Shown here piece by piece: positions 1 through 64,000 of a DNA stretch of 64,000 bases (positions are counted from its first letter, which is position 1; every line of letters starts with the position of its first letter). Position numbers and translations under genes: made by a program. Source of the stretch: Octopus bimaculoides. Taxonomy: Eukaryota. Below the pieces are notes generated by a model, which had not been told where the DNA came from, ran no database searches, and saw only the letters and a program-made list of their open reading frames with translations. The DNA is taken from assembly GCF_001194135.2 (NCBI RefSeq), contig NC_068989.1:15612874-15676873 (forward strand), given 5' to 3'.

Positions 1-38
<38 letters not shown>
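1..38. repeat. (GA)n microsatellite
   Basis: Perfect GA run at the window start. Confidence 0.98.
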
Positions 39-41
<3 letters not shown>

Positions 42-883
42 ATGCAGTAGCAGCACGACAAAGTGATAGTTGCCAATTTAATGTGGCAGTCCCAGGAAAG
101 GGAGGAATGCTACTGCTATTTAGCCCCAAGAACTACAGTTTCTAGTTGGCTACGCGACACAAGCGTTCTGTGTTCTTAAGTTTTCAGAGGAGATAAGCAC
201 CTCTACCCAACAAAGCCAGCATCCAGAGACTAGTTTCATGTTAGTTGCCCTTCATCAGTTTGGAATAGCTTGGCTTTACTAGCTGTCGGTGCTAATCGCT
301 GTTGTTCCTACACCTGTCTTCGTCTTTTGCTTTTCAATAAATTTGAATTATATACATTGAATTGCATTGCGAATTTAACATAAAGCTGCGAAAGTAGACA
401 GAAATGTTTACACTTAAACTTACATTTCGATATTTCGGTGTCAAAACTGTATTGCCAATAGGAAATGGTATACGCTGTTGATAAAGGGGTCTTGACCTCG
501 AAATATCGGAATATGATAGTAAATGTAAACCGTCTTCTGTACTGTTTGCTTTTCATTTTTTAGAATTTGCATTGCAATGGCTTTAAGCAGTTTTATCTAT
601 CTATCTATCTAAATGGAGAGCTGATGGGTGAGTGAGAGAGAGAGAAGAGGAGAGTAAAGGTGAGAGAGGGGGATAGAGAAAGGCTGAAGGTGATAGGGGA
701 AGACATTGTGTTTCTAGTTTTAGCTATTGAAGAACTTGCTATACCATTACTTCGTTCCATTTGAACCAGAGTATAAAAAGATCATATATTTTACTTCGAA
801 ATGTGACTAACAACTAGCATAGGGAGAGTAGCTCGACTATTTCTGTAGATCATAATATTAATTTCCCTCTCGAAGAATCAGAC

Positions 884-1045
884 TATACATACATACATAC
901 ATACATACGTATATACATACATAAATACGTCCATACATATCTAAATACGTCCATACATATATAAATACGTACATATATACATAAATACGTACATACATAC
1001 ATATATATATGCATATATGTCCATACATACATACCTACATACATA
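884..1045. repeat. Degenerate (TACA)n microsatellite / minisatellite
   Basis: TACA runs with recurring ATACGT(A/C)CATACAT units. Confidence 0.9.
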
Positions 1046-1387
1046 GAAATACGCACCAGATGCATTTGTGTATATGTGTGTGCGTGGATGTGTTTGTGCG
1101 TGTCTCTGCATGTTCTTTTCTGTCTTGTAACACTGTACCGTAGTGTCAAGACAGAATAATTATCCACTAAATTAGTGTTAAAATGTAATAAATATTCGAT
1201 TCTGTATGATCGACGAAGACTTTGTAGTGAACTTAATAACAACATGACCACGCCCGCACCCACATCAAGGGTACGCTTAAATATAATTTGTGCGTCTATA
1301 CAATTTCTTTAGTATGCCCTTGTGAGCATTATCATGTGTGAACGTGTGTGTGTGTTATTTTATGTCTCTGTATGTTTAAATTTTTAG

Positions 1388-1590
1388 AACAGCAGCCATG
1401 CTAGGGCACCCCACCCCCCCCAGTACCTCGTCAATCATATGGAAACTTCATACCTATTTTAATCTGGTTTATATCTATAAAATGCTATATGTCGAACCGC
1501 TAAGTTATGAGAAGTAAAGAAGAATCAACATAAACAATTTGGTCATTTTGACCGGTGTAAACAGACATAGACGACCGTACACACAAATAT
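1388..1590 (-). mobile_element. SINE family B, degenerate 3' half
   Basis: Reverse complement of the B tail motifs: GCAGCCATGCTAGGGCACC and GTCGAACCGCTAAGTTA. Confidence 0.6.
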
Positions 1591-1629
1591 TGTAAGAATG
1601 GTTTCTAATTTAGGTGAGGTGTTTAGTCG

Positions 1630-1765
1630 TATTTCACTTTATCGACGCCATAGTGTTGAAAGGCAAAATTCCGACCCCGTCGGAATTTGAACACAGAGCT
1701 TAAAGATTAGGAAGAAATAACAGCAGATATGTTGTCTGCACTCTAACATCTTTACCAACGTGCCA
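1630..1765 (-). mobile_element. SINE family C, degenerate
   Basis: TTATCGAC...GAAAGGCAAAATTCCGACCCCGTCGGAATTTGAAC matches the family C core on the minus strand. Confidence 0.7.
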
Positions 1766-2001
1766 CTTCAGAAATGTAGTGATAATAGAAATAAATATTA
1801 CGCCGATTTAACGAAAAATATATATTTCGAGCAGGAGAGGGCTCCATAAAAGAGGAAATGAATTCATGTTTAAAACAATAATATAAAGTCTTTCTATGAT
1901 GAAATAATAATATGAGGAAATAGAATAATAGTGAGAGCGAAAAGCCAGGAGGAAATAAAATCTTGTTATACATATTAAGATAAATACATATGCATATTAC
2001 A

Positions 2002-2002
2002 C

Positions 2003-2047
<45 letters not shown>

Positions 2048-2048
2048 C

Positions 2049-2120
<72 letters not shown>
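2002..2120. repeat. Compound (TG)n(TA)n(TG)n microsatellite
   Basis: Direct inspection. Confidence 0.97.
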
Positions 2121-2122
<2 letters not shown>

Positions 2123-3736
2123 ACCGGGACACCAATTTATTTTTCTATTACATAACAAAATTAATTGATGTATTGGCATCATGAGCGCGTAAAGAAAAGT
2201 AAGACTTATCAGAAAAAATAAAATACTTCTTATATATATATAAAACCGTAAGATATTGCGACTGATATCAGAAATTAATTTAAAAAAGAAGAAGCAGAAA
2301 AACGACAAAGAAAATGAAACTATCGAGAAATCTCCCAAGATTTTTTTATTTCTTATTTTTAGTTGTAAAAGAACTTTACAAAATAAACCCTGGCAAACGA
2401 AGTTGACATTAAAAAGCAATTTTAGAATCAACTTACAAAAATAATTATTATTCTGATAATAGAAATTAGTATCTATCAAATGTAATTGCAGTGCTGTTTT
2501 CCGTGTAAAGCATGCTAGGAGAGAGCTCGATAAACCTGAATCGAATTAATTTTTAAAGAAATAATAAAATCAAATGTAAATTAGCAGGTTCTATATTGTA
2601 TGTAGTATTCAAAGACATTCTGAACTAATTGAAATTTTCTGTCTTGGAGGAATAAAGCAAATTATTTGCGGCAATTCATAGAGAATTGCTAAGAAATTAG
2701 GAGTTACTCTCAAATCTAGTTAATTCAGATGCTTCGAGGATTGGCTGATGATTGTTCACAAGAAGGCACAGTTACGGAGATTTGTTCTTCACCTCTTGAA
2801 AATAATCCGTCTTTCATTTAAGAGTTCCTAACAATTGCTGCTAGAGCTGTTTTTCCCTCCAACTGCGAAAAAAGTTTTAATTAATAAGTTTTTACAAACG
2901 GTACTGTGTGTCACCACAAGGCTTTTTTAAAATTAACTTTATGTCATCTTATTACCTGAGATATTCCTCCTAGCTTAATTTGTTATAAGTTTATTCGAAT
3001 TTTATTCGAATAAATTATTCCTAACTCTTTTTCTATACGTAAAAGTCGTTAACCACTTCTTATATATGTTTGACTAACCTCTAAAAAGTAGATGAAATTT
3101 AGTAGACCAAAGCTTGCCCATAATTGTCCCTAACTTGCAAACAAATATCAAATATTTTCGTAAATTAAAAAGATTATCGCCCCTTTTTTTCTTTCTTTTT
3201 GTGAGCATTCCTAACAATTGCAATTGGTTTTCTTTGTCTTTTCCATCAAAGAAGGCTAGTAATTAATGATTATTTTTCGTTCCCCAGTAGCCAGATCACC
3301 CCTTAAAGAATTTATCAAAATTTGTAGTATTGGCATATTTGAATTATCTTTCTGAGATTGTTAATAAAATATAAATAATACCTGATGATGGCAGCTATTA
3401 GAAAGGAGAAAATCATTTTTTCATATGAGTGGGATTGGAAAACAAAAGATAAAGATGCATGCAATTCACGTTTTAAATTTTCTTTACATAATATGAAGTC
3501 CTTACAATTTCTCTTCATTGGTAATCATGTATAGCAATATTTCATTCTTATTACAAATCGTCAGCATGATATAACCTATGACTCATTAAATATTATTTTA
3601 CGAAGCAAGACATTTCATTTCAAATACAAATAAGAAAAATCTAGGTGAAAGTCATATATGCCATATATATTGAAATATGTATGTGTACATTAATACACAT
3701 ACATATACACATGTGCATATAAATACATACATACAA

Positions 3737-4308
3737 GTTCGTGTTCGGTATTGCCATCGTCTCATTGAAAGTCCCACAAATGGGAAGGCTACGACCAGCC
3801 ATTTTTATGATAGGTCTTACTTTTTGTATGAAGCGATACCTGTGCATGATAATTTTTTAGAGTGGGGATAGGATTTGAAGAGATCCAGTCCAACTCTCTG
3901 AACATGGACAACATAAACTCGAAAAGAACTAGTCAACGTCTTTGAATATTGTCAGTGTCGCAGGTTTTCTCAAAGAGTTTCCCTCTCCAAGAGAGATGTT
4001 GCGACAACAACAGAGGTGTCTCCCACTCCCAGTGGGCCAGCCGTCTACCTGGATACCAACCCAGGTATTTCCACGTCCCTGCGCATACATACATACATAC
4101 ATACATACATATGTACACTTATTGTTGGATAGCCGTTGACTGCTCATGAGCTCTTCCTCCCTTTGACAGGTCTTATTTTTCGTCCCGCAGAGTGTCCAAC
4201 AACTCCTCATCAAACAAGCTTGTTGAAGTTGCCAGTTTAGTCGCCGACGACCCAACCCTGCAACACGTTGTACTGGGTTACATGTTACCAATAAAAGAGC
4301 GACCAGAA
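3737..4308 (-). mobile_element. Probable 5' fragment of an RTE-type LINE (5'UTR plus start of the APE domain), interrupted by (TACA)n
   Basis: Minus strand has GGAGAGGGAAACTCT, resembling RTE 5'UTR motifs as recalled, followed by ...LPICGTFNETM, resembling the APE N-terminal GTWNVRT motif. Weak and degenerate. Confidence 0.4.
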
Positions 4309-5179
4309 ATACATACATACATACATACATACATACATACATACATACATACATACGTGCATACATACATAAAGTTATAGATAACGAGAGAAATAGTGTG
4401 ATGAAATATATTTAACTATAATAAAATTCAAACATCAGGACGAATTTCTGCATCGTTTTAAAGCATTTTTTTTGTATTATTGCAGACATGTAAATAATCA
4501 ATTTATTATTAAATATTGTAAAATAAACTATATTTACATGATTTATGTTACGAAACAATTTGTTGTGATATTTGAATTTTCTGATAGTTAAATAAGTTTC
4601 ATCATACCATTCCTCTCGTCATTTATTACTTTATAGACACCTTATCGTTTTCCCTTGTGTCGTACTATATATGTTCTGTAGGCGGATACATTAAGGAGCT
4701 TTTATGTACGAGTACTACAGGATTAATCTGAGTCCTACAAATCGACTCTAGTACTTATTTTTAAAATCTGTTACATCTATCGACTTCTGATACCGAATCG
4801 CTAAATTTTGGATTTTGGTTACCAAAACAAACAAAATCCGGGTATAATATATATATATATATATATTATAAAAGATTTAGATTTACATTCAAAATTGAAT
4901 ATGGTACTTATGTTTAGGCACCAGAATATAGTATGGTATTATCCAAAAACCATTCTAAAAGCAAGGTGCTCAAAAAATCAAAATAAGCAACACGGATTTA
5001 AAAATCTTTAAAATCCGTGTTGCTTATTTTGATTATATATATATATNNNNNNNNNNTATGTTTAGGCACCAGAATATAGTATGGTATTATCCAAAAACCA
5101 TTCTAAAAGCAAGGTGCTCAAAAAATCAAAATAAGCAACACGGATTTAAAAATCTTTAAAATCCGTGTTGCTTATTTTG

Positions 5180-5212
<33 letters not shown>

Positions 5213-5215
<3 letters not shown>

Positions 5216-5375
5216 ACGGGCTTCTATCAGTTGCACCCACTCACCAAATCCACTCACAAGGCTTTGGTCAATCCAGGACTAATGTAGAAGACACTTGCCC
5301 AAGGTACCAAGCAGTGGAAATGAAACTGGAACCATGTGGGTGGGAAGCAAACTTCTTAACACACAGCCACGCCTA
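5213..5375 (-). mobile_element. SINE family B, 5' half (tRNA-like head plus core) ending in (TA)n
   Basis: AGAAGACACTTGCCCAAGGTACCAAGCAGTGG...GGAAGCAAACTTCTTAACACACAGCCAC matches the reverse complement of the B head. Confidence 0.88.
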
Positions 5376-5663
5376 TCTTAAGAAAGTTAAGAAGGTTACG
5401 TCTATCATTGCATTACATTTAAAATAATCCTCGTGGTGTTTTTCATTTGAAACTATTATTGAATATAATACGTTAAATTTTCTTGATTATATATATGCAT
5501 TTTTAATTCTTAAAATTAATTTGAACGCCAAAAACAGGAATATCGAGATGTAAACAAGGCAGTGGTAATGAAATTACAGTCGTGATGTGTAAAAACTGGG
5601 TCACTCAGAGAAAACATACGCCCAAATATTAAAACTGCAAATGGATTCAGTGATAAAGATATG

Positions 5664-6050
5664 ACATTGATTTCAAATTTTGGCGCAAGGTCAGCAATTT
5701 TTAGGGTGGGGTTAAGTCGGTTACACTTGCCCAAGGGGCCACGCAGTGCGACTGGACTCAGATCCATGCGGTTGGTAAGCAAGCTATTTACCACACAACC
5801 ATGCCTGTATGATATGTGTGTGTGTGTGCGTGTGTGTGTTTGAGTGTGTGTGTGAGTGTGTGCGTATCTTTTGTTAGCACCTGCTACCACCGCTTGGCAG
5901 CCGGTTGTGGTGTGTTTGCGTCCTCGTAAAATAGCGATTCAGCAAAAGAGAACGAACAAATAAGTACGAGACTTCAGACAAACTGGGGTCGATATCATCA
6001 AAGTGATACTTCAGCATGGCTGCAGTCCAATGGGAAAATAAAAGATAAAA
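5664..6050. mobile_element. Composite: SINE C tail (-, 5664-5722), SINE B head (-, 5722-5808), (TG)n, SINE B tail (+, 5870-6050)
   Basis: Each block matches other copies in the window, but the B head and B tail are in opposite orientations. Confidence 0.75.
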
Positions 6051-6707
6051 CATGTATTATTTATAGAATTAAATGACGCTCGCTACTATTATTGCATATA
6101 TATCCGCCATGTACATTTTGGAAAACAGTCACATTTCTTCCAAAGTAATTTTTCAAAAGAAATCTCATTACATTAAAACAAACCGAATATACCTTCGTTG
6201 GGAATAATTTTAGGCCATTCATATTTCCGTCGTGGCAACGCNNNNNNNNNNNNNNNNNNNNNNNNNNNNNNNNNNNNNNNNNNNNNNNNNNNNNNNNNNN
6301 NNNNNNNNNNNNNNNNNNNNNNNNNNNNNNNNNNNNNNNNNNNNNNNNNNNNNNNNNNNNNNNNNNNNNNNNNNNNNNNNNNNNNNNNNNNNNNNNNNNN
6401 NNNNNNNNNNNNNNNNNNNNNNNNNNNNNNNNNNNNNNNNNNNNNNNNNNNNNNNNNNNNNNNNNNNNNNNNNNNNNNNNNNNNNNNNNNNNNNNNNNNN
6501 NNNNNNNNNNNNNNNNNNNNNNNNNNNNNNNNNNNNNNNNNNNNNNNNNNNNNNNNNNNNNNNNNNNNNNNNNNNNNNNNNNNNNNNNNNNNNNNNNNNN
6601 NNNNNNNNNNNNNNNNNNNNNNNNNGTGAGGTAGACAGGAAAAATAGAACTAACAGAACTAAAAATATGACCATAAGTATATTTTTATTAATATTTAGCA
6701 GCAGAAA

Positions 6708-6766
6708 GGCGGCGATATGGCAGAAACGTTAGCACGCCGGGCGAACTGCTTGGCGATATCCCGTCT
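6708..6766 (+). mobile_element. SINE family C head (nt 1-59), truncated by the LINE that follows
   Basis: GGCGGCGATATGGCAGAAACGTTAGCACGCCGGGCGAACTGCTTGGCGATATCCCGTCT versus consensus GGCGGCGAGCTGGCAGAAACGTTAGCACGCCGGGCGAAATGCTTAGCGGTATTTCGTCT. Confidence 0.92.
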
Positions 6767-7794
6767 CTGTGCGTTGTACGAGCTTATTTGTTTGTGCTGC
6801 GTTTGCAGCGGGTTTTGAGTTGTTGTGCCGTCTCTCGGTGGTACTGAGGGATGGCGAGTGAAGTCGTATACGTTCGGACCCCAGTGAAACAGAATTGTCC
6901 TCTTCAGAGGAGGAACTGGTCAGAGCTATCAAAAGGATGGACGAAAATTTAAAAAGAAAAAGCTTTGCAGAGGCAAAAGAGCTAAGAAAAGGTCAGTGAA
7001 TTTAATGAACTTAAAAGAGGACAGTAAAATGGCAGTAAGGGTGCGGAATGACGTAAGGCTTTCCTCACCTCAGGCTAAAATAGAGGAGATGCAATAGAAG
7101 ACGGTAGTATACAAGGCATACTCCGTAGAGAAAGGGAGAGTGGATCATGTGGAGGAAAGTGAGATTGATAAGGCACTAGCGGTGGTCTGGCCCGTTATCA
7201 TCTATCTGACCAGAGGAAGCAAATATGGAACTGCAATTGTGCATTATAGAACGGTAGATAAAGCGGTAGTCAATGCAGCCAAAATATTAAAAACTGATAA
7301 GACAGTCCTCTTACCATCCTATATGGGTAAGAGGATATCAAAAATAAAAGTTGAAGGGGTTCCACCAGAAATTGATGAGGCTTGGGTTGTGGGGGCCCTC
7401 TTCACAGAAAAGGAGAAGGAAGTCACGGTTTTTCAAGCTGAAGTGACAGATGGTACAGCATGGAAAGGAAAGATTATTGAAATAACTGTGCAGGCTAGTA
7501 TGGAGACGTTGGAAGGATTGGCGGAAAACCTGTAGATCGGTGATTTGAGCCTGAAAGTGTGAGTAGAGGGCAGGATTCTTCGCTGTTTTAAATGTGGCCA
7601 GAAAGGCCACATAAGAGCGAACTGCCCTCCACCACCCAAAATGGTAGAAGAGCGACAGCCAACACCACAAGAGAAGATACAAGAAGTAGAAAAATAAACT
7701 CCAATATTAGAAGATAGGGAATGGGAAACAGCCGGGAGGAGAAAAAAAAATAAAAAGAAAGTACTTGTGAACCCCAACCCACCCATTGCCCACC
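6767..7794 (+). mobile_element. L1/Tx1-type LINE copy 1: 5'UTR and disrupted ORF1, running into an assembly gap
   Basis: ORF1 remnant with KRKSFA and YLTRGSKYGT...LLPSYMGKRISKIKVEGVPP, homologous to ORF1 at 53591-54246, plus a gag-type zinc knuckle. Confidence 0.85.
6851..7794 (+). pseudogene. LINE ORF1 (gag-like) pseudogene with CCHC zinc knuckle
   Basis: ATG at 6851, then frameshifts and stops. CFKCGQKGHIRANC (CX2CX4HX4C) at 7584-7625 is in the same frame as the 7140-7535 ORF, beyond two in-frame stops. Confidence 0.85.
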
Positions 7795-8301
7795 NNNNNN
7801 NNNNNNNNNNNNNNNNNNNNNNNNNNNNNNNNNNNNNNNNNNNNNNNNNNNNNNNNNNNNNNNNNNNNNNNNNNNNNNNNNNNNNNNNNNNNNNNNNNNN
7901 NNNNNNNNNNNNNNNNNNNNNNNNNNNNNNNNNNNNNNNNNNNNNNNNNNNNNNNNNNNNNNNNNNNNNNNNNNNNNNNNNNNNNNNNNNNNNNNNNNNN
8001 NNNNNNNNNNNNNNNNNNNNNNNNNNNNNNNNNNNNNNNNNNNNNNNNNNNNNNNNNNNNNNNNNNNNNNNNNNNNNNNNNNNNNNNNNNNNNNNNNNNN
8101 NNNNNNNNNNNNNNNNNNNNNNNNNNNNNNNNNNNNNNNNNNNNNNNNNNNNNNNNNNNNNNNNNNNNNNNNNNNNNNNNNNNNNNNNNNNNNNNNNNNN
8201 NNNNNNNNNNNNNNNNNNNNNNNNNNNNNNNNNNNNNNNNNNNNNNNNNNNNNNNNNNNNNNNNNNNNNNNNNNNNNNNNNNNNNNNNNNNNNNNNNNNN
8301 N

Positions 8302-8572
8302 ATATATATATATATGTATATATATATATGTATGTGTGTGTATATGTTTGTGTGTGTGTTTGTCCTCCCACCCCCGACATCGCTTGGTAACCGATGCTGG
8401 TGCCTTTACGTCCCTGTAACTTAGCGGGTCGGCAAAAAGAACCGATATAATAATGAATACTAGGTTTACAAAGAATAAGTCCTGGGGTCGATTTGCTCGA
8501 CTAAAGGCGGTGCTCCAGCATGGCCGCAGTCAAATGACTGAAACAAATAAAAGAATAAAAGAATAAAAGAAT
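8302..8572 (+). mobile_element. SINE family B: internal microsatellite plus 3' half
   Basis: Near-consensus tail ...GTCCTGGGGTCGATTTGCTCGACTAAAGGCGGTGCTCCAGCATGGCCGCAGTCAAATGACTGAAAC followed by (AATAAAAG)n. Confidence 0.92.
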
Positions 8573-9010
8573 ACACACCGCAAACACGCACACACAGACA
8601 CGCACACACACACAGACACGCACACACAGACACACACACAAACATGTTATAGCTTTTCTAAGTGCACTCTGTGTATGTGTCTGTGTGCGCGCGTGCAGTT
8701 GTTGATATGCGTGAATTCTTTGATTGCGTTAATGGTGTAACACATGCACATACCCAGTCGCACACACACACATATGCGTACACGTGTGTACGTATATATG
8801 TGCCTGTGCACGATTGTGTACGCGTTTATCTGTGTGCATTTGACTTGCGTGCATTACTTGTAAAACCGTACCACTCTTTCATCAGACGATATCATGTTTG
8901 GCGACCGAGATGTTAACAGTTGTCCCCCTTTACTATGTAACACAACGTAGCATACATACACACACATATTTATACAACCACATACAAAAACCGCAACTAC
9001 GCACATATTC

Positions 9011-9192
9011 AAGCATTTGCCGCTACGTTCTGAGTTCATATTCAGCCGAGGTCGACTTTGCCTTTCATCCTTTCGGGGTCGATTAAATAAGTACCAGTTA
9101 CGCACTGGGAGTTGATATAATCGACTTAATCCGTTTGTCTGTCCTTGTTTGTCCCCTCTGTGTGTAGCCCCTTGTGGGTAGTAAAGAAATAA
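9011..9192 (+). mobile_element. SINE family C, tail variant C2, 5' truncated
   Basis: C core followed by the C2 tail TTGTCCCCTCTGTGTGTAGCCCCTTGTGGGTAGTAAAGAAATAA, as at 46070-46121. Confidence 0.9.
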
Positions 9193-9234
9193 CACACAGG
9201 CACGCATACCATACAAATTAATAGAACAGGCGAA

Positions 9235-10185
9235 TAGCCGGTGTGAGTGCCTCAACCGCTCCATCTGCTAGAAATAGAAACCAGGCTCTCCGAAATCACA
9301 CCGCAGCATCTTAAAAACAAGGAAGTATACGTTACATTTGCACAATATTATACAGAGACGGGATGGTCGTGGTAGGAACATCTTTTATCATAAATCTACT
9401 CTACCAGGGCTTATCCGAAGCTAAACAAGAACAGCTGGAGAGGTTGTGTCAGTGAACTAGCAGCAGCAACAGCAGCAGCAGTAGTAGTAGTCGCAGGAAT
9501 AGCAGCAGCAGTGGCAACAGCAGCAGTAACAGTGATTACTGTTTAGCCCAGTACTACCCAATGCAGCAGAACTATGATTAGATACCAATTTCCCCCCAAG
9601 CACAGTGCATCAAGGACTACCTTATGTAATGTGCCAAAATTTAGCTGGCATTTCTAGCTGATTGAGAGACCATATAGAGGTTCCATCGTTAAGCTTGCAA
9701 TGGCGTTGATGTTGTTGTTAGCCTTCTCCCCATCTATCAAAATTGCGATCAAATGCATTCTAGTCGTAACCATTCCACCATACTATTCAGGCAGAGTATA
9801 TCTGGGATTACATTATTCAATGTTTTTCCCACTACATTTGTCTTTGAGTGATATGGTGCAATTTGGGGGAGATTTGGCTGCTATGTCTTGCTGATCGACA
9901 TACTTCGTATAGGCTCTCTCGTTTGGTCGTTACTGTAGTAGTAATAGTAGGGTGGAATTTCGTGCTCGTAAGCAAAAGTCGTTGTAGATATCGTTCTATA
10001 GCCCAGGCTCAGTCAACCCCACTGAAACTATCCTTTCATTAACGGCTTCCTGGCCATGACCAGTCCATTTATATATTGGCCAGTATTAGCATCCAATATA
10101 TCCATTTTTTTTTCTATTTAAGACGGTGGGGTACGTTTTGGTAAAGATTTAGCTGCTATTTCTCGCAGGTCAAACGGGAGAGTAG
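9235..10185. mobile_element. Cluster of degenerate family F repeats (~190 bp, unclassified) separated by (CAG/TAG/GTA)n
   Basis: Recurrent GAGATTTGGCTGCTATTTCTAGCAGG-like motif at ~9260 (-), ~9870 and ~10145. Also seen at ~32580 and ~63770. Confidence 0.55.
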
Positions 10186-11599
10186 TTGAAGCAGTAGCAC
10201 CAGCAGTTGTCGTAGTAATAAAAGTATGGTGATGGTGGTGGTGGTAGTGATAGTTATACCATCGGTGGTACAACTTTCTTGATAAAAGAGGTGTTTCTAC
10301 CAGGCCTAATCAGAGAATCTCAAAAGTCCAAGATATTGAAATTAATTGTGGAGCATACCTTAGAGCATTGCAACTATTTTCGCCATAGTCATCCATGTTT
10401 TGACAAATTCATTAGAGAAGGGTGTCATACAACAACCCATCCTCACGAATCGATGTTGTAGTAAGTAGGATTAGAAAGTTAGTTTCGGCTTTTTCAACTT
10501 TTAAGACAGAGGGTGAGGCGGTCTCTGACATTTTCAGTTTTCGATGGTGACTCTGTTGGAACAGCAGTCTCACGGACGTTCTTCTTGTATTGCTAGTTCT
10601 GCTGCTGTCCCGTTCTGTGTTCTTTGACTTATTCAAGGCAGAAATTCCTCAAGTAGGGTTCGCATATCCACATATACCCAATTCAGGCAAAGGCGACTTT
10701 TTGAAAAAGTTTTTTGGCGCTTATCACCTACTTACACTTGCGAAAAAAATTGACTGTGAGCAGAAGGTTAAAGTTGCAACTCTTATCCTTTATTATATCT
10801 TTTGTGTGACGCCGTTCCCAAAATTGTAGCGTGTGCCTTTTTAAGTGGTAAGTGGTAGTCAAGATCAACTCCTTCCCCTCTTCCTCTATTGTCTTGAATA
10901 TTACACACACGACACCACTGAATTTTCCTCTTCCTACAAATAAGAAGTTGTGCCATTTGATCAGGGCTGCCTGCAATTATTCCTTAAGGGAAAAAAAGAC
11001 CTCTTGCGTTTTCGAAATGCTAGACAAACTTTTCTCGATCACAGATTTTCTGTTTAGTGTCCGTCTGTTTAAAACAACAGTAAAAGAATGGGGGATTGAA
11101 ATGTTTTCCCTATTTCTCTTTTCAAAATTCGCCATTATTTCTTTCGCTTTATGAAACGTGCTTGTGTCTATTATACACATTGGTGTTATTGTTATTTGTT
11201 TTGTTTTCTGTTAGAAATTCGTTATATAGATTTTTTTCTTTTCGAGAAAATGAATTTATTCTGCTTACAAATTGAATTTGTTTTCTTTTTCTACTGTTAA
11301 AAATAGTTGTCCCTTTCTTTTAAGAATTTTCCCATGTGGGATGTAATTTAAATGCTTTAATATGTCTTTATTTACGACTATTAAAGCAAAAGTATTTTTT
11401 TTCAAATTTAAGTAATTTTCCCCAAAGCAGAGAAGAATTTAATGCAGACCAATAAAATTTTCCCCTCCCTATTATGAAATGCCACACAAAAATATGTTTT
11501 CCCATGTAGTTTCACTTGATAAATACTCAAGTTATAAGAGAACGAAACCAAAGTGCGTTTGACCATCTCAAACACAGTAACAGCAACAACAAAATAATT

Positions 11600-12060
11600 C
11601 AGAAACTCTAAGAACCCGAGACTACATATAGAGGAAATGTTAAAACATGGGGGCTACCAAACATATGAAGATAAGCAAGGAAACGTTATGTAGAAAGAAA
11701 GGTAGAGGAAACAATTTTATCAATCTTTACTTTTGCCATTCGATGCTGCACATCGAGTCCTCTTTGGATGTGAATTTGCCCCGAAACAATCTTGTAGATA
11801 TTTTAAGTCTTTCGCCAACTCTTCACTTGTTGTGCAGAGAAATGTTAAGTTCAATGCAACATGGCAGAGATGGACATCTTTCACATATCTATGCTTTATC
11901 TCTATCTTCTTGTCACTGCTCATGTTATAACTTGGTGTACATAAAAGCGCACGTGGAAAAGATTTTCGTTGGCTTATCTAAAGAAATAATCCTACGTCTT
12001 CTAATGGATTCTGTATAGTACTACGGGAAATTATTAATACAGTCTTCATGAAAAGCCTAT
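11600..12060 (-). mobile_element. Possible Penelope-like RT C-terminal remnant
   Basis: Minus-strand translation gives PLEDV...KPT...LCTTSEELAKDLKYLQDCFGANSHP, resembling the PLE LPFLD/RKPT/NGYP motif series. Heavily degenerate. Confidence 0.35.
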
Positions 12061-14165
12061 TTTCTCTGTCTTTTATGCCTTGGTTCTACCTGTCATTCTT
12101 CATACAACATATCTTCATCTTTATTGATTTTATAGAAGCTCAGCTTTTATCTGAGCGACGTTCTGTTCATTATCACGGCTGCAATGTAACTCCAATTCCA
12201 CCCTGTGGGATTGGGCCTTTTCCGTGCTTTATGTTCTTTGTACCGTTTGGTTTCTCTCGTTCACTTCGTCTCATTCACTGTTTTCTCTTTTTTACAGTAA
12301 AGATGTATCAATATTCTCTAGCTTTCATCCATTCCCTATCGTTACAGGTGGTTGGGATAAAAAAAAAAGAAGATGGTGCTAGTGGCCTTCAGCATTGCTT
12401 GCTTCTGGAAATGAGAAAGAAGGCATTTCCTGATCTTCGATGGCGTAGCTATTAAGATTGATCCCAGGACCTGTTACTGTTGTCATTGGTTCTGTTGTTG
12501 TTTATTGCTCTCTTCCTTTGCCTTCTTAAGCTCCTGGCGGCAGAAATCACTTACTCTCAGAGATTTCACCGCGCCACTACTCTCATTGCTTTCACAGCAG
12601 GAAACAATTTTGAAATGTTTTTTTTTTCTCTTAATGGAAAAAAAAAACCAGACATGCAAATCCAGATTCTATCCGACCACTTATCATTTCTTGTTACCTT
12701 CGTCCATTTTGCGGAATAAAGTTGACAACGAACGTGGGATTAACTGTTTGCCACTAACAGTCACTCCTGTTGTGTGTTTGCCCATGTACTGTAATATTAG
12801 CCGTTAATTGGCGATGTCTGTTACTATTCCTGCTTGTTCTTTTGTCTCAATCTCAATTTCGGATAAATAACATACAATACCATATGTTCTGCTTTACCTA
12901 AGTTCTGAAAGCAATCAAACAATACCGTACAATCTGTTGCACTTAATGGATAAGATTCAGTCAGACAATATATTTTTCTCTGACGGGGGCTTTCTGTTGA
13001 TCTAAAATATCCTTACTGAATGCGTTATTTGCTAAGCTTAGAGTACAAAGTTGTATTTGTGTGCTCGTCATCAAAATTGTTCTCATATGCATTGAGAAGT
13101 AGAGAAACATTATATTTTTCGCTTCAAACAATGCTTTCGTCTTCAATTTTTTTGTACATTTTCTAATTGTTTTTTTTTTTCGTAATTGCTGTTCTGTTGC
13201 CAAACCTTTATTTTGAGCGTCATTTATCTCTGATATTTTGTGTTGAATGTCAACTAACAAAAATGAAAAAAGAAAGCAGAATTACTCTTCAAAAATGTTT
13301 GTTTTACGCCCACTTTGAACGAAAATAAATTAAACAACTTAGCAAAACACTCATTTTTTCCTTGAGTTAAATCGAACAAAGCAACACGGAAAAAGTCACT
13401 TATTTTTAGAAAAATTACAAAAAAATAATTGAAATAAGAGAAATACAATACAGAAGCAAACTACAAGTAAAATCAACAAGACGTGGAAGACATACATTGA
13501 GCAAAAAGCAATAAGACCAACAAAAGCAATAAGACCAACAAAAGCAATAATACACATTATTAAATAGATAAGATTATAAATTTTTCTTACTGTTTCTCTT
13601 AATCGACTGGCTCACCAATGTATTTAATAAACAAAAAATTCTGATCGTCTCTGATTGTTTCATCAATAAAATATAATAAATGGGACAATCTCAACCTTTC
13701 ATTTTTAGAGCATCATCAATAAATTTAATAAATGGGACATCCTCACACTTCCTTAATAAATATCTTAACATTAAATTTAATAAATGAGACATTCTCAAAC
13801 TTTCTTATTGACTCATCGATAGATTTAACAAATAAATTATTCTTCTCCGTGCTTCCTTGTTCTCTCAAATAAATGTAATAAATGGCATGTTCCCAACCTT
13901 TTTTCAGTGTCTCATCAATTTACTTAACAGATGAAATACTCTCAAATCCCACCCCTCCTTCCTTCCTTCCTTCGTAACTCATTAAGAAATTAAAATTATG
14001 AGACACTCTTATCCATCCTTATTGTCTCACAGAAATGTAATAAACGGCGTGTTCTCAACCTTCTGTAGTTGTCTCATCAATTCCTTCTTCTCCAAACTAT
14101 ATATTTTTAAAAAATGGGACAAACAACCTGCCCTTATCACGACATCAATATTTTTAATAAGCAAT

Positions 14166-14392
14166 GAAACGAGCTGGCAAAATCGTTAGCACGCTGGGAA
14201 AAATACTTAGTGGCATTTTGGCCCGTCTTTACGTTTTGAGTTCAATTTTCACTAAGGTCGACTTTGCCTTTCATCCTTTCGCAATCGATAAAATAAGTAC
14301 CAGTAGAGTACTGAGGTCGATAAAATCGATTGATCCACTTCCCTGAAATTGCTGGCTTTGTACCAAAATTTGAAACCAATATTTATATTATA
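14166..14392 (+). mobile_element. SINE family C, full length (tail variant C3)
   Basis: Head GAGCTGGCAAAATCGTTAGCAC, core GTCGACTTTGCCTTTCATCCTTTC, tail CCAAAATTTGAAACCAATATT. Confidence 0.9.
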
Positions 14393-14844
14393 TAGTAAAA
14401 AGTAATGGTTAAGGGTTACAAATGGCAAACAAACAATAATTACACTGGAATCAGCGTAATCGACATACCCACTTCCTCGGAATTGCTGGCCAAAATTTGA
14501 ATCTAATATCTTTAATAAATGAGACATTCTCACACATATTTCCTTATGGTCGCATCAATAAATTTGATAAATGGAACATTCTCAAAGTTTCTTATTGTCT
14601 CATCAATAAATTTGACAAAACACATTAATATGTTAAATAACTCAGTATTCTTACAATTATTTCCTTATTTGGTTATGAATCGATTTAATAGCTGAACCGT
14701 TTTTTTTTACACTTATTTCATTATTGTCTCATCAAAAATTTAATAAATATAGGCTTTCTCAACCTTCTTTAGTGTCTCGTAAATAGATTTAAGAAATGAG
14801 GGATTATCACATTCCTTTTTATTACATCAAATAGTGGGCGTGAT

Positions 14845-15030
14845 ACAGACACACACACACATATATATACATGACAGGCTTCCTCACAGCCTCCGTCTAC
14901 CAAATTTACGGACAAGGCCCTGATCGGCTCCGCGATAGAAGACACTTGCTCAAGATGCCACACTGTGGGACTAAAGCCGAAGCCATGTCATTTCAAACTC
15001 ATTTTCTTAGCTTCAGAGTCATGCCTGCAC
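14845..15030 (-). mobile_element. SINE family B, 5' half
   Basis: CCGTCTACCAAAT...AGAAGACACTTGCTCAAGATGCCACACTGTGGGACT. Confidence 0.8.
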
Positions 15031-15427
15031 CTATTAAATTTACTGATGAAACAAAAAGACCGTAAACATAAGAATGACCTATTCATTAAATGTGACATTC
15101 TCAACCTTATTTAGTGTCTGGTTAATAAATTCAGTAAACGTGAATTTCTCTCTCTTCCTTCGTATCTCCTGAATAAATTTAGAAACGAGACATTACCACA
15201 TTCTTTTTTATAACATCGATAGATAAAATGAATGGAACATTCTCAACCTTCATTAGTGTCTCATCAATAAATTCATTAAACTTGACTTTCTCATTCTTCT
15301 TTCGTACCTCCCGAATACATTTTGAAATGAGACATTACCCCGTTCCTATTTATCGCATCAATAGGTTTAATAAATGGGGACGTTCTCATGCCTCCGTTCT
15401 TATTGTTTCATCTTTAAATTTAATAGT

Positions 15428-15905
15428 TGCAGGTATAGCTACGAGGCTATACCACATGGTCTCGGGCTCAGTCCCACTCTGCAGCACCTTTGGCTAGTGT
15501 TTTCCATTATATCTCGGGGCCGATCAGTGTCTTGTCGGTCAATATGGACGACGGAAACTGTGAGGAGGCCCTCCATGTGAGTGTATATATATATAAATAT
15601 GGGGGGGGGGAGTGTGTGCGTATGTGCTTATGCATGTACGTGTGAATGTGTGTGTATCGACGTGTTTCTGTTTGTACCACGCCTGGCCTCTTGACAACCT
15701 GTGTTGGTTAGATTGATTTAGCTTCCCGCATCTTAGTTGTTCGACAACCCCGCTAAAAAAATAGCACACCTCAAAACCCCTCAAAAACGACAAAATAAGT
15801 ACCATTTCAAATTTTTAAAAATAAGTACTAGGATCGATTTGTTCAGCTAAACCCCTGAAAATGGTGCCTCAGCTTGACAGCAGTCCAAAGATAAAAGAAA
15901 ATAAA
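15428..15905 (+). mobile_element. SINE family B, full length, degenerate
   Basis: ACCACATGGTCTCGGGCTCAGTCCCACT head, internal (TA)/(TG) tract, degenerate tail. Confidence 0.75.
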
Positions 15906-16250
15906 CGTTTCATGCTGACTTTTTTTTTCTATACTATCTCATTAGTATAATAAAGTATTCTCGCCCTTATTGCTCCATAATGAATGAATCATGTTTCGTC
16001 GACTCCTATGTACTCTCCTCACACATGCTAACCATAGCCCACTTACGATAACCTTTGCTTGCTCCTGTATATTTACTCTATTTAGAATAATGTCATTTGA
16101 AGTGCATCATATGTTAAATTATTCTACTGTATATTAATTAATCGTATTGATAATCTATTGATTTTCATTATTCCAATAACGATATATTTCCCCTTACATT
16201 TATTTCCATACATTTGTAAATTAGCTACTTTGTACATTTGTACATAAATG

Positions 16251-16285
<35 letters not shown>

Positions 16286-16332
16286 CGCGTATGTCTATAC
16301 ACACATACATACATACACATGTACACATGTGG

Positions 16333-16550
16333 CTTTAAATTTTGGTACAAGGCTAACAAATTCGAGGAGCGTGAAAGTCGATAACATCGAACTCAGTATT
16401 TAACTGGTACTTATTCTATCGACCCCGAGTGTGATGAACAGCAAAGTCGACCACGGCGGAATTTGAACCGAGAGCCTAAAGAGGGATGAAATGCAACATT
16501 TGCCCGGAATTTAGTCCGTCTTGCTAACGGTTCTGCCAGCTCACCGTCTT
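16333..16550 (-). mobile_element. SINE family C, full length
   Basis: AAAGTCGACCACGGCGGAATTTGAAC...CTAACGGTTCTGCCAGCTCACCGTCTT. Confidence 0.88.
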
Positions 16551-17972
16551 TATATATATATATATNNNNNNNNNNNNNNNNNNNNNNNNNNNNNNNNNNN
16601 NNNNNNNNNNNNNNNNNNNNNNNNNNNNNNNNNNNNNNNNNNNNNNNNNNNNNNNNNNNNNNNNNNNNNNNNNNNNNNNNNNNNNNNNNNNNNNNNNNNN
16701 NNNNNNNNNNNNNNNNNNNNNNNNNNNNNNNNNNNNNNNNNNNNNNNNNNNNNNNNNNNNNNNNNNNNNNNNNNNNNNNNNNNNNNNNNNNNNNNNNNNN
16801 NNNNNNNNNNNNNNNNNNNNNNNNNNNNNNNNNNNNNNNNNNNNNNNNNNNNNNNNNNNNNNNNNNNNNNNNNNNNNNNNNNNNNNNNNNNNNNNNNNNN
16901 NNNNNNNNNNNNNNNNNNNNNNNNNNNNNNNNNNNNNNNNNNNNNNNNNNNNNNNNNNNNNNNNNNNNNNNNNNNNNNNNNNNNNNNNNNNNNNNNNNNN
17001 NNNNNNNNNNNNNNNNNNNNNNNNNNNNNNNNNNNNNNNNNNNNNNNNNNNNNNNNNNNNNNNNNNNNNNNNNNNNNNNNNNNNNNNNNNNNNNNNNNNN
17101 NNNNNNNNNNNNNNNNNNNNNNNNNNNNNNNNNNNNNNNNNNNNNNNNNNNNNNNNNNNNNNNNNNNNNNNNNNNNNNNNNNNNNNNNNNNNNNTATATA
17201 TATATATATATATATATATTACACGTGTATATGGGATGACCACTAGGTGGACATCCAATATGCTAGAAAGAGGTCATCAACGACCCAACCCATCGATAAC
17301 AGACGGGCGTCCACTATGCTCACGATCTTCAGAGCTCAGGGCTCCGCTGCGAAATCGTTTAAACCATTTTCGAGCTGACTACTCACAGGTCATTTTGTCA
17401 CCAAACGTTTCGTTCATTTCGCGAGTAGTTTCAGCTGCTCTACGTCCTTTTTTGAAGTTGAATAGCAAAATTGTTCGAATATCGCGCCATGACAGTTCTA
17501 TTTCAGATGATTGTTACAACAGTGAAAAAAATATCAATGTTAATTAATTGATGCATTTGGGTAAATCTGTGTCTGTATTATCAAAAAATTGCAAAAAGAT
17601 GTTTAGAAAAAAGTCAAAATCCTGCAAAAATCCGGTACATTTTTTTCAGGGTTCAAAACACTGATTACTTTTTACTCAGACTGATATATTACAATAGAAT
17701 AAAAGATGGATACGTCGTTGCTAATAGCACCAAAGCATTTATAATTAAGTTCATATCCGTATAACTAATTTATTAATTCTTTGATGCCATTAGCAACCGC
17801 CTGTCCATATTTTCTTTTATTGTACTTTCATTATCTCAAACGGTGTGTTTCAGTTAGCCAGCTCTTGTTTACCTGGATTACATCTGCAATCATTTGATGT
17901 CGGATTTTAAGTAATTGATTGGGTCTGAGCACTAATCTTTCTGTGTTTATTTGTTACGGACCATATATATAA

Positions 17973-18050
17973 GTGAGCTTGGCCTAGTGATTAAGATGCT
18001 TCATTCATGATCACGAGAGAGTGGTTTCAGTTCGCGGACAGGGTGCTCTG
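17973..18050 (+). mobile_element. tRNA-like SINE head (family D-like), degenerate
   Basis: TGGCCTAGTGATTAAG (A-box-like)...CATGATCACGAGAGAGTGGTTTCAG, similar to 56371-56415. Confidence 0.5.
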
Positions 18051-18580
18051 CGATCACTTCGACACCTGACGTGTGGTACACTGTGCACCTGTTCAAGCAA
18101 CGTCGATTTAATGTGTAACACAAACATTAGATCAAATATAAACAAATAATTCACGCAGGTTGCCAAATGTGTGCAGGCTGGATGTGGCAGTAACCAATGA
18201 AAGAAGCTTTTTTTTTGCAGGATCACCGAGATATGCAAAATGTGTGGATATCTTTTTGGCAAGAAACTTAAAGAATCGACTGGAATTTGAAAAGCAGGAA
18301 AGCTTAAGGGCTGTATATTGTGCGAAGATTTTTTTTCTTTTCTCGGATAGTTGTCTTGCAAAATTTGGGTTGCTAGATAAACGCTGCCGGGTTTTTGAAG
18401 AATTTGATTGCTAATCTAGGATAGATGTAGGGAATGAGACAAGTCGACGATTGCAAAATACTCCATTTCTCTACTGGTAACATCGATGAGGGATGTGTGA
18501 AAGCGTCTGAAGGAGAAAGGGGATTGAAGTCTCTAATGATGATGACATCAGGAAAAAGTGTACTGAGATATATGTCTTCA

Positions 18581-18681
18581 GTCGATAAAATAAGTACCAG
18601 TAGAGGACTGGCGTGGATGTAGTCTACTTACCCATCCTCGGAAATCGCCGGCCTTGTGCCAACATTTGAAATCAATATTAA
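18581..18681 (+). mobile_element. SINE family C, 3' fragment (C3 tail)
   Basis: GTCGATAAAATAAGTACCAGTAGAGGACTGG...GCCTTGTGCCAACATTTGAAATCAATATT. Confidence 0.85.
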
Positions 18682-18697
18682 AGATACATAAGCTTAT

Positions 18698-18798
18698 CTA
18701 TCCTCTTCCTCTTCTTCTTCCTCTTCTTCTTCTTCCTCTTCCTCTTCTTCCTCGTTCACTTCTTCCACTTCCTNNNNNNNNNNTCTTCTTCTTCTTCC

Positions 18799-18831
<33 letters not shown>

Positions 18832-19130
18832 TCCTCGTCCACTTCTTCCCCTTCCTCTTCTTCTTTTTCCTCTTCCATTTCTTCTTCTTCTTCATCTTCA
18901 TCTTCATTTCTTCCATTTCTTCTTCTTCCTCTTCCTCTTCTTCTTCCTCGTTCACTTCTTCCTCTTCCTCGTCCACTTCTTCCTCTTCCTCTTCTTCTTC
19001 CTCTTCCTCGTCCACTTCTTCCTCTTCTTTTTCCTCTTCCATTTCTTCTTCTTCATCTTCATTTCTTCCATTTCTTCTTCATCTTCTTCATTTCTTCCAA
19101 TTCTTCTTCCTCCTCTTCCTCTTCTTCATT
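18698..19130. repeat. (CTT)n/(CCT)n polypyrimidine low-complexity tract
   Basis: Direct inspection. Confidence 0.95.
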
Positions 19131-19239
19131 TCTTTTATATATGTTTTTTTTATTTGTTGCTCTATGTTGTTTGTCACCCATTTCTTCTCACCTTTGGTCT
19201 TCCCCTTCTTATTCAGCAACTGTAAAGCTAACAATACAG

Positions 19240-19495
19240 TGAAGACAACGACGGCAGCAGCAACAACAAGAACAAGATCAATAACAGTGACAACAACAAC
19301 AACAACAAAAGAGCACGTTAACAGCGACAGTAGGAGCTACAGGAGTAACGGTAGGAGTAGTTCCATAAGGAATAACAAAGGCAGTAGCACCATTAATAAC
19401 TGCGACTACTTCATCTGTGCCAATGACAGCAGCGAAGATGACAGCAACAGCAGCCACAACCACGTGCAACACAACAACAACAACAACAATAACAT
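19240..19495. repeat. (CAA/CAG)n-rich low-complexity tract
   Basis: Direct inspection. Confidence 0.85.
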
Positions 19496-19542
19496 ATATG
19501 CGTGTCTGTGTGTGTATATATGTATGTGTGTGTGTGTGTGTG

Positions 19543-19925
19543 TGGAGGCGCAATGGCCCAGTGGTTAGGGCAGCGGACTCGCGGTCATAGGGTCGCGGTT
19601 TCGATTCCCAGACCGGGCGTTGTGAGTGTTTTTATTGAGCGAAAAACACCGAAAAGCTCCACGAGGCTCCGGCAGCGGGGTGGGGGTGGCGAACCCTGCT
19701 GTAAGTCTTTCACCACAACTTTCTCTCACTCTTTCTTCCTGTTTCTGTTTGTGCCTTGTAATTCAAAGGGTCAGCCTTGTCACGCTGAATATCCCCCGAG
19801 AACTACATTTAGGGTACACGTGTCTGTGGAGTGCTCAGCCACTTGCACGTTAATTTCACGAGCAGGCTGTTCCGTTGATCGGATCAACTGGAACCCTCGA
19901 CGTCGTAAGCGACGGAGTGCCAACA
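19543..19925 (+). mobile_element. SINE family A, full length (tRNA-derived head, probably Arg-like)
   Basis: A box TGGCCCAGTGGTTAGG, B box GGTTTCGATTCCC, 3' end GACGTCGTAAGCGACGGAGTGCCAACAA. Close copies at 22606, 47776 and 56895. Confidence 0.95.
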
Positions 19926-20004
19926 ATATGTATTTGTGTATATATATATCCTTTTGTATATATTCTTTTATTCTGTTACTTGATTAAGTCAGGTTTTAGT
20001 TGAA

Positions 20005-20167
20005 AGAATCGACCCCAGGACTTATTCTTCGTAAACCTAGTATTTATTCTATCGATTATTTTGCTGAACCACTAAGTTACGGGGGACTCAAACACACCAA
20101 ATTCGATTTCAAGCGATGGTGGGAGGACAAACAGACATGCTCACACATATACATACACATGTGTATA

Positions 20168-20213
<46 letters not shown>

Positions 20214-20370
20214 ACGGGCTTCTTTCAGTTTCCGTCTACCAAATCCTCTCACAAGGTTTTGGTCAGCCCGAGGCTGTAGTAGAAGACACTTGCCCAAGGT
20301 GCCACGCAGTGGGACTGAACCCAGAACCACATGGTTGGGAAGCAAGCTTCTTACCGCACAAACACGCCTG
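20005..20370 (-). mobile_element. SINE family B, near full length with internal microsatellite
   Basis: Tail, (CA)/(TG)/(TA) tract, then a near-consensus head ...GCCCAAGGTGCCACGCAGTGGGACTGAACCCAGAACCACATGGTTGGGAAGC. Confidence 0.93.
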
Positions 20371-20377
20371 GACCTAT

Positions 20378-20413
<36 letters not shown>

Positions 20414-21651
20414 GCACAGGGAGAGAGAGAGAGCGTGACGGATGGAAGATAGATTGATAGATAGATAGTTATCCAAACACACAGATACGTACAGACACGT
20501 GTGCAAATGGAAGTCCTTAAATGAATATTAATAGACAGAACGGCAACTCAAACATGAACTTCAACAACAGTAACAGTGATAACATATGATATTGGAACAA
20601 AGAGAAGTGCAGAAGTCTAACAGCTGCATTTACAACAACTTTGTACAATAGAAGGATGAAACTCAGTCAGGGTTGATTTGGGTTTAAACAATAGCAACAA
20701 TAATAACAGCAATGACTATACCCATATCCAAAATAGCTTTGGAAGTTACATAGGTAGTAAGACGAGAAAGTATGAACCTGCTAGAACAAGCAACCAAATC
20801 TCCCTTAAATTAGGCTCTGCATCACCGCTACGGACAACCACAGTAACAACAATGACATATCTATTCGAAATGAAAGACTTCGTGAATATGTGAAAGGTGT
20901 ATTTTATCTTTTCTGCTATAAATACCAACACTGACAGATGTAGCCTCGTTGTGTATAATCACATTTGAATACCTCGGATACACATCTACAACACTCAAAA
21001 ACCTACAAAACCATCTTAACATTATCTCCCTCAGTCAATCAAAACAAGTTTAACGATTAATATGTCAACAACAAACAAACGAACAAAATCATGTCATACT
21101 AAATGCTAAGTTCTGCAAGCTAAATACACTTATGATAGGATCTATCGGACGCAATACATGGAGTTGAAAAACTTCGATTAAATAATATTGACCTTTCAGC
21201 CGTCGGTTAGAGAAAATTATGAACAAAATTATAAAAATCGGAGCGTGTGGTAATACAGTCTGGAACATGCACGGGTTTTCTATTTCCTTCCATTTGACCT
21301 AGCTCTTAGTTAAAATGATGCGTAACCAGCCATGTTCTTTATTGATTACTGATGGCTGAAATGTCTTGGAGTTACAGAAAGTAGACCTTTCATTGCTGTA
21401 ATGAGAGTAACACACTTTCAGAGAACGATATACTGCCACTTTCGCTGTTTCAGTTGCCTAAAAGTAGCAGTATTTCGTTTTGAATAATCTATCGAAGTGT
21501 TGCTTTTCCGTAGTCGCACTTTGGTTGACTTTTCTGGATGAATAACAGGCTGGAACGCATGATAGATTTCAGTACCTACCTCGATTGCCTACTGCGACGT
21601 TTCGTAAAAGAGACGGCGGGTTGTGAAAAGCCCATAACGGCCGCTGACAAA

Positions 21652-21940
21652 ACAATACACTCCACAGTGCCTCCATGTTTACCGTGTCAAATGTCTAAGT
21701 TAAATCTATGAAAACCTGGTATAGTGACATTTGTTCCTCTAAGCATTTCTTTTGAATCTGCCTCACAGAAAATATCAAGTTCATTGTTCCTCGCTCGGGT
21801 TTGAAACCACACTGTTCATCAGGAATCACATGTGGATACACATTCTCCACAAGACGATCTAATATGATCCTTGAAATTATCTTCCCGGTATGTGCCAGAA
21901 GAGTTATTCCTCTAGAATTATCACACACTGTTTTCGGTGT
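21652..21940 (-). pseudogene. RTE/BovB-clade LINE reverse transcriptase fragment
   Basis: CDNSRGITLLAHTGKIISRIILDRL...PDEQCGFKPERGTMNLIFSVRQIQKKCLEEQMSLYQVFIDLT*TFDTVNMEALW matches RTE-clade RT domains 1-3. Confidence 0.9.
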
Positions 21941-22171
21941 GACATATTTATATATATATTTATATATTTATACATATATGCATACATGCATTTATGTATG
22001 TAGGTGTTACATTATAAAATAAATTAGTTGAAATATTTACAAATCTCAATTGAGATATATGGATATCCTACGTGACAAATTATGTTCAAAACAAATGACA
22101 GAAAACATGTGTGAACGAAATTTTTGCAAAATTCTATTTTATTGTAGATTTAATTGAATATTAGGTGACTA

Positions 22172-22586
22172 TTCTTTTATTTTATCGTTTTATTTGTTTA
22201 AGTCATTTGACTGCGGCTATACTGGAGCACCGCCTTTAGTCGAGCAAAGTGACTCTAAGAATTATTCATTGTAAGCCTAGTACTTATTTTATCGGTCTCT
22301 TTTTGCCAACCCGCTACGTTACGAGGACGTAAACACTAGAGTATCGTTTTCAAGTGATGTTGAGGGAACATACGCACAAACACACTCACACACACATACA
22401 CACATTCATGTATATTTATACGACGGGCTTCTTTCAGTTTCCATGTGCCAAACCCATTCACAAGGCTTCGGTCGGACCGAGGCTATTGTAGAAGACACTT
22501 GTCCAAGGTGCCACGCGGTTGGACTGCACCCAGATCCATGTGGTTGGGAAGCAAGCTACTTACCACCACACAACCTCTCCTGCGCC
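22172..22586 (-). mobile_element. SINE family B, full length
   Basis: Tail, internal (CA)/(TA) tract and head all present. Confidence 0.93.
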
Positions 22587-22605
22587 TATATATACGTTAT
22601 CAAAA

Positions 22606-22985
22606 TGTTGGCACTCCGTCGCTTACGACGTCGAGGGTTCCAGTTGATCCGATCAACGGAACAGCCTGCTCGTGAAATTAACGTGCAAGTGGCTGAGCAC
22701 TCCACAGACACGTGTACCCTTAACGTAGTTCTCGGGGATATTCAGCGTGACACAGTGTGACAAGGCTGACCCTTTGAATTACAGGCACAACAGAAACAGG
22801 AAGTAAGAGTGAGAGAAAGTTGTGGTGAAAGAGTACAGCAGGGTTCGCCACCATCCCCTGCCGGTGCCTCGTGGAACTTTAGGTGTTTTCGCTCAATAAA
22901 CACTCACAACGCCCGGTCTGGAAATCGAAACCGCGACCTATGATCGCGAGTCCGCTGCCCTAACCAGTGGGCCATTGCGCCTCCA
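22606..22985 (-). mobile_element. SINE family A, full length
   Basis: Reverse complement of 19543-19925. Confidence 0.95.
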
Positions 22986-23049
22986 CACTTTATCCAAATA
23001 TATTTCTATTATTATATATATGTTTCTGCATTTGAATTCACCTTACTTT

Positions 23050-23220
23050 CTGTTTGTGTGAGCGTGCGCGCGTGTAGAACACACGCAATGCTGGTTTGTT
23101 AGAGTGCCCGCAACCTATCGTCCAGCAAAAAGAGAACGATAGAATAAGTACCAAAACAAATTCCCCAAGACGGAGGCCCAGAATAACTGCACTTTGATCA
23201 CTGAACCAACTAAACAAGAA
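23050..23220 (+). mobile_element. SINE family B, 3' half, degenerate
   Basis: CAGCAAAAAGAGAACGATAGAATAAGTACC. Confidence 0.6.
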
Positions 23221-23967
23221 GTGACAATCTATTTAGTTGTGACCACCTCTTCCTGAAAAGCTGATATATCCACGAATGAATTCTTCACACACGCACACAC
23301 ACGCACACACACACACACACAGGAACTCACATATGAAATGAATTTGTTCTCAATGGGTTAACTGAGGCAATAACACTTACCACACAACACCAGATAACTA
23401 TCACAAAAGACATATAAAAGAATCCTTATAGTTTCTTTATTATCAATGAAAAATTATTTGAAGCAATTACCTGAAAGCTGACAAAACGTTCAAAGTTAGC
23501 TCCTGTATAATATACTTCAAGAAGAAACGATGAAGCCACGTTACTCTACGCACATGTGTTCCGTCCCCAATTTCAAATCATACGAGAAAGTATTATGTGA
23601 GATTTAGGTGAACCTCCATACAAATACACAATTCTAAGTTCTATGCAATTTTACCACATTAATTCTATCAGATAGAATGTCATTAATTTCACATCATTTT
23701 ACAAAATGGAAAATGACAATGGTGTATGAATGTCTATTTAGCAATAGCAAATAACTGTACTGTGGAACAGTTAGCTGAAAAGCTGAAGAATTAAACGAAC
23801 TTGAATTTGAGTGGGGAGAAAATATATTATTTTGATATCGAAGTAATGTGCCCGTTATAAAATAATTGATACAATTGAAATGATACACAATGACATTCTC
23901 AAACATCATTTATTTAACGTTGAGCATTTTCTAGGCATATTTCCAAGATGTATTTAATGTCTATACA

Positions 23968-24002
<35 letters not shown>

Positions 24003-24138
24003 GTGTATATTTATTTACACACACAAAAATATATATANNNNNNNNNNNNNNNNNNNNNNNNNNNNNNNNNNNNNNNNNNNNNNNNNNNNNNNNNNNNNNN
24101 NNNNNNNNNNNNNNNNNNNNNNNNNNNNNNNNNNNNNA

Positions 24139-24235
24139 TATATCAATAGATTAAATATATATATATACATATATATATCAATAGATTAAATACATATATA
24201 CATATATATATCAATAGATTAAATATATATACACA

Positions 24236-24305
<70 letters not shown>

Positions 24306-24340
24306 CACATATATATATATGTATATATGTATATATATAA
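24139..24340. repeat. ATATCAATAGATTAAATATAT minisatellite (x3) plus (CA)n/(TA)n
   Basis: Direct inspection. Confidence 0.9.
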
Positions 24341-24519
24341 ATGCGCAGGGTGGTACTCGGAAAATTATCTACAGTTCCGTATCATAATGTAAACACAGGA
24401 ATAATCTTACAAGTGCTGGAAAGTACTTAGCATAGAAATGTTTGAAAATAGTTCCCGGCGGCATTAATACACACCTGTGCACATTAACAATGTGGAAACA
24501 ACTGAAACAAACAACAGAA

Positions 24520-25380
24520 AATATTTTTTTATTTTAGAAAAACAGTTGACGGTCCACACTGTTTTCCAAATACATCTGCCAATAATTGGACTTTTAACGT
24601 GTTAATTAGGAAGCGCTTAAATTTGCTTCTCGGTGCGTGGGTTTGGAGGAAAGTGTAGTGCTAATGGTATTTACCATTCTCTTGCACCGGGGAAATTGAT
24701 GGTATTAATGTTTCTCTTGATCTTTTGTAAGTCAACAACTACGTGGACGATAAGGACAGGGAAAGATTTCTAGAGAGTCTGACTTCCGTGAAGGAATGAC
24801 TACTCATTTTATAGTGATAAGTGCGAGGCCTTCAGGAGATTGGCAGAACAAGTGTCTCAAGCGTAAAAGAGTAATGCATGCTTAGCTAAAGGTGACCTGA
24901 GCCTAGAATCTCCGAGGAGCAGATAGAAAATGCCGAGACAAAAAGTAACAAGACTGGTGGGGCTGAATGTTGGAGCGTCTGTGAGTCACTCTGATGCTAC
25001 TTTTCTAGTGTGAGAGCAGCACTGAATTGTAAGTCTCAACTGAGCTTTCTAAATTATTGATAATGGCTTGGTGCTGAAGTATTTACTGGTTCTGAAAGGA
25101 AGGGACAATCGTTGGAACGTGCTCTTAGTTTTCTCTTAACAATGTGCTTCGCTGGAAGAGATCGTCGGTGTTCTTCCTTCCTTCTGGTACCTTCACCATG
25201 TGGTCGTTGGAACGTTCGTTGTTGACGTCACTACCAGATTTCGTCACTTCTCTCAGTCTTCTTCTACCCTCCGTGAGTCGGCGAAATTGAGGATTGTCCA
25301 CTTTTTGATGGTGATAGTAAGGCTCAATAAATGAAACGATTTTGAAGGAACAAGCTGGATGCTGCTCACTCACGTTTAGA
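24520..25380 (-). mobile_element. Degenerate CR1/L2-type LINE 3' region (RT C-terminus)
   Basis: Frameshifted minus-strand motifs LREVTK..GSDVNNERSNDH.VK, LTLEK*HQ and SLEIFP..YR...DL.KI parallel the CR1 C-terminal motif order. Confidence 0.45.
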
Positions 25381-26639
25381 GGGATGTAGGTGATGATGTT
25401 TTCTTGATTTGAGTTACGTCTGTGTTTGCTTACTGTTCAAAAAGAAAAGACTAACATATCCCCATTTGGAAAATGCCTTAGTGATTTATGTTCAGTATAG
25501 GTTTGTCATATAATTTTTTGATGGCAAATTAATAATGAATGATTCTTTTAAGTACAAAGTGGAAGACAACGATAAACAAAAGTCAAATTTATGTTCGTGG
25601 ATTGAATGGTTGACATAATAAACCTAATATTCGATTCTGAAGAATGAGACACAATTTTGCATTAGATGATTCCTGAAAAAATTGACCGAACATTTCCAAA
25701 ATCACGTTCACGTTCTATTTGCTACTGGAAACTTGTATTAATGTGTAATGGAGACGATAATTAGGTAAATGGAATGAGATCGTGGACACGATATTGTGAA
25801 TTCAAAAATAATTCCTCGAGCATTGTAAACCGTAATTGAATTGTCAAAGACAAACACGTACCTCTTTAAGAGAAACTATCATTCAGTGATAAAGTAGCCA
25901 AACCTATTTTTCATGTTAAAGAAGCTGGGCAATTACTCAGTGATATAATATTAGCAACTAACGAAATTAATGACATTTTTACTCTATCATCGAATTACAC
26001 AAAACTATTTAAAGCTACACGTAGTCATCATTCAAACAAATCTAAAACAACTGATGCAAAGACTATCTGAAGCATTATATACATCACGAAAGGAAAGATT
26101 CGCCTGTAATTAACAAGAAAAAAATTGTTTTTTTAGCGAACGTATGCATGAACTCGGCTCGAAACTATAACTTCAAATTTACTAAACAACGTCGAAGCAG
26201 TTGTACAAATTACCGTCTAAATAATTGGTAGTATATGTCTATCGGTAGTAAATAGGTATTGAATAAAAACAAATTGAAGTTAGTTCTGTATCGATCAAAC
26301 ATTTATACGAGGTTAGAGATAAATATTACATTTCAGCAGAAATCAATAATATATCGATTAAATATGTATTAGGCACCACGAATGAGTGCCACAGGAAACT
26401 CCATTCGTTTAAATACATAGAAAGTTATCGAATCTCACCCATTAGAACTCGCATGGATAATATTAGATGCGTATGGTGATACATACAGTAGAGTCTAGTT
26501 AAAGGAAAATACCTATTAAATATTGAAATTGGAAATAAACAAGAAAATGTATAGAAGTTATTGTAATTGACATTAAAATGGATGCGTATTTATTCGGAAG
26601 AAGTTGGTTAAAATCATTTAATATGTCACTTGCCTATTT

Positions 26640-26857
26640 AAGGCAGCGAACTGGCAGATTCGTTAGCATGCTAGGTAAAATTGTTAGCAGCATTCCGTCC
26701 GTCTTTACTTCCTGAATTCAAATTCCAGTGAGGTTAACATTGTATTTCATTCTTTCAGAGTCGATAAAATAAGTACCAGTTGAGCACTGATGTCAATCTG
26801 ATCGACCAATTCCTCCACCGAAATTGCTAGCCGTGTGTCAAATTTGAAAGCAATATT
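26640..26857 (+). mobile_element. SINE family C, full length (C3 tail)
   Basis: AAGGCAGCGAACTGGCAGATTCGTTAGC...GTCGATAAAATAAGTACCAGTTGAGCACTG...AATTTGAAAGCAATATT. Confidence 0.88.
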
Positions 26858-26987
26858 TCACTTATGTTTAATAATATTACTGATATTAATACGACGAAGA
26901 GATGAAAAAAATCGTTAATGTTCGAAAGAATACGATGCGATGTTTGTTCTGGCATTTTATAAGCTGATTTCAAATCCTGTGGAGTCC

Positions 26988-27115
26988 AGCTTTGACCTTC
27001 ATGTTCATAGGGCGATAAAACAAAATACCAGTCCAGCTCCAATATTGGGGTCCATGTAATCGACTAAACCCACCCCCTCAAAATTACTAGCTTTGTGCTT
27101 AATTAGAAACAATAT
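26988..27115 (+). mobile_element. SINE family C, 3' fragment
   Basis: TTGGGGTCCATGTAATCGACTAAACCC...AAATTACTAGCTTTGTGC. Confidence 0.65.
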
Positions 27116-27180
27116 CACTGATATTGAGAATGTTGATTATGCAATCGATCTAGTGTGGTGGTGGTAGTAATTGTGGATAT

Positions 27181-27347
27181 CCGCCGTTCGACGATGACGA
27201 TGTATTTGTTCGATCAACTGAATTACCCGCTCCTGAATTAAGGTGCAAGTGGCTGAGTATTCCACTGACCCGCGTAGCCTTAGCATAAGTATCTGACATA
27301 ATCATTGTGACGCTGTGTTTGACAAGGCTGTACCTTTTGTGTTACAC
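27181..27347 (-). mobile_element. Old, degenerate SINE family A 3' half
   Basis: GATCAACTG...GTGCAAGTGGCTGAGTATTCCAC...TGACAAGGCTG aligns to family A. Confidence 0.7.
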
Positions 27348-27374
27348 GCATTCCACTCTTCAGGTTTACATATA

Positions 27375-27495
27375 GTTTCCGCCTACCCAATTTCACTCAC
27401 ACAATATTGGCCGATTTGAGAGATGTCACGTAGTGATATCGAACCTGGGACCTCATAGTTACAAAGTGAAATTCTTAACTATTCGGCTATACTAT
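27375..27495 (-). mobile_element. SINE family B head, degenerate
   Basis: TTTCCGCCTACCCAATTTCACTCACAC...GAACCTGGGACC. Confidence 0.55.
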
Positions 27496-27724
27496 GCTTA
27501 CAACTTCATCTGCCATCACATTTGAAATGAGTTCCCTATATCGTAGTTCAAGCTCATGGTTTTCTAAATAACGAAATATCTATTAAGACTGAAGTATTAA
27601 GGTAAATATTATTATAGAATTGTTATCGCTTCTAACTGCTGATCATTTTTTATTTATCAGGTTGATTAAGCAACGTTTTGACCCATGAAAAATTTGTACC
27701 GGACTTTTGTATACATTATTTACA

Positions 27725-27835
27725 TTTGACGGATATTCGTCCTCATCTTGTTTGTTGTTAACACAACGTTTCGGCTGATATACCCTCCAGCCTTCGTCAG
27801 GTGTCTTGGGGAAATTTCGAACCTGGGTTCTCATT
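27725..27835 (-). mobile_element. Penelope-type terminal-repeat (pLTR-like) fragment
   Basis: Contains a hammerhead-like CTGACGA...GAAAC motif. A degenerate relative lies at 31880-31990 (+). Confidence 0.6.
27760..27805 (-). ncRNA. Minimal type I hammerhead ribozyme-like motif
   Basis: Minus strand: GACAC CUGACGA A GGCUG-gagggUaUaU-CAGCC GAA AC GU U GUGUU. Stem I is 5 bp, stem II is 5 bp, stem III is a palindromic ACGU. There is an extra A after A9 and a GUU cleavage triplet. Confidence 0.55.
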
Positions 27836-28803
27836 CCTATCGATGTTACTATTATGCTTTAACACTGGCTACAGAGGTATCTACTATCAAAATTAGAATA
27901 AAATTTTCATTGTAACATGTTAACTCTGTAGCTGTAATCAATTGTCCTAACTAAAAAAAAAAATAAATAAATAAATAAAAGACTTCGTTGATCATTAATT
28001 ATGCCAAGATGCATGCTGAAAGATGTGCCGTGTTCTTAAGGAATTTCGAAACAAATGCTAATATCTCATTCACAGTTTTGGGAATTGCTAATGTTTTAAG
28101 AACATCATAAATATTTAGGGATATTCGTTTTCTAGGTACACTAATTTTATAATCAAGGTACTGAGTTCCTTTGTGAAAACTAAATCACACTTTTCTTTGA
28201 CATTTTAATCCATAATCTTGTAACCATTTGCATATTAATTCCAAGTTAATCAAATGTTCATCTGTCATCCTGTCTATATATGACACACACTGTTTTATTC
28301 CAGATAACATTTGATCAACAGAATAGTGGAATATGGCACACACACACACGAAACATTGCGAACAGTGTTCGCTTGTAATTATAAAAACCCACAAGGTCTA
28401 TTCATAACGTGTAATTTGTGATTCTCTTGCTAATTCTATATGTAAATGTGCATCTTTTAAATGAATTACGCCGGAACGTTTCCCCGCTTTAATTTAAGGA
28501 ATAGTTAATATTATTGGATGACGTATTCTCGAGTATGTTTATATACATTGCCTTCGAAATTGACACCTATTTTAACTTTGACGTTCAATATCCAACTATG
28601 ACCGATTGGTACAACAAACTATCTATAATTGGCCAGTTCAAATATTCCGTTCAATACTTCAAGTTCTAATTTGTCCGTTACTAATTTGGCCTTTGACATG
28701 GAAATTGGTCAAGTCCTTCCGAAAAATATGCTTTGCTGGAGCCGTACTCAAATTATGGCTTGCATTTTGTGCAAAGTCTCAATACAGGTAAAAAATACCT
28801 GGG

Positions 28804-29156
28804 AATACTTGGTTTCAAATTTTGGCAGGAGGTCAGCAATCTTGGTGGAGGGGTAAGACGATTACAGCGACCGAAAATCCTCAAGTGATACTTATTTTGG
28901 CGACTTCGAAAGGAAAAGTCTACAAAATCTGAAATCAGAGAACATATAGACGGAAGAAACGCTAGTAAGCATTTAGCCTGGCGTGTTGAAGACTTTGCCA
29001 ACTCGCCGCCTTAATGTTAAATTTAATATTGATTTCAAATTGTGGCACAAGGCCTGCAATTTCGGGTGTGAGGAAAAGTCGATTAAATCAACCCTACTGC
29101 TCAACTGATACTTATTGTATCGAAGTAGGATGAAAAACAAAGTCGACCTCGGCGAA
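28804..29156 (-). mobile_element. Two SINE family C copies in tandem (28804-29012 full; 29024-29156 head-truncated)
   Basis: Two C3 tails, one complete head ending CTCGCCGCCTT. Confidence 0.85.
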
Positions 29157-29984
29157 GATGGAGATGCCGTCTTCATGTGGCTGCTGTGACATCGAGTTTA
29201 TTCACTTCCAAATGAATAATACTTTGATATCTATTTCTTGTGGAAGTGAAAATTTATAAACTCTCTGTAGATTTTGAAATATATATATAGGCACGAACAA
29301 TTTGCCTATCAGACTTGATCCAACTGAAAATTGCGGCAACGTAAATCAAATCTAACATCCCAGAACTTTCCAAGCTAAAGCAAAAACAATTTTCTCTTTA
29401 AGTTACAAGGCAAAATGTGTTATGAAACTTATAAGATTATACGTTATAGCATATTAGGAGTTCTACCATTGGAAGTATTAGAAATACCAGGTTAATTAAT
29501 TCATTATATAGCCATATTATTCTGCTACTGTATTATTCTGCTACTGTATTATTCTGCTAATGTATGAAAGTTTATAACATTGGAACAAAATCGAAGACAA
29601 TCTGTTATGTACACCCTATTCATGATATTCGAAAGGCAATTGAGTGATAAATTCAAAAAGTTAAAACAAACACACACATTTCTTTTACCACTTTCAGTCA
29701 TCATGAATCGGACGAACAGCCGTTACTTAATAAATAGATATGTCTGAAGACTATCAATACCTCAAAAGACAGCTAACCTGAAAATTCAAACAAAACTTCC
29801 CCATTTACATTATTGAGAGGCGATACCTTAGCCACTGAGGGTTATGCAAAGCGTGGTTATTGATGGTTGGAATTATTAAGCAATAACATGAAAACCAGTT
29901 ACAACTTGAATTGATAGAAAAACTACAAACTAGATATTATGAGGTGCTACAACGTACCAAAATTTATCATGGCTTTACCAACAT

Positions 29985-30320
29985 AATTGTAAAGCATGCA
30001 ACCACATAGTTCCGAGTTCAATTCCTCTGCGTTGTACCTTGGCCATGTATCTTCTACAATAGCTGCGGGTATACATACATATACGGATGTGCGTGTAATG
30101 TGTATGTGCGTATGTCTTCGTGTTTTTGTCTATCATCCAACACTTGACAACCGGTGTTGTTTCATTGCACCTGCGTAACTAAGCGGTTCGACAAAAAGAG
30201 ACCAATACAATAAGTACCAGGCTTAAAAATTTTAAGTACCGTGATGAATTTGTTCGATTAAACCCCACAAGGCAGTGCCCCAGCATGGCCGCTCTCAAAT
30301 GACTGAAACGAGTTAAAGAA
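29985..30320 (+). mobile_element. SINE family B, degenerate, with internal deletion
   Basis: AACCACATAGTTCCGAGTTCAATTCC head, microsatellite, tail ...CCCAGCATGGCCGCTCTCAAATGACTGAAAC. Confidence 0.82.
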
Positions 30321-31879
30321 TCGATTGGTAATGTCTTTGATTTGGTCTCGTTGTTAAGATTCTTTATTAATTGGCATAAAAATAAAAATAACGGATAAAA
30401 ACTGAAAAATCTAGGAGGAGATAACGAGCATAGTAAAAAATATAATTTTCATATATGTTGTTTCCAATACTAATTATGTACATAACTCCATTAAAATCAA
30501 ACGTTTGAGGCAAAACAAAAAAGTACTATTTCCAAAGAAAGTATGTATTTCATGGTTCTCTATAAGCTTCTAACAATATCATAGGTCTCAAAATAACCAT
30601 AGAATTCTCATTAGTGCTGCTAATTTTAATTAATGTCCTCAGTGTGATCGTGGGTATTCCTGTGGATTTTAAAAATTGATTATTTAAATTTCATTCTACA
30701 TCAGTTTCCGCTTAATTTTTGCGACTTTTCTTCATCTCAGTTGTTTCTAGTTTAGCTGATTATTACCATGTTTTGGGGAGAGGTGGTGGATGAGTCTCTT
30801 GAAAAGTCAATTATTAAATCTATCGTTCTGGAATGCTTTTATGACGAAGTATTAATACTATGAATTTATTCGTTTTTAAGCATGGTTCTTAGAATTATTT
30901 CATGTATATTTCTATTGCATTTTCTACTTTCTTTTCATAGAAAAAAAACATCAAACAGATTGGTCACACACACACACACACACNNNNNNNNNNNNNNNNN
31001 NNNNNNNNNNNNNNNNNNNNNNNNNNNNNNNNNNNNNNNNNNNNNNNNNNNNNNNNNNNNNNNNNNNNNNNNNNNNNNNNNNNNNNNNNNNNNNNNNNNN
31101 NNNNNNNNNNNNNNNNNNNNNNNNNNNNNNNNNNNNNNNTTCTAACTAGTAAAGACTGCTTTGTCAAAAATTAACTATATTCATGTGTGCGTAGCACATG
31201 AATCAATCGTTACTAGAAAGAAAATACTAGACTATAAGAAACTAATGTTTTGTGCTGTCAACAAAGAGTAGGTGAGAAAGAGAGAGAGAGAGGGAGAAAA
31301 AGAGAGAGAGAAAGTCATTAACGAATTTGTTTTGTGAGGAAAGGTTAGATCAAACGTTTGCAGAATAAATACTTTTTATTTCACAAGAATAAGATATACC
31401 GAAAGAAAGCTTTGGTTAATTATGCCTTGTACGATGTTGTTCTAAGTTCTCAATGAATTCAATAGCACACTTGTTTTCAAAATCTGAAATAATTAAAATT
31501 ATAACAGTCTGCTAGTCACTGAATCAATACAGAAGCTTATGTTTTCATAACAGTTTTCAGTTTAGCTGTTCGTCAATTTTACGTTTCTATTTTGGATGCC
31601 GTGACGGTTTTCCTTTATTTCATATGTTTAGGTGGATTGCAAGCATATGACGTTTGCACATTAAAATAATTCACTTTTTTGACAGAGTTTAATTATTTGT
31701 TGAAAATATTATTTTAATTCTTTTTATGAACTCTTTCTTAAAAAAAAAAACTTTCACTATCAACTTATGACAATGAAGTATATCTGAAACCACAATGTAT
31801 ACTTGAATATGAATTATAATAGATGATTTATTAAACACAAAGCTGACAATAACTTTGAAATTATTTTATTACGTGAATT

Positions 31880-31990
31880 CACTGAAAGTTCCGAGAGCGC
31901 CTCCGAATACAACAGACACTTGAAGAGGACCAGTGGGTGGGTACAACAGAAAACTTTGTGACAATAAGCAAAGTGATGACACTTGCTCGA
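31880..31990 (+). mobile_element. Degenerate copy of the pLTR-like repeat
   Basis: GACACTTGAAGAGG...CAGAAAACTTTGTGACAATAAGCAAAGTGATGAC parallels the reverse complement of 27725-27805. Confidence 0.5.
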
Positions 31991-32022
31991 ATTTATCAGT
32001 ATATATTATGATTATTTTTCAT

Positions 32023-32437
32023 CTCGAGTGGCTGTATGGTAAGTAGCTTTCCTACAAACCACATGGTTCCGGGTTCAGTCCCACTGCGTGGCACCTTGGG
32101 CAAGTGTCTTCCACTATAGCCTCGGGCCGACCAAAGCCTTATGAGTGGATTTGGTAGACGGAAACTGAAAGAAGACCGTCGTATATATATATATATGTGT
32201 GTGTGTGTTTGTGTGTGTGTGTGTCTGTCCCCCCACCATCGCTTGACAACCGATGGTGGTGTGTTTACGTCCCCGTAACTTAGCGGTTCGGCAAAAAGAG
32301 ACCGATAGAATAAGTACTAAGCTTACAAAGAATAAGTCCTGGGGGTCGATCTGCTCGACTAAAGGCGGTGCTCCAACATGGCCGCAGTCAAATGACTGAA
32401 AAAAAGTAAAAGAGTAAAAAAGAAAAGAGTAAAAGAG
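32023..32437 (+). mobile_element. SINE family B, full-length reference copy
   Basis: tRNA-like head (GTGGCTGTATGGTAAG...GGGTTCAGTCCC), core GGCACCTTGGGCAAGTGTCTT, internal (TA)(TG), tail ending (AGTAAAAG)n. Confidence 0.95.
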
Positions 32438-33662
32438 ATATATATATATATATTATCACTTAGCCGCAGCTTAATCCTGATCCACCTTATCTATGATAAA
32501 ATTGTGTTCATTTCGTCTTTGAGGGGAACCGATGGACTATATTATTTAAACTGTCCTTCCACATCTTTAGATTTGAGAGAGATTTGATTACTATTTCTTG
32601 CATACTGAGCGAATGCATATAGCAAACGCGAGAAACACTGTACCTGCGTTCACATCTGAGAACACCTAGTGACAAAGTCTTTAAAATATATATATATAAA
32701 AAGAACAGTTTAATTTATAAGCAGGAAGCAGTTATTTAATATGCGTTGTGTACCTATGAATATGTAAAATTAGAGTGTCATTTTTCACTACACATATGCA
32801 TTTGTAAGTTTCCCAAAGCGCTAAAAGGGTCTCCACCTCTGCTTGGATTGTTGATGTTACACAGAATAATATGTTTAATTAGTGTACTGCAGAAAGCGTG
32901 TTTATAAGTGACAAATAATTCCTATAATGATAGCATGTTGAAAACGGGAAACTAAATATTATTGGCAATGAACTTACGGTTTAAATTGACACTTGTGCTA
33001 GATACAATGTTTATTTAAGCCCACTTTGAATGAATGACTGCAGTGCAGAGTTATGTAATAATAAATAGTATAAATGGAAAACCAATAGAGGCATTAATGG
33101 AAAATTGTTCTCGCATGCACGTTTCAGAACATTACATGGAATGTAGAATTTTAAATGTTAAACAATCACTGAAATGTAAACTTACTTGGTAGAGTTGATA
33201 GCATAATTTCGGGATGGTAAAGAAGGTAAATATTTACAGCTGACCTCTAAGGAAAATACTCTGTAAATATAGTGATGTAGTCGGAGATTAAATCGCCTGT
33301 TTTCTAGTAGAAAGGAAAGAGCGATAAATCCCCGTCAGTCTGTTATTCATTCGAAGAAACCATTATTCACCCACCCCTGTTTGTGAACAGATACATAATG
33401 AATTGGACAATTTCCAAAGATTTGGTAGAGTCACTCTAGTTGCGCAAATCCCGTTGACTGAATAAACACTAAGTTATATATATGCAAAGAAATATTGCCA
33501 CTGTAATTTTGTGTTCGATCCCAGCCGTGAAACGTTTGGAATGTGTCGTTTATCATAACCTCAGTCTGACCAAAGTTTTGCGACTGAAATGTATTAGACA
33601 GACACTGAAAGTATTTACACATAGTTCTACTACTTAAACGAAGGTATTATTAAAAGCCCAAG

Positions 33663-33784
33663 TAAGGCTGTGAACTGGCAGAACCGTTAGCGCGCTGGAC
33701 AAAATGCTTAGCGGTATTTCGCCCGTTGCTACGTTCTGAATTCAAATTCCGCTGAGGTCGACTTTGCCTTTCACCCTTTCGGGG
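33663..33784 (+). mobile_element. SINE family C, 3' truncated
   Basis: Head through CCTTTCGGGG, then joined to non-SINE sequence. Confidence 0.9.
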
Positions 33785-33914
33785 AGTCAAGTCACTATAC
33801 TGAAGAAACATTCAATCATTTTCATCTCGGTGACCCTTCGTTATAACCTGAAAATGCAATTTTCTGCTATGGTAACTCCTCGAAAATTTTCATGGTTTAA
33901 TATTAATATCACGG

Positions 33915-34134
33915 AAGGCGGGAAGCTAGCAGAATTGTTAGCACACCGGGCCAAATGCTTAGCGATATTTCGTCTGTCTTTACGTTCTGAGTTCAAATTC
34001 CGCCGAGGTCGACTTTGCCTTTCAACCTTTCGGGGTCGATAAATTAAGTACCAGTTGTGTACTGGCGTCGATCTAATCGACTGGCCCCTCCCCCAAAATT
34101 GCAGGCCTTGTGCCTACAGTAGAAATGATTATTA
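33915..34134 (+). mobile_element. SINE family C, full length (C1 tail)
   Basis: Near consensus, ending GCCTACAGTAGAAATGATTATTA. Confidence 0.95.
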
Positions 34135-35236
34135 AAAGCCGAGGTTAATTATGTGGGTCACACACTGAATGGTGAAGATTTCAAGTCTTTAAAAAACAGA
34201 ATCAGAGCTGTTGAAAATATGAGACACTACAAATTAAAAATGAAATTTAGGCATCCTTACTTATATACCAAAATTTATCCATAGTGAATCAAAAGCATTA
34301 GTTAAGTCAATGTAGAAAAGGAACAGGAGTGTAACATGGTGGGGGGGAGAAGTATGTTTTCGAAATTAAGCTATACTTGCATCAACCGCAGTACTTAAAT
34401 ACATTGTTAACACATATAAGGCTTTATATTCTTAAGAAAGATTTGAGTGCTTCGCATGTTTAGGAAGTTGTGCTGCTGAGCCAGCTAGAACAGCTAGGCC
34501 ATTTGAACAGCTTTAAGTCCGGATCAAAAGAGAAATATAATTAAAAGTATTTGGCAGTGAATGCTTCCAAAAACTGATATATGATGGAGTATCTAAACGA
34601 TTACTCAGCATAGAACTGGTGTCCAAATCTCCCTCAGCTCACAGCCAAGTTGAAGAATACATGGGAAAAGGTAGTCACTATTATGTCTCTTGGGCTGTTT
34701 AACAGTACAACCTGGCATTTTGAAATGCCTTCAGAAGCATCAGTTACAAGCATTCAGGCCAGGTAAATTGTTATGGATACTGCTGCCTTCTCTCATGAAT
34801 GTAAAATAAAGAAAATCTCCTTTATTATCATTAACTGGATTAACCATTAAGCAAAATAAGCATGTGCTTAGAGTATCAAAGGAAGGAGGGGGCATCGAAG
34901 AAATGGTAAATGCTAAAGTAGTATTTAAATGGTTTATATGATCGGAAATTTAATTTCGAAGTGTTCATGATCCCATAGTGGGGATCTAATCAAAGGCAAT
35001 GCAATAATAATAAAAAAAACAAAAAATTAGGAGAAAACTTTTTAAACATAAATAAGCAGGAAATATACAAAAGTAAACCTTATTTTCCATCTTACTGTTA
35101 GTTTTGCTTCATTCTGAAAAAAATATTGTTTTATGCTTTATTGTTGTTTTATTTTGAGTTGCATACATATGGAGGGTACCAAAATCTTTTAAGTGCTTTA
35201 TGGGCCTAAATCCAGCCTTGTTTGTCATAGACTAAT

Positions 35237-35766
35237 TAATAGTTTCAAATTTTGGCATAAGTCCAGTAACTTTAGTGGGGAGGTGTTTAATCGATTCCGT
35301 CGGCCCCAGCGCTCGACTGGTAAGAGCATTTTATCGACCTCGAAAGGATGAAAGGCAAAGTCGACCTCGGCAGAATTTTAACGCAGAACGTAAAGACGGA
35401 TGAAATGCTGCTAAGCATTTTGTCTGGCGTCTTAACGATTCTGCCAGATCACTAATTTGGGCTCTAATTCTTTATACTCTAGGAACAAGGGCTGAAATTT
35501 CGGGCAGGGAACTAGTCAATTACATCGAGCCCTGTACTCAACTAGTACCTATTTTATCAACTAGTACCCCAGAAGGATGGATGTGCAAAATCGAACTCGA
35601 CGGAATTTGAATTCAAGATGTAAAGACGGACAAAATGTTTCGAAGCATTTCATCCGGCATACTAACGATTCTGCCAGCTCACCCAAAACAATGATTTTTA
35701 CGTTATTTAGGGCACATTTTAAGTCGGTGAGCTAGCAGAATCGTTAGTACGCCGGACAAAATGCTT
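35237..35766. mobile_element. SINE C cluster: two minus copies (35237-35452, 35466-35683) and a plus-strand head fragment (35720-35766)
   Basis: Cores and heads match the consensus. Confidence 0.88.
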
Positions 35767-36139
35767 CTGGGCTCCAAATAATAACGACAATATCATGTGC
35801 TTCTGTTGATCCCGATGAAGAAGTTTGGGGAACATTATATGGAAGCTGATTTACATGTGAAAATGAAGATTCAGATATACGAAGCTTATGTTCCATCTCT
35901 AAACTGAATTCACATTAACGAACGTGAAAAGGACAGGATATAGAGCTGGCAGGCAGTCCTGTGAATTCTAATTCTTGCAAAACCTATAGATGATAGCATT
36001 ATCACAATCGTAGGAGAAGCACTACACTGTGTCACGATCTTTTGTCCCTGTGTAGCAGCTGTTGCTCCCGGTTTGCTTACTCCTACAAAGTATGAAAAAT
36101 GGCTAACATTTCCTTAAAACTTTGCTTTTGTCACTTTTA

Positions 36140-36315
36140 TTGAAATCTCAAAGAATCCTTCTCAACACTTGGGTATTATGCTTCCCCAACAACTCGTGTT
36201 TATGATCAAAGATGCACATCATGTCAGCCACTAAGGGATATGCCCCAGTAGTTAAAGTCAAGCAACTGAAAAGCAAATCTGTGGTATTGAGCAGAATATT
36301 TGCTATAACGTTATT
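36140..36315 (-). mobile_element. Family E repeat fragment
   Basis: GCCACTAAGGGATATGC...AAGCAAATCTGTGGTATTGAGCAGAATATTTGCT is the reverse complement of 61740-61920. Confidence 0.85.
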
Positions 36316-37119
36316 TTTGCTTCAACAACTCAGCGCTGAATCTGCCTGAAATGTAATGGAAAATAGGTCAGTTTCAAAACATTGATGTTCAGATCACAAA
36401 AGCAAGGTTTGAAGAGAATAGTAGTCATTTCCTTTGATTTCTAGATAGAAGCAAATAGGAACTAACACTTACTAGCCAAAGACAAAAATAAAAATAAAAG
36501 TTTTGTTACACAATGTTATCATTCATCAAATATGACGTTGTAGCAGATGCTAATTGGTGTGAACGTGATGGGAGAAAGAAAGTGAAGAAACCGAAGCAAC
36601 TATCTTCTGCAGAATGTCATGATTATTTCAAATAAAACTCACGTAAGAACGTGCCAATGATGCTATGTCAGTCATACGTGCTACTTAACAGGTGAATCAG
36701 GTAAATTAATTTTTAGCAGTAAGCGATTCATTAGGTAGGTTTATTTTATACACGTCGCTGCGAGAAGAATAGTTTATTTTACACACGTTGTTGCCCCAAG
36801 AACATTTTTTTTTGCACACAATCGTTTCCGAAGACAATATACTAGATTATTTAGCTCGTCTTCGTATGTAAGACGCGTTTTCGTTGAATTATAACATCAC
36901 ACAAAGCGATTTTTTTCTTTTTAAAAATTTTAATTTTATTAGGATTATGTACACACACACACACACACACACACGTACATGTATATCTGTTCACTTATAC
37001 TGATACACACATATACGTGAATACACAGCTACATATATGCACAAAAGTACACGTGTATACAAATGTATACGTACAAAAACACGTATACATACACACAGAA
37101 AGATATACAAGTGTGCGAG

Positions 37120-37150
<31 letters not shown>

Positions 37151-37296
37151 TTCCGAAGAAACGTAAAACAACCACGCTTTCTTTCCTTCTCTGAGCGTGT
37201 TATTAATACTTTGCATATACCACGTTCGTTCTCGCATTGCTTTTTTTCTTGTCTTTTTTCTTCGTCTATGTGATATATATATATATATATATATAT

Positions 37297-37960
37297 ATTT
37301 ATTGAAGTTACAAAAAAAAAAATACAAAAGACGAAGACGTGTGTGTAAACAACAAACAGATGTATTAGTTTAACGCTCCGGAAGTGAGAAACTCTTNNNN
37401 NNNNNNNNNNNNNNNNNNNNNNNNNNNNNNNNNNNNNNNNNNNNNNNNNNNNNNNNNNNNNNNNNNNNNNNNNNNNNNNNNNNNNNNNNNNNNNNNNNNN
37501 NNNNNNNNNNNNNNNNNNNNNNNNNNNNNNNNNNNNNNNNNNNNNNNNNNNNNNNNNNNNNNNNNNNNNNNNNNNNNNNNNNNNNNNNNNNNNNNNNNNN
37601 NNNNNNNNNNNNNNNNNNNNNNNNNNNNNNATCACACCCTAATCCTAACCCTAACGTCAATCAAATCACGTGTGTGATTTACTTATAAACAGAGATGTAC
37701 GGAGAATATTGGTAAGACGTTCAGTTACTTCCCTTGAATATTTTTATTTATTTTTTCCCCCTAAACTTGAAGATTACCTATATATATATATATATATTAG
37801 TTGAAATTTACAGAAAAAGAAAAGACGAAGACAGGTTTATAAACAACAAATAAGTGTATTAGTTTAACGCTCGAGAAGGTGAGAATGTCTTTTACGTTTC
37901 GAGTCTACGCTCTTCAACAGAAAGGAACACAAAGAAATAAACAGAGAGAGAATAAAAAAG
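37297..37960. mobile_element. Two direct-repeat copies (37297-37396, 37797-37960) of a second pLTR-like repeat
   Basis: Shared AAAAGACGAAGAC...AAACAACAAA...TGTATTAGTTTAACGCTC. The second copy carries a hammerhead-like motif on the minus strand. Confidence 0.6.
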
Positions 37961-38606
37961 CTTTTGGAGCTAGCGGTCAATCATGGCGGCTCATATCCAC
38001 TACATATGTAGAAAATTATGTCTGTGGGTGTGTTTGTGGAGTTGTTAGATAACAACTAGAACTGTAGAAACTCAAATTAATCCCTCAAGAACTGTAGAAA
38101 CTTCATCTCTACCTAGAACTGTAGAAACTCAACTTAATCTCTCAAGGCATTTTTCTCTGATGCTTAACGGATGATGCCAATTCACCGCTTTTCCACAGCC
38201 TTAACATATCACCACCAAATACGCAGGCATCAATGACGGTTCTATATGAGGTACCATTTTCGAGTCACATATAATAAAAAAGGAGTTGAAACTTACCTGT
38301 AGGCAATATCAATAGAGGAACTAGCTTAAAAGAAGGTTGGAGACATTCAATTAAAATCGGACGACTTGACTTCGAGCATCTTAATATTGAGTTAGAGGGT
38401 GATATTTAAAATATATGCAAATGAGTTGCATAGCTATATACTTCTGTAACCATGTGTGTTCATGCTGTTCCGCTTTATCATTTCGGCTTCCTTTCTTTTT
38501 CTCTTTTTACACACATACAGAATACATCTATGTATGCAAATGTATATAAGTGTGACGGCCTTTTTGCACATTCATGTATTTATGTGTACGTACAATGTAT
38601 GCATAC

Positions 38607-38652
<46 letters not shown>

Positions 38653-39127
38653 GCAGGAGTGCGTGTACACACACACATATATATTGGCGTTTGCTTAAGC
38701 ATATATATAAGGTAATAACTTGTAATAGTTTCTAGCTATCAATTCTTTTGTAACAATTGAATATTACATTGTCGGTATTGCTTTATTGAATCGCGCTCTG
38801 TTACACTCTTCCATCGAAGCGAAAGAGGATATTAATATATGTATAACCATTGTGTTGAATGGCTGCTGCTATCATATTATTTCCATTCTTTATGTAACTC
38901 TCGAATATGCGATAAATAGAGACTTCTGACCCTGAAAAAGAAAATAAAATGTCGACTTGACACAAAATGTCACATTGAATTACGCACTCCCAAAGTGTCA
39001 CGGGCGTTCCACAATTGATTTCTTCTTTTTCTAGACCTAGAGATATGTCGGTGTTTACGAGCTTCATACAGTACACGAACTGTTGATTTACAACTTCAAG
39101 CTTACACAGAATTGCCATTACTGTTCG

Positions 39128-39328
39128 AGATAGATTCAGTAGAACCAGAGATAAAATGCCTTGCGGTATTTTGTTGCGTACCTACACATTCATTTGTTCT
39201 GATCCCTCGTAAATCAATTACATTTTTCATGCTTCTAGAGTCGATAAATTTAATACTTGGACTTGATCTCTGCTACTGATCCCTCCTCTAAAATGTGAGG
39301 CCTGTACCTATGTTAGAAATCATTATTA
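39128..39328 (+). mobile_element. SINE family C, highly degenerate
   Basis: AAAATGCCTTGCGGTATTTT...GAGTCGATAAATT...GAGGCCTGTACCTATGTTAGAAATCATTATTA. Confidence 0.55.
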
Positions 39329-40180
39329 CAATGCTACACATGGTAGATTGGAAGAGGCAGTGTAGCGCAAAGGATTAAGAAAGCGTCTGTTAAGGATTAA
39401 TGCAGGAATGCATGTGTTGCAATTAATCAGAGTTCCTTGGTCAGTTCCATAAGAAAAGTAGCACAAATTTTCCAAAACATAACGGGTGCCTTAGACACTA
39501 GCGCAACATGAAAATTTGAAGTAAATTATTAAGGAATATATAAAAGAAAACGTTATTTTGAGGTCGTCTGTAATTTACTCACTACATGACTTAATCTGAT
39601 ATTCATTAGGATTCTTATCTTTCAAAATTTAAATTTTACTGCATTAGGAATTTCATTCTCGCTCTCACTAATTTTCTTCTGATTTTTGTACAAACTCGAG
39701 TCATGCTCCAACGCGGATTTACTAGAAGTAAAATTATAACAGCAAATGTTATGTTTTTTTTAAAGCTTCGTTTTAAGCCTTCCATTTGGCGAAAGTAGAT
39801 CCAGCACATTCTACCACCCTGTTTAGTTTTGGTGAAGATTACTCTTAAAACCTTCTTTCGACCATGGAAATGCTTAGCAAGGCCCTATAAAAACTCAGTA
39901 CATTTTATGAGAAATCAGACAATCTAGGTTCACCTGCTACATTTTAAGTGTTGCTATTTAGACCCAATTTCTAATAGTTCAATAGTAATTTTTTTCAAAA
40001 ATATTCTTTTCTAGTAGGGTGTTTGGAAATCTGTAATACTCTGTTTGGAGAGCAGCAAAAGAGTGCCGTGTATAACTCTTGTGTGGAAACAATTTTGATC
40101 CATTGAAAGGTTGTAATATATCTAGGTTCAAAAAAGGTTAGACATAGTTTTGGTATCGCGATCCCTTATTCTTTAGGATT

Positions 40181-40530
40181 TTTTCTTTTACTTGTTTCAG
40201 TCATTTGACTGCAGCCATGCTGGAGCATCGCCTTTAGTCGAACAAATCGACCGACGCCAGGACTTATTCTTTGTAAGCCTATTACTTATTCTATTGGTCA
40301 CTTTTGCAGAACCGCTAAGTTACGGGGACATAAACACACCAACATCAGTTGTCGAGCGGTGGTGGAGGAAAAACACAGACACACAAATACACACACACTC
40401 AAATACACACACACACACACACACACAAGCACACACGCGCATATAGAAGACACTTGCTCAAGGTGCCACGCAGTGGGACTGAACTCGGAACCATATGGTT
40501 GGGAAGCAAGCCTCTTTACAAACAACCACT
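40181..40530 (-). mobile_element. SINE family B with a ~60-bp internal deletion next to the microsatellite
   Basis: Tail, (CA)n, then directly AGAAGACACTTGCTCAAGG and the head. Confidence 0.92.
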
Positions 40531-41051
40531 CCTAATGAAATTCTTCTATTCATCAATGTTTCGAATGTGTCAATTTGTATCGAGTGTCAACTATTTTTAC
40601 ACGACACTCACTGCAATTCAATGCCTAAATTTGTTTCTCGATTCACATATCGAAGTTGGAAAATGTATAATATAATTCAGTGATATGTCATTTTGGAGCC
40701 GTAGAATTATTATTATTCAATTCACTCAACAAGTGGTATAAATATTAAAGTGCATTAGTTTTTATTTGAGTGCACCGCATGTAACTCCTTTGGATAATAC
40801 TTTTCACTCCTAGATGCCGTTTGAAAATGTAGCGTTTATGAATTACGAAGTCTAGGAATCCATTCTACACACCTGCTACTTTCTAACCCTCTTGTGGCAA
40901 AAAGAAATTTAACAAGCATTATTCATTCGCTTATACGAGCGCACACACACATTTACACTCACAGCACCATGGTGCTATGTCAAAAGAGAATGACAAATGC
41001 ATTTTATAAGATTAAAGTTTGGCTTATCTAATTTCATTTAAGTGAACATAG

Positions 41052-41278
41052 AACGTAAGATTGTGGTTTCGATTCCTGGACCGGGCGACGCGTTGTGTTC
41101 TTGAACAAAACACTTCACTTCACGCTGCTCCAGTCTACTCAGCTAGCAAAAATGAGTAATGCTGTGATGGACTGGCGTCCCGTCCAGCTGGGGAACGCAT
41201 ACGCCATTGAAACCGGGAAACCGGGCCCATGAGCCTGGCTAGGCTTTAAAAGGGCGCAAAAAAAAAGAGAAAAAAAAA
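41052..41278 (+). mobile_element. SINE family D (partial tRNA head, conserved-looking core, A-rich tail)
   Basis: B box GGTTTCGATTCC, then TTGTGTTCTTGAACAAAACACTTCAC...TGTGATGGACTGGCGTCCCGTCCAG...GAAACCGGG and an A tail. Confidence 0.8.
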
Positions 41279-41358
41279 CATAGAATTATTAACGCTGCAA
41301 AGCTTTGAAGCCTCGCCAGTTGCAATAACAAATCCTCTTCTAATATCAGTTCAAATTC

Positions 41359-41562
41359 TAAGGCGGCGAATTGGCAGAATCACGAGCAGGCAAGGCAAAA
41401 TATTTAGTAGTATTTTGTCTGTCTCTACGTTCTGATTTCAAACTCTACCGAGGTCAGCTTTTCCTTTCATCGTTTCCATATGTACCAGTTGAGGACTGGG
41501 GGTCGATGTAACCCCCTACTCCGGAATTACTGGCCTTTTGCCAAAATTTGAAATCAATATTA
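41359..41562 (+). mobile_element. SINE family C, full length (C3 tail)
   Basis: AAGGCGGCGAATTGGCAGAATC...GCCAAAATTTGAAATCAATATTA. Confidence 0.88.
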
Positions 41563-42689
41563 ATTATAACATCGGGTAAATAGACTGGCCGAATCTTTAG
41601 GATACCGTGTTAACGCTAACAATAATTTATTAATAAACACCTGCAACCATTGTTATCATCAACGGCAGACCGTCAGTCTTTCAATCCTGGATTCAACCAT
41701 TACAATATATTATTTATAATTATCAAAATATTTAGAGTTTAAATTAATTTTAAACAATATTGAAATTTTACAATGAATTAATGAAAGAAAATAACAGTTG
41801 AACATATTAACATGCACATGTAATTATTTCTTGAATAATTTGCTAAGAATATGTAATTCGTAGCGTTGTAGGAGATATTGTACAATGTATTCTACATGAA
41901 ATTATCAATGATGCAATAAATTTTAATAAGTAAAATTAAGTGGAATTACACGTTATTAGCTCTTTTCAATTTCTACCTTGCTCTAATGGACTGCATTGGT
42001 AAATTACTGAACCAAGTAATTTCATTCCAAAATAATTATAATGCCTCCGTGATATGCTTTTTTCGGAGATTTTGCGTTCATCATACAACATGAATAGGAC
42101 ATGCAAACTTAATTTAAATTTTCCTTACTGTAAATTTTCAAATAAAATTAAAACGCAGTAGATTGTAGATCATTTTTTTAAAGTAAAAGCAACATAGCCC
42201 AAATTCAAACATACATATTAGCGTGTAGGCCTAAAAGGTAGTATAACCCGATACTCTTAGTCCAATATGACACCTTTAATAATTATTAATTAATTAGTTA
42301 TTTAATTAATTAATTAAGCTATTAATTAATTAAACATTTTTGACGAAACAATCAAAACTTGGTATATCAAAAATCACAAATTGAGAATCATTGATATATC
42401 CGCAACATATGATGCGCGGGATGCAGAAGTCTGCTTTTCATCCATCTGTTATCAAACAAGAAACTTTGAGAAAAATGTTTTTATTATTTATGGCTGATAG
42501 TTTTCTTCTGTTAAGAGCAACACTATATTTTTCGTCAAAGTTCTCAATAGCAACGCATCAAACCAAGGCAAGTATTAGTAGATACAACTCTAAGAAAACC
42601 GTACCATTAAATGACATGTGAAAAAAACTAGTGTGGTTTTGAAAGTGTTTATATCAGATTCCGAGATGTTAAAAGTGAGAGAGATAGGT

Positions 42690-42930
42690 TAGTAGCTAAA
42701 AGAGTTATCTGACGTTGGTCATTGAAATAATTGTGTCTCAGAAGGAATAAAATTCGTGGTTCGTAAGTTGTCAGGATGTGGGGCGCGGGACATTGAAACA
42801 AAACAAAACGAGGCTCCAAGGAAAATAACAAGAAGTAGAGAATGTGTTCTTATAAGTGACCTAGTTGGGCAGCTTATGTGGTTGTGTGTAGATGGTAGTT
42901 CGAAAGAATGAATGTGCGTATCTTTAGCCA
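42690..42930 (-). mobile_element. Possible CR1-type LINE extreme 3' fragment
   Basis: Translation PTRSLIRTHSLLLVI...ASF...NFIPSETQLFQ loosely follows the CR1 terminal motif. Confidence 0.3.
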
Positions 42931-43811
42931 TTATGAGACGAGTAGCAGTCTCGGTTGTTTAAACCAGCCGATAGTCATTAGCGTCTTGTGTGATGTATGT
43001 CAATGTATGGTTCCCTCTTGTCTCTCATTAATCTCTCCATCTTTCTCTGTTACTGTGTCACTGTCTGTCTGTCATTCGCTCCTGTCTTTTTATATTACCA
43101 AAGTTATATATTAGTAATCAATCAAATTTTGTCTGATTACTTTCTAACATTTGATTTATCAGTATTTTTTCCGGCATCAGTTACAGAAATTGATGTGAAG
43201 TTGTTGGGTGTCATTGGTTAGTTTCTTTGTTTTTTTTTATGGCGTCATCACTCAATTTGAAAGTTCCAATTTACCTTTTCGAAAACTTTTTTTTGGGGGT
43301 GGGGAGAGAAAACTGTCCATGTTCAAATTGATGCATAAACCTCCTACTTACCTAACCATTTAAAAATTAAAGACTTCTGAAGCCTCACCCCATCCCAACC
43401 AACCACTAAGTTCAACCAGATTATTCTGTAAATAATGTAACAAAAGTAAACAATGTATAAAATGTGAGATGTTTGCAACAAATGATGTTTTTCAGTCAAA
43501 ATGTTGACTTCAGTTTTGGCAATAAATGAACAAAGCCAAAACTAACGTCATTTAAAAGAACAAAAAAAAAAAAAAAAAAAAAAGACTTGGCTATTTCCGA
43601 CATTCAGTAAGCAAGTAAAACAATAGCAAAACAACTGCTTCGATGCCAACCACAAAGTTGGCAAGATTCAGTAAGTCTAAGAAAGAAAATGAAATAAATA
43701 AAATGACCCTTGTATGTTTTTATACTCCAGAGCTTTCGATATTCATTGAATATTTCAGTTTGTATTTATCGCAACAACTGCTGTTATGAACTCTGTAGGC
43801 TCTGTTTAATA

Positions 43812-44624
43812 TATTGAGTTCTCTGATAAATTGGTTCATTTCTTTCCAATGCTATTTCAATTAACACGAAAGATATTCTTATCGTTGTGTTTACTTTGAT
43901 TTTTGTTATTCTATTCTTATTCTACATCGTCCGTTTAATCGTTTTTGAAATTTGAATAAACTTTGTCTCTTTTCGGACAAATGTTGATGGAGTACCAAGT
44001 AGAATTATGAGCATTTTCAATTCCTTTTCTCGCATTCAATCATGTTTCCAAAGCTGACAAAGTTGCTCAAAATATTGGTGCTGTGTAAGAAGTTGTTATT
44101 ACGGAAAGAAATGGTTTTCACGCTTCGAAGTGGAGAAATTCGAACTCAGAGACTTACCGCGTTGAGGCCGACATGTTCAATTCAATGAGAATCAATTTAA
44201 CAAGGTTCTGCACCAATCTACAAGGGAATTGGCCCAGCAGATGGTATGCTCTCAAGATACCATCGCTTATCCCCTTCACCCCATGGGTAGGGTCCAAATA
44301 CTTGGTGCATGGGTGCCACACACTCTGAACAAAAAACAAAGTCTAACGCTCCTCTGTCACCTATAGTTTGCTCATTCAACTCCTGGTTATTCGTAAATAA
44401 AATTCTTTACCGCGTCATTTCCGGCAATAAAAGGCAGGTGGAACGTTGGCAAGAATTCGTGAACACTGAAAGAGAATATAGATTATTCATTGATTTCTTA
44501 AGATTGTTGATGAAAAGGTCGGTCCACTCCAACAAGCCTTCGAGGCTTTTTGTTCAAAACGTAGTTCGATGAGGATTAAAGTTTAAAGAAAAGAAAACGA
44601 ACGAATTTATCTGACAACCCAAGA
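43812..44624 (+). mobile_element. Internally deleted mariner transposon
   Basis: TIRs TA-TTGAGTTCTCTGATAAATTGGTTC versus GAACGAATTTATCTGACAACCCAA. Transposase remnant MEYQVE..., KWFSRFE..FELRDLPR*GR...LGAWVPHTL, jumping to the C-terminal ERWQEFVNTEREY. Confidence 0.9.
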
Positions 44625-44797
44625 GAACCATTTTTGAAATATTTAACATTTATGAAGGTTAACTGGAAGTGTCTCGTGTTTCTGGACAAATGCATCATTG
44701 TTACCAAATTTTTTAGTAATAGAAAGATTGTCATTCAAAATAAAGATTCAAGTATAGTTTCATTGTTACTGGTACTGCATCAATATCATCATCATCA

Positions 44798-44832
<35 letters not shown>

Positions 44833-44928
44833 GACGGATCCGTCTATCGGCCGAGTCTGTAGTTATGATTGTCCCGCCGCCCTCTTTCAATCACGCACCA
44901 AGGCAGTTTTCCTTTGCCTTCCGTTACC

Positions 44929-45070
44929 GGCATTTTGTCTGTCTCTACGTTCTGGGTTCAAATTCCACCGAGGTCAACCTTGCCTTTCATCCTTTCAGGG
45001 TCGATAAAATAAGTACCAGTTGAGTACTGAAGTCGATGTAATCGACTTATTGCCATCCCCGAAATGGCTG
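44929..45070 (+). mobile_element. SINE family C, 5' truncated
   Basis: B box and core near consensus. Confidence 0.88.
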
Positions 45071-45163
45071 TTCATACTTCAAATTCCACTGTTATAGCAT
45101 TTTTGTTTCCTGTATAGTTTTGTAGAGAATAAACAATATATATTTTATTTATTGAATTGAAAA

Positions 45164-45295
45164 TCAAGTCACTGTATTAAAGTGAATAAAAAATTGTACA
45201 TCTTATACATGGAAATTGGAGTCAGGTCACTATATTAAATTGAATAAAAATTGTATATTCTATGTATGGAAATTTGAGTCAAGTCACTATATTGA
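45164..45295. repeat. ~57-58-bp tandem repeat, ~2.3 units
   Basis: Units start at 45164, 45222 and 45279 (TCA(A/G)GTCACT(A/G)TATT...). Confidence 0.85.
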
Positions 45296-45406
45296 AGAAA
45301 CATTCAATCATTTTCATATCGGTGACCCTTCGTTATAACCCGAAAATGCAATTTTCTGCTATGGTAACTCCTCGAAAATTTTCATAGTTTAATATTAATA
45401 TCACGG

Positions 45407-45829
45407 AAAGCAGGAAGCTAGCAGAATTGTTAGCACGCCGGGCAAAATGCTTAGCAGTATTTCGTCTGTCTTTACGTTCTGAGTTCAAATTCCGCCGAGG
45501 TCGACTTTGCCTTTCATCCTTTCGGGGTCGATAAATTAAATACCAGTTGCATACTGGGGTCGATGCAATAGACTTGCTCCCTCCCCAAAATTTTCGGGCC
45601 TTGTACCTAGAGTAGAAAAGAATCGTTAGCACGCCGGGCAAAATGCTTAGCGGCATTTCGTCCGTCTTTAGGTTCGGAGTTCAGATTCCGCCAATGTCGC
45701 TATAGCCTTTGATCCTTTCGCGACCAATTAAATAAGTTGGATGCTGGGATCGATGCTGGGATCGATGCAATATACTTTTCTTCTCCCTCACAATTGCTGC
45801 CCTGGTGCCAAAATTTGAAGCCAATATTA
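45407..45829 (+). mobile_element. Two SINE C copies fused head to tail (45407-45620; 45619-45829, starting at head nt ~15-17)
   Basis: ...CCTAGAGTAGAAA-AGAA-TCGTTAGCACGCCGGG. Confidence 0.92.
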
Positions 45830-45889
45830 CTGACACTAAATTAGAATTCTACACTGCTGATTTAACAGTTAATGGAACATATAGCGACA

Positions 45890-46121
45890 AGGTGGCTAGC
45901 TGGCACAAACGTTAGCACGCCGGGCGAAATGCTTAGCGGTATTTCGTCTGCGCTACGTTCTGAGTTCAAATTCCACCGAGGTCGACTTTGCATTTCATCC
46001 TTTCGGAGTCGATAAATCAAGTACCAGTTACGCACTGGGGTCAATGTAATCGACTTAATCCGTTTGTCTGTGCTTGTTTGTCCCCTCTGTGTGTAGCCCC
46101 TTGTGGGCAATAAAGAAATAA
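45890..46121 (+). mobile_element. SINE C2, full length, with a 16-bp target site duplication
   Basis: GGAACATATAGCGACA at 45874-45889 and 46122-46137. Confidence 0.95.
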
Positions 46122-46159
46122 GGAACATATAGCGACATTGTGCCTAAAGTAGAAAAATA

Positions 46160-46252
46160 AATAAGTATCAGTAGAGCACTGGGGTCGATGTAATCAACTA
46201 TCCCCTTCCTCTAAGATTTCAGACCTTGTGCATATTGTAGAAAGGAACATTA
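46160..46252 (+). mobile_element. SINE family C, 3' fragment
   Basis: AATAAGTATCAGTAGAGCACTGGGGTCGATGTAATC...GTAGAAAGG. Confidence 0.8.
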
Positions 46253-47662
46253 TGTAATGGGTTAAAGGGGAAACAAAATTTTGCTCCTTTTTTACCCCTT
46301 CATATTTTTCTCTCGCTTTATTTAATTAATTAAAATTAATTTTTTTATTATTCCGCGCAGAGCGACGGTTTCTGTGTACGGTACGCAACACGAGTACGTC
46401 CGATTACTGCACATTCTGAACGCGAAGCATGAAGTGGTTCATACAGAAAAGAGAGGCGAGAATGTGGTAGGCAGGTAGAAAAAAGTGGTTGGGAGTATGG
46501 GGAGTATGCCTGTTACTGGAAGATATGGCAGAAGCAATCAGAAATTCCGCTGAGAGATAAAATATGAGACAGCATAATTCCGTTTAAACAGTGTACAAAT
46601 AAACAATATACTTTAAACATTTATATGCTGAACCTTTAATATTTCATATATAATTATACGTATTTCAATGCATACTCACGTAAATGGGTGTATATATCTA
46701 CTAATCTATTTATCTGTCCTTTTTAAAACCAATCCCTTTCTCTTTCAAATAAACTATTTATCATTCTTTTCTCATATACTCAAACGTGCGCATGAGATTA
46801 TTCATATATGAGAAATGACTGCATTTATGTATTTCTATTTATCTGTGTATCTATATGTATATATGTTCTAGTCTGTTTTTAATTATTTGAACTCTTCCTG
46901 TGAGAAAAGAGTTAGTTTCTTACAAAGACAAAGCTCCGTCGTTGGAATGTAGATAACAAACACAAATTCGTATTTTAAACTTGAGAAGAGTCTTGCATAT
47001 TTTTACTGTTTCACTTACGGATTAAGTAGTTGTAATTTTTCTTGAAAACCCTAGCTTATCCAGGGTGACATTTAGGCATTTACTCACAAAATCAAGTGTG
47101 GCAATTGTTATTGGAATAGATATGAATTTATAACCTGGATAGAAAAGTTGGAGGTTTCGAGGCAGTTGTCTGTAGTTATTTTCTTTCTATATTATTTTCA
47201 GAGAGACATTCACTTCAGCTGGTCAGTTGACAACTGTGACGGTGTATCCATTTTATGTACCGTCATATTGACTTATAGGTATGTGTGGATGTTTTCGCCT
47301 ACGAATGTATATGCGCGCGCTCACGCACACACACACACACACACACATTCACACACACACACACACACGCAAGAAACCGCGATACCCAGAACAGCCATGG
47401 AGTAAAGTTGCAGTTTCCCATCTATTACATGTATCTGATAAAATATTGTAAGCTGATTATTTCTCAGAAGATTAACCTTATCTTAGGAGATGACATTTTC
47501 CCTCATACTCACATCTATACACTTATTTCGGTATTTATCCTCTTATTTGATTCCCAAAGGTAAGATTATTAAACTTTAAAATGCTTTGTGTACAATTGAT
47601 CTCGTGCATGTAAACTCCAGTTATATTATGCTTGTATTAGTGTACATTCATATATACAAACA

Positions 47663-47708
<46 letters not shown>

Positions 47709-47775
47709 TGTGTGTATGTATGTATGTATGTGATGTACTCAATATACATTCCAAATTATAATTATTGGACATGAG

Positions 47776-48068
47776 TGTTGTTGTTGGCACACCGTCGCTT
47801 ACGACGTCGAGGGTTCCAGTTGATCCGATCAACGGAACAGCCTGCTCGTGAAATTAACGTGCAAGTGGCTGAACACTCCACAGACACGTGTACCCTTAAC
47901 GTAGTTCTCGGGGATATTCAGCCTGACACATAGTGTGACAAGGCTGGCCTCTTTGAATTACAGGCACAACAGAAACAGGAAGTAAGAGTGAGAGAAAATT
48001 GTGGTGAAAGAGTACAGCAGGGTTCGCCACCATCCCCTGCCGGAGCTTCGTGGAGCTTTAGGTGTTTT
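47776..48068 (-). mobile_element. SINE family A, head lost in a gap; (CAA)n tail
   Basis: Matches 22606-22890. Confidence 0.95.
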
Positions 48069-48864
48069 NNNNNNNNNNNNNNNNNNNNNNNNNNNNNNNN
48101 NNNNNNNNNNNNNNNNNNNNNNNNNNNNNNNNNNNNNNNNNNNNNNNNNNNNNNNNNNNNNNNNNNNNNNNNNNNNNNNNNNNNNNNNNNNNNNNNNNNN
48201 NNNNNNNNNNNNNNNNNNNNNNNNNNNNNNNNNNNNNNNNNNNNNNNNNNNNNNNNNNNNNNNNNNNNNNNNNNNNNNNNNNNNNNNNNNNNNNNNNNNN
48301 NNNNNNNNNNNNNNNNNNNNNNNNNNNNNNNNNNNNNNNNNNNNNNNNNNNNNNNNNNNNNNNNNNNNNNNNNNNNNNNNNNNNNNNNNNNNNNNNNNNN
48401 NNNNNNNNNNNNNNNNNNNNNNNNNNNNNNNNNNNNNNNNNNNNNNNNNNNNNNNNNNNNNNNNNNNNNNNNNNNNNNNNNNNNNNNNNNNNNNNNNNNN
48501 NNNNNNNNNNNNNNNNNNNNNNNNNNNNNNNNNNNNNNNNNNNNNNNNNNNNNNNNNNNNNNNNNNNNNNNNNNNNNNNNNNNNNNNNNNNNNNNNNNNN
48601 NNNNNNNNNNNNNNNNNNNNNNNNNNNNNNNNNNNNNNNNNNNNNNNNNNNNNNNNNNNNNNNNNNNNNNNNNNNNNNNNNNNNNNNNNNNNNNNNNNNN
48701 NNNNNNNNNNNNNNNNNNNNNNNNNNNNNNNNNNNNNNNNNNNNNNNNNNNNNNNNNNNNNNNNNNNNNNNNNNNNNNNNNNNNNNNNNNNNNNNNNNNN
48801 NNNNNNNNNNNNNNNNNNNNNNNNNNNNNNNNNNNNNNNNNNNNNNNNNNNNNNNNNNNNNNNN

Positions 48865-48894
48865 AGGGTTAGGGTTAGGGTTAGGGTTAGGGTT
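48865..48894. repeat. Interstitial (TTAGGG)n, ~5 units visible, abutting a gap
   Basis: AGGGTTAGGGTTAGGGTTAGGGTTAGGGTT. Confidence 0.95.
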
Positions 48895-49164
48895 AATTGT
48901 TTCAGAATCGTTTGTTTATGTAGTCGGCACTTAATATATATCGGCTGAATGGACGTCAGTGATTGGTTGAAATTACAGAAATACGACAACTTTAACATGG
49001 AATAACTTATGGATTTCTTTTTTTTTAAAGAAGACTAAGAAAAAAAGATGTTTTATATGACACATTCTACCAGTGTTCCAAGTTTCAAAGTGTTTCGTTA
49101 ATGAAAAATGTGGCCCCCGTTTTAAAAAAGATCCCTAATGGCTAACTGCGAAAATAAAAAAAAT

Positions 49165-50250
49165 TCTTTACCTCAAAGACTTGAGAAATAGTAAGCCCAA
49201 AGGACTACTGACACCTCAACTGTACATCTCCAGCTTACAATAGTCTTTAACAGCAGAATATCGCAGAAGATGAATAAAACTCTGAATAAGTAGTCATTAC
49301 AGAAGGAATGCTGGCCAAGGCTCGTATGACCCCAGAAATCAATTTCTGTTCAACGAACTGTAAAAGGAGTCTGAAAGGCCTGGGTATTGTGTAGGTCGAT
49401 ATACAGAAGAACCCTGTTGGTAATGGTCTTCATACGTGAATCCTGGAAATTTCAGACGTGACTAAAATAGTACCAGTAGGGAGCAGGTACATTGTGCACG
49501 ACATAAGTGAATAGTAAAGGCAAAATAGGGTAATATAAAAATTATTTAAAATCTTCATGAGAGAAAGAATGTTTGATACTAACTTCTTTCCTCTATTTTT
49601 CTGTCACAAGATAACATCTTTAATCATCACTTTTAATTTAGACGAGACTCGGATACAAATACTATGGGAAAATTGCCAAACAACATTTGTATATGACTGA
49701 TTTAAAGTTGCCCGCTACAGATTATCAACAACTAAAAACAGCAACAAATAAAATATAGAGATTTTCTACAGAAATTGATATGAGACTCGATTTTTAAGAT
49801 GCAACACCCGTGAACTGGGAAAAATTAATTAAGAAGACTAGTATCGGCATTTTAGCGCAAACAAAGAAATAGAAATGACAAAATCTAATCAGAAAAAATT
49901 AATTAAGATCACTAATGACGTGATTTTGCTGTCAATAAAGAAGCCGAGATAACAAAATTATATTTAAACACTAACTCGCATATGCATAGATATCCATAAA
50001 CAAAACAAAAATAAAACTGGTTACAAAAGAATTATATGAATGCATTAGATTAATACTTAAAATAGAGTTATATCCCTACAAAATATTAGGTAGCAGGCAC
50101 CAATACTCTAGCTGTCCCATTAAGAAGTTATTCTAATTTTCTCAACTGGACGTTAAACGAATTAACAAAACTTGATGGGGGAGAAAAAGACAATATTTAA
50201 TAATTAAATTTAGAATACATTGAGAAATCTGACGTCGATTATATTAACCA
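49165..50250 (+). pseudogene. R4/Dong-clade LINE reverse transcriptase fragment, degenerate
   Basis: Motifs in order: DY*HLNC (NYRPITC), QKEC..RNQFLFN, LGIV*VD..QK...HT*ILE, GYKY..QHLYMTDLKL (HLLYMDDLKL), FSTEIDM, NTLAVP..YS..NWT.NEL.KLD, KSDVD. Confidence 0.8.
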
Positions 50251-50499
50251 GAAATACAAAGAAGTACAAACTTTAAGCAAAAAAAAAAAAATATAAAATA
50301 TCCACTATAACTGTAACTAACGATCGAAGAACTAATACAAATAACTATAAAACACGAACATAAAAAAAGGTGGGGTCTCTTTTCAGGGAAGCTAACAGTT
50401 AGAAAATGTAGTTTCAAATGACTGGGAATTATGAGGAGGAAAAAAAGGGATATCAAAAGTAGACAAGAATAAAACGAAACTAAAAATGTGTTTCTACGG

Positions 50500-51351
50500 T
50501 ACGAGGTCTGACCAATAAGTATCCGGCTTGTGGCCATAGTAACAAATCTAAAGCACGCAGAGTAAAGCCGCTTCGAACAGATTGACCTTGGACTATATTG
50601 CACATGCGCACTCAGTTTTGACGTTCTAGCTCACTTCCGCTGTTTCCAGTAATGCTCGGAAGGAAGGTACGCAGCGTGTGATCTTCACATTGATCATAAT
50701 AGGGAAAGTTGTCATGGTGATACCTGCTCAGAGGCCTACGCAAAGTTGCAGAAAGTGTACGGAGAGGAGTGTATGAGTTGCACACAAATGTACGAGTGGT
50801 TTAGACGTTTCCAAGATGGCCGTTCTGGGAGACCCGCAACTAGCAGAACTGAGAAAAAACATCGCAGTTGTCCTTGCAGCTGTGAGAGGAAATCATCGAA
50901 ACGACATCTGTGAGTTATCAGAGGATGAGTAGATTAGTTACGGTTCAGTTCAGTCCATTACCATTGACGATTTGGGTATGAGACACGTGTCTGCCAAGTT
51001 TGTGCCAGAACTGCTTTCAGCTGACTAAAAAGACACCCGGGTTTCAGTTGCACAAGGTCTCCTTGATTGTTTCGAGAACAACGAAAACTTTTTGAAAACA
51101 TGGTGTAGGACCCTGAGCAGGTATCGCCAGGTTTTTGGCCAAATTTGATGCAGATTCTCTGCTTAACTTTCTCTATCATGGTCAATGCAACGATCACACA
51201 CTACACACCTTCCTTCCAAGCACTGCTGTAAACAGCAGAAGTGAGCTAGAACGTTAACACTTAGTGCACATGCACAGCAGAGTTTACAGTCAATCTATGC
51301 TAAGCTTCTTTACTATGACAACAGTCCGGATACCTATTGATCAGACCACTA
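50500..51351 (+). mobile_element. Mariner derivative with two left ends (long inverted arms)
   Basis: TA-CGAGGTCTGACCAATAAGTATCCGG versus CCGGATACCTATTGATCAGACCAC-TA. The transposase N-terminus (LQKVYGEECMS...EWFRRFQDGRSGRP...VSAKFVPELL) is on +, and a second N-terminus (MIEKVKQRICIKF) is on - at 51097-51180. Confidence 0.88.
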
Positions 51352-51861
51352 TGTCATTTCCTGACGCCTACCTGAACACCTCTGTCTATATACCTATGCA
51401 TGAGCTCCTTTCTCATCCTATCCATGACTGCGCATGCATTGATTTTTTCATGGGATACAGGATTTTAGCAGTATTAGAAACAAGGGATATGATGTCGGAT
51501 TACGAGCTGCAGTCACCGGCCTTATCACAGTCCCATCAACAATGCACAGCGCTCGGAAATATTAACCTGATTGCCAGTAATTATACATTCCTCTGCGGAA
51601 TATATTGGACAACTCCTACGACTGCGACATGAGTAGCTCTATGGGCTTACAGGAGCGGATAGGCTTACGTAAGATATATAGATAATCTACCATGAAATTA
51701 TACGCTGGCATGCGATGATGAGTAAGCACTTTTGCACAGTGGAGGAGAGCGATGTAACTAAAGAGAGTCGTTGCAGTTTGGGACGAAAAGATGGAGATAT
51801 TTGTTCATGTGCATTCGAAAGGCCTTGCTGAACACATTTACATTAATATCTCCGTATGCGC

Positions 51862-51892
<31 letters not shown>

Positions 51893-52287
51893 TTCAAACG
51901 CGCGGTTGTGTGTGTGTTTTATTAGCTTTAAATCAACCGGCGAATATACAAACATAGCGCTAATTGCCACAATTATTAATATAAGTATACTTGATTGCTA
52001 ACGGCAGTGTATTTAGTTAATATAAAACGATTGATGCAATTTCCAAACATATTTATAACCCATTTCCCTATTCCGAAATAGGAAATTGGTTAGCAGTATT
52101 ATAGGTGATAATTCTCAATGTTAAGTCCTCCAGGCGCCCATTTAAAATATTTTGCGAAATGAGAATCAATTAATTTATGATATATGCATAACATATATAC
52201 ATATATCGTATATATTATGTAGATAATTTATGTAATTATTGTTTCTCATATACTCGTGTACACACATACACACACACACACATATAT

Positions 52288-52355
52288 ACCAAGTTGAGTA
52301 CTGGTGTCATTGAAAGCGACTACTCTCCTCCTACAAAAATTTCAGGACAAATGCA
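52288..52355 (+). mobile_element. SINE C tail fragment abutting the broken end of LINE copy 2
   Basis: ACCAAGTTGAGTACTGGTGTCATTGAAAGCGACTACTCTCCTCCTACAAAAATTTCAGG versus the C1 tail consensus. Confidence 0.7.
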
Positions 52356-53590
52356 ATGGTTCTGCCTGGGATGGCACATGCCTGTGCCTCCCGGCTATAC
52401 CATTCGCGACATGCGCCAGCCTCTTTGCTAAAACCTTGGCCAAACTCTTCACTTCTGCGTTTAACAGAGTGATGGGCCTGAAATGATCTGAAACGTCCCC
52501 CTTGTCCGGGTCCTTTCTGATCAGCGTCACCACTCCCCGGCGCACAGATCTGGGGATAAACCCATTCTGTTGCCAGTTCGCGTACACGCTAGCCAGTAGG
52601 TACCCGAACAAGTCTGGCATACATTTATATAGCTCGTAAGGAAGACCATGAAGTCCCAGCGACTTATCCGCTTTACAGACAGTCATAGCCTCCGTCACCT
52701 CCACAGGCGTGATCGGCCCTCTCGCAATCCTCCGCATCCGACCCCGAGAGGCGTGGTGGCCCGGCAAGAAAATCCTTGAGGACTTCCCTACCATCAGGAC
52801 CGCCATCACCCCGAGCAGCTGGGTGAAGTACTCTCGAAAGGCCTCACACATTTCCTCGGGTTCGTTTACCAAGACACCATTTTGGTTCGTCATAGACTGA
52901 ATAGTGGAACTGTTTCCTTGTCGAGCTTCCACCACTCGGGCCCACCCAGCGGCCTTGATTCCTTCACTTCCCATCGCACGTAACTTAGCTCTGGTAATAC
53001 TTCCCATGTGTTGGGTTTCAAGATACTGGTTCAACTCCAGTCTCTTTACCTTCACTTGGTCCGCATTACCGAACCTCAAAGCTTCTTCTAGTTCTTTAAC
53101 TATACCATCTCTTATTCTACGTCCCTTCTTAGCTAAACTTATGCTAAACCTAATAGACTCATATTTTATGGCGTTTTGTGGGGTGTACCACCATTTATTA
53201 TTAATGATGGTACCTGTCTATGCCCTCTGAATTGATTTCTTGATCTGCTTTCTGTAGTCCTCAATCACCAAAATGGACGTATTGAGTTTCCAGTAGCCAG
53301 ATCCCTGTCTATGTAACTTATCTACTGTCAACTTACAGGTAACCACCTTGTGATCACTGTAGCTGACTAGGTGAAATTGTGGACACTTAGCTATGCACGT
53401 ATCTGTTTTACTAATTAAAACCCTATCTATATATGTTCTGGAAGACCCGTCACTATTTAACCACGTCCACTATGGAGTGTTCGGATGTTCCAACCTATAT
53501 GGATCTGCCAGTTGAAAGTGACTTAGCAGATCCCGAAAGTCAGGGTTACATTTTCCATTCATGTTCGAGCCAACACAATCTGTGCGTGCG
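52356..53590 (-). pseudogene. LINE ORF2 remnant (AP endonuclease C-half, linker, RT domains 0-2)
   Basis: In-frame stops and frameshifts. The 52342-53079 ORF is part of it. Confidence 0.92.
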
Positions 53591-54246
53591 TCACAAATTG
53601 TTTCCTTCCAGGACTGCAGCCATCAAGCACATAAGGTTTACTCCGGGTGGAACTCTAGGTATTCTAACCTTAGATGTCCTCATTCCCATGTAAATTGGGA
53701 TCAATATCGTGTCTTCTGACTCTAATGATTTTACAGAGTGTTGTTGTGCCGTTTCTACGTTCTTCTTGAACTTCACCTCCATGGTTCCAAACTTCTTCCC
53801 TCTGGCTAGGTATGTAATGTCCTGCCAGATGGGTTTTAAACATTTTTCAGTTTTCTGCTCACATATCTTGTCAAGTTTTCGAGCTTTTAAGCAGAATGTC
53901 TTAAAAATAATAATTTTCCCTTTTTCTGCTGTTAATTGTTCTTCTGGTATTTCCACTTTTACCATTCCATTTCGTACTGTTACCATTTCCTTGTATTTTA
54001 ATAATTCCTTTTTGTCAGTTGACAGCTGTTGCATTCCACTACCAGCTGCTGACGCAAAACTTTTTCTTTTTTCATTTTGAATGGTCTTTGCTTCTATATT
54101 TCTTTTGGTACCCGTAACTTTTGGCAATGCAGGGAATTCACTTTCCGAAACATCAGAAATGTTATCAAAAATTAAACTTTCTATCTTCCTCGCTTCCCGC
54201 TCGGTCGATGAATCTTCACCCGACGAAGACACACTTTTCGGCATCT
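53591..54246 (-). pseudogene. LINE ORF1 N-terminal half (MPKSVSSSGED...), truncated by deletion
   Basis: KRKSFA and ITYLARGKKFGT...LIPIYMGMRTSKVRIPRVPP align with copy 1 ORF1. Confidence 0.88.
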
Positions 54247-54422
54247 TGCCGGCAATTAATGTTTTCCCCCACACGGGAAAACCACAGATAGCCTTCGAAA
54301 GAAAACTATAATACAACTTTTAAATAATAAGTCCAACAATAAGCACAACAAGAGGTATAACGATATAACAATTAACAGAAACTTATTTTACGAACACACT
54401 CCAACAATAAATTTTCAATCAC

Positions 54423-54485
54423 AGACAGACGAAATACCGCTAAGCATTTCGCCCGGCGTGCTAACGTTTCTGCCAGCTCGCTGCC
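54423..54485 (-). mobile_element. SINE family C head (nt 1-63), truncated by LINE copy 2
   Basis: GGCAGCGAGCTGGCAGAAACGTTAGCACGCCGGGCGAAATGCTTAGCGGTATTTCGTCTGTCT, essentially consensus. Confidence 0.95.
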
Positions 54486-56370
54486 ATGGCATTGTGGGGT
54501 TGTTATTGTTGAGGTGGCTGGTACTGGAGCTGTCCTGTTTCGAAGACTATGTGGTCGTCCCTTTCTTTCTCTTTTCCCTCCTTTCCGTTGTATACGTTGG
54601 GAATGATTATGAGTGTGTACTAGTGTGTATGTGTATCTGCCAACGTAGAACGAAATTGTGTAACCTCGAGCTTTTGTGCTCTGTTTTACTTTTCTCTACT
54701 ACACTATATTCTTGTTTAAGCAACTCCATTGATGTGGATAATTTGCATAATAAAGACACATATTGAGTACTAAACACTATTCTTTGTAGTTTTTGTTAAA
54801 CACTTAGGAGATGTTTTAATAAAATTATATTATTTTTCAATCACCAAACATGCAAACCAGGCGTTTAACTGACCGAATTGCGGGTATATTGTTTTATGAA
54901 GCGTTTCGTATTTTATAAACGATATAAATGACCACACACACACACATGCAGATTTTATCAAAACCGGTTCACATGCGCAATGCAAATTGCGTCGTATTCG
55001 CCCAAATAAAACGATCCTTTTTCATACTGAAAACGAGTTCATAATGACAAACAATTTACGGTGCAAGCAACTACTTTTCCGCAATATTCAGAACATTGTT
55101 TCACTGAATATTCTTATAATAAATTTTCCTTACATTGTTAGAACTATGACTTCCAAATCCCATTGATAGATATCCATTGGTTTTCAGTACGTAATACTAT
55201 TCCTTCGGTTAGTCCTTTCTCCTTATAATATCATTTTCTTCCAGTTGCATATTGAACACATTCTGCTGCACTGCAGTCACTACAAATTATTAATATCCAT
55301 TAATATTATATTTCTTTCCCGTTGAGTTATTTGTGATCGTCAAAACAGACTTGGATAGAAAACGGATAAGGGGATTGTCCATAGATAGGATACTTCGTTC
55401 AAAAGATACCCGAAAAACATAGTCACTCAGTCTCTGCGAATTAGCAGCCAAACTACTAAAAAGATCATACCCACAGTAATACATACAGACGACACTGAAT
55501 AACATAGTTACTAATATACAGGGCGTCTTATAATGATAGGATATATTTGTAATCTTTGTGACTTATATATAATAAATGTGATTGTTCCGGCCACAGTTAC
55601 TAACGTTTAAAATGTACGCTATAATCACGGGATTGTCCATATTTGACAATATTCATAACATGATTCTTCTTCTTCTTGTAATTGTCACTTGCAAGAGGTC
55701 TGTGTGGTCACTTGACATGTTAAAAATAATAGCTACATCCTTTAATCACTTTCTATTCTGTGATATAATTTTACATGTATATCCCAGTAAGGGAGGCATC
55801 TACATTGTATGTAGATCCTATAGATATTCTAAGTAAATCTCCATCAAATCACAGTCTTATGTGTATATAATCCAGCGAAGGTAACCTCAACAGTGTAGTT
55901 GCACAGGCTAGAAATAACAAGCATATATCCCTTGGATCACTCCCAATTAACTCATGTATATAAGCATGCATGCCTACCTACCTACCTACCTACCTACATG
56001 TGTGTATATGTATGATGTAGTTGAGCACATATACAAAGGTGGGTGATTTGTCTTGACTTCTTCTGAAGAATTTATCCAAATAATATTTCTCGGTTATGGA
56101 TTTTTTTTCTTTCGTGATTTGTTTCGGGATTGTGTCAAAGTCGGTTCAATGTTGAATGCACAATCGTTGTGCCGCTTGTGTTTATACGCTGCAAGTATGA
56201 TTTGTGTAAAAGTTGTACGGCAAGTGATTTAGAAAAAAAAAAAATGATGTGTAGATCGAGAAATTCTATTGGATTAATTTCTAGATTGTGCGACGAATCT
56301 GAGTGATTTAAGACGGTCCCATAAATCGAACTTCATCGTGATATTTATATAATATTTGTTTCTTTTTTTT

Positions 56371-56434
56371 GCGCTCACGATCACAAGATCATGGTTTCAA
56401 TACATGGACCAGGTGGTGTGCTGTGTTCTTCAGC

Positions 56435-56440
<6 letters not shown>
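56371..56440 (+). mobile_element. SINE family D fragment ending in (CA)n
   Basis: ATGGTTTCAATACATGGACCAGGTGG..GCTGTGTTCTTCAGCAAAACAC parallels 41060-41112. Confidence 0.7.
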
Positions 56441-56483
<43 letters not shown>

Positions 56484-56894
56484 CACATACCGGTATGGTA
56501 TAAAATATCCGATTCTTCAAAACATAGAATATATATGTGATAGTATTAGAAATTATCTAAAGCGGTTAACCCTGTTCGATTCTCGGTGTGAAGAATTAAA
56601 CTAGTCATTGATAACAAAAAGAAACACACGCTCATACACACACACATATACACACAAAAAACCTCTGCGTACTGAGAGAAAGAAAGGAAGAGAGATTCAA
56701 TATAACAACGGGTCCTCTGAATTAACGCTTTACCTCTCCTATGTATCACATATGGTACGCAGGACATATTTCCACGGTGTCTATGCATGATATATTATGC
56801 ACATTACTTTTCTTTTTCAATCACGAGAGTAACTACGGAGTTAAGACAGGACAGCTTTATATTACTCAGAATGCATGAATCAAGGATCTACTGA

Positions 56895-57274
56895 TGTTGG
56901 CACTCCGTCGCTTACGACGTCGAGGGTTCCAGTTGATCCGATTAATGGAACAGCCTGCTCGTGAAATTAACGTGCAAGTGGCTGAGCACTCCACAGACAC
57001 GTGTACCCTTAACGCACTTCTCGGGATATTCAGCGTGACAGAGTGTGACAAGGCTGACCCTTTGAATTACAGGCACAACAGAAACAAGAAGTAAGAGTGA
57101 GAGAAAGTTGTGATGGAAGAGTACAGCAGGGTTCGCCACCATCCCCTGCCGGAGCCTCGTGGAGCTTTAGGTGTTTTAGCTCAATAAACACTCACAACAC
57201 CCGGTCTGGGAATCGAAACCGCGATCCTATGACCGCGAGTCCGCTGCCCTAACCACTGGGCCATTGCGTCTCCA
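56895..57274 (-). mobile_element. SINE family A, full length
   Basis: Reverse complement of 19543-19925. Confidence 0.95.
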
Positions 57275-57897
57275 CTGTGTGCCTGTTTGTAGATGAAAAT
57301 ACACAGGTAAATTAACAGTAAGAGAAGGATAGTAAATAAAATATAAAGAAATATTTTTTTCTCAGGATTTACTGGCAAAGATAATAGAAATGTTAAAAAT
57401 TGACACCAGATGCTGCTAATTTTCTGTATTAACGTGGAAGCCATAATGGCGAAAGATTTTTCTGTGGCGATGTTCCCACTTCAAGAAATTATAGAACAAC
57501 AACTTTGTAATTCATTATCTAAGTAAAACACCGTAGGAAATGTGATATAGTTTCTCGGATAATAATCATTGTATATACAGATAAAAGTGACAAGAAGAGC
57601 GACTGTCAACTGAATTGAAACAACAGAAGATTTGTCTTTCATTCTGTCAACGTTACTGAGACTAGAAATAGATAACTCTTTTTAGTACTGTTAGCAATAG
57701 GCTTCAGTTTGAAGAGAAAGAGCAATGAGTGATACTTTTCTTAGAGTTACTAAGATTTAATGCGTATGAACTTGAAGAGGGATAGAATAACACAATCAAT
57801 AACAAAAGCAGCAAATGCAAGAGAGGGAGGCAGGTGAAATTTGAGAAAAAAGGTTATAAATAATACGGAAAGATAAAGAAAGAAGTATATACTTCTT

Positions 57898-58305
57898 GTT
57901 TTCTACTCTAGGTACACGGACCAAAATTTTTGGGGAAGGGGCCTGTCGATTAGATCAGCTACAGTACGCAACTGGTACCTAAAGGGTGAAAGGCAAAGTC
58001 GACCTCGGCGGAATTTGAACTCAGAACGTAAAGACAGGTGAAATACTTCGCAGTATTTGCCCGGCGTGCTAACGATTCTGACAGCTCACCACCTTAATAA
58101 TAATCCTTTCTACTACAGGAACAAGGCCTTGAAAATTTTAGGGAAGGGGACTAGTCGATTATATCGTCCCCAGTGTTTCACTGGTATTTAATTTATCAAC
58201 CCCTGAAAGGATGAAAGGCAAAATCGACCTCGGGGAAATTTGAACTTGAACGTAAAGGTGGACGAAATATTGCGAAGAATTTCGATTCTGCCAGTTCACA
58301 GCGTT
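57898..58305 (-). mobile_element. Two SINE C copies directly head to tail (57898-58095; 58096-58305)
   Basis: Minus-strand junction GTAGAAAGGATTATTATT|AAGGTGGTGAGCTG. Confidence 0.9.
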
Positions 58306-58973
58306 AAAGAGAGAAGTATATANNNNNNNNNNNNNNNNNNNNNNNNNNNNNNNNNNNNNNNNNNNNNNNNNNNNNNNNNNNNNNNNNNNNNNNNNNNNNN
58401 NNNNNNNNNNNNNNNNNNNNNNNNNNNNNNNNNNNNNNNNNNNNNNNNNNNNNNNNNNNNNNNNNNNNNNNNNNNNNNNNNNNNNNNNNNNNNNNNNNNN
58501 NNNNNNNNNNNNNNNNNNNNNNNNNNNNNNNNNNNNNNNNNNNNNNNNNNNNNNNNNNNNNNNNNNNNNNNNNNNNNNNNNNNNNNNNNNNNNNNNNNNN
58601 NNNNNNNNNNNNNNNNNNNNNNNNNNNNNNNNNNNNNNNNNNNNNNNNNNNNNNNNNNNNNNNNNNNNNNNNNNNNNNNNNNNNNNNNNNNNNNNNNNNN
58701 NNNNNNNNNNNNNNNNNNNNNNNNNNNNNNNNNNNNNNNNNNNNNNNNNNNNNNNNNNNNNNNNNNNNNNNNNNNNNNNNNNNNNNNNNNNNNNNNNNNN
58801 NNNNNNNNNNNNNNNNNNNNNNNNNNNNNNNNNNNNNNNNNNNNNNNNNNNNNNNNNNNNNNNNNNNNNNNNNNNNNNNNNNNNNNNNNNNNNNNNNNNN
58901 NNNNNNNNNNNNNNNNNNNNNNNNNNNNNNNNNNNNNNNNNNNNNNNNNNNNNNNNNNNNNNNNNNNNNNNNN

Positions 58974-59192
58974 CCTTGTGGGCAATAAAGAAATAAGAAA
59001 CGTTAGCATGTCGGGCGAAATGCATAGCGGTATTTCGTCTGTCTTTAGGTTCTGAGTTCAAATTCCACCGAGGTCGCCTTTGCCTTTCATCCTTTCCGGG
59101 TCGATAAATTAAGTACCAATTGTGTTCTGCGGTCGATCAAATCGACTGGCCTCCTCCACCCCAAAAATGTGTGCCTAGAGTAGAAAAGAATA
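58974..59192 (+). mobile_element. C2-type tail (58974-58997) fused to a SINE C copy starting at head nt ~15-17
   Basis: CCTTGTGGGCAATAAAGAAATA-AGAA-ACGTTAGCATGTCGGGCGAAATG. Confidence 0.9.
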
Positions 59193-59661
59193 TATAGTGG
59201 GGGTGAGGGTAAATAAGAGGGTAAGAGCTTATGAAGGTTAGGGAAAAGGTGCGGGGTTGTTGTTATTTATATTTTGAGAATAGATTTTGTCATCGATGTT
59301 TACAGGTAAAAATTATACCGCTACGTTCATCAAGACAATCCATGGAAATAGAAAAAGAATTTTTTTCCATTTATCGTACTTCGATACGAAAAAATTCCAC
59401 AACCTTCCGTCTCAGTAAACCACTATTGTCTCTGGAAGTTGTTTTTATATTTACTACGGATTGCTTGAAGCTAACTTTCTTCCTACACCTCGATCCTTGG
59501 ATCGTATGTGTGTGTATACATGTATGTGTGTGTGTTTGTGTGTATATATGCATGAATGTATGTATGTATATGTGTGAGCGTGTGTGTAGTGCGTACCGCT
59601 ATGTATGTTTATATATGCATTTATGAATGATTAATAATAAGAAAAAAATGCTATTTGCGCA

Positions 59662-59735
59662 CAGGGGTCGATGCAATCGACTAGTGTCCTTTCCCTAAAT
59701 TTCAAGCCATTTGCCTATAGTGGAAAGGAATAATA
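59662..59735 (+). mobile_element. SINE family C tail fragment
   Basis: GGGGTCGATGCAATCGACTAG...GCCTATAGTGGAAAGGAATAATA. Confidence 0.75.
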
Positions 59736-60820
59736 TTTCTAAGTGGAATTGGAAAAGCAGCTGCAGTTTGTTTTTTCGGTTCGCGCTTGACTCCCCTGTT
59801 GCTTGTGTGTTTTATAATCTTAAACTACTCTTGAAAAAGTCAATTCAGAGTTGCTGTTGTTTTTTTTTTCTCTAATTCCATTTTCGCTTATCAAATAAAA
59901 TTAACCTGTTTCATTTGTGTGCCAAGTAACAAACATTGTGAGTTACGTTGATGCATGTTCGTAACCTTAATGTTTAAAAATCTTTCCTCAATTCCAATTA
60001 CATTAGTTCTGTTACCAGATAATTTAATAACATCTAACAAACGTTACCCTTTGAACACGCTTTAATCATTTTGGCATTACAACAAATTGTTCGTATAATT
60101 GTTGGTTGCTGACCAAAAGCTTGTCCGCTGTCCATCAGTGAATATACATAACACTTCCAAATTTCTTTGTAACGCTACATCTTTCGGATTTTATGTACGC
60201 AGCCAACAATGCTGCACGTGTACATATAAACATCGATATAATGAATGAAAAAATATGTTCAAAACGTTAATATAATCAATGAATACATATTTCCAAACCG
60301 GGAGTACCTCTTATAATCACTCAGTTCAAAGCTAAAAAAAATCTAAACCTGGCTAGTTTTGAATCTGGCAGGATTTCTGGTAATTTGCCAGTCGGCTGTT
60401 CAGATTGAATTTCTAAACTTCATCCTCTCTACGTATATTTATTTGTTTTTATCATGAGTTTCAATTAACACAATCTCAGAAAGGTTACAATAACGGCAAC
60501 TTATGAATGAGAAAAAAAAAGGAGGCAATTTGCACCCAAACTTTGAAGAAAGTTGATCTATTTATGAGAATTTTAGATAATGATCCAACCGACACTGTCG
60601 TAATGACATTAATTTGTAAATGTTAAATACAATCGCATTCTTTGCTCTTCATTACATAAATTTTATCTAAGTATGTGGTATGAAGTAGACGAATATTTTA
60701 TTACTGACACACACACAGACACACACACACACACACACATATATAAACACAACTATAAATATTTAGTCCCTACGTACGTTTCATCATTGCAGTTATTTAG
60801 AACTCAGCATTGGATTTATA

Positions 60821-60859
<39 letters not shown>

Positions 60860-61010
60860 TTATATAAGGGCATTACTATATAATAACGCCGCCCTTATAT
60901 AAATATAAATATATATTTCGGGAATAAATGATGGATTTTTTTCCCTTATGAGGTTTTTTTCACGCTAGCTACTTGATAAATTCTTGTAAAAGAATTCGTC
61001 CTATTATTGA

Positions 61011-61045
<35 letters not shown>

Positions 61046-61086
61046 GAATTAATAAAAATAGCTAGTTGCAGTGTTATACCGCCAAA

Positions 61087-61213
61087 GAGAATTACAGTCG
61101 TCAACTAAACGCGTCTAAGGGTGTCAAGACACCTACATTGTTAGAAATAAGCACTAAAATGCTCAATGCTGTTATAAAGGTCTTGACACCCTTAGTCACC
61201 GACTACAATTCTC
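61087..61213. repeat. Inverted-repeat (foldback) segment between (TA)n tracts
   Basis: GAGAATTACAGTCG...CTAAGGGTGTCAAGAC versus GTCTTGACACCCTTAG..CGACTACAATTCTC. Confidence 0.8.
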
Positions 61214-61611
61214 ATATATATATATATAAAATAAAAAATTAAAAAGGGTGTATATATATATACTATAACAAATTAAAAAGAGTATATAACAAGTTAAACA
61301 AAGGACAAGAGAATAAGACATTAGGTCATGGACTTCACCAACTTGCATCAGTTTACGTTATAGTTTCATCGTGTATTCCCCCATAGCTTAATCAGAACTT
61401 TAAAAAGAAGTGGAAGAGGCTATAGAATGATACACAAGTACCCAACAATGAGTGCATTGCATCTTAAAGCAGTAACGGCTGTAAGTTAATAAAGTTCATT
61501 ACACAATTTCTTATTCCCTTGTTATTTATTTAATTACTGTCCTGTACTCGACTGGGACATTTGTATATTGAGTTTTATTACCAGTTTATTAGTACCGTTA
61601 CGCCTTTGTGA

Positions 61612-61652
<41 letters not shown>

Positions 61653-61654
<2 letters not shown>

Positions 61655-62200
61655 GTAGTACCAGGCAGTGGCTCTCATTACTTCTGATCTTAACTGATTG
61701 GAGGTTTTATGATGTACATTGTTTTGTTTTGGTATAAAAGATGGGCTACAGCAAATATTCAGCTCAGTACCACAGATTTGCTTGTCAGTTGCATGACTTT
61801 CACCAGTTGAGCATGTCCCTTAGTGGCAGACGATATGTGCATTTCTGATCACGAGCAGAAGTAGTGTGAGAGCATTATAGCCATGTACTGAGAAGAATTC
61901 TTTGCGGTTTAAATAATTCACCTTTGGAAACATGGGTGATTCGTTGAACATCCTTAAACAACCCTTATTTAGGGACCTTTTGAGTGGGATGGGCTACTCG
62001 ACCTGAAGAAAATTCTAACTAGGCTCCACCTGTAAGGTCATGTTCTGTTTATCTTAATATGAGATCACCATGTCGCGCACATGTGGTTGTGATGCATGTG
62101 CCTGGTGTACCCTTATCAGACGGGCAGTCATGATGGGTATAATGAGCTTCGTATATTTTACCCCAGTGTCACCTTGATGGCATTCGCTGCTCTCTCACTC
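61653..62200 (+). mobile_element. Family E repeat (~550 bp, non-coding) embedded in (TAA)n
   Basis: Flanked by (AAT)n at 61612-61650 and 62201-62217. Second partial copy at 36140-36315. Confidence 0.8.
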
Positions 62201-62217
62201 AATAATAATAATAATAA

Positions 62218-62453
62218 CCCAAAATCGGAATTGACATGAGAGCAGAGCAAGCCAAAAAACTGCTCAGTTGGGGAGAGCTAGGAATTTGAGATTGGTACTT
62301 GGATATTGAATGTCTCCCACGATAATTAACAACCAAATATCAAAGGTTATAATATGCGGAAAGAGACCCTGTGAGACCTCTGACAGTAGGCTACCGTCCG
62401 TTCTCACAAAATCTGCCTGAGCAAACAAGACCGAGCGCTCTGAGAAGTAAAAC
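62218..62453 (+). mobile_element. 3' end of an R4/Dong-clade LINE within (TAA)n
   Basis: GIDMRAEQ-(frameshift)-KTAQLGRARNLRLVLGY* resembles the R4/Dong C-terminal QKTALLGTARILRKVL motif. (AAT)n on both sides. Confidence 0.75.
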
Positions 62454-63324
62454 AATAATAATAATAATAATAATAATGATGATAAGAAGGAGGATTATAT
62501 ATGTTCCGACCGATAGAATCTGAGGCTTAATATCACAAAATGCTCATTAATTAAAATAAGTTAGGATATTTAGAGTTATGACATACATCATTCTTGATGA
62601 TAAATGCGTAATATTCTGAGTAAAAAAAAACTAAACTAAATCACATAAGAAACATGAAAGTAACGATTTAATGCCAGGACAATCCTGTTTCTCCAAACTG
62701 AGCCTGGGACTTGTTTCGTTCGTTAACCTCAGCACACGTGGCAGTACAAATTTTACAGTGTTATCTTGTAAACACATCACAGCTTTTGATTAGCTGTCGT
62801 TTCAAACAAATCAAGATAGAAGATGGACGTAAGATAGTGAATTTGATATGGATAGAGATTTAGTTATTTCATCCTTTAAACGATTAACGAAATATATACC
62901 AGACAAATCAGTGTGATCGATGTAATCGATAAAAAGCCGTTTAAGGTGAAACCTTACCGTGCTCATCGACGAAAAACTGAAACTATTCAAAAAATAAACA
63001 GCAACAGAAAAAGCATTTGGAAACCACACTTTGTGGGTTTTGTAAATTGTCTTATGAATCATTTCTCTTTTTCTTTTGTTGTTTGGTTGTTTTACAAAAT
63101 GTCTCATGTACATAGATAGCCTATGTTCTCAATTTTCTTTTATATTGTAAGATGTAGAATGTTCTCTTTTTGTTAGTGTTTCTTTTCATACCAATCGACC
63201 AGTTGTTTAGATATGTCATACCCGATCGGTGGTGGCTTCGATCAAAAGTATTTCAGTTATAACCCCCTCGTTTTCCTTTCTTTCTTTCTTTCTTTATGTC
63301 ATTTTTCTTTCTTTTTTTCTACTC

Positions 63325-63720
63325 AGGGCTGTGTGGTTAAGATGTACATGTTTACAACCACGTCGTTTCGGGTTCACTCTCGAAGCATCTCACTTTCGGT
63401 GTTTTCTTCTGTTGCCATACCGATTAATTTGTGAGTGAATTTAGTACACGAAAACTGTATGGAAGCCCATCGTATATATAATATGTGTGTGCGTATCTTT
63501 ATGTTTATGTTTGTTCTTCACAACCACTTCACAACCGGTACTAGTTAGCCTACGTCCTCCGTAACTTAGTTGTTCAGCAAAAATGAACGATAGAATAAGT
63601 ACCAGACTTTAAACATGTATTACTGGGGAAGATTTGTTTGACTAAACTCTTCAAGGCGTTGCCTAAGCATGGCCGCAGTCCAATGGGTGAAACATGTAAA
63701 AGACATAAGATAAAAGATAC
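63325..63720 (+). mobile_element. SINE family B, full length, degenerate
   Basis: GGCTGTGTGGTTAAG head, GGAAGCCCATCGTATATAT, tail AAGCATGGCCGCAGTCCAATG. Confidence 0.82.
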
Positions 63721-64000
63721 ATCATATCCAGAACAACATTATCCATGGCGATATATGTGATTTTCGGGAGATTCAGCTTTTATTTTTAGCAGGTTGACCG
63801 AATCGAAAATACTACGGTTTTTACTTACTATCTTGCTTATCTCTATTTCGAGCTTCCCGAGATTCTTGTAGTTTGATTATCATTTTTACACTTTCTTCCT
63901 GACGATAATTTGGTCGGACGGAATAAAGATGTGTACCAGTGTATCATAGCAATGCCATTATCATAGATTATGAGACGGTTTGGTGCATCTGTTTTGGTGT

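Follow-up and report, generated by a model that had tools for sequence, protein, structure and literature searches.

Two LINEs in a 64,000-nucleotide stretch of the Octopus bimaculoides genome (the window, that is, the whole stretch of DNA that was analysed) begin with the same ~60-nt head of one SINE. The question raised by this locus is whether the LINEs inserted into copies of the SINE or carry its head as a part of themselves. The SINE, here called SINE C, is represented by a full-length a-type reference copy at 45889–46125 of the forward strand, which is flanked by a 16-bp target-site duplication (TSD; GGAACATATAGCGACA) and has a 3' tail that matches LINE tails. Its nucleotides are numbered from G1, the first G of GGCGGCGAG. 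Box A is positioned at nt ~8–18 and box B at nt ~71–83; the box-like motifs are legible in the sequence, and ARAGORN and Rfam give no tRNA. Ordinary SINE C copies are dispersed and have TSDs of 13–18 bp, and 21 of 22 copies are preceded by AA. A 27-mer from the head occurs four times in the window, with zero occurrences expected.

The head of LINE copy 1 comprises SINE C nt 1–59 (6708–6766, forward strand), is 85% identical to the reference, and is preceded by AAA, as in ordinary SINE copies. It ends with CCCGTCT at 6766, and the LINE opens with CTGTGCG at 6767. This LINE, the only family 1 copy (6767–7794), contains a 5'UTR starting from CTGTG and a decayed ORF1 with an RRM-like region and a CCHC knuckle, which extends up to an assembly gap at 7795. 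Copy 1 is located on a 1.17-kb contig (6626–7794) with gaps on both sides, and its placement among its neighbours is therefore given by scaffolding alone; the window contains ten such gaps. Another SINE-like repeat (8360–8545) lies between microsatellites just past the gap that ends copy 1. Copy 2 is on the reverse strand, and its head of SINE C nt 1–61 (54425–54485), 98% identical to the reference, ends with CGTCTGT, after which the LINE opens with CTGTGAT at 54424. The LINE of family 2 (52357–54424) is composed of a 180-nt 5'UTR, which also starts from CTGTG, ORF1 (54244–53591), the C-terminus of APE, a linker, and the N-terminus of RT, whereas the C-terminus of ORF1 and the N-terminus of APE were removed by an internal deletion of ~970 bp and the 3' part is missing. 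Both junctions are blunt joins, and microhomology was rejected as their cause; the best match to CTGTG within the SINE is near its tail and not at nt 60.

The two LINE bodies are very divergent. Their ORF1 sequences are 30% identical, and their 5'UTRs align neither to each other nor to SINE C past nt ~61. The flanks of the two loci differ, and the copies are therefore not a duplication. In both copies the SINE is broken between box A and box B. A sequence-only reading of the window had described the sense-oriented heads, the position of the break, the similarity of the heads to the SINE consensus, and the divergence of the LINE bodies, and had concluded that the loci are not duplicates and that the head was not inherited from the common ancestor of the LINE families. 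All of these claims are borne out. The reverse scenario, in which both families inherited the head from their common ancestor and the SINE acquired it from a LINE, is very improbable. LINE-derived SINE heads exist (LP-SINEs, PMC4758252), but it is difficult to reconcile such an origin with heads that are 85–98% like the young SINE on LINEs that have diverged to the extent described above. Furthermore, the tRNA-like region of the SINE, with box B, continues past the break-point at which the LINEs begin, no SINE head is detectable on LINEs of Argonauta, and the Argonauta SINE has a body and tail in common with SINE C but a different head.

A protein search with ORF1 of copy 2 identified two Octopus vulgaris proteins, the loci of which (L001 and L002) are on different chromosomes. 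In L002, a head of SINE C nt 1–61 (9771–9835) is followed by a LINE from 9836. In L001, the head starts at nt 19 and extends from 9795 to 9837, with the tail of another SINE directly before it and the LINE from 9838. Both LINEs belong to family 2, their head-LINE junctions are identical, and the sequence continues with TACTGAAAA. The family 2 copies are 84–89% identical to one another, and the two complete family 2 heads have the GGCAGCGAG variant in common and no AA in front of them. The L001 locus also includes an intact LINE ORF1 of 371 amino acids (10001–11116, protein P0001), which carries the O. vulgaris annotation 'EPM2A-interacting 1-like' and is followed by a destroyed ORF2.

SINE C nt 59–61 is thus joined in sense to four of four LINE 5' ends, a small sample with three copies of family 2 and one of family 1: copies 1 and 2 of the window, L001, and L002. 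The SINE part always ends at nt 59–61, the LINE part always starts with CTGTG or TACTG, and the outer flanks are all different. These four fragments are the only ones with coding sequence of the clade that tblastn with full Argonauta LINE proteins found in 102 kb of Octopus DNA. By comparison, none of 22 SINE 5' ends lies behind such a 1–61 head (Fisher p = 7e-5, unrounded 6.7e-5), and the chance of a random 5' junction falling within a 5-nt window of a sense head is ~1e-3 per event. The link between head and LINE is real, and the earlier claim of a non-random association is confirmed. The 3' parts of all four head-bearing copies were lost to deletions, rearrangement, or a gap, and no TSD was found for any of them. 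Protein searches yielded, beyond the two O. vulgaris ORF1 hits, only Argonauta and unplaced contigs. No further copies turned up in collections of metagenomes, GTDB genomes, and viruses that were scanned with ORF1 profiles, a 21-mer from the ORF1 start, and SINE-head patterns.

The association could have arisen by an accident at the DNA level, in which a single LINE inserted into a SINE by chance, or recombined with one, and gene conversion or segmental duplication then spread the fused 5' end. SINEs constitute ~11.6% of the O. vulgaris genome (PMC13282606), and the three family 2 copies share their junction, both of which speak for such an event. Nevertheless, it is improbable: the four loci have different flanks and are on different chromosomes, and because the 5'UTRs of the two families cannot be aligned, two accidents in the same 3-nt window would be needed (~1e-6).

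The architecture of the LINE clade was derived from relatives in Argonauta hians (L003 and L004), in an unplaced NCBI assembly (L005), and in metagenome contigs (L006–L008). ORF1 is followed by APE, RVT_1, and zf-RVT domains, and the nearest solved structure is that of human L1 ORF2p (E 1.5e-41). The domains show an L1-like architecture, of which the Tx1 label is not a part; L1-Tx1 families are present in the repeat annotation of O. vulgaris (PMC13282606). The LINE 3' ends of the clade have the form CCCTTGTGG(C/T)(C/T)AATAAAGAAA, behind which Octopus-type elements usually have (ATT)n and those of Argonauta (TATC)n. Over its last 35–55 nt, SINE C matches these LINE 3' ends in Octopus, Argonauta, and the metagenome contigs. 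Because the 3' tail is common to both, the LINE clade is likely the partner of SINE C, as judged from the sequences.

The sequence-only reading had interpreted the heads as the remains of SINEs that were targeted by the LINEs. The LINE endonuclease would cut the DNA of the SINE C head, the LINE would enter in sense by target-primed reverse transcription, and the ~60 nt upstream of it would be the disrupted SINE. This explanation is possible but, in our assessment, somewhat doubtful. It accounts for the occurrence of the head at all four LINE 5' ends, in two deeply divergent families and with junctions within 3 nt, as well as for the heads beginning at SINE nt 1 behind different upstream flanks. 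Many families of the Tx1 clade target repeats, including other transposons (PMC4494074). The part of the earlier interpretation that stands is the non-random association with neither duplication nor an ancestral head behind it, whereas targeting itself has found no direct support.

If the LINEs had entered SINEs, their 3' ends should resume SINE C. A SINE remainder follows none of eight 3' ends of the clade, which belong to elements other than the four head-bearing copies (three in tandem in L002 at 6253–6940, one each in L007, L008, and L004, and two in L003). Instead, these ends run into (ATT)n or (TATC)n or are bare tails, and no (ATT)n-SINE junction was found in the sequences examined. This does not refute targeting, because none of the four head-bearing copies keeps its 3' end, yet the lack of any observed 3' junction at which the SINE resumes, and the adjacency of clade tails to microsatellites instead of SINE remainders, count against it. 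So do the family 2 heads without the usual AA. In addition, an insertion of a full SINE behind SINE nt 1–61 is found at 0 of 22 SINE starts, though the SINE uses the same tail as the LINEs. Head addition at the RNA level, which is considered below, is in line with the same observations, since the SINE is dispersed and no copy was seen to be split by an insertion with duplicated SINE sequence.

The three LINE 3' fragments in L002 are short and have tails of the ..TTGTGG..AATAAA type, with (ATT)n behind two of them; it appears that younger copies inserted into the microsatellite tails left by older ones. In Argonauta hians, the L003 locus contains a full-length LINE (12966–18876) with a well-defined 5' end and no detectable SINE head. 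The end is well defined because the element is flanked on both sides by a 179-bp direct duplication (12787–12965 and 18896–19074) that is 98.9% identical and includes (TATC)n. The duplication is either a very long TSD or the result of insertion into the microsatellite tail of a LINE; the element is positioned directly behind the tail of a different LINE, to which it is 65% identical. The existence of this headless relative favours an addition of the head to the Octopus LINEs at the RNA level. A weak similarity of the L004 5' end to the head was dismissed, as it did not rise above shuffled sequences (69 of 500 shuffles were as good).

A 5'-truncated SINE C remainder (9015–9192, forward strand), starting at nt ~48 or 61, follows the copy 1 head at a distance of 2.2 kb on the same strand. 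Its presence is in favour of targeting and against head addition at the RNA level. There is, however, no LINE tail ahead of the remainder and no TSD shared with the flank of the copy 1 head, and the interpretation of the two as one split SINE was dropped. Elsewhere in the window, an orphan SINE head ending at nt 45 (35722–35766) and a SINE remainder from nt ~46 (44925–45075) are 9.1 kb apart on the same strand; their pairing is probably due to chance (rough p ~0.1).

The SINE arrays in the O. vulgaris loci allow targeting to be formulated more specifically. Partial tandem arrays with the organization (1–232)(48–232)(48–...) are located at 7314–8053, 9437–9794, and 11308–11808 of L001 and at 5853–6252 and 14045–14766 of L002. 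In seven SINE arrays of these loci, the tail of one unit is joined precisely to nt 48 of the next (AAAGAAATA/GGTATTTCG), and all seven of these tail-nt 48 junctions are in O. vulgaris, with none in the window. The offset of 13 nt from nt 48 to nt 60 corresponds to the typical TSD size of these elements (13–18 bp), and a-type tails adjoin nt 48 in this way seven times. A bottom-strand nick at nt 47/48 and a top-strand nick at nt 59–61 would produce a TSD of 11–14 bp. According to this tentative model, which we regard as the less probable one, two old L1/Tx1-type lineages of Octopus would use their own partner SINE as a specific target, and the cut in its head would separate box A from box B at an inverted repeat that can form a hairpin. 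The L001 head is embedded in such an array, in agreement with targeting. For head addition at the RNA level this is a difficulty: the L001 head comes third in a row of SINE units whose arrangement recurs elsewhere, and insertion into an existing array explains this equally well. The staggered-cut model of the arrays is weakened by two observations. The boundary at nt ~46–48 also occurs next to an internal ORF2 fragment, without the tail of an element upstream, and the units of three arrays have private variants in common. Both fit an origin at the RNA level better, and a DNA nick-site model does not predict such a boundary beside non-tail sequence.

The ORF2 fragment is part of a chimera on the forward strand (44833–44925), in which 92 nt coding for the C-terminus of ORF2 lead directly, in the sense orientation, into SINE C at nt ~46. 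Its product is 82% identical to that of L007 ORF2 (E 3.5e-7), and (CAT)n(ATT)11 precedes it within the chimera region (44779–44925). Two further composites are each enclosed in a single TSD. The first (33644–34142, forward strand) consists of SINE nt 1 to ~120, a 130-nt leader, and a SINE from nt 1 to the tail, with one TSD of 13–16 bp around the whole, which suggests 5' extension together with template switching. A SINE with the 130-nt non-SINE leader occurs twice in the window, at 33644–34142 and 45270–45408. The second (57907–58322, reverse strand) is a head-to-tail dimer of complete SINEs joined by TTATTATTAA within one 18-bp TSD (TATATACTTCT[C/T]TCTTTA), and looks like the product of an end-to-end template jump. 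The composites in single TSDs and the ORF2/SINE chimera indicate that template switching, including that between LINE and SINE RNA, is common for this retrotransposition machinery.

The break-points follow the predicted structure of the SINE RNA. Two hairpins are predicted for nt 1–61 of the head (−27.8 kcal/mol, z −3.7), with stems formed by nt 9–14 and 21–26, extended by nt 5–7 and 28–30, and by nt 31–43 and 48–60, the latter being the 13-bp stem of hairpin 2. All four LINE-borne heads end at nt 59–61, at the 3' base of the predicted hairpin 2. The arrays restart at nt 48, where loop 2 gives way to the 3' arm of this hairpin, the restart of the ORF2 chimera at nt ~46 is in loop 2, and five junctions are within the predicted loop 1 (nt 14–19). 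The genomic copies do not add to the prediction: 87.7% of cells pair over 23 copies, no better than in column shuffles, and the hairpins are thus without covariation, which weakens an explanation based on RNA structure.

Taken as a whole, the evidence makes it somewhat more probable than otherwise that the head was added to the LINEs at the RNA level and was then inherited in family 2. Because SINE C borrowed its 3' tail from the clade of these LINEs, one reverse transcriptase likely acts on both LINE and SINE RNAs. The enzyme would copy the LINE RNA to its 5' end (CTGTG...) and then move onto SINE C RNA, entering it at nt 59–61, where the 3' side of hairpin 2 has its base, and copying on to nt 1. 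The natural acceptor would be a nuclease-resistant 5' fragment of the SINE RNA that ends at the base of the hairpin. In family 2, the chimera most likely became a part of the transcribed element and was inherited, whereas family 1 may have gained its head separately or through an exchange of 5' ends at the common CTGTG. The head, with box A and its two predicted hairpins, may act as a leader at the LINE 5' end or as a promoter. The partner relation indicated by the common tail, the directly visible template switching in the two composites and the ORF2/SINE fusion, the correspondence of break-points with the predicted RNA structure, and the eight clade LINE 3' ends that do not continue into the SINE all argue for this sequence of events. 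The GGCAGCGAG variant shared by the complete family 2 heads, which have no AA in front, and the identical junctions of L001 and L002 also count in its favour. The sequence-only reading had considered a head carried on the LINE as its own alternative, and this alternative is now favoured by the composites, the break-points at hairpins, the dispersed SINE, the microsatellite tails, and the precedent of crocodilian SINEU, with targeting still as its rival.

Several observations are not easily accommodated by head addition at the RNA level. The same 3-nt window of the SINE was used in two families with ORF1 identity of 30%, which needs a structural bias or a transfer between families. Since LINE but not SINE 5' ends are capped (4/4 against 0/22), simple random capping fails and inheritance must be assumed; inheritance would in turn presuppose LINE transcripts that begin at head nt 1. 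That no TSD was found for any of the four copies is a further weakness of the RNA-level reading.

The closest precedent is the Tx1-Mar families of crocodilians, the heads of which are derived from U1/U2 snRNA and are nearly identical to those of their partner SINEU elements; the recurrent 5' additions and partial duplications of SINEU were ascribed to template switching (Kojima 2015, PMC4494074). This precedent supports head addition at the RNA level. As in Tx1-Mar, the head of the partner SINE forms the extreme 5' end of more than one octopus LINE family (n = 3 in family 2 and n = 1 in family 1). In contrast to Tx1-Mar/SINEU, the octopus head consists of ~60 nt of a tRNA-like SINE with box A and box B instead of an snRNA, and is cut at a hairpin base. 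Moreover, the octopus partners are linked by a common 3' tail of 35–55 nt and not by a common target, the host is a cephalopod, and the LINE is known to be L1-like from its architecture.

Target-specific LINEs of the Tx1 clade, such as Tx1L in Tx1D, Keno in U2 genes, and Tx1-Mar in Mariner-N4_AMi, resemble the octopus copies in having a fixed repeat sequence at the 5' flank in one orientation, as seen in four of four copies here. They are defined by the second flank, at which the target is resumed after the LINE 3' end together with a TSD, and which is not observed in the octopus copies, as their 3' ends are lost. Unlike in these systems, the octopus partner SINE is dispersed, and the LINE tails of the clade adjoin microsatellites.

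In the U6-L1 chimeric retrocopies produced by template jumping of the LINE reverse transcriptase, as far as they are recounted in PMC4494074 (Buzdin 2002; Garcia-Perez 2007), a small Pol III RNA was likewise copied onto the 5' side of LINE cDNA up to the 5' end of the small RNA. According to the same account, the small RNA in U6-L1 is complete, the L1 part is variably 5'-truncated, and the chimeras are sporadic, whereas in octopus the SINE stops at nt 59–61, the LINE 5' end is always full, and the association is family-wide. A sporadic chimera of the U6-L1 type was rejected for the octopus copies on the grounds of the incomplete SINE part and the constant LINE start. The difference also bears on the proposed mechanism, since the acceptor was not the 3' end of a complete RNA, unlike in the U6-L1 chimeras. 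Modules common to the 5' ends of LINEs and SINEs are known from molluscs and trypanosomes (LP-SINEs and the Pr77 of ingi/L1Tc; PMC4758252). Like the octopus head, these modules of ~70 nt are shared by unrelated LINE families and SINEs and are suspected to be promoters. They are derived from LINEs and were taken up by SINEs, whereas the octopus module is derived from a tRNA-like SINE and was taken up by LINEs.

Template switching is a more likely source of the heads than deliberate insertion into SINEs. The presence of a partner-SINE head on LINE 5' ends is already known; what is new, if the head was added at the RNA level, is the tRNA-like SINE, the cephalopod host, and the structurally defined break-point. 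The map of break-points also provides a testable picture of the sites at which this reverse transcriptase halts and changes templates. If the LINE carries the head, module flow from SINE to LINE occurs outside crocodilians, and a short structured RNA with two hairpins and box A is a candidate for a reusable 5' leader. If, instead, the LINEs target the SINE, the partner SINE would be a new class of target for site-specific Tx1-like elements, and one parasite would, unusually, live on another. The LINEs would have a safe harbour in the most abundant repeat of the genome, at the cost of one inactivated SINE promoter per insertion. By either mechanism, the octopus elements are a clean case in which LINEs and the SINE that depends on them exchange not just 3' tails but also 5' modules, in a genome of which about a quarter consists of SINEs and LINEs.
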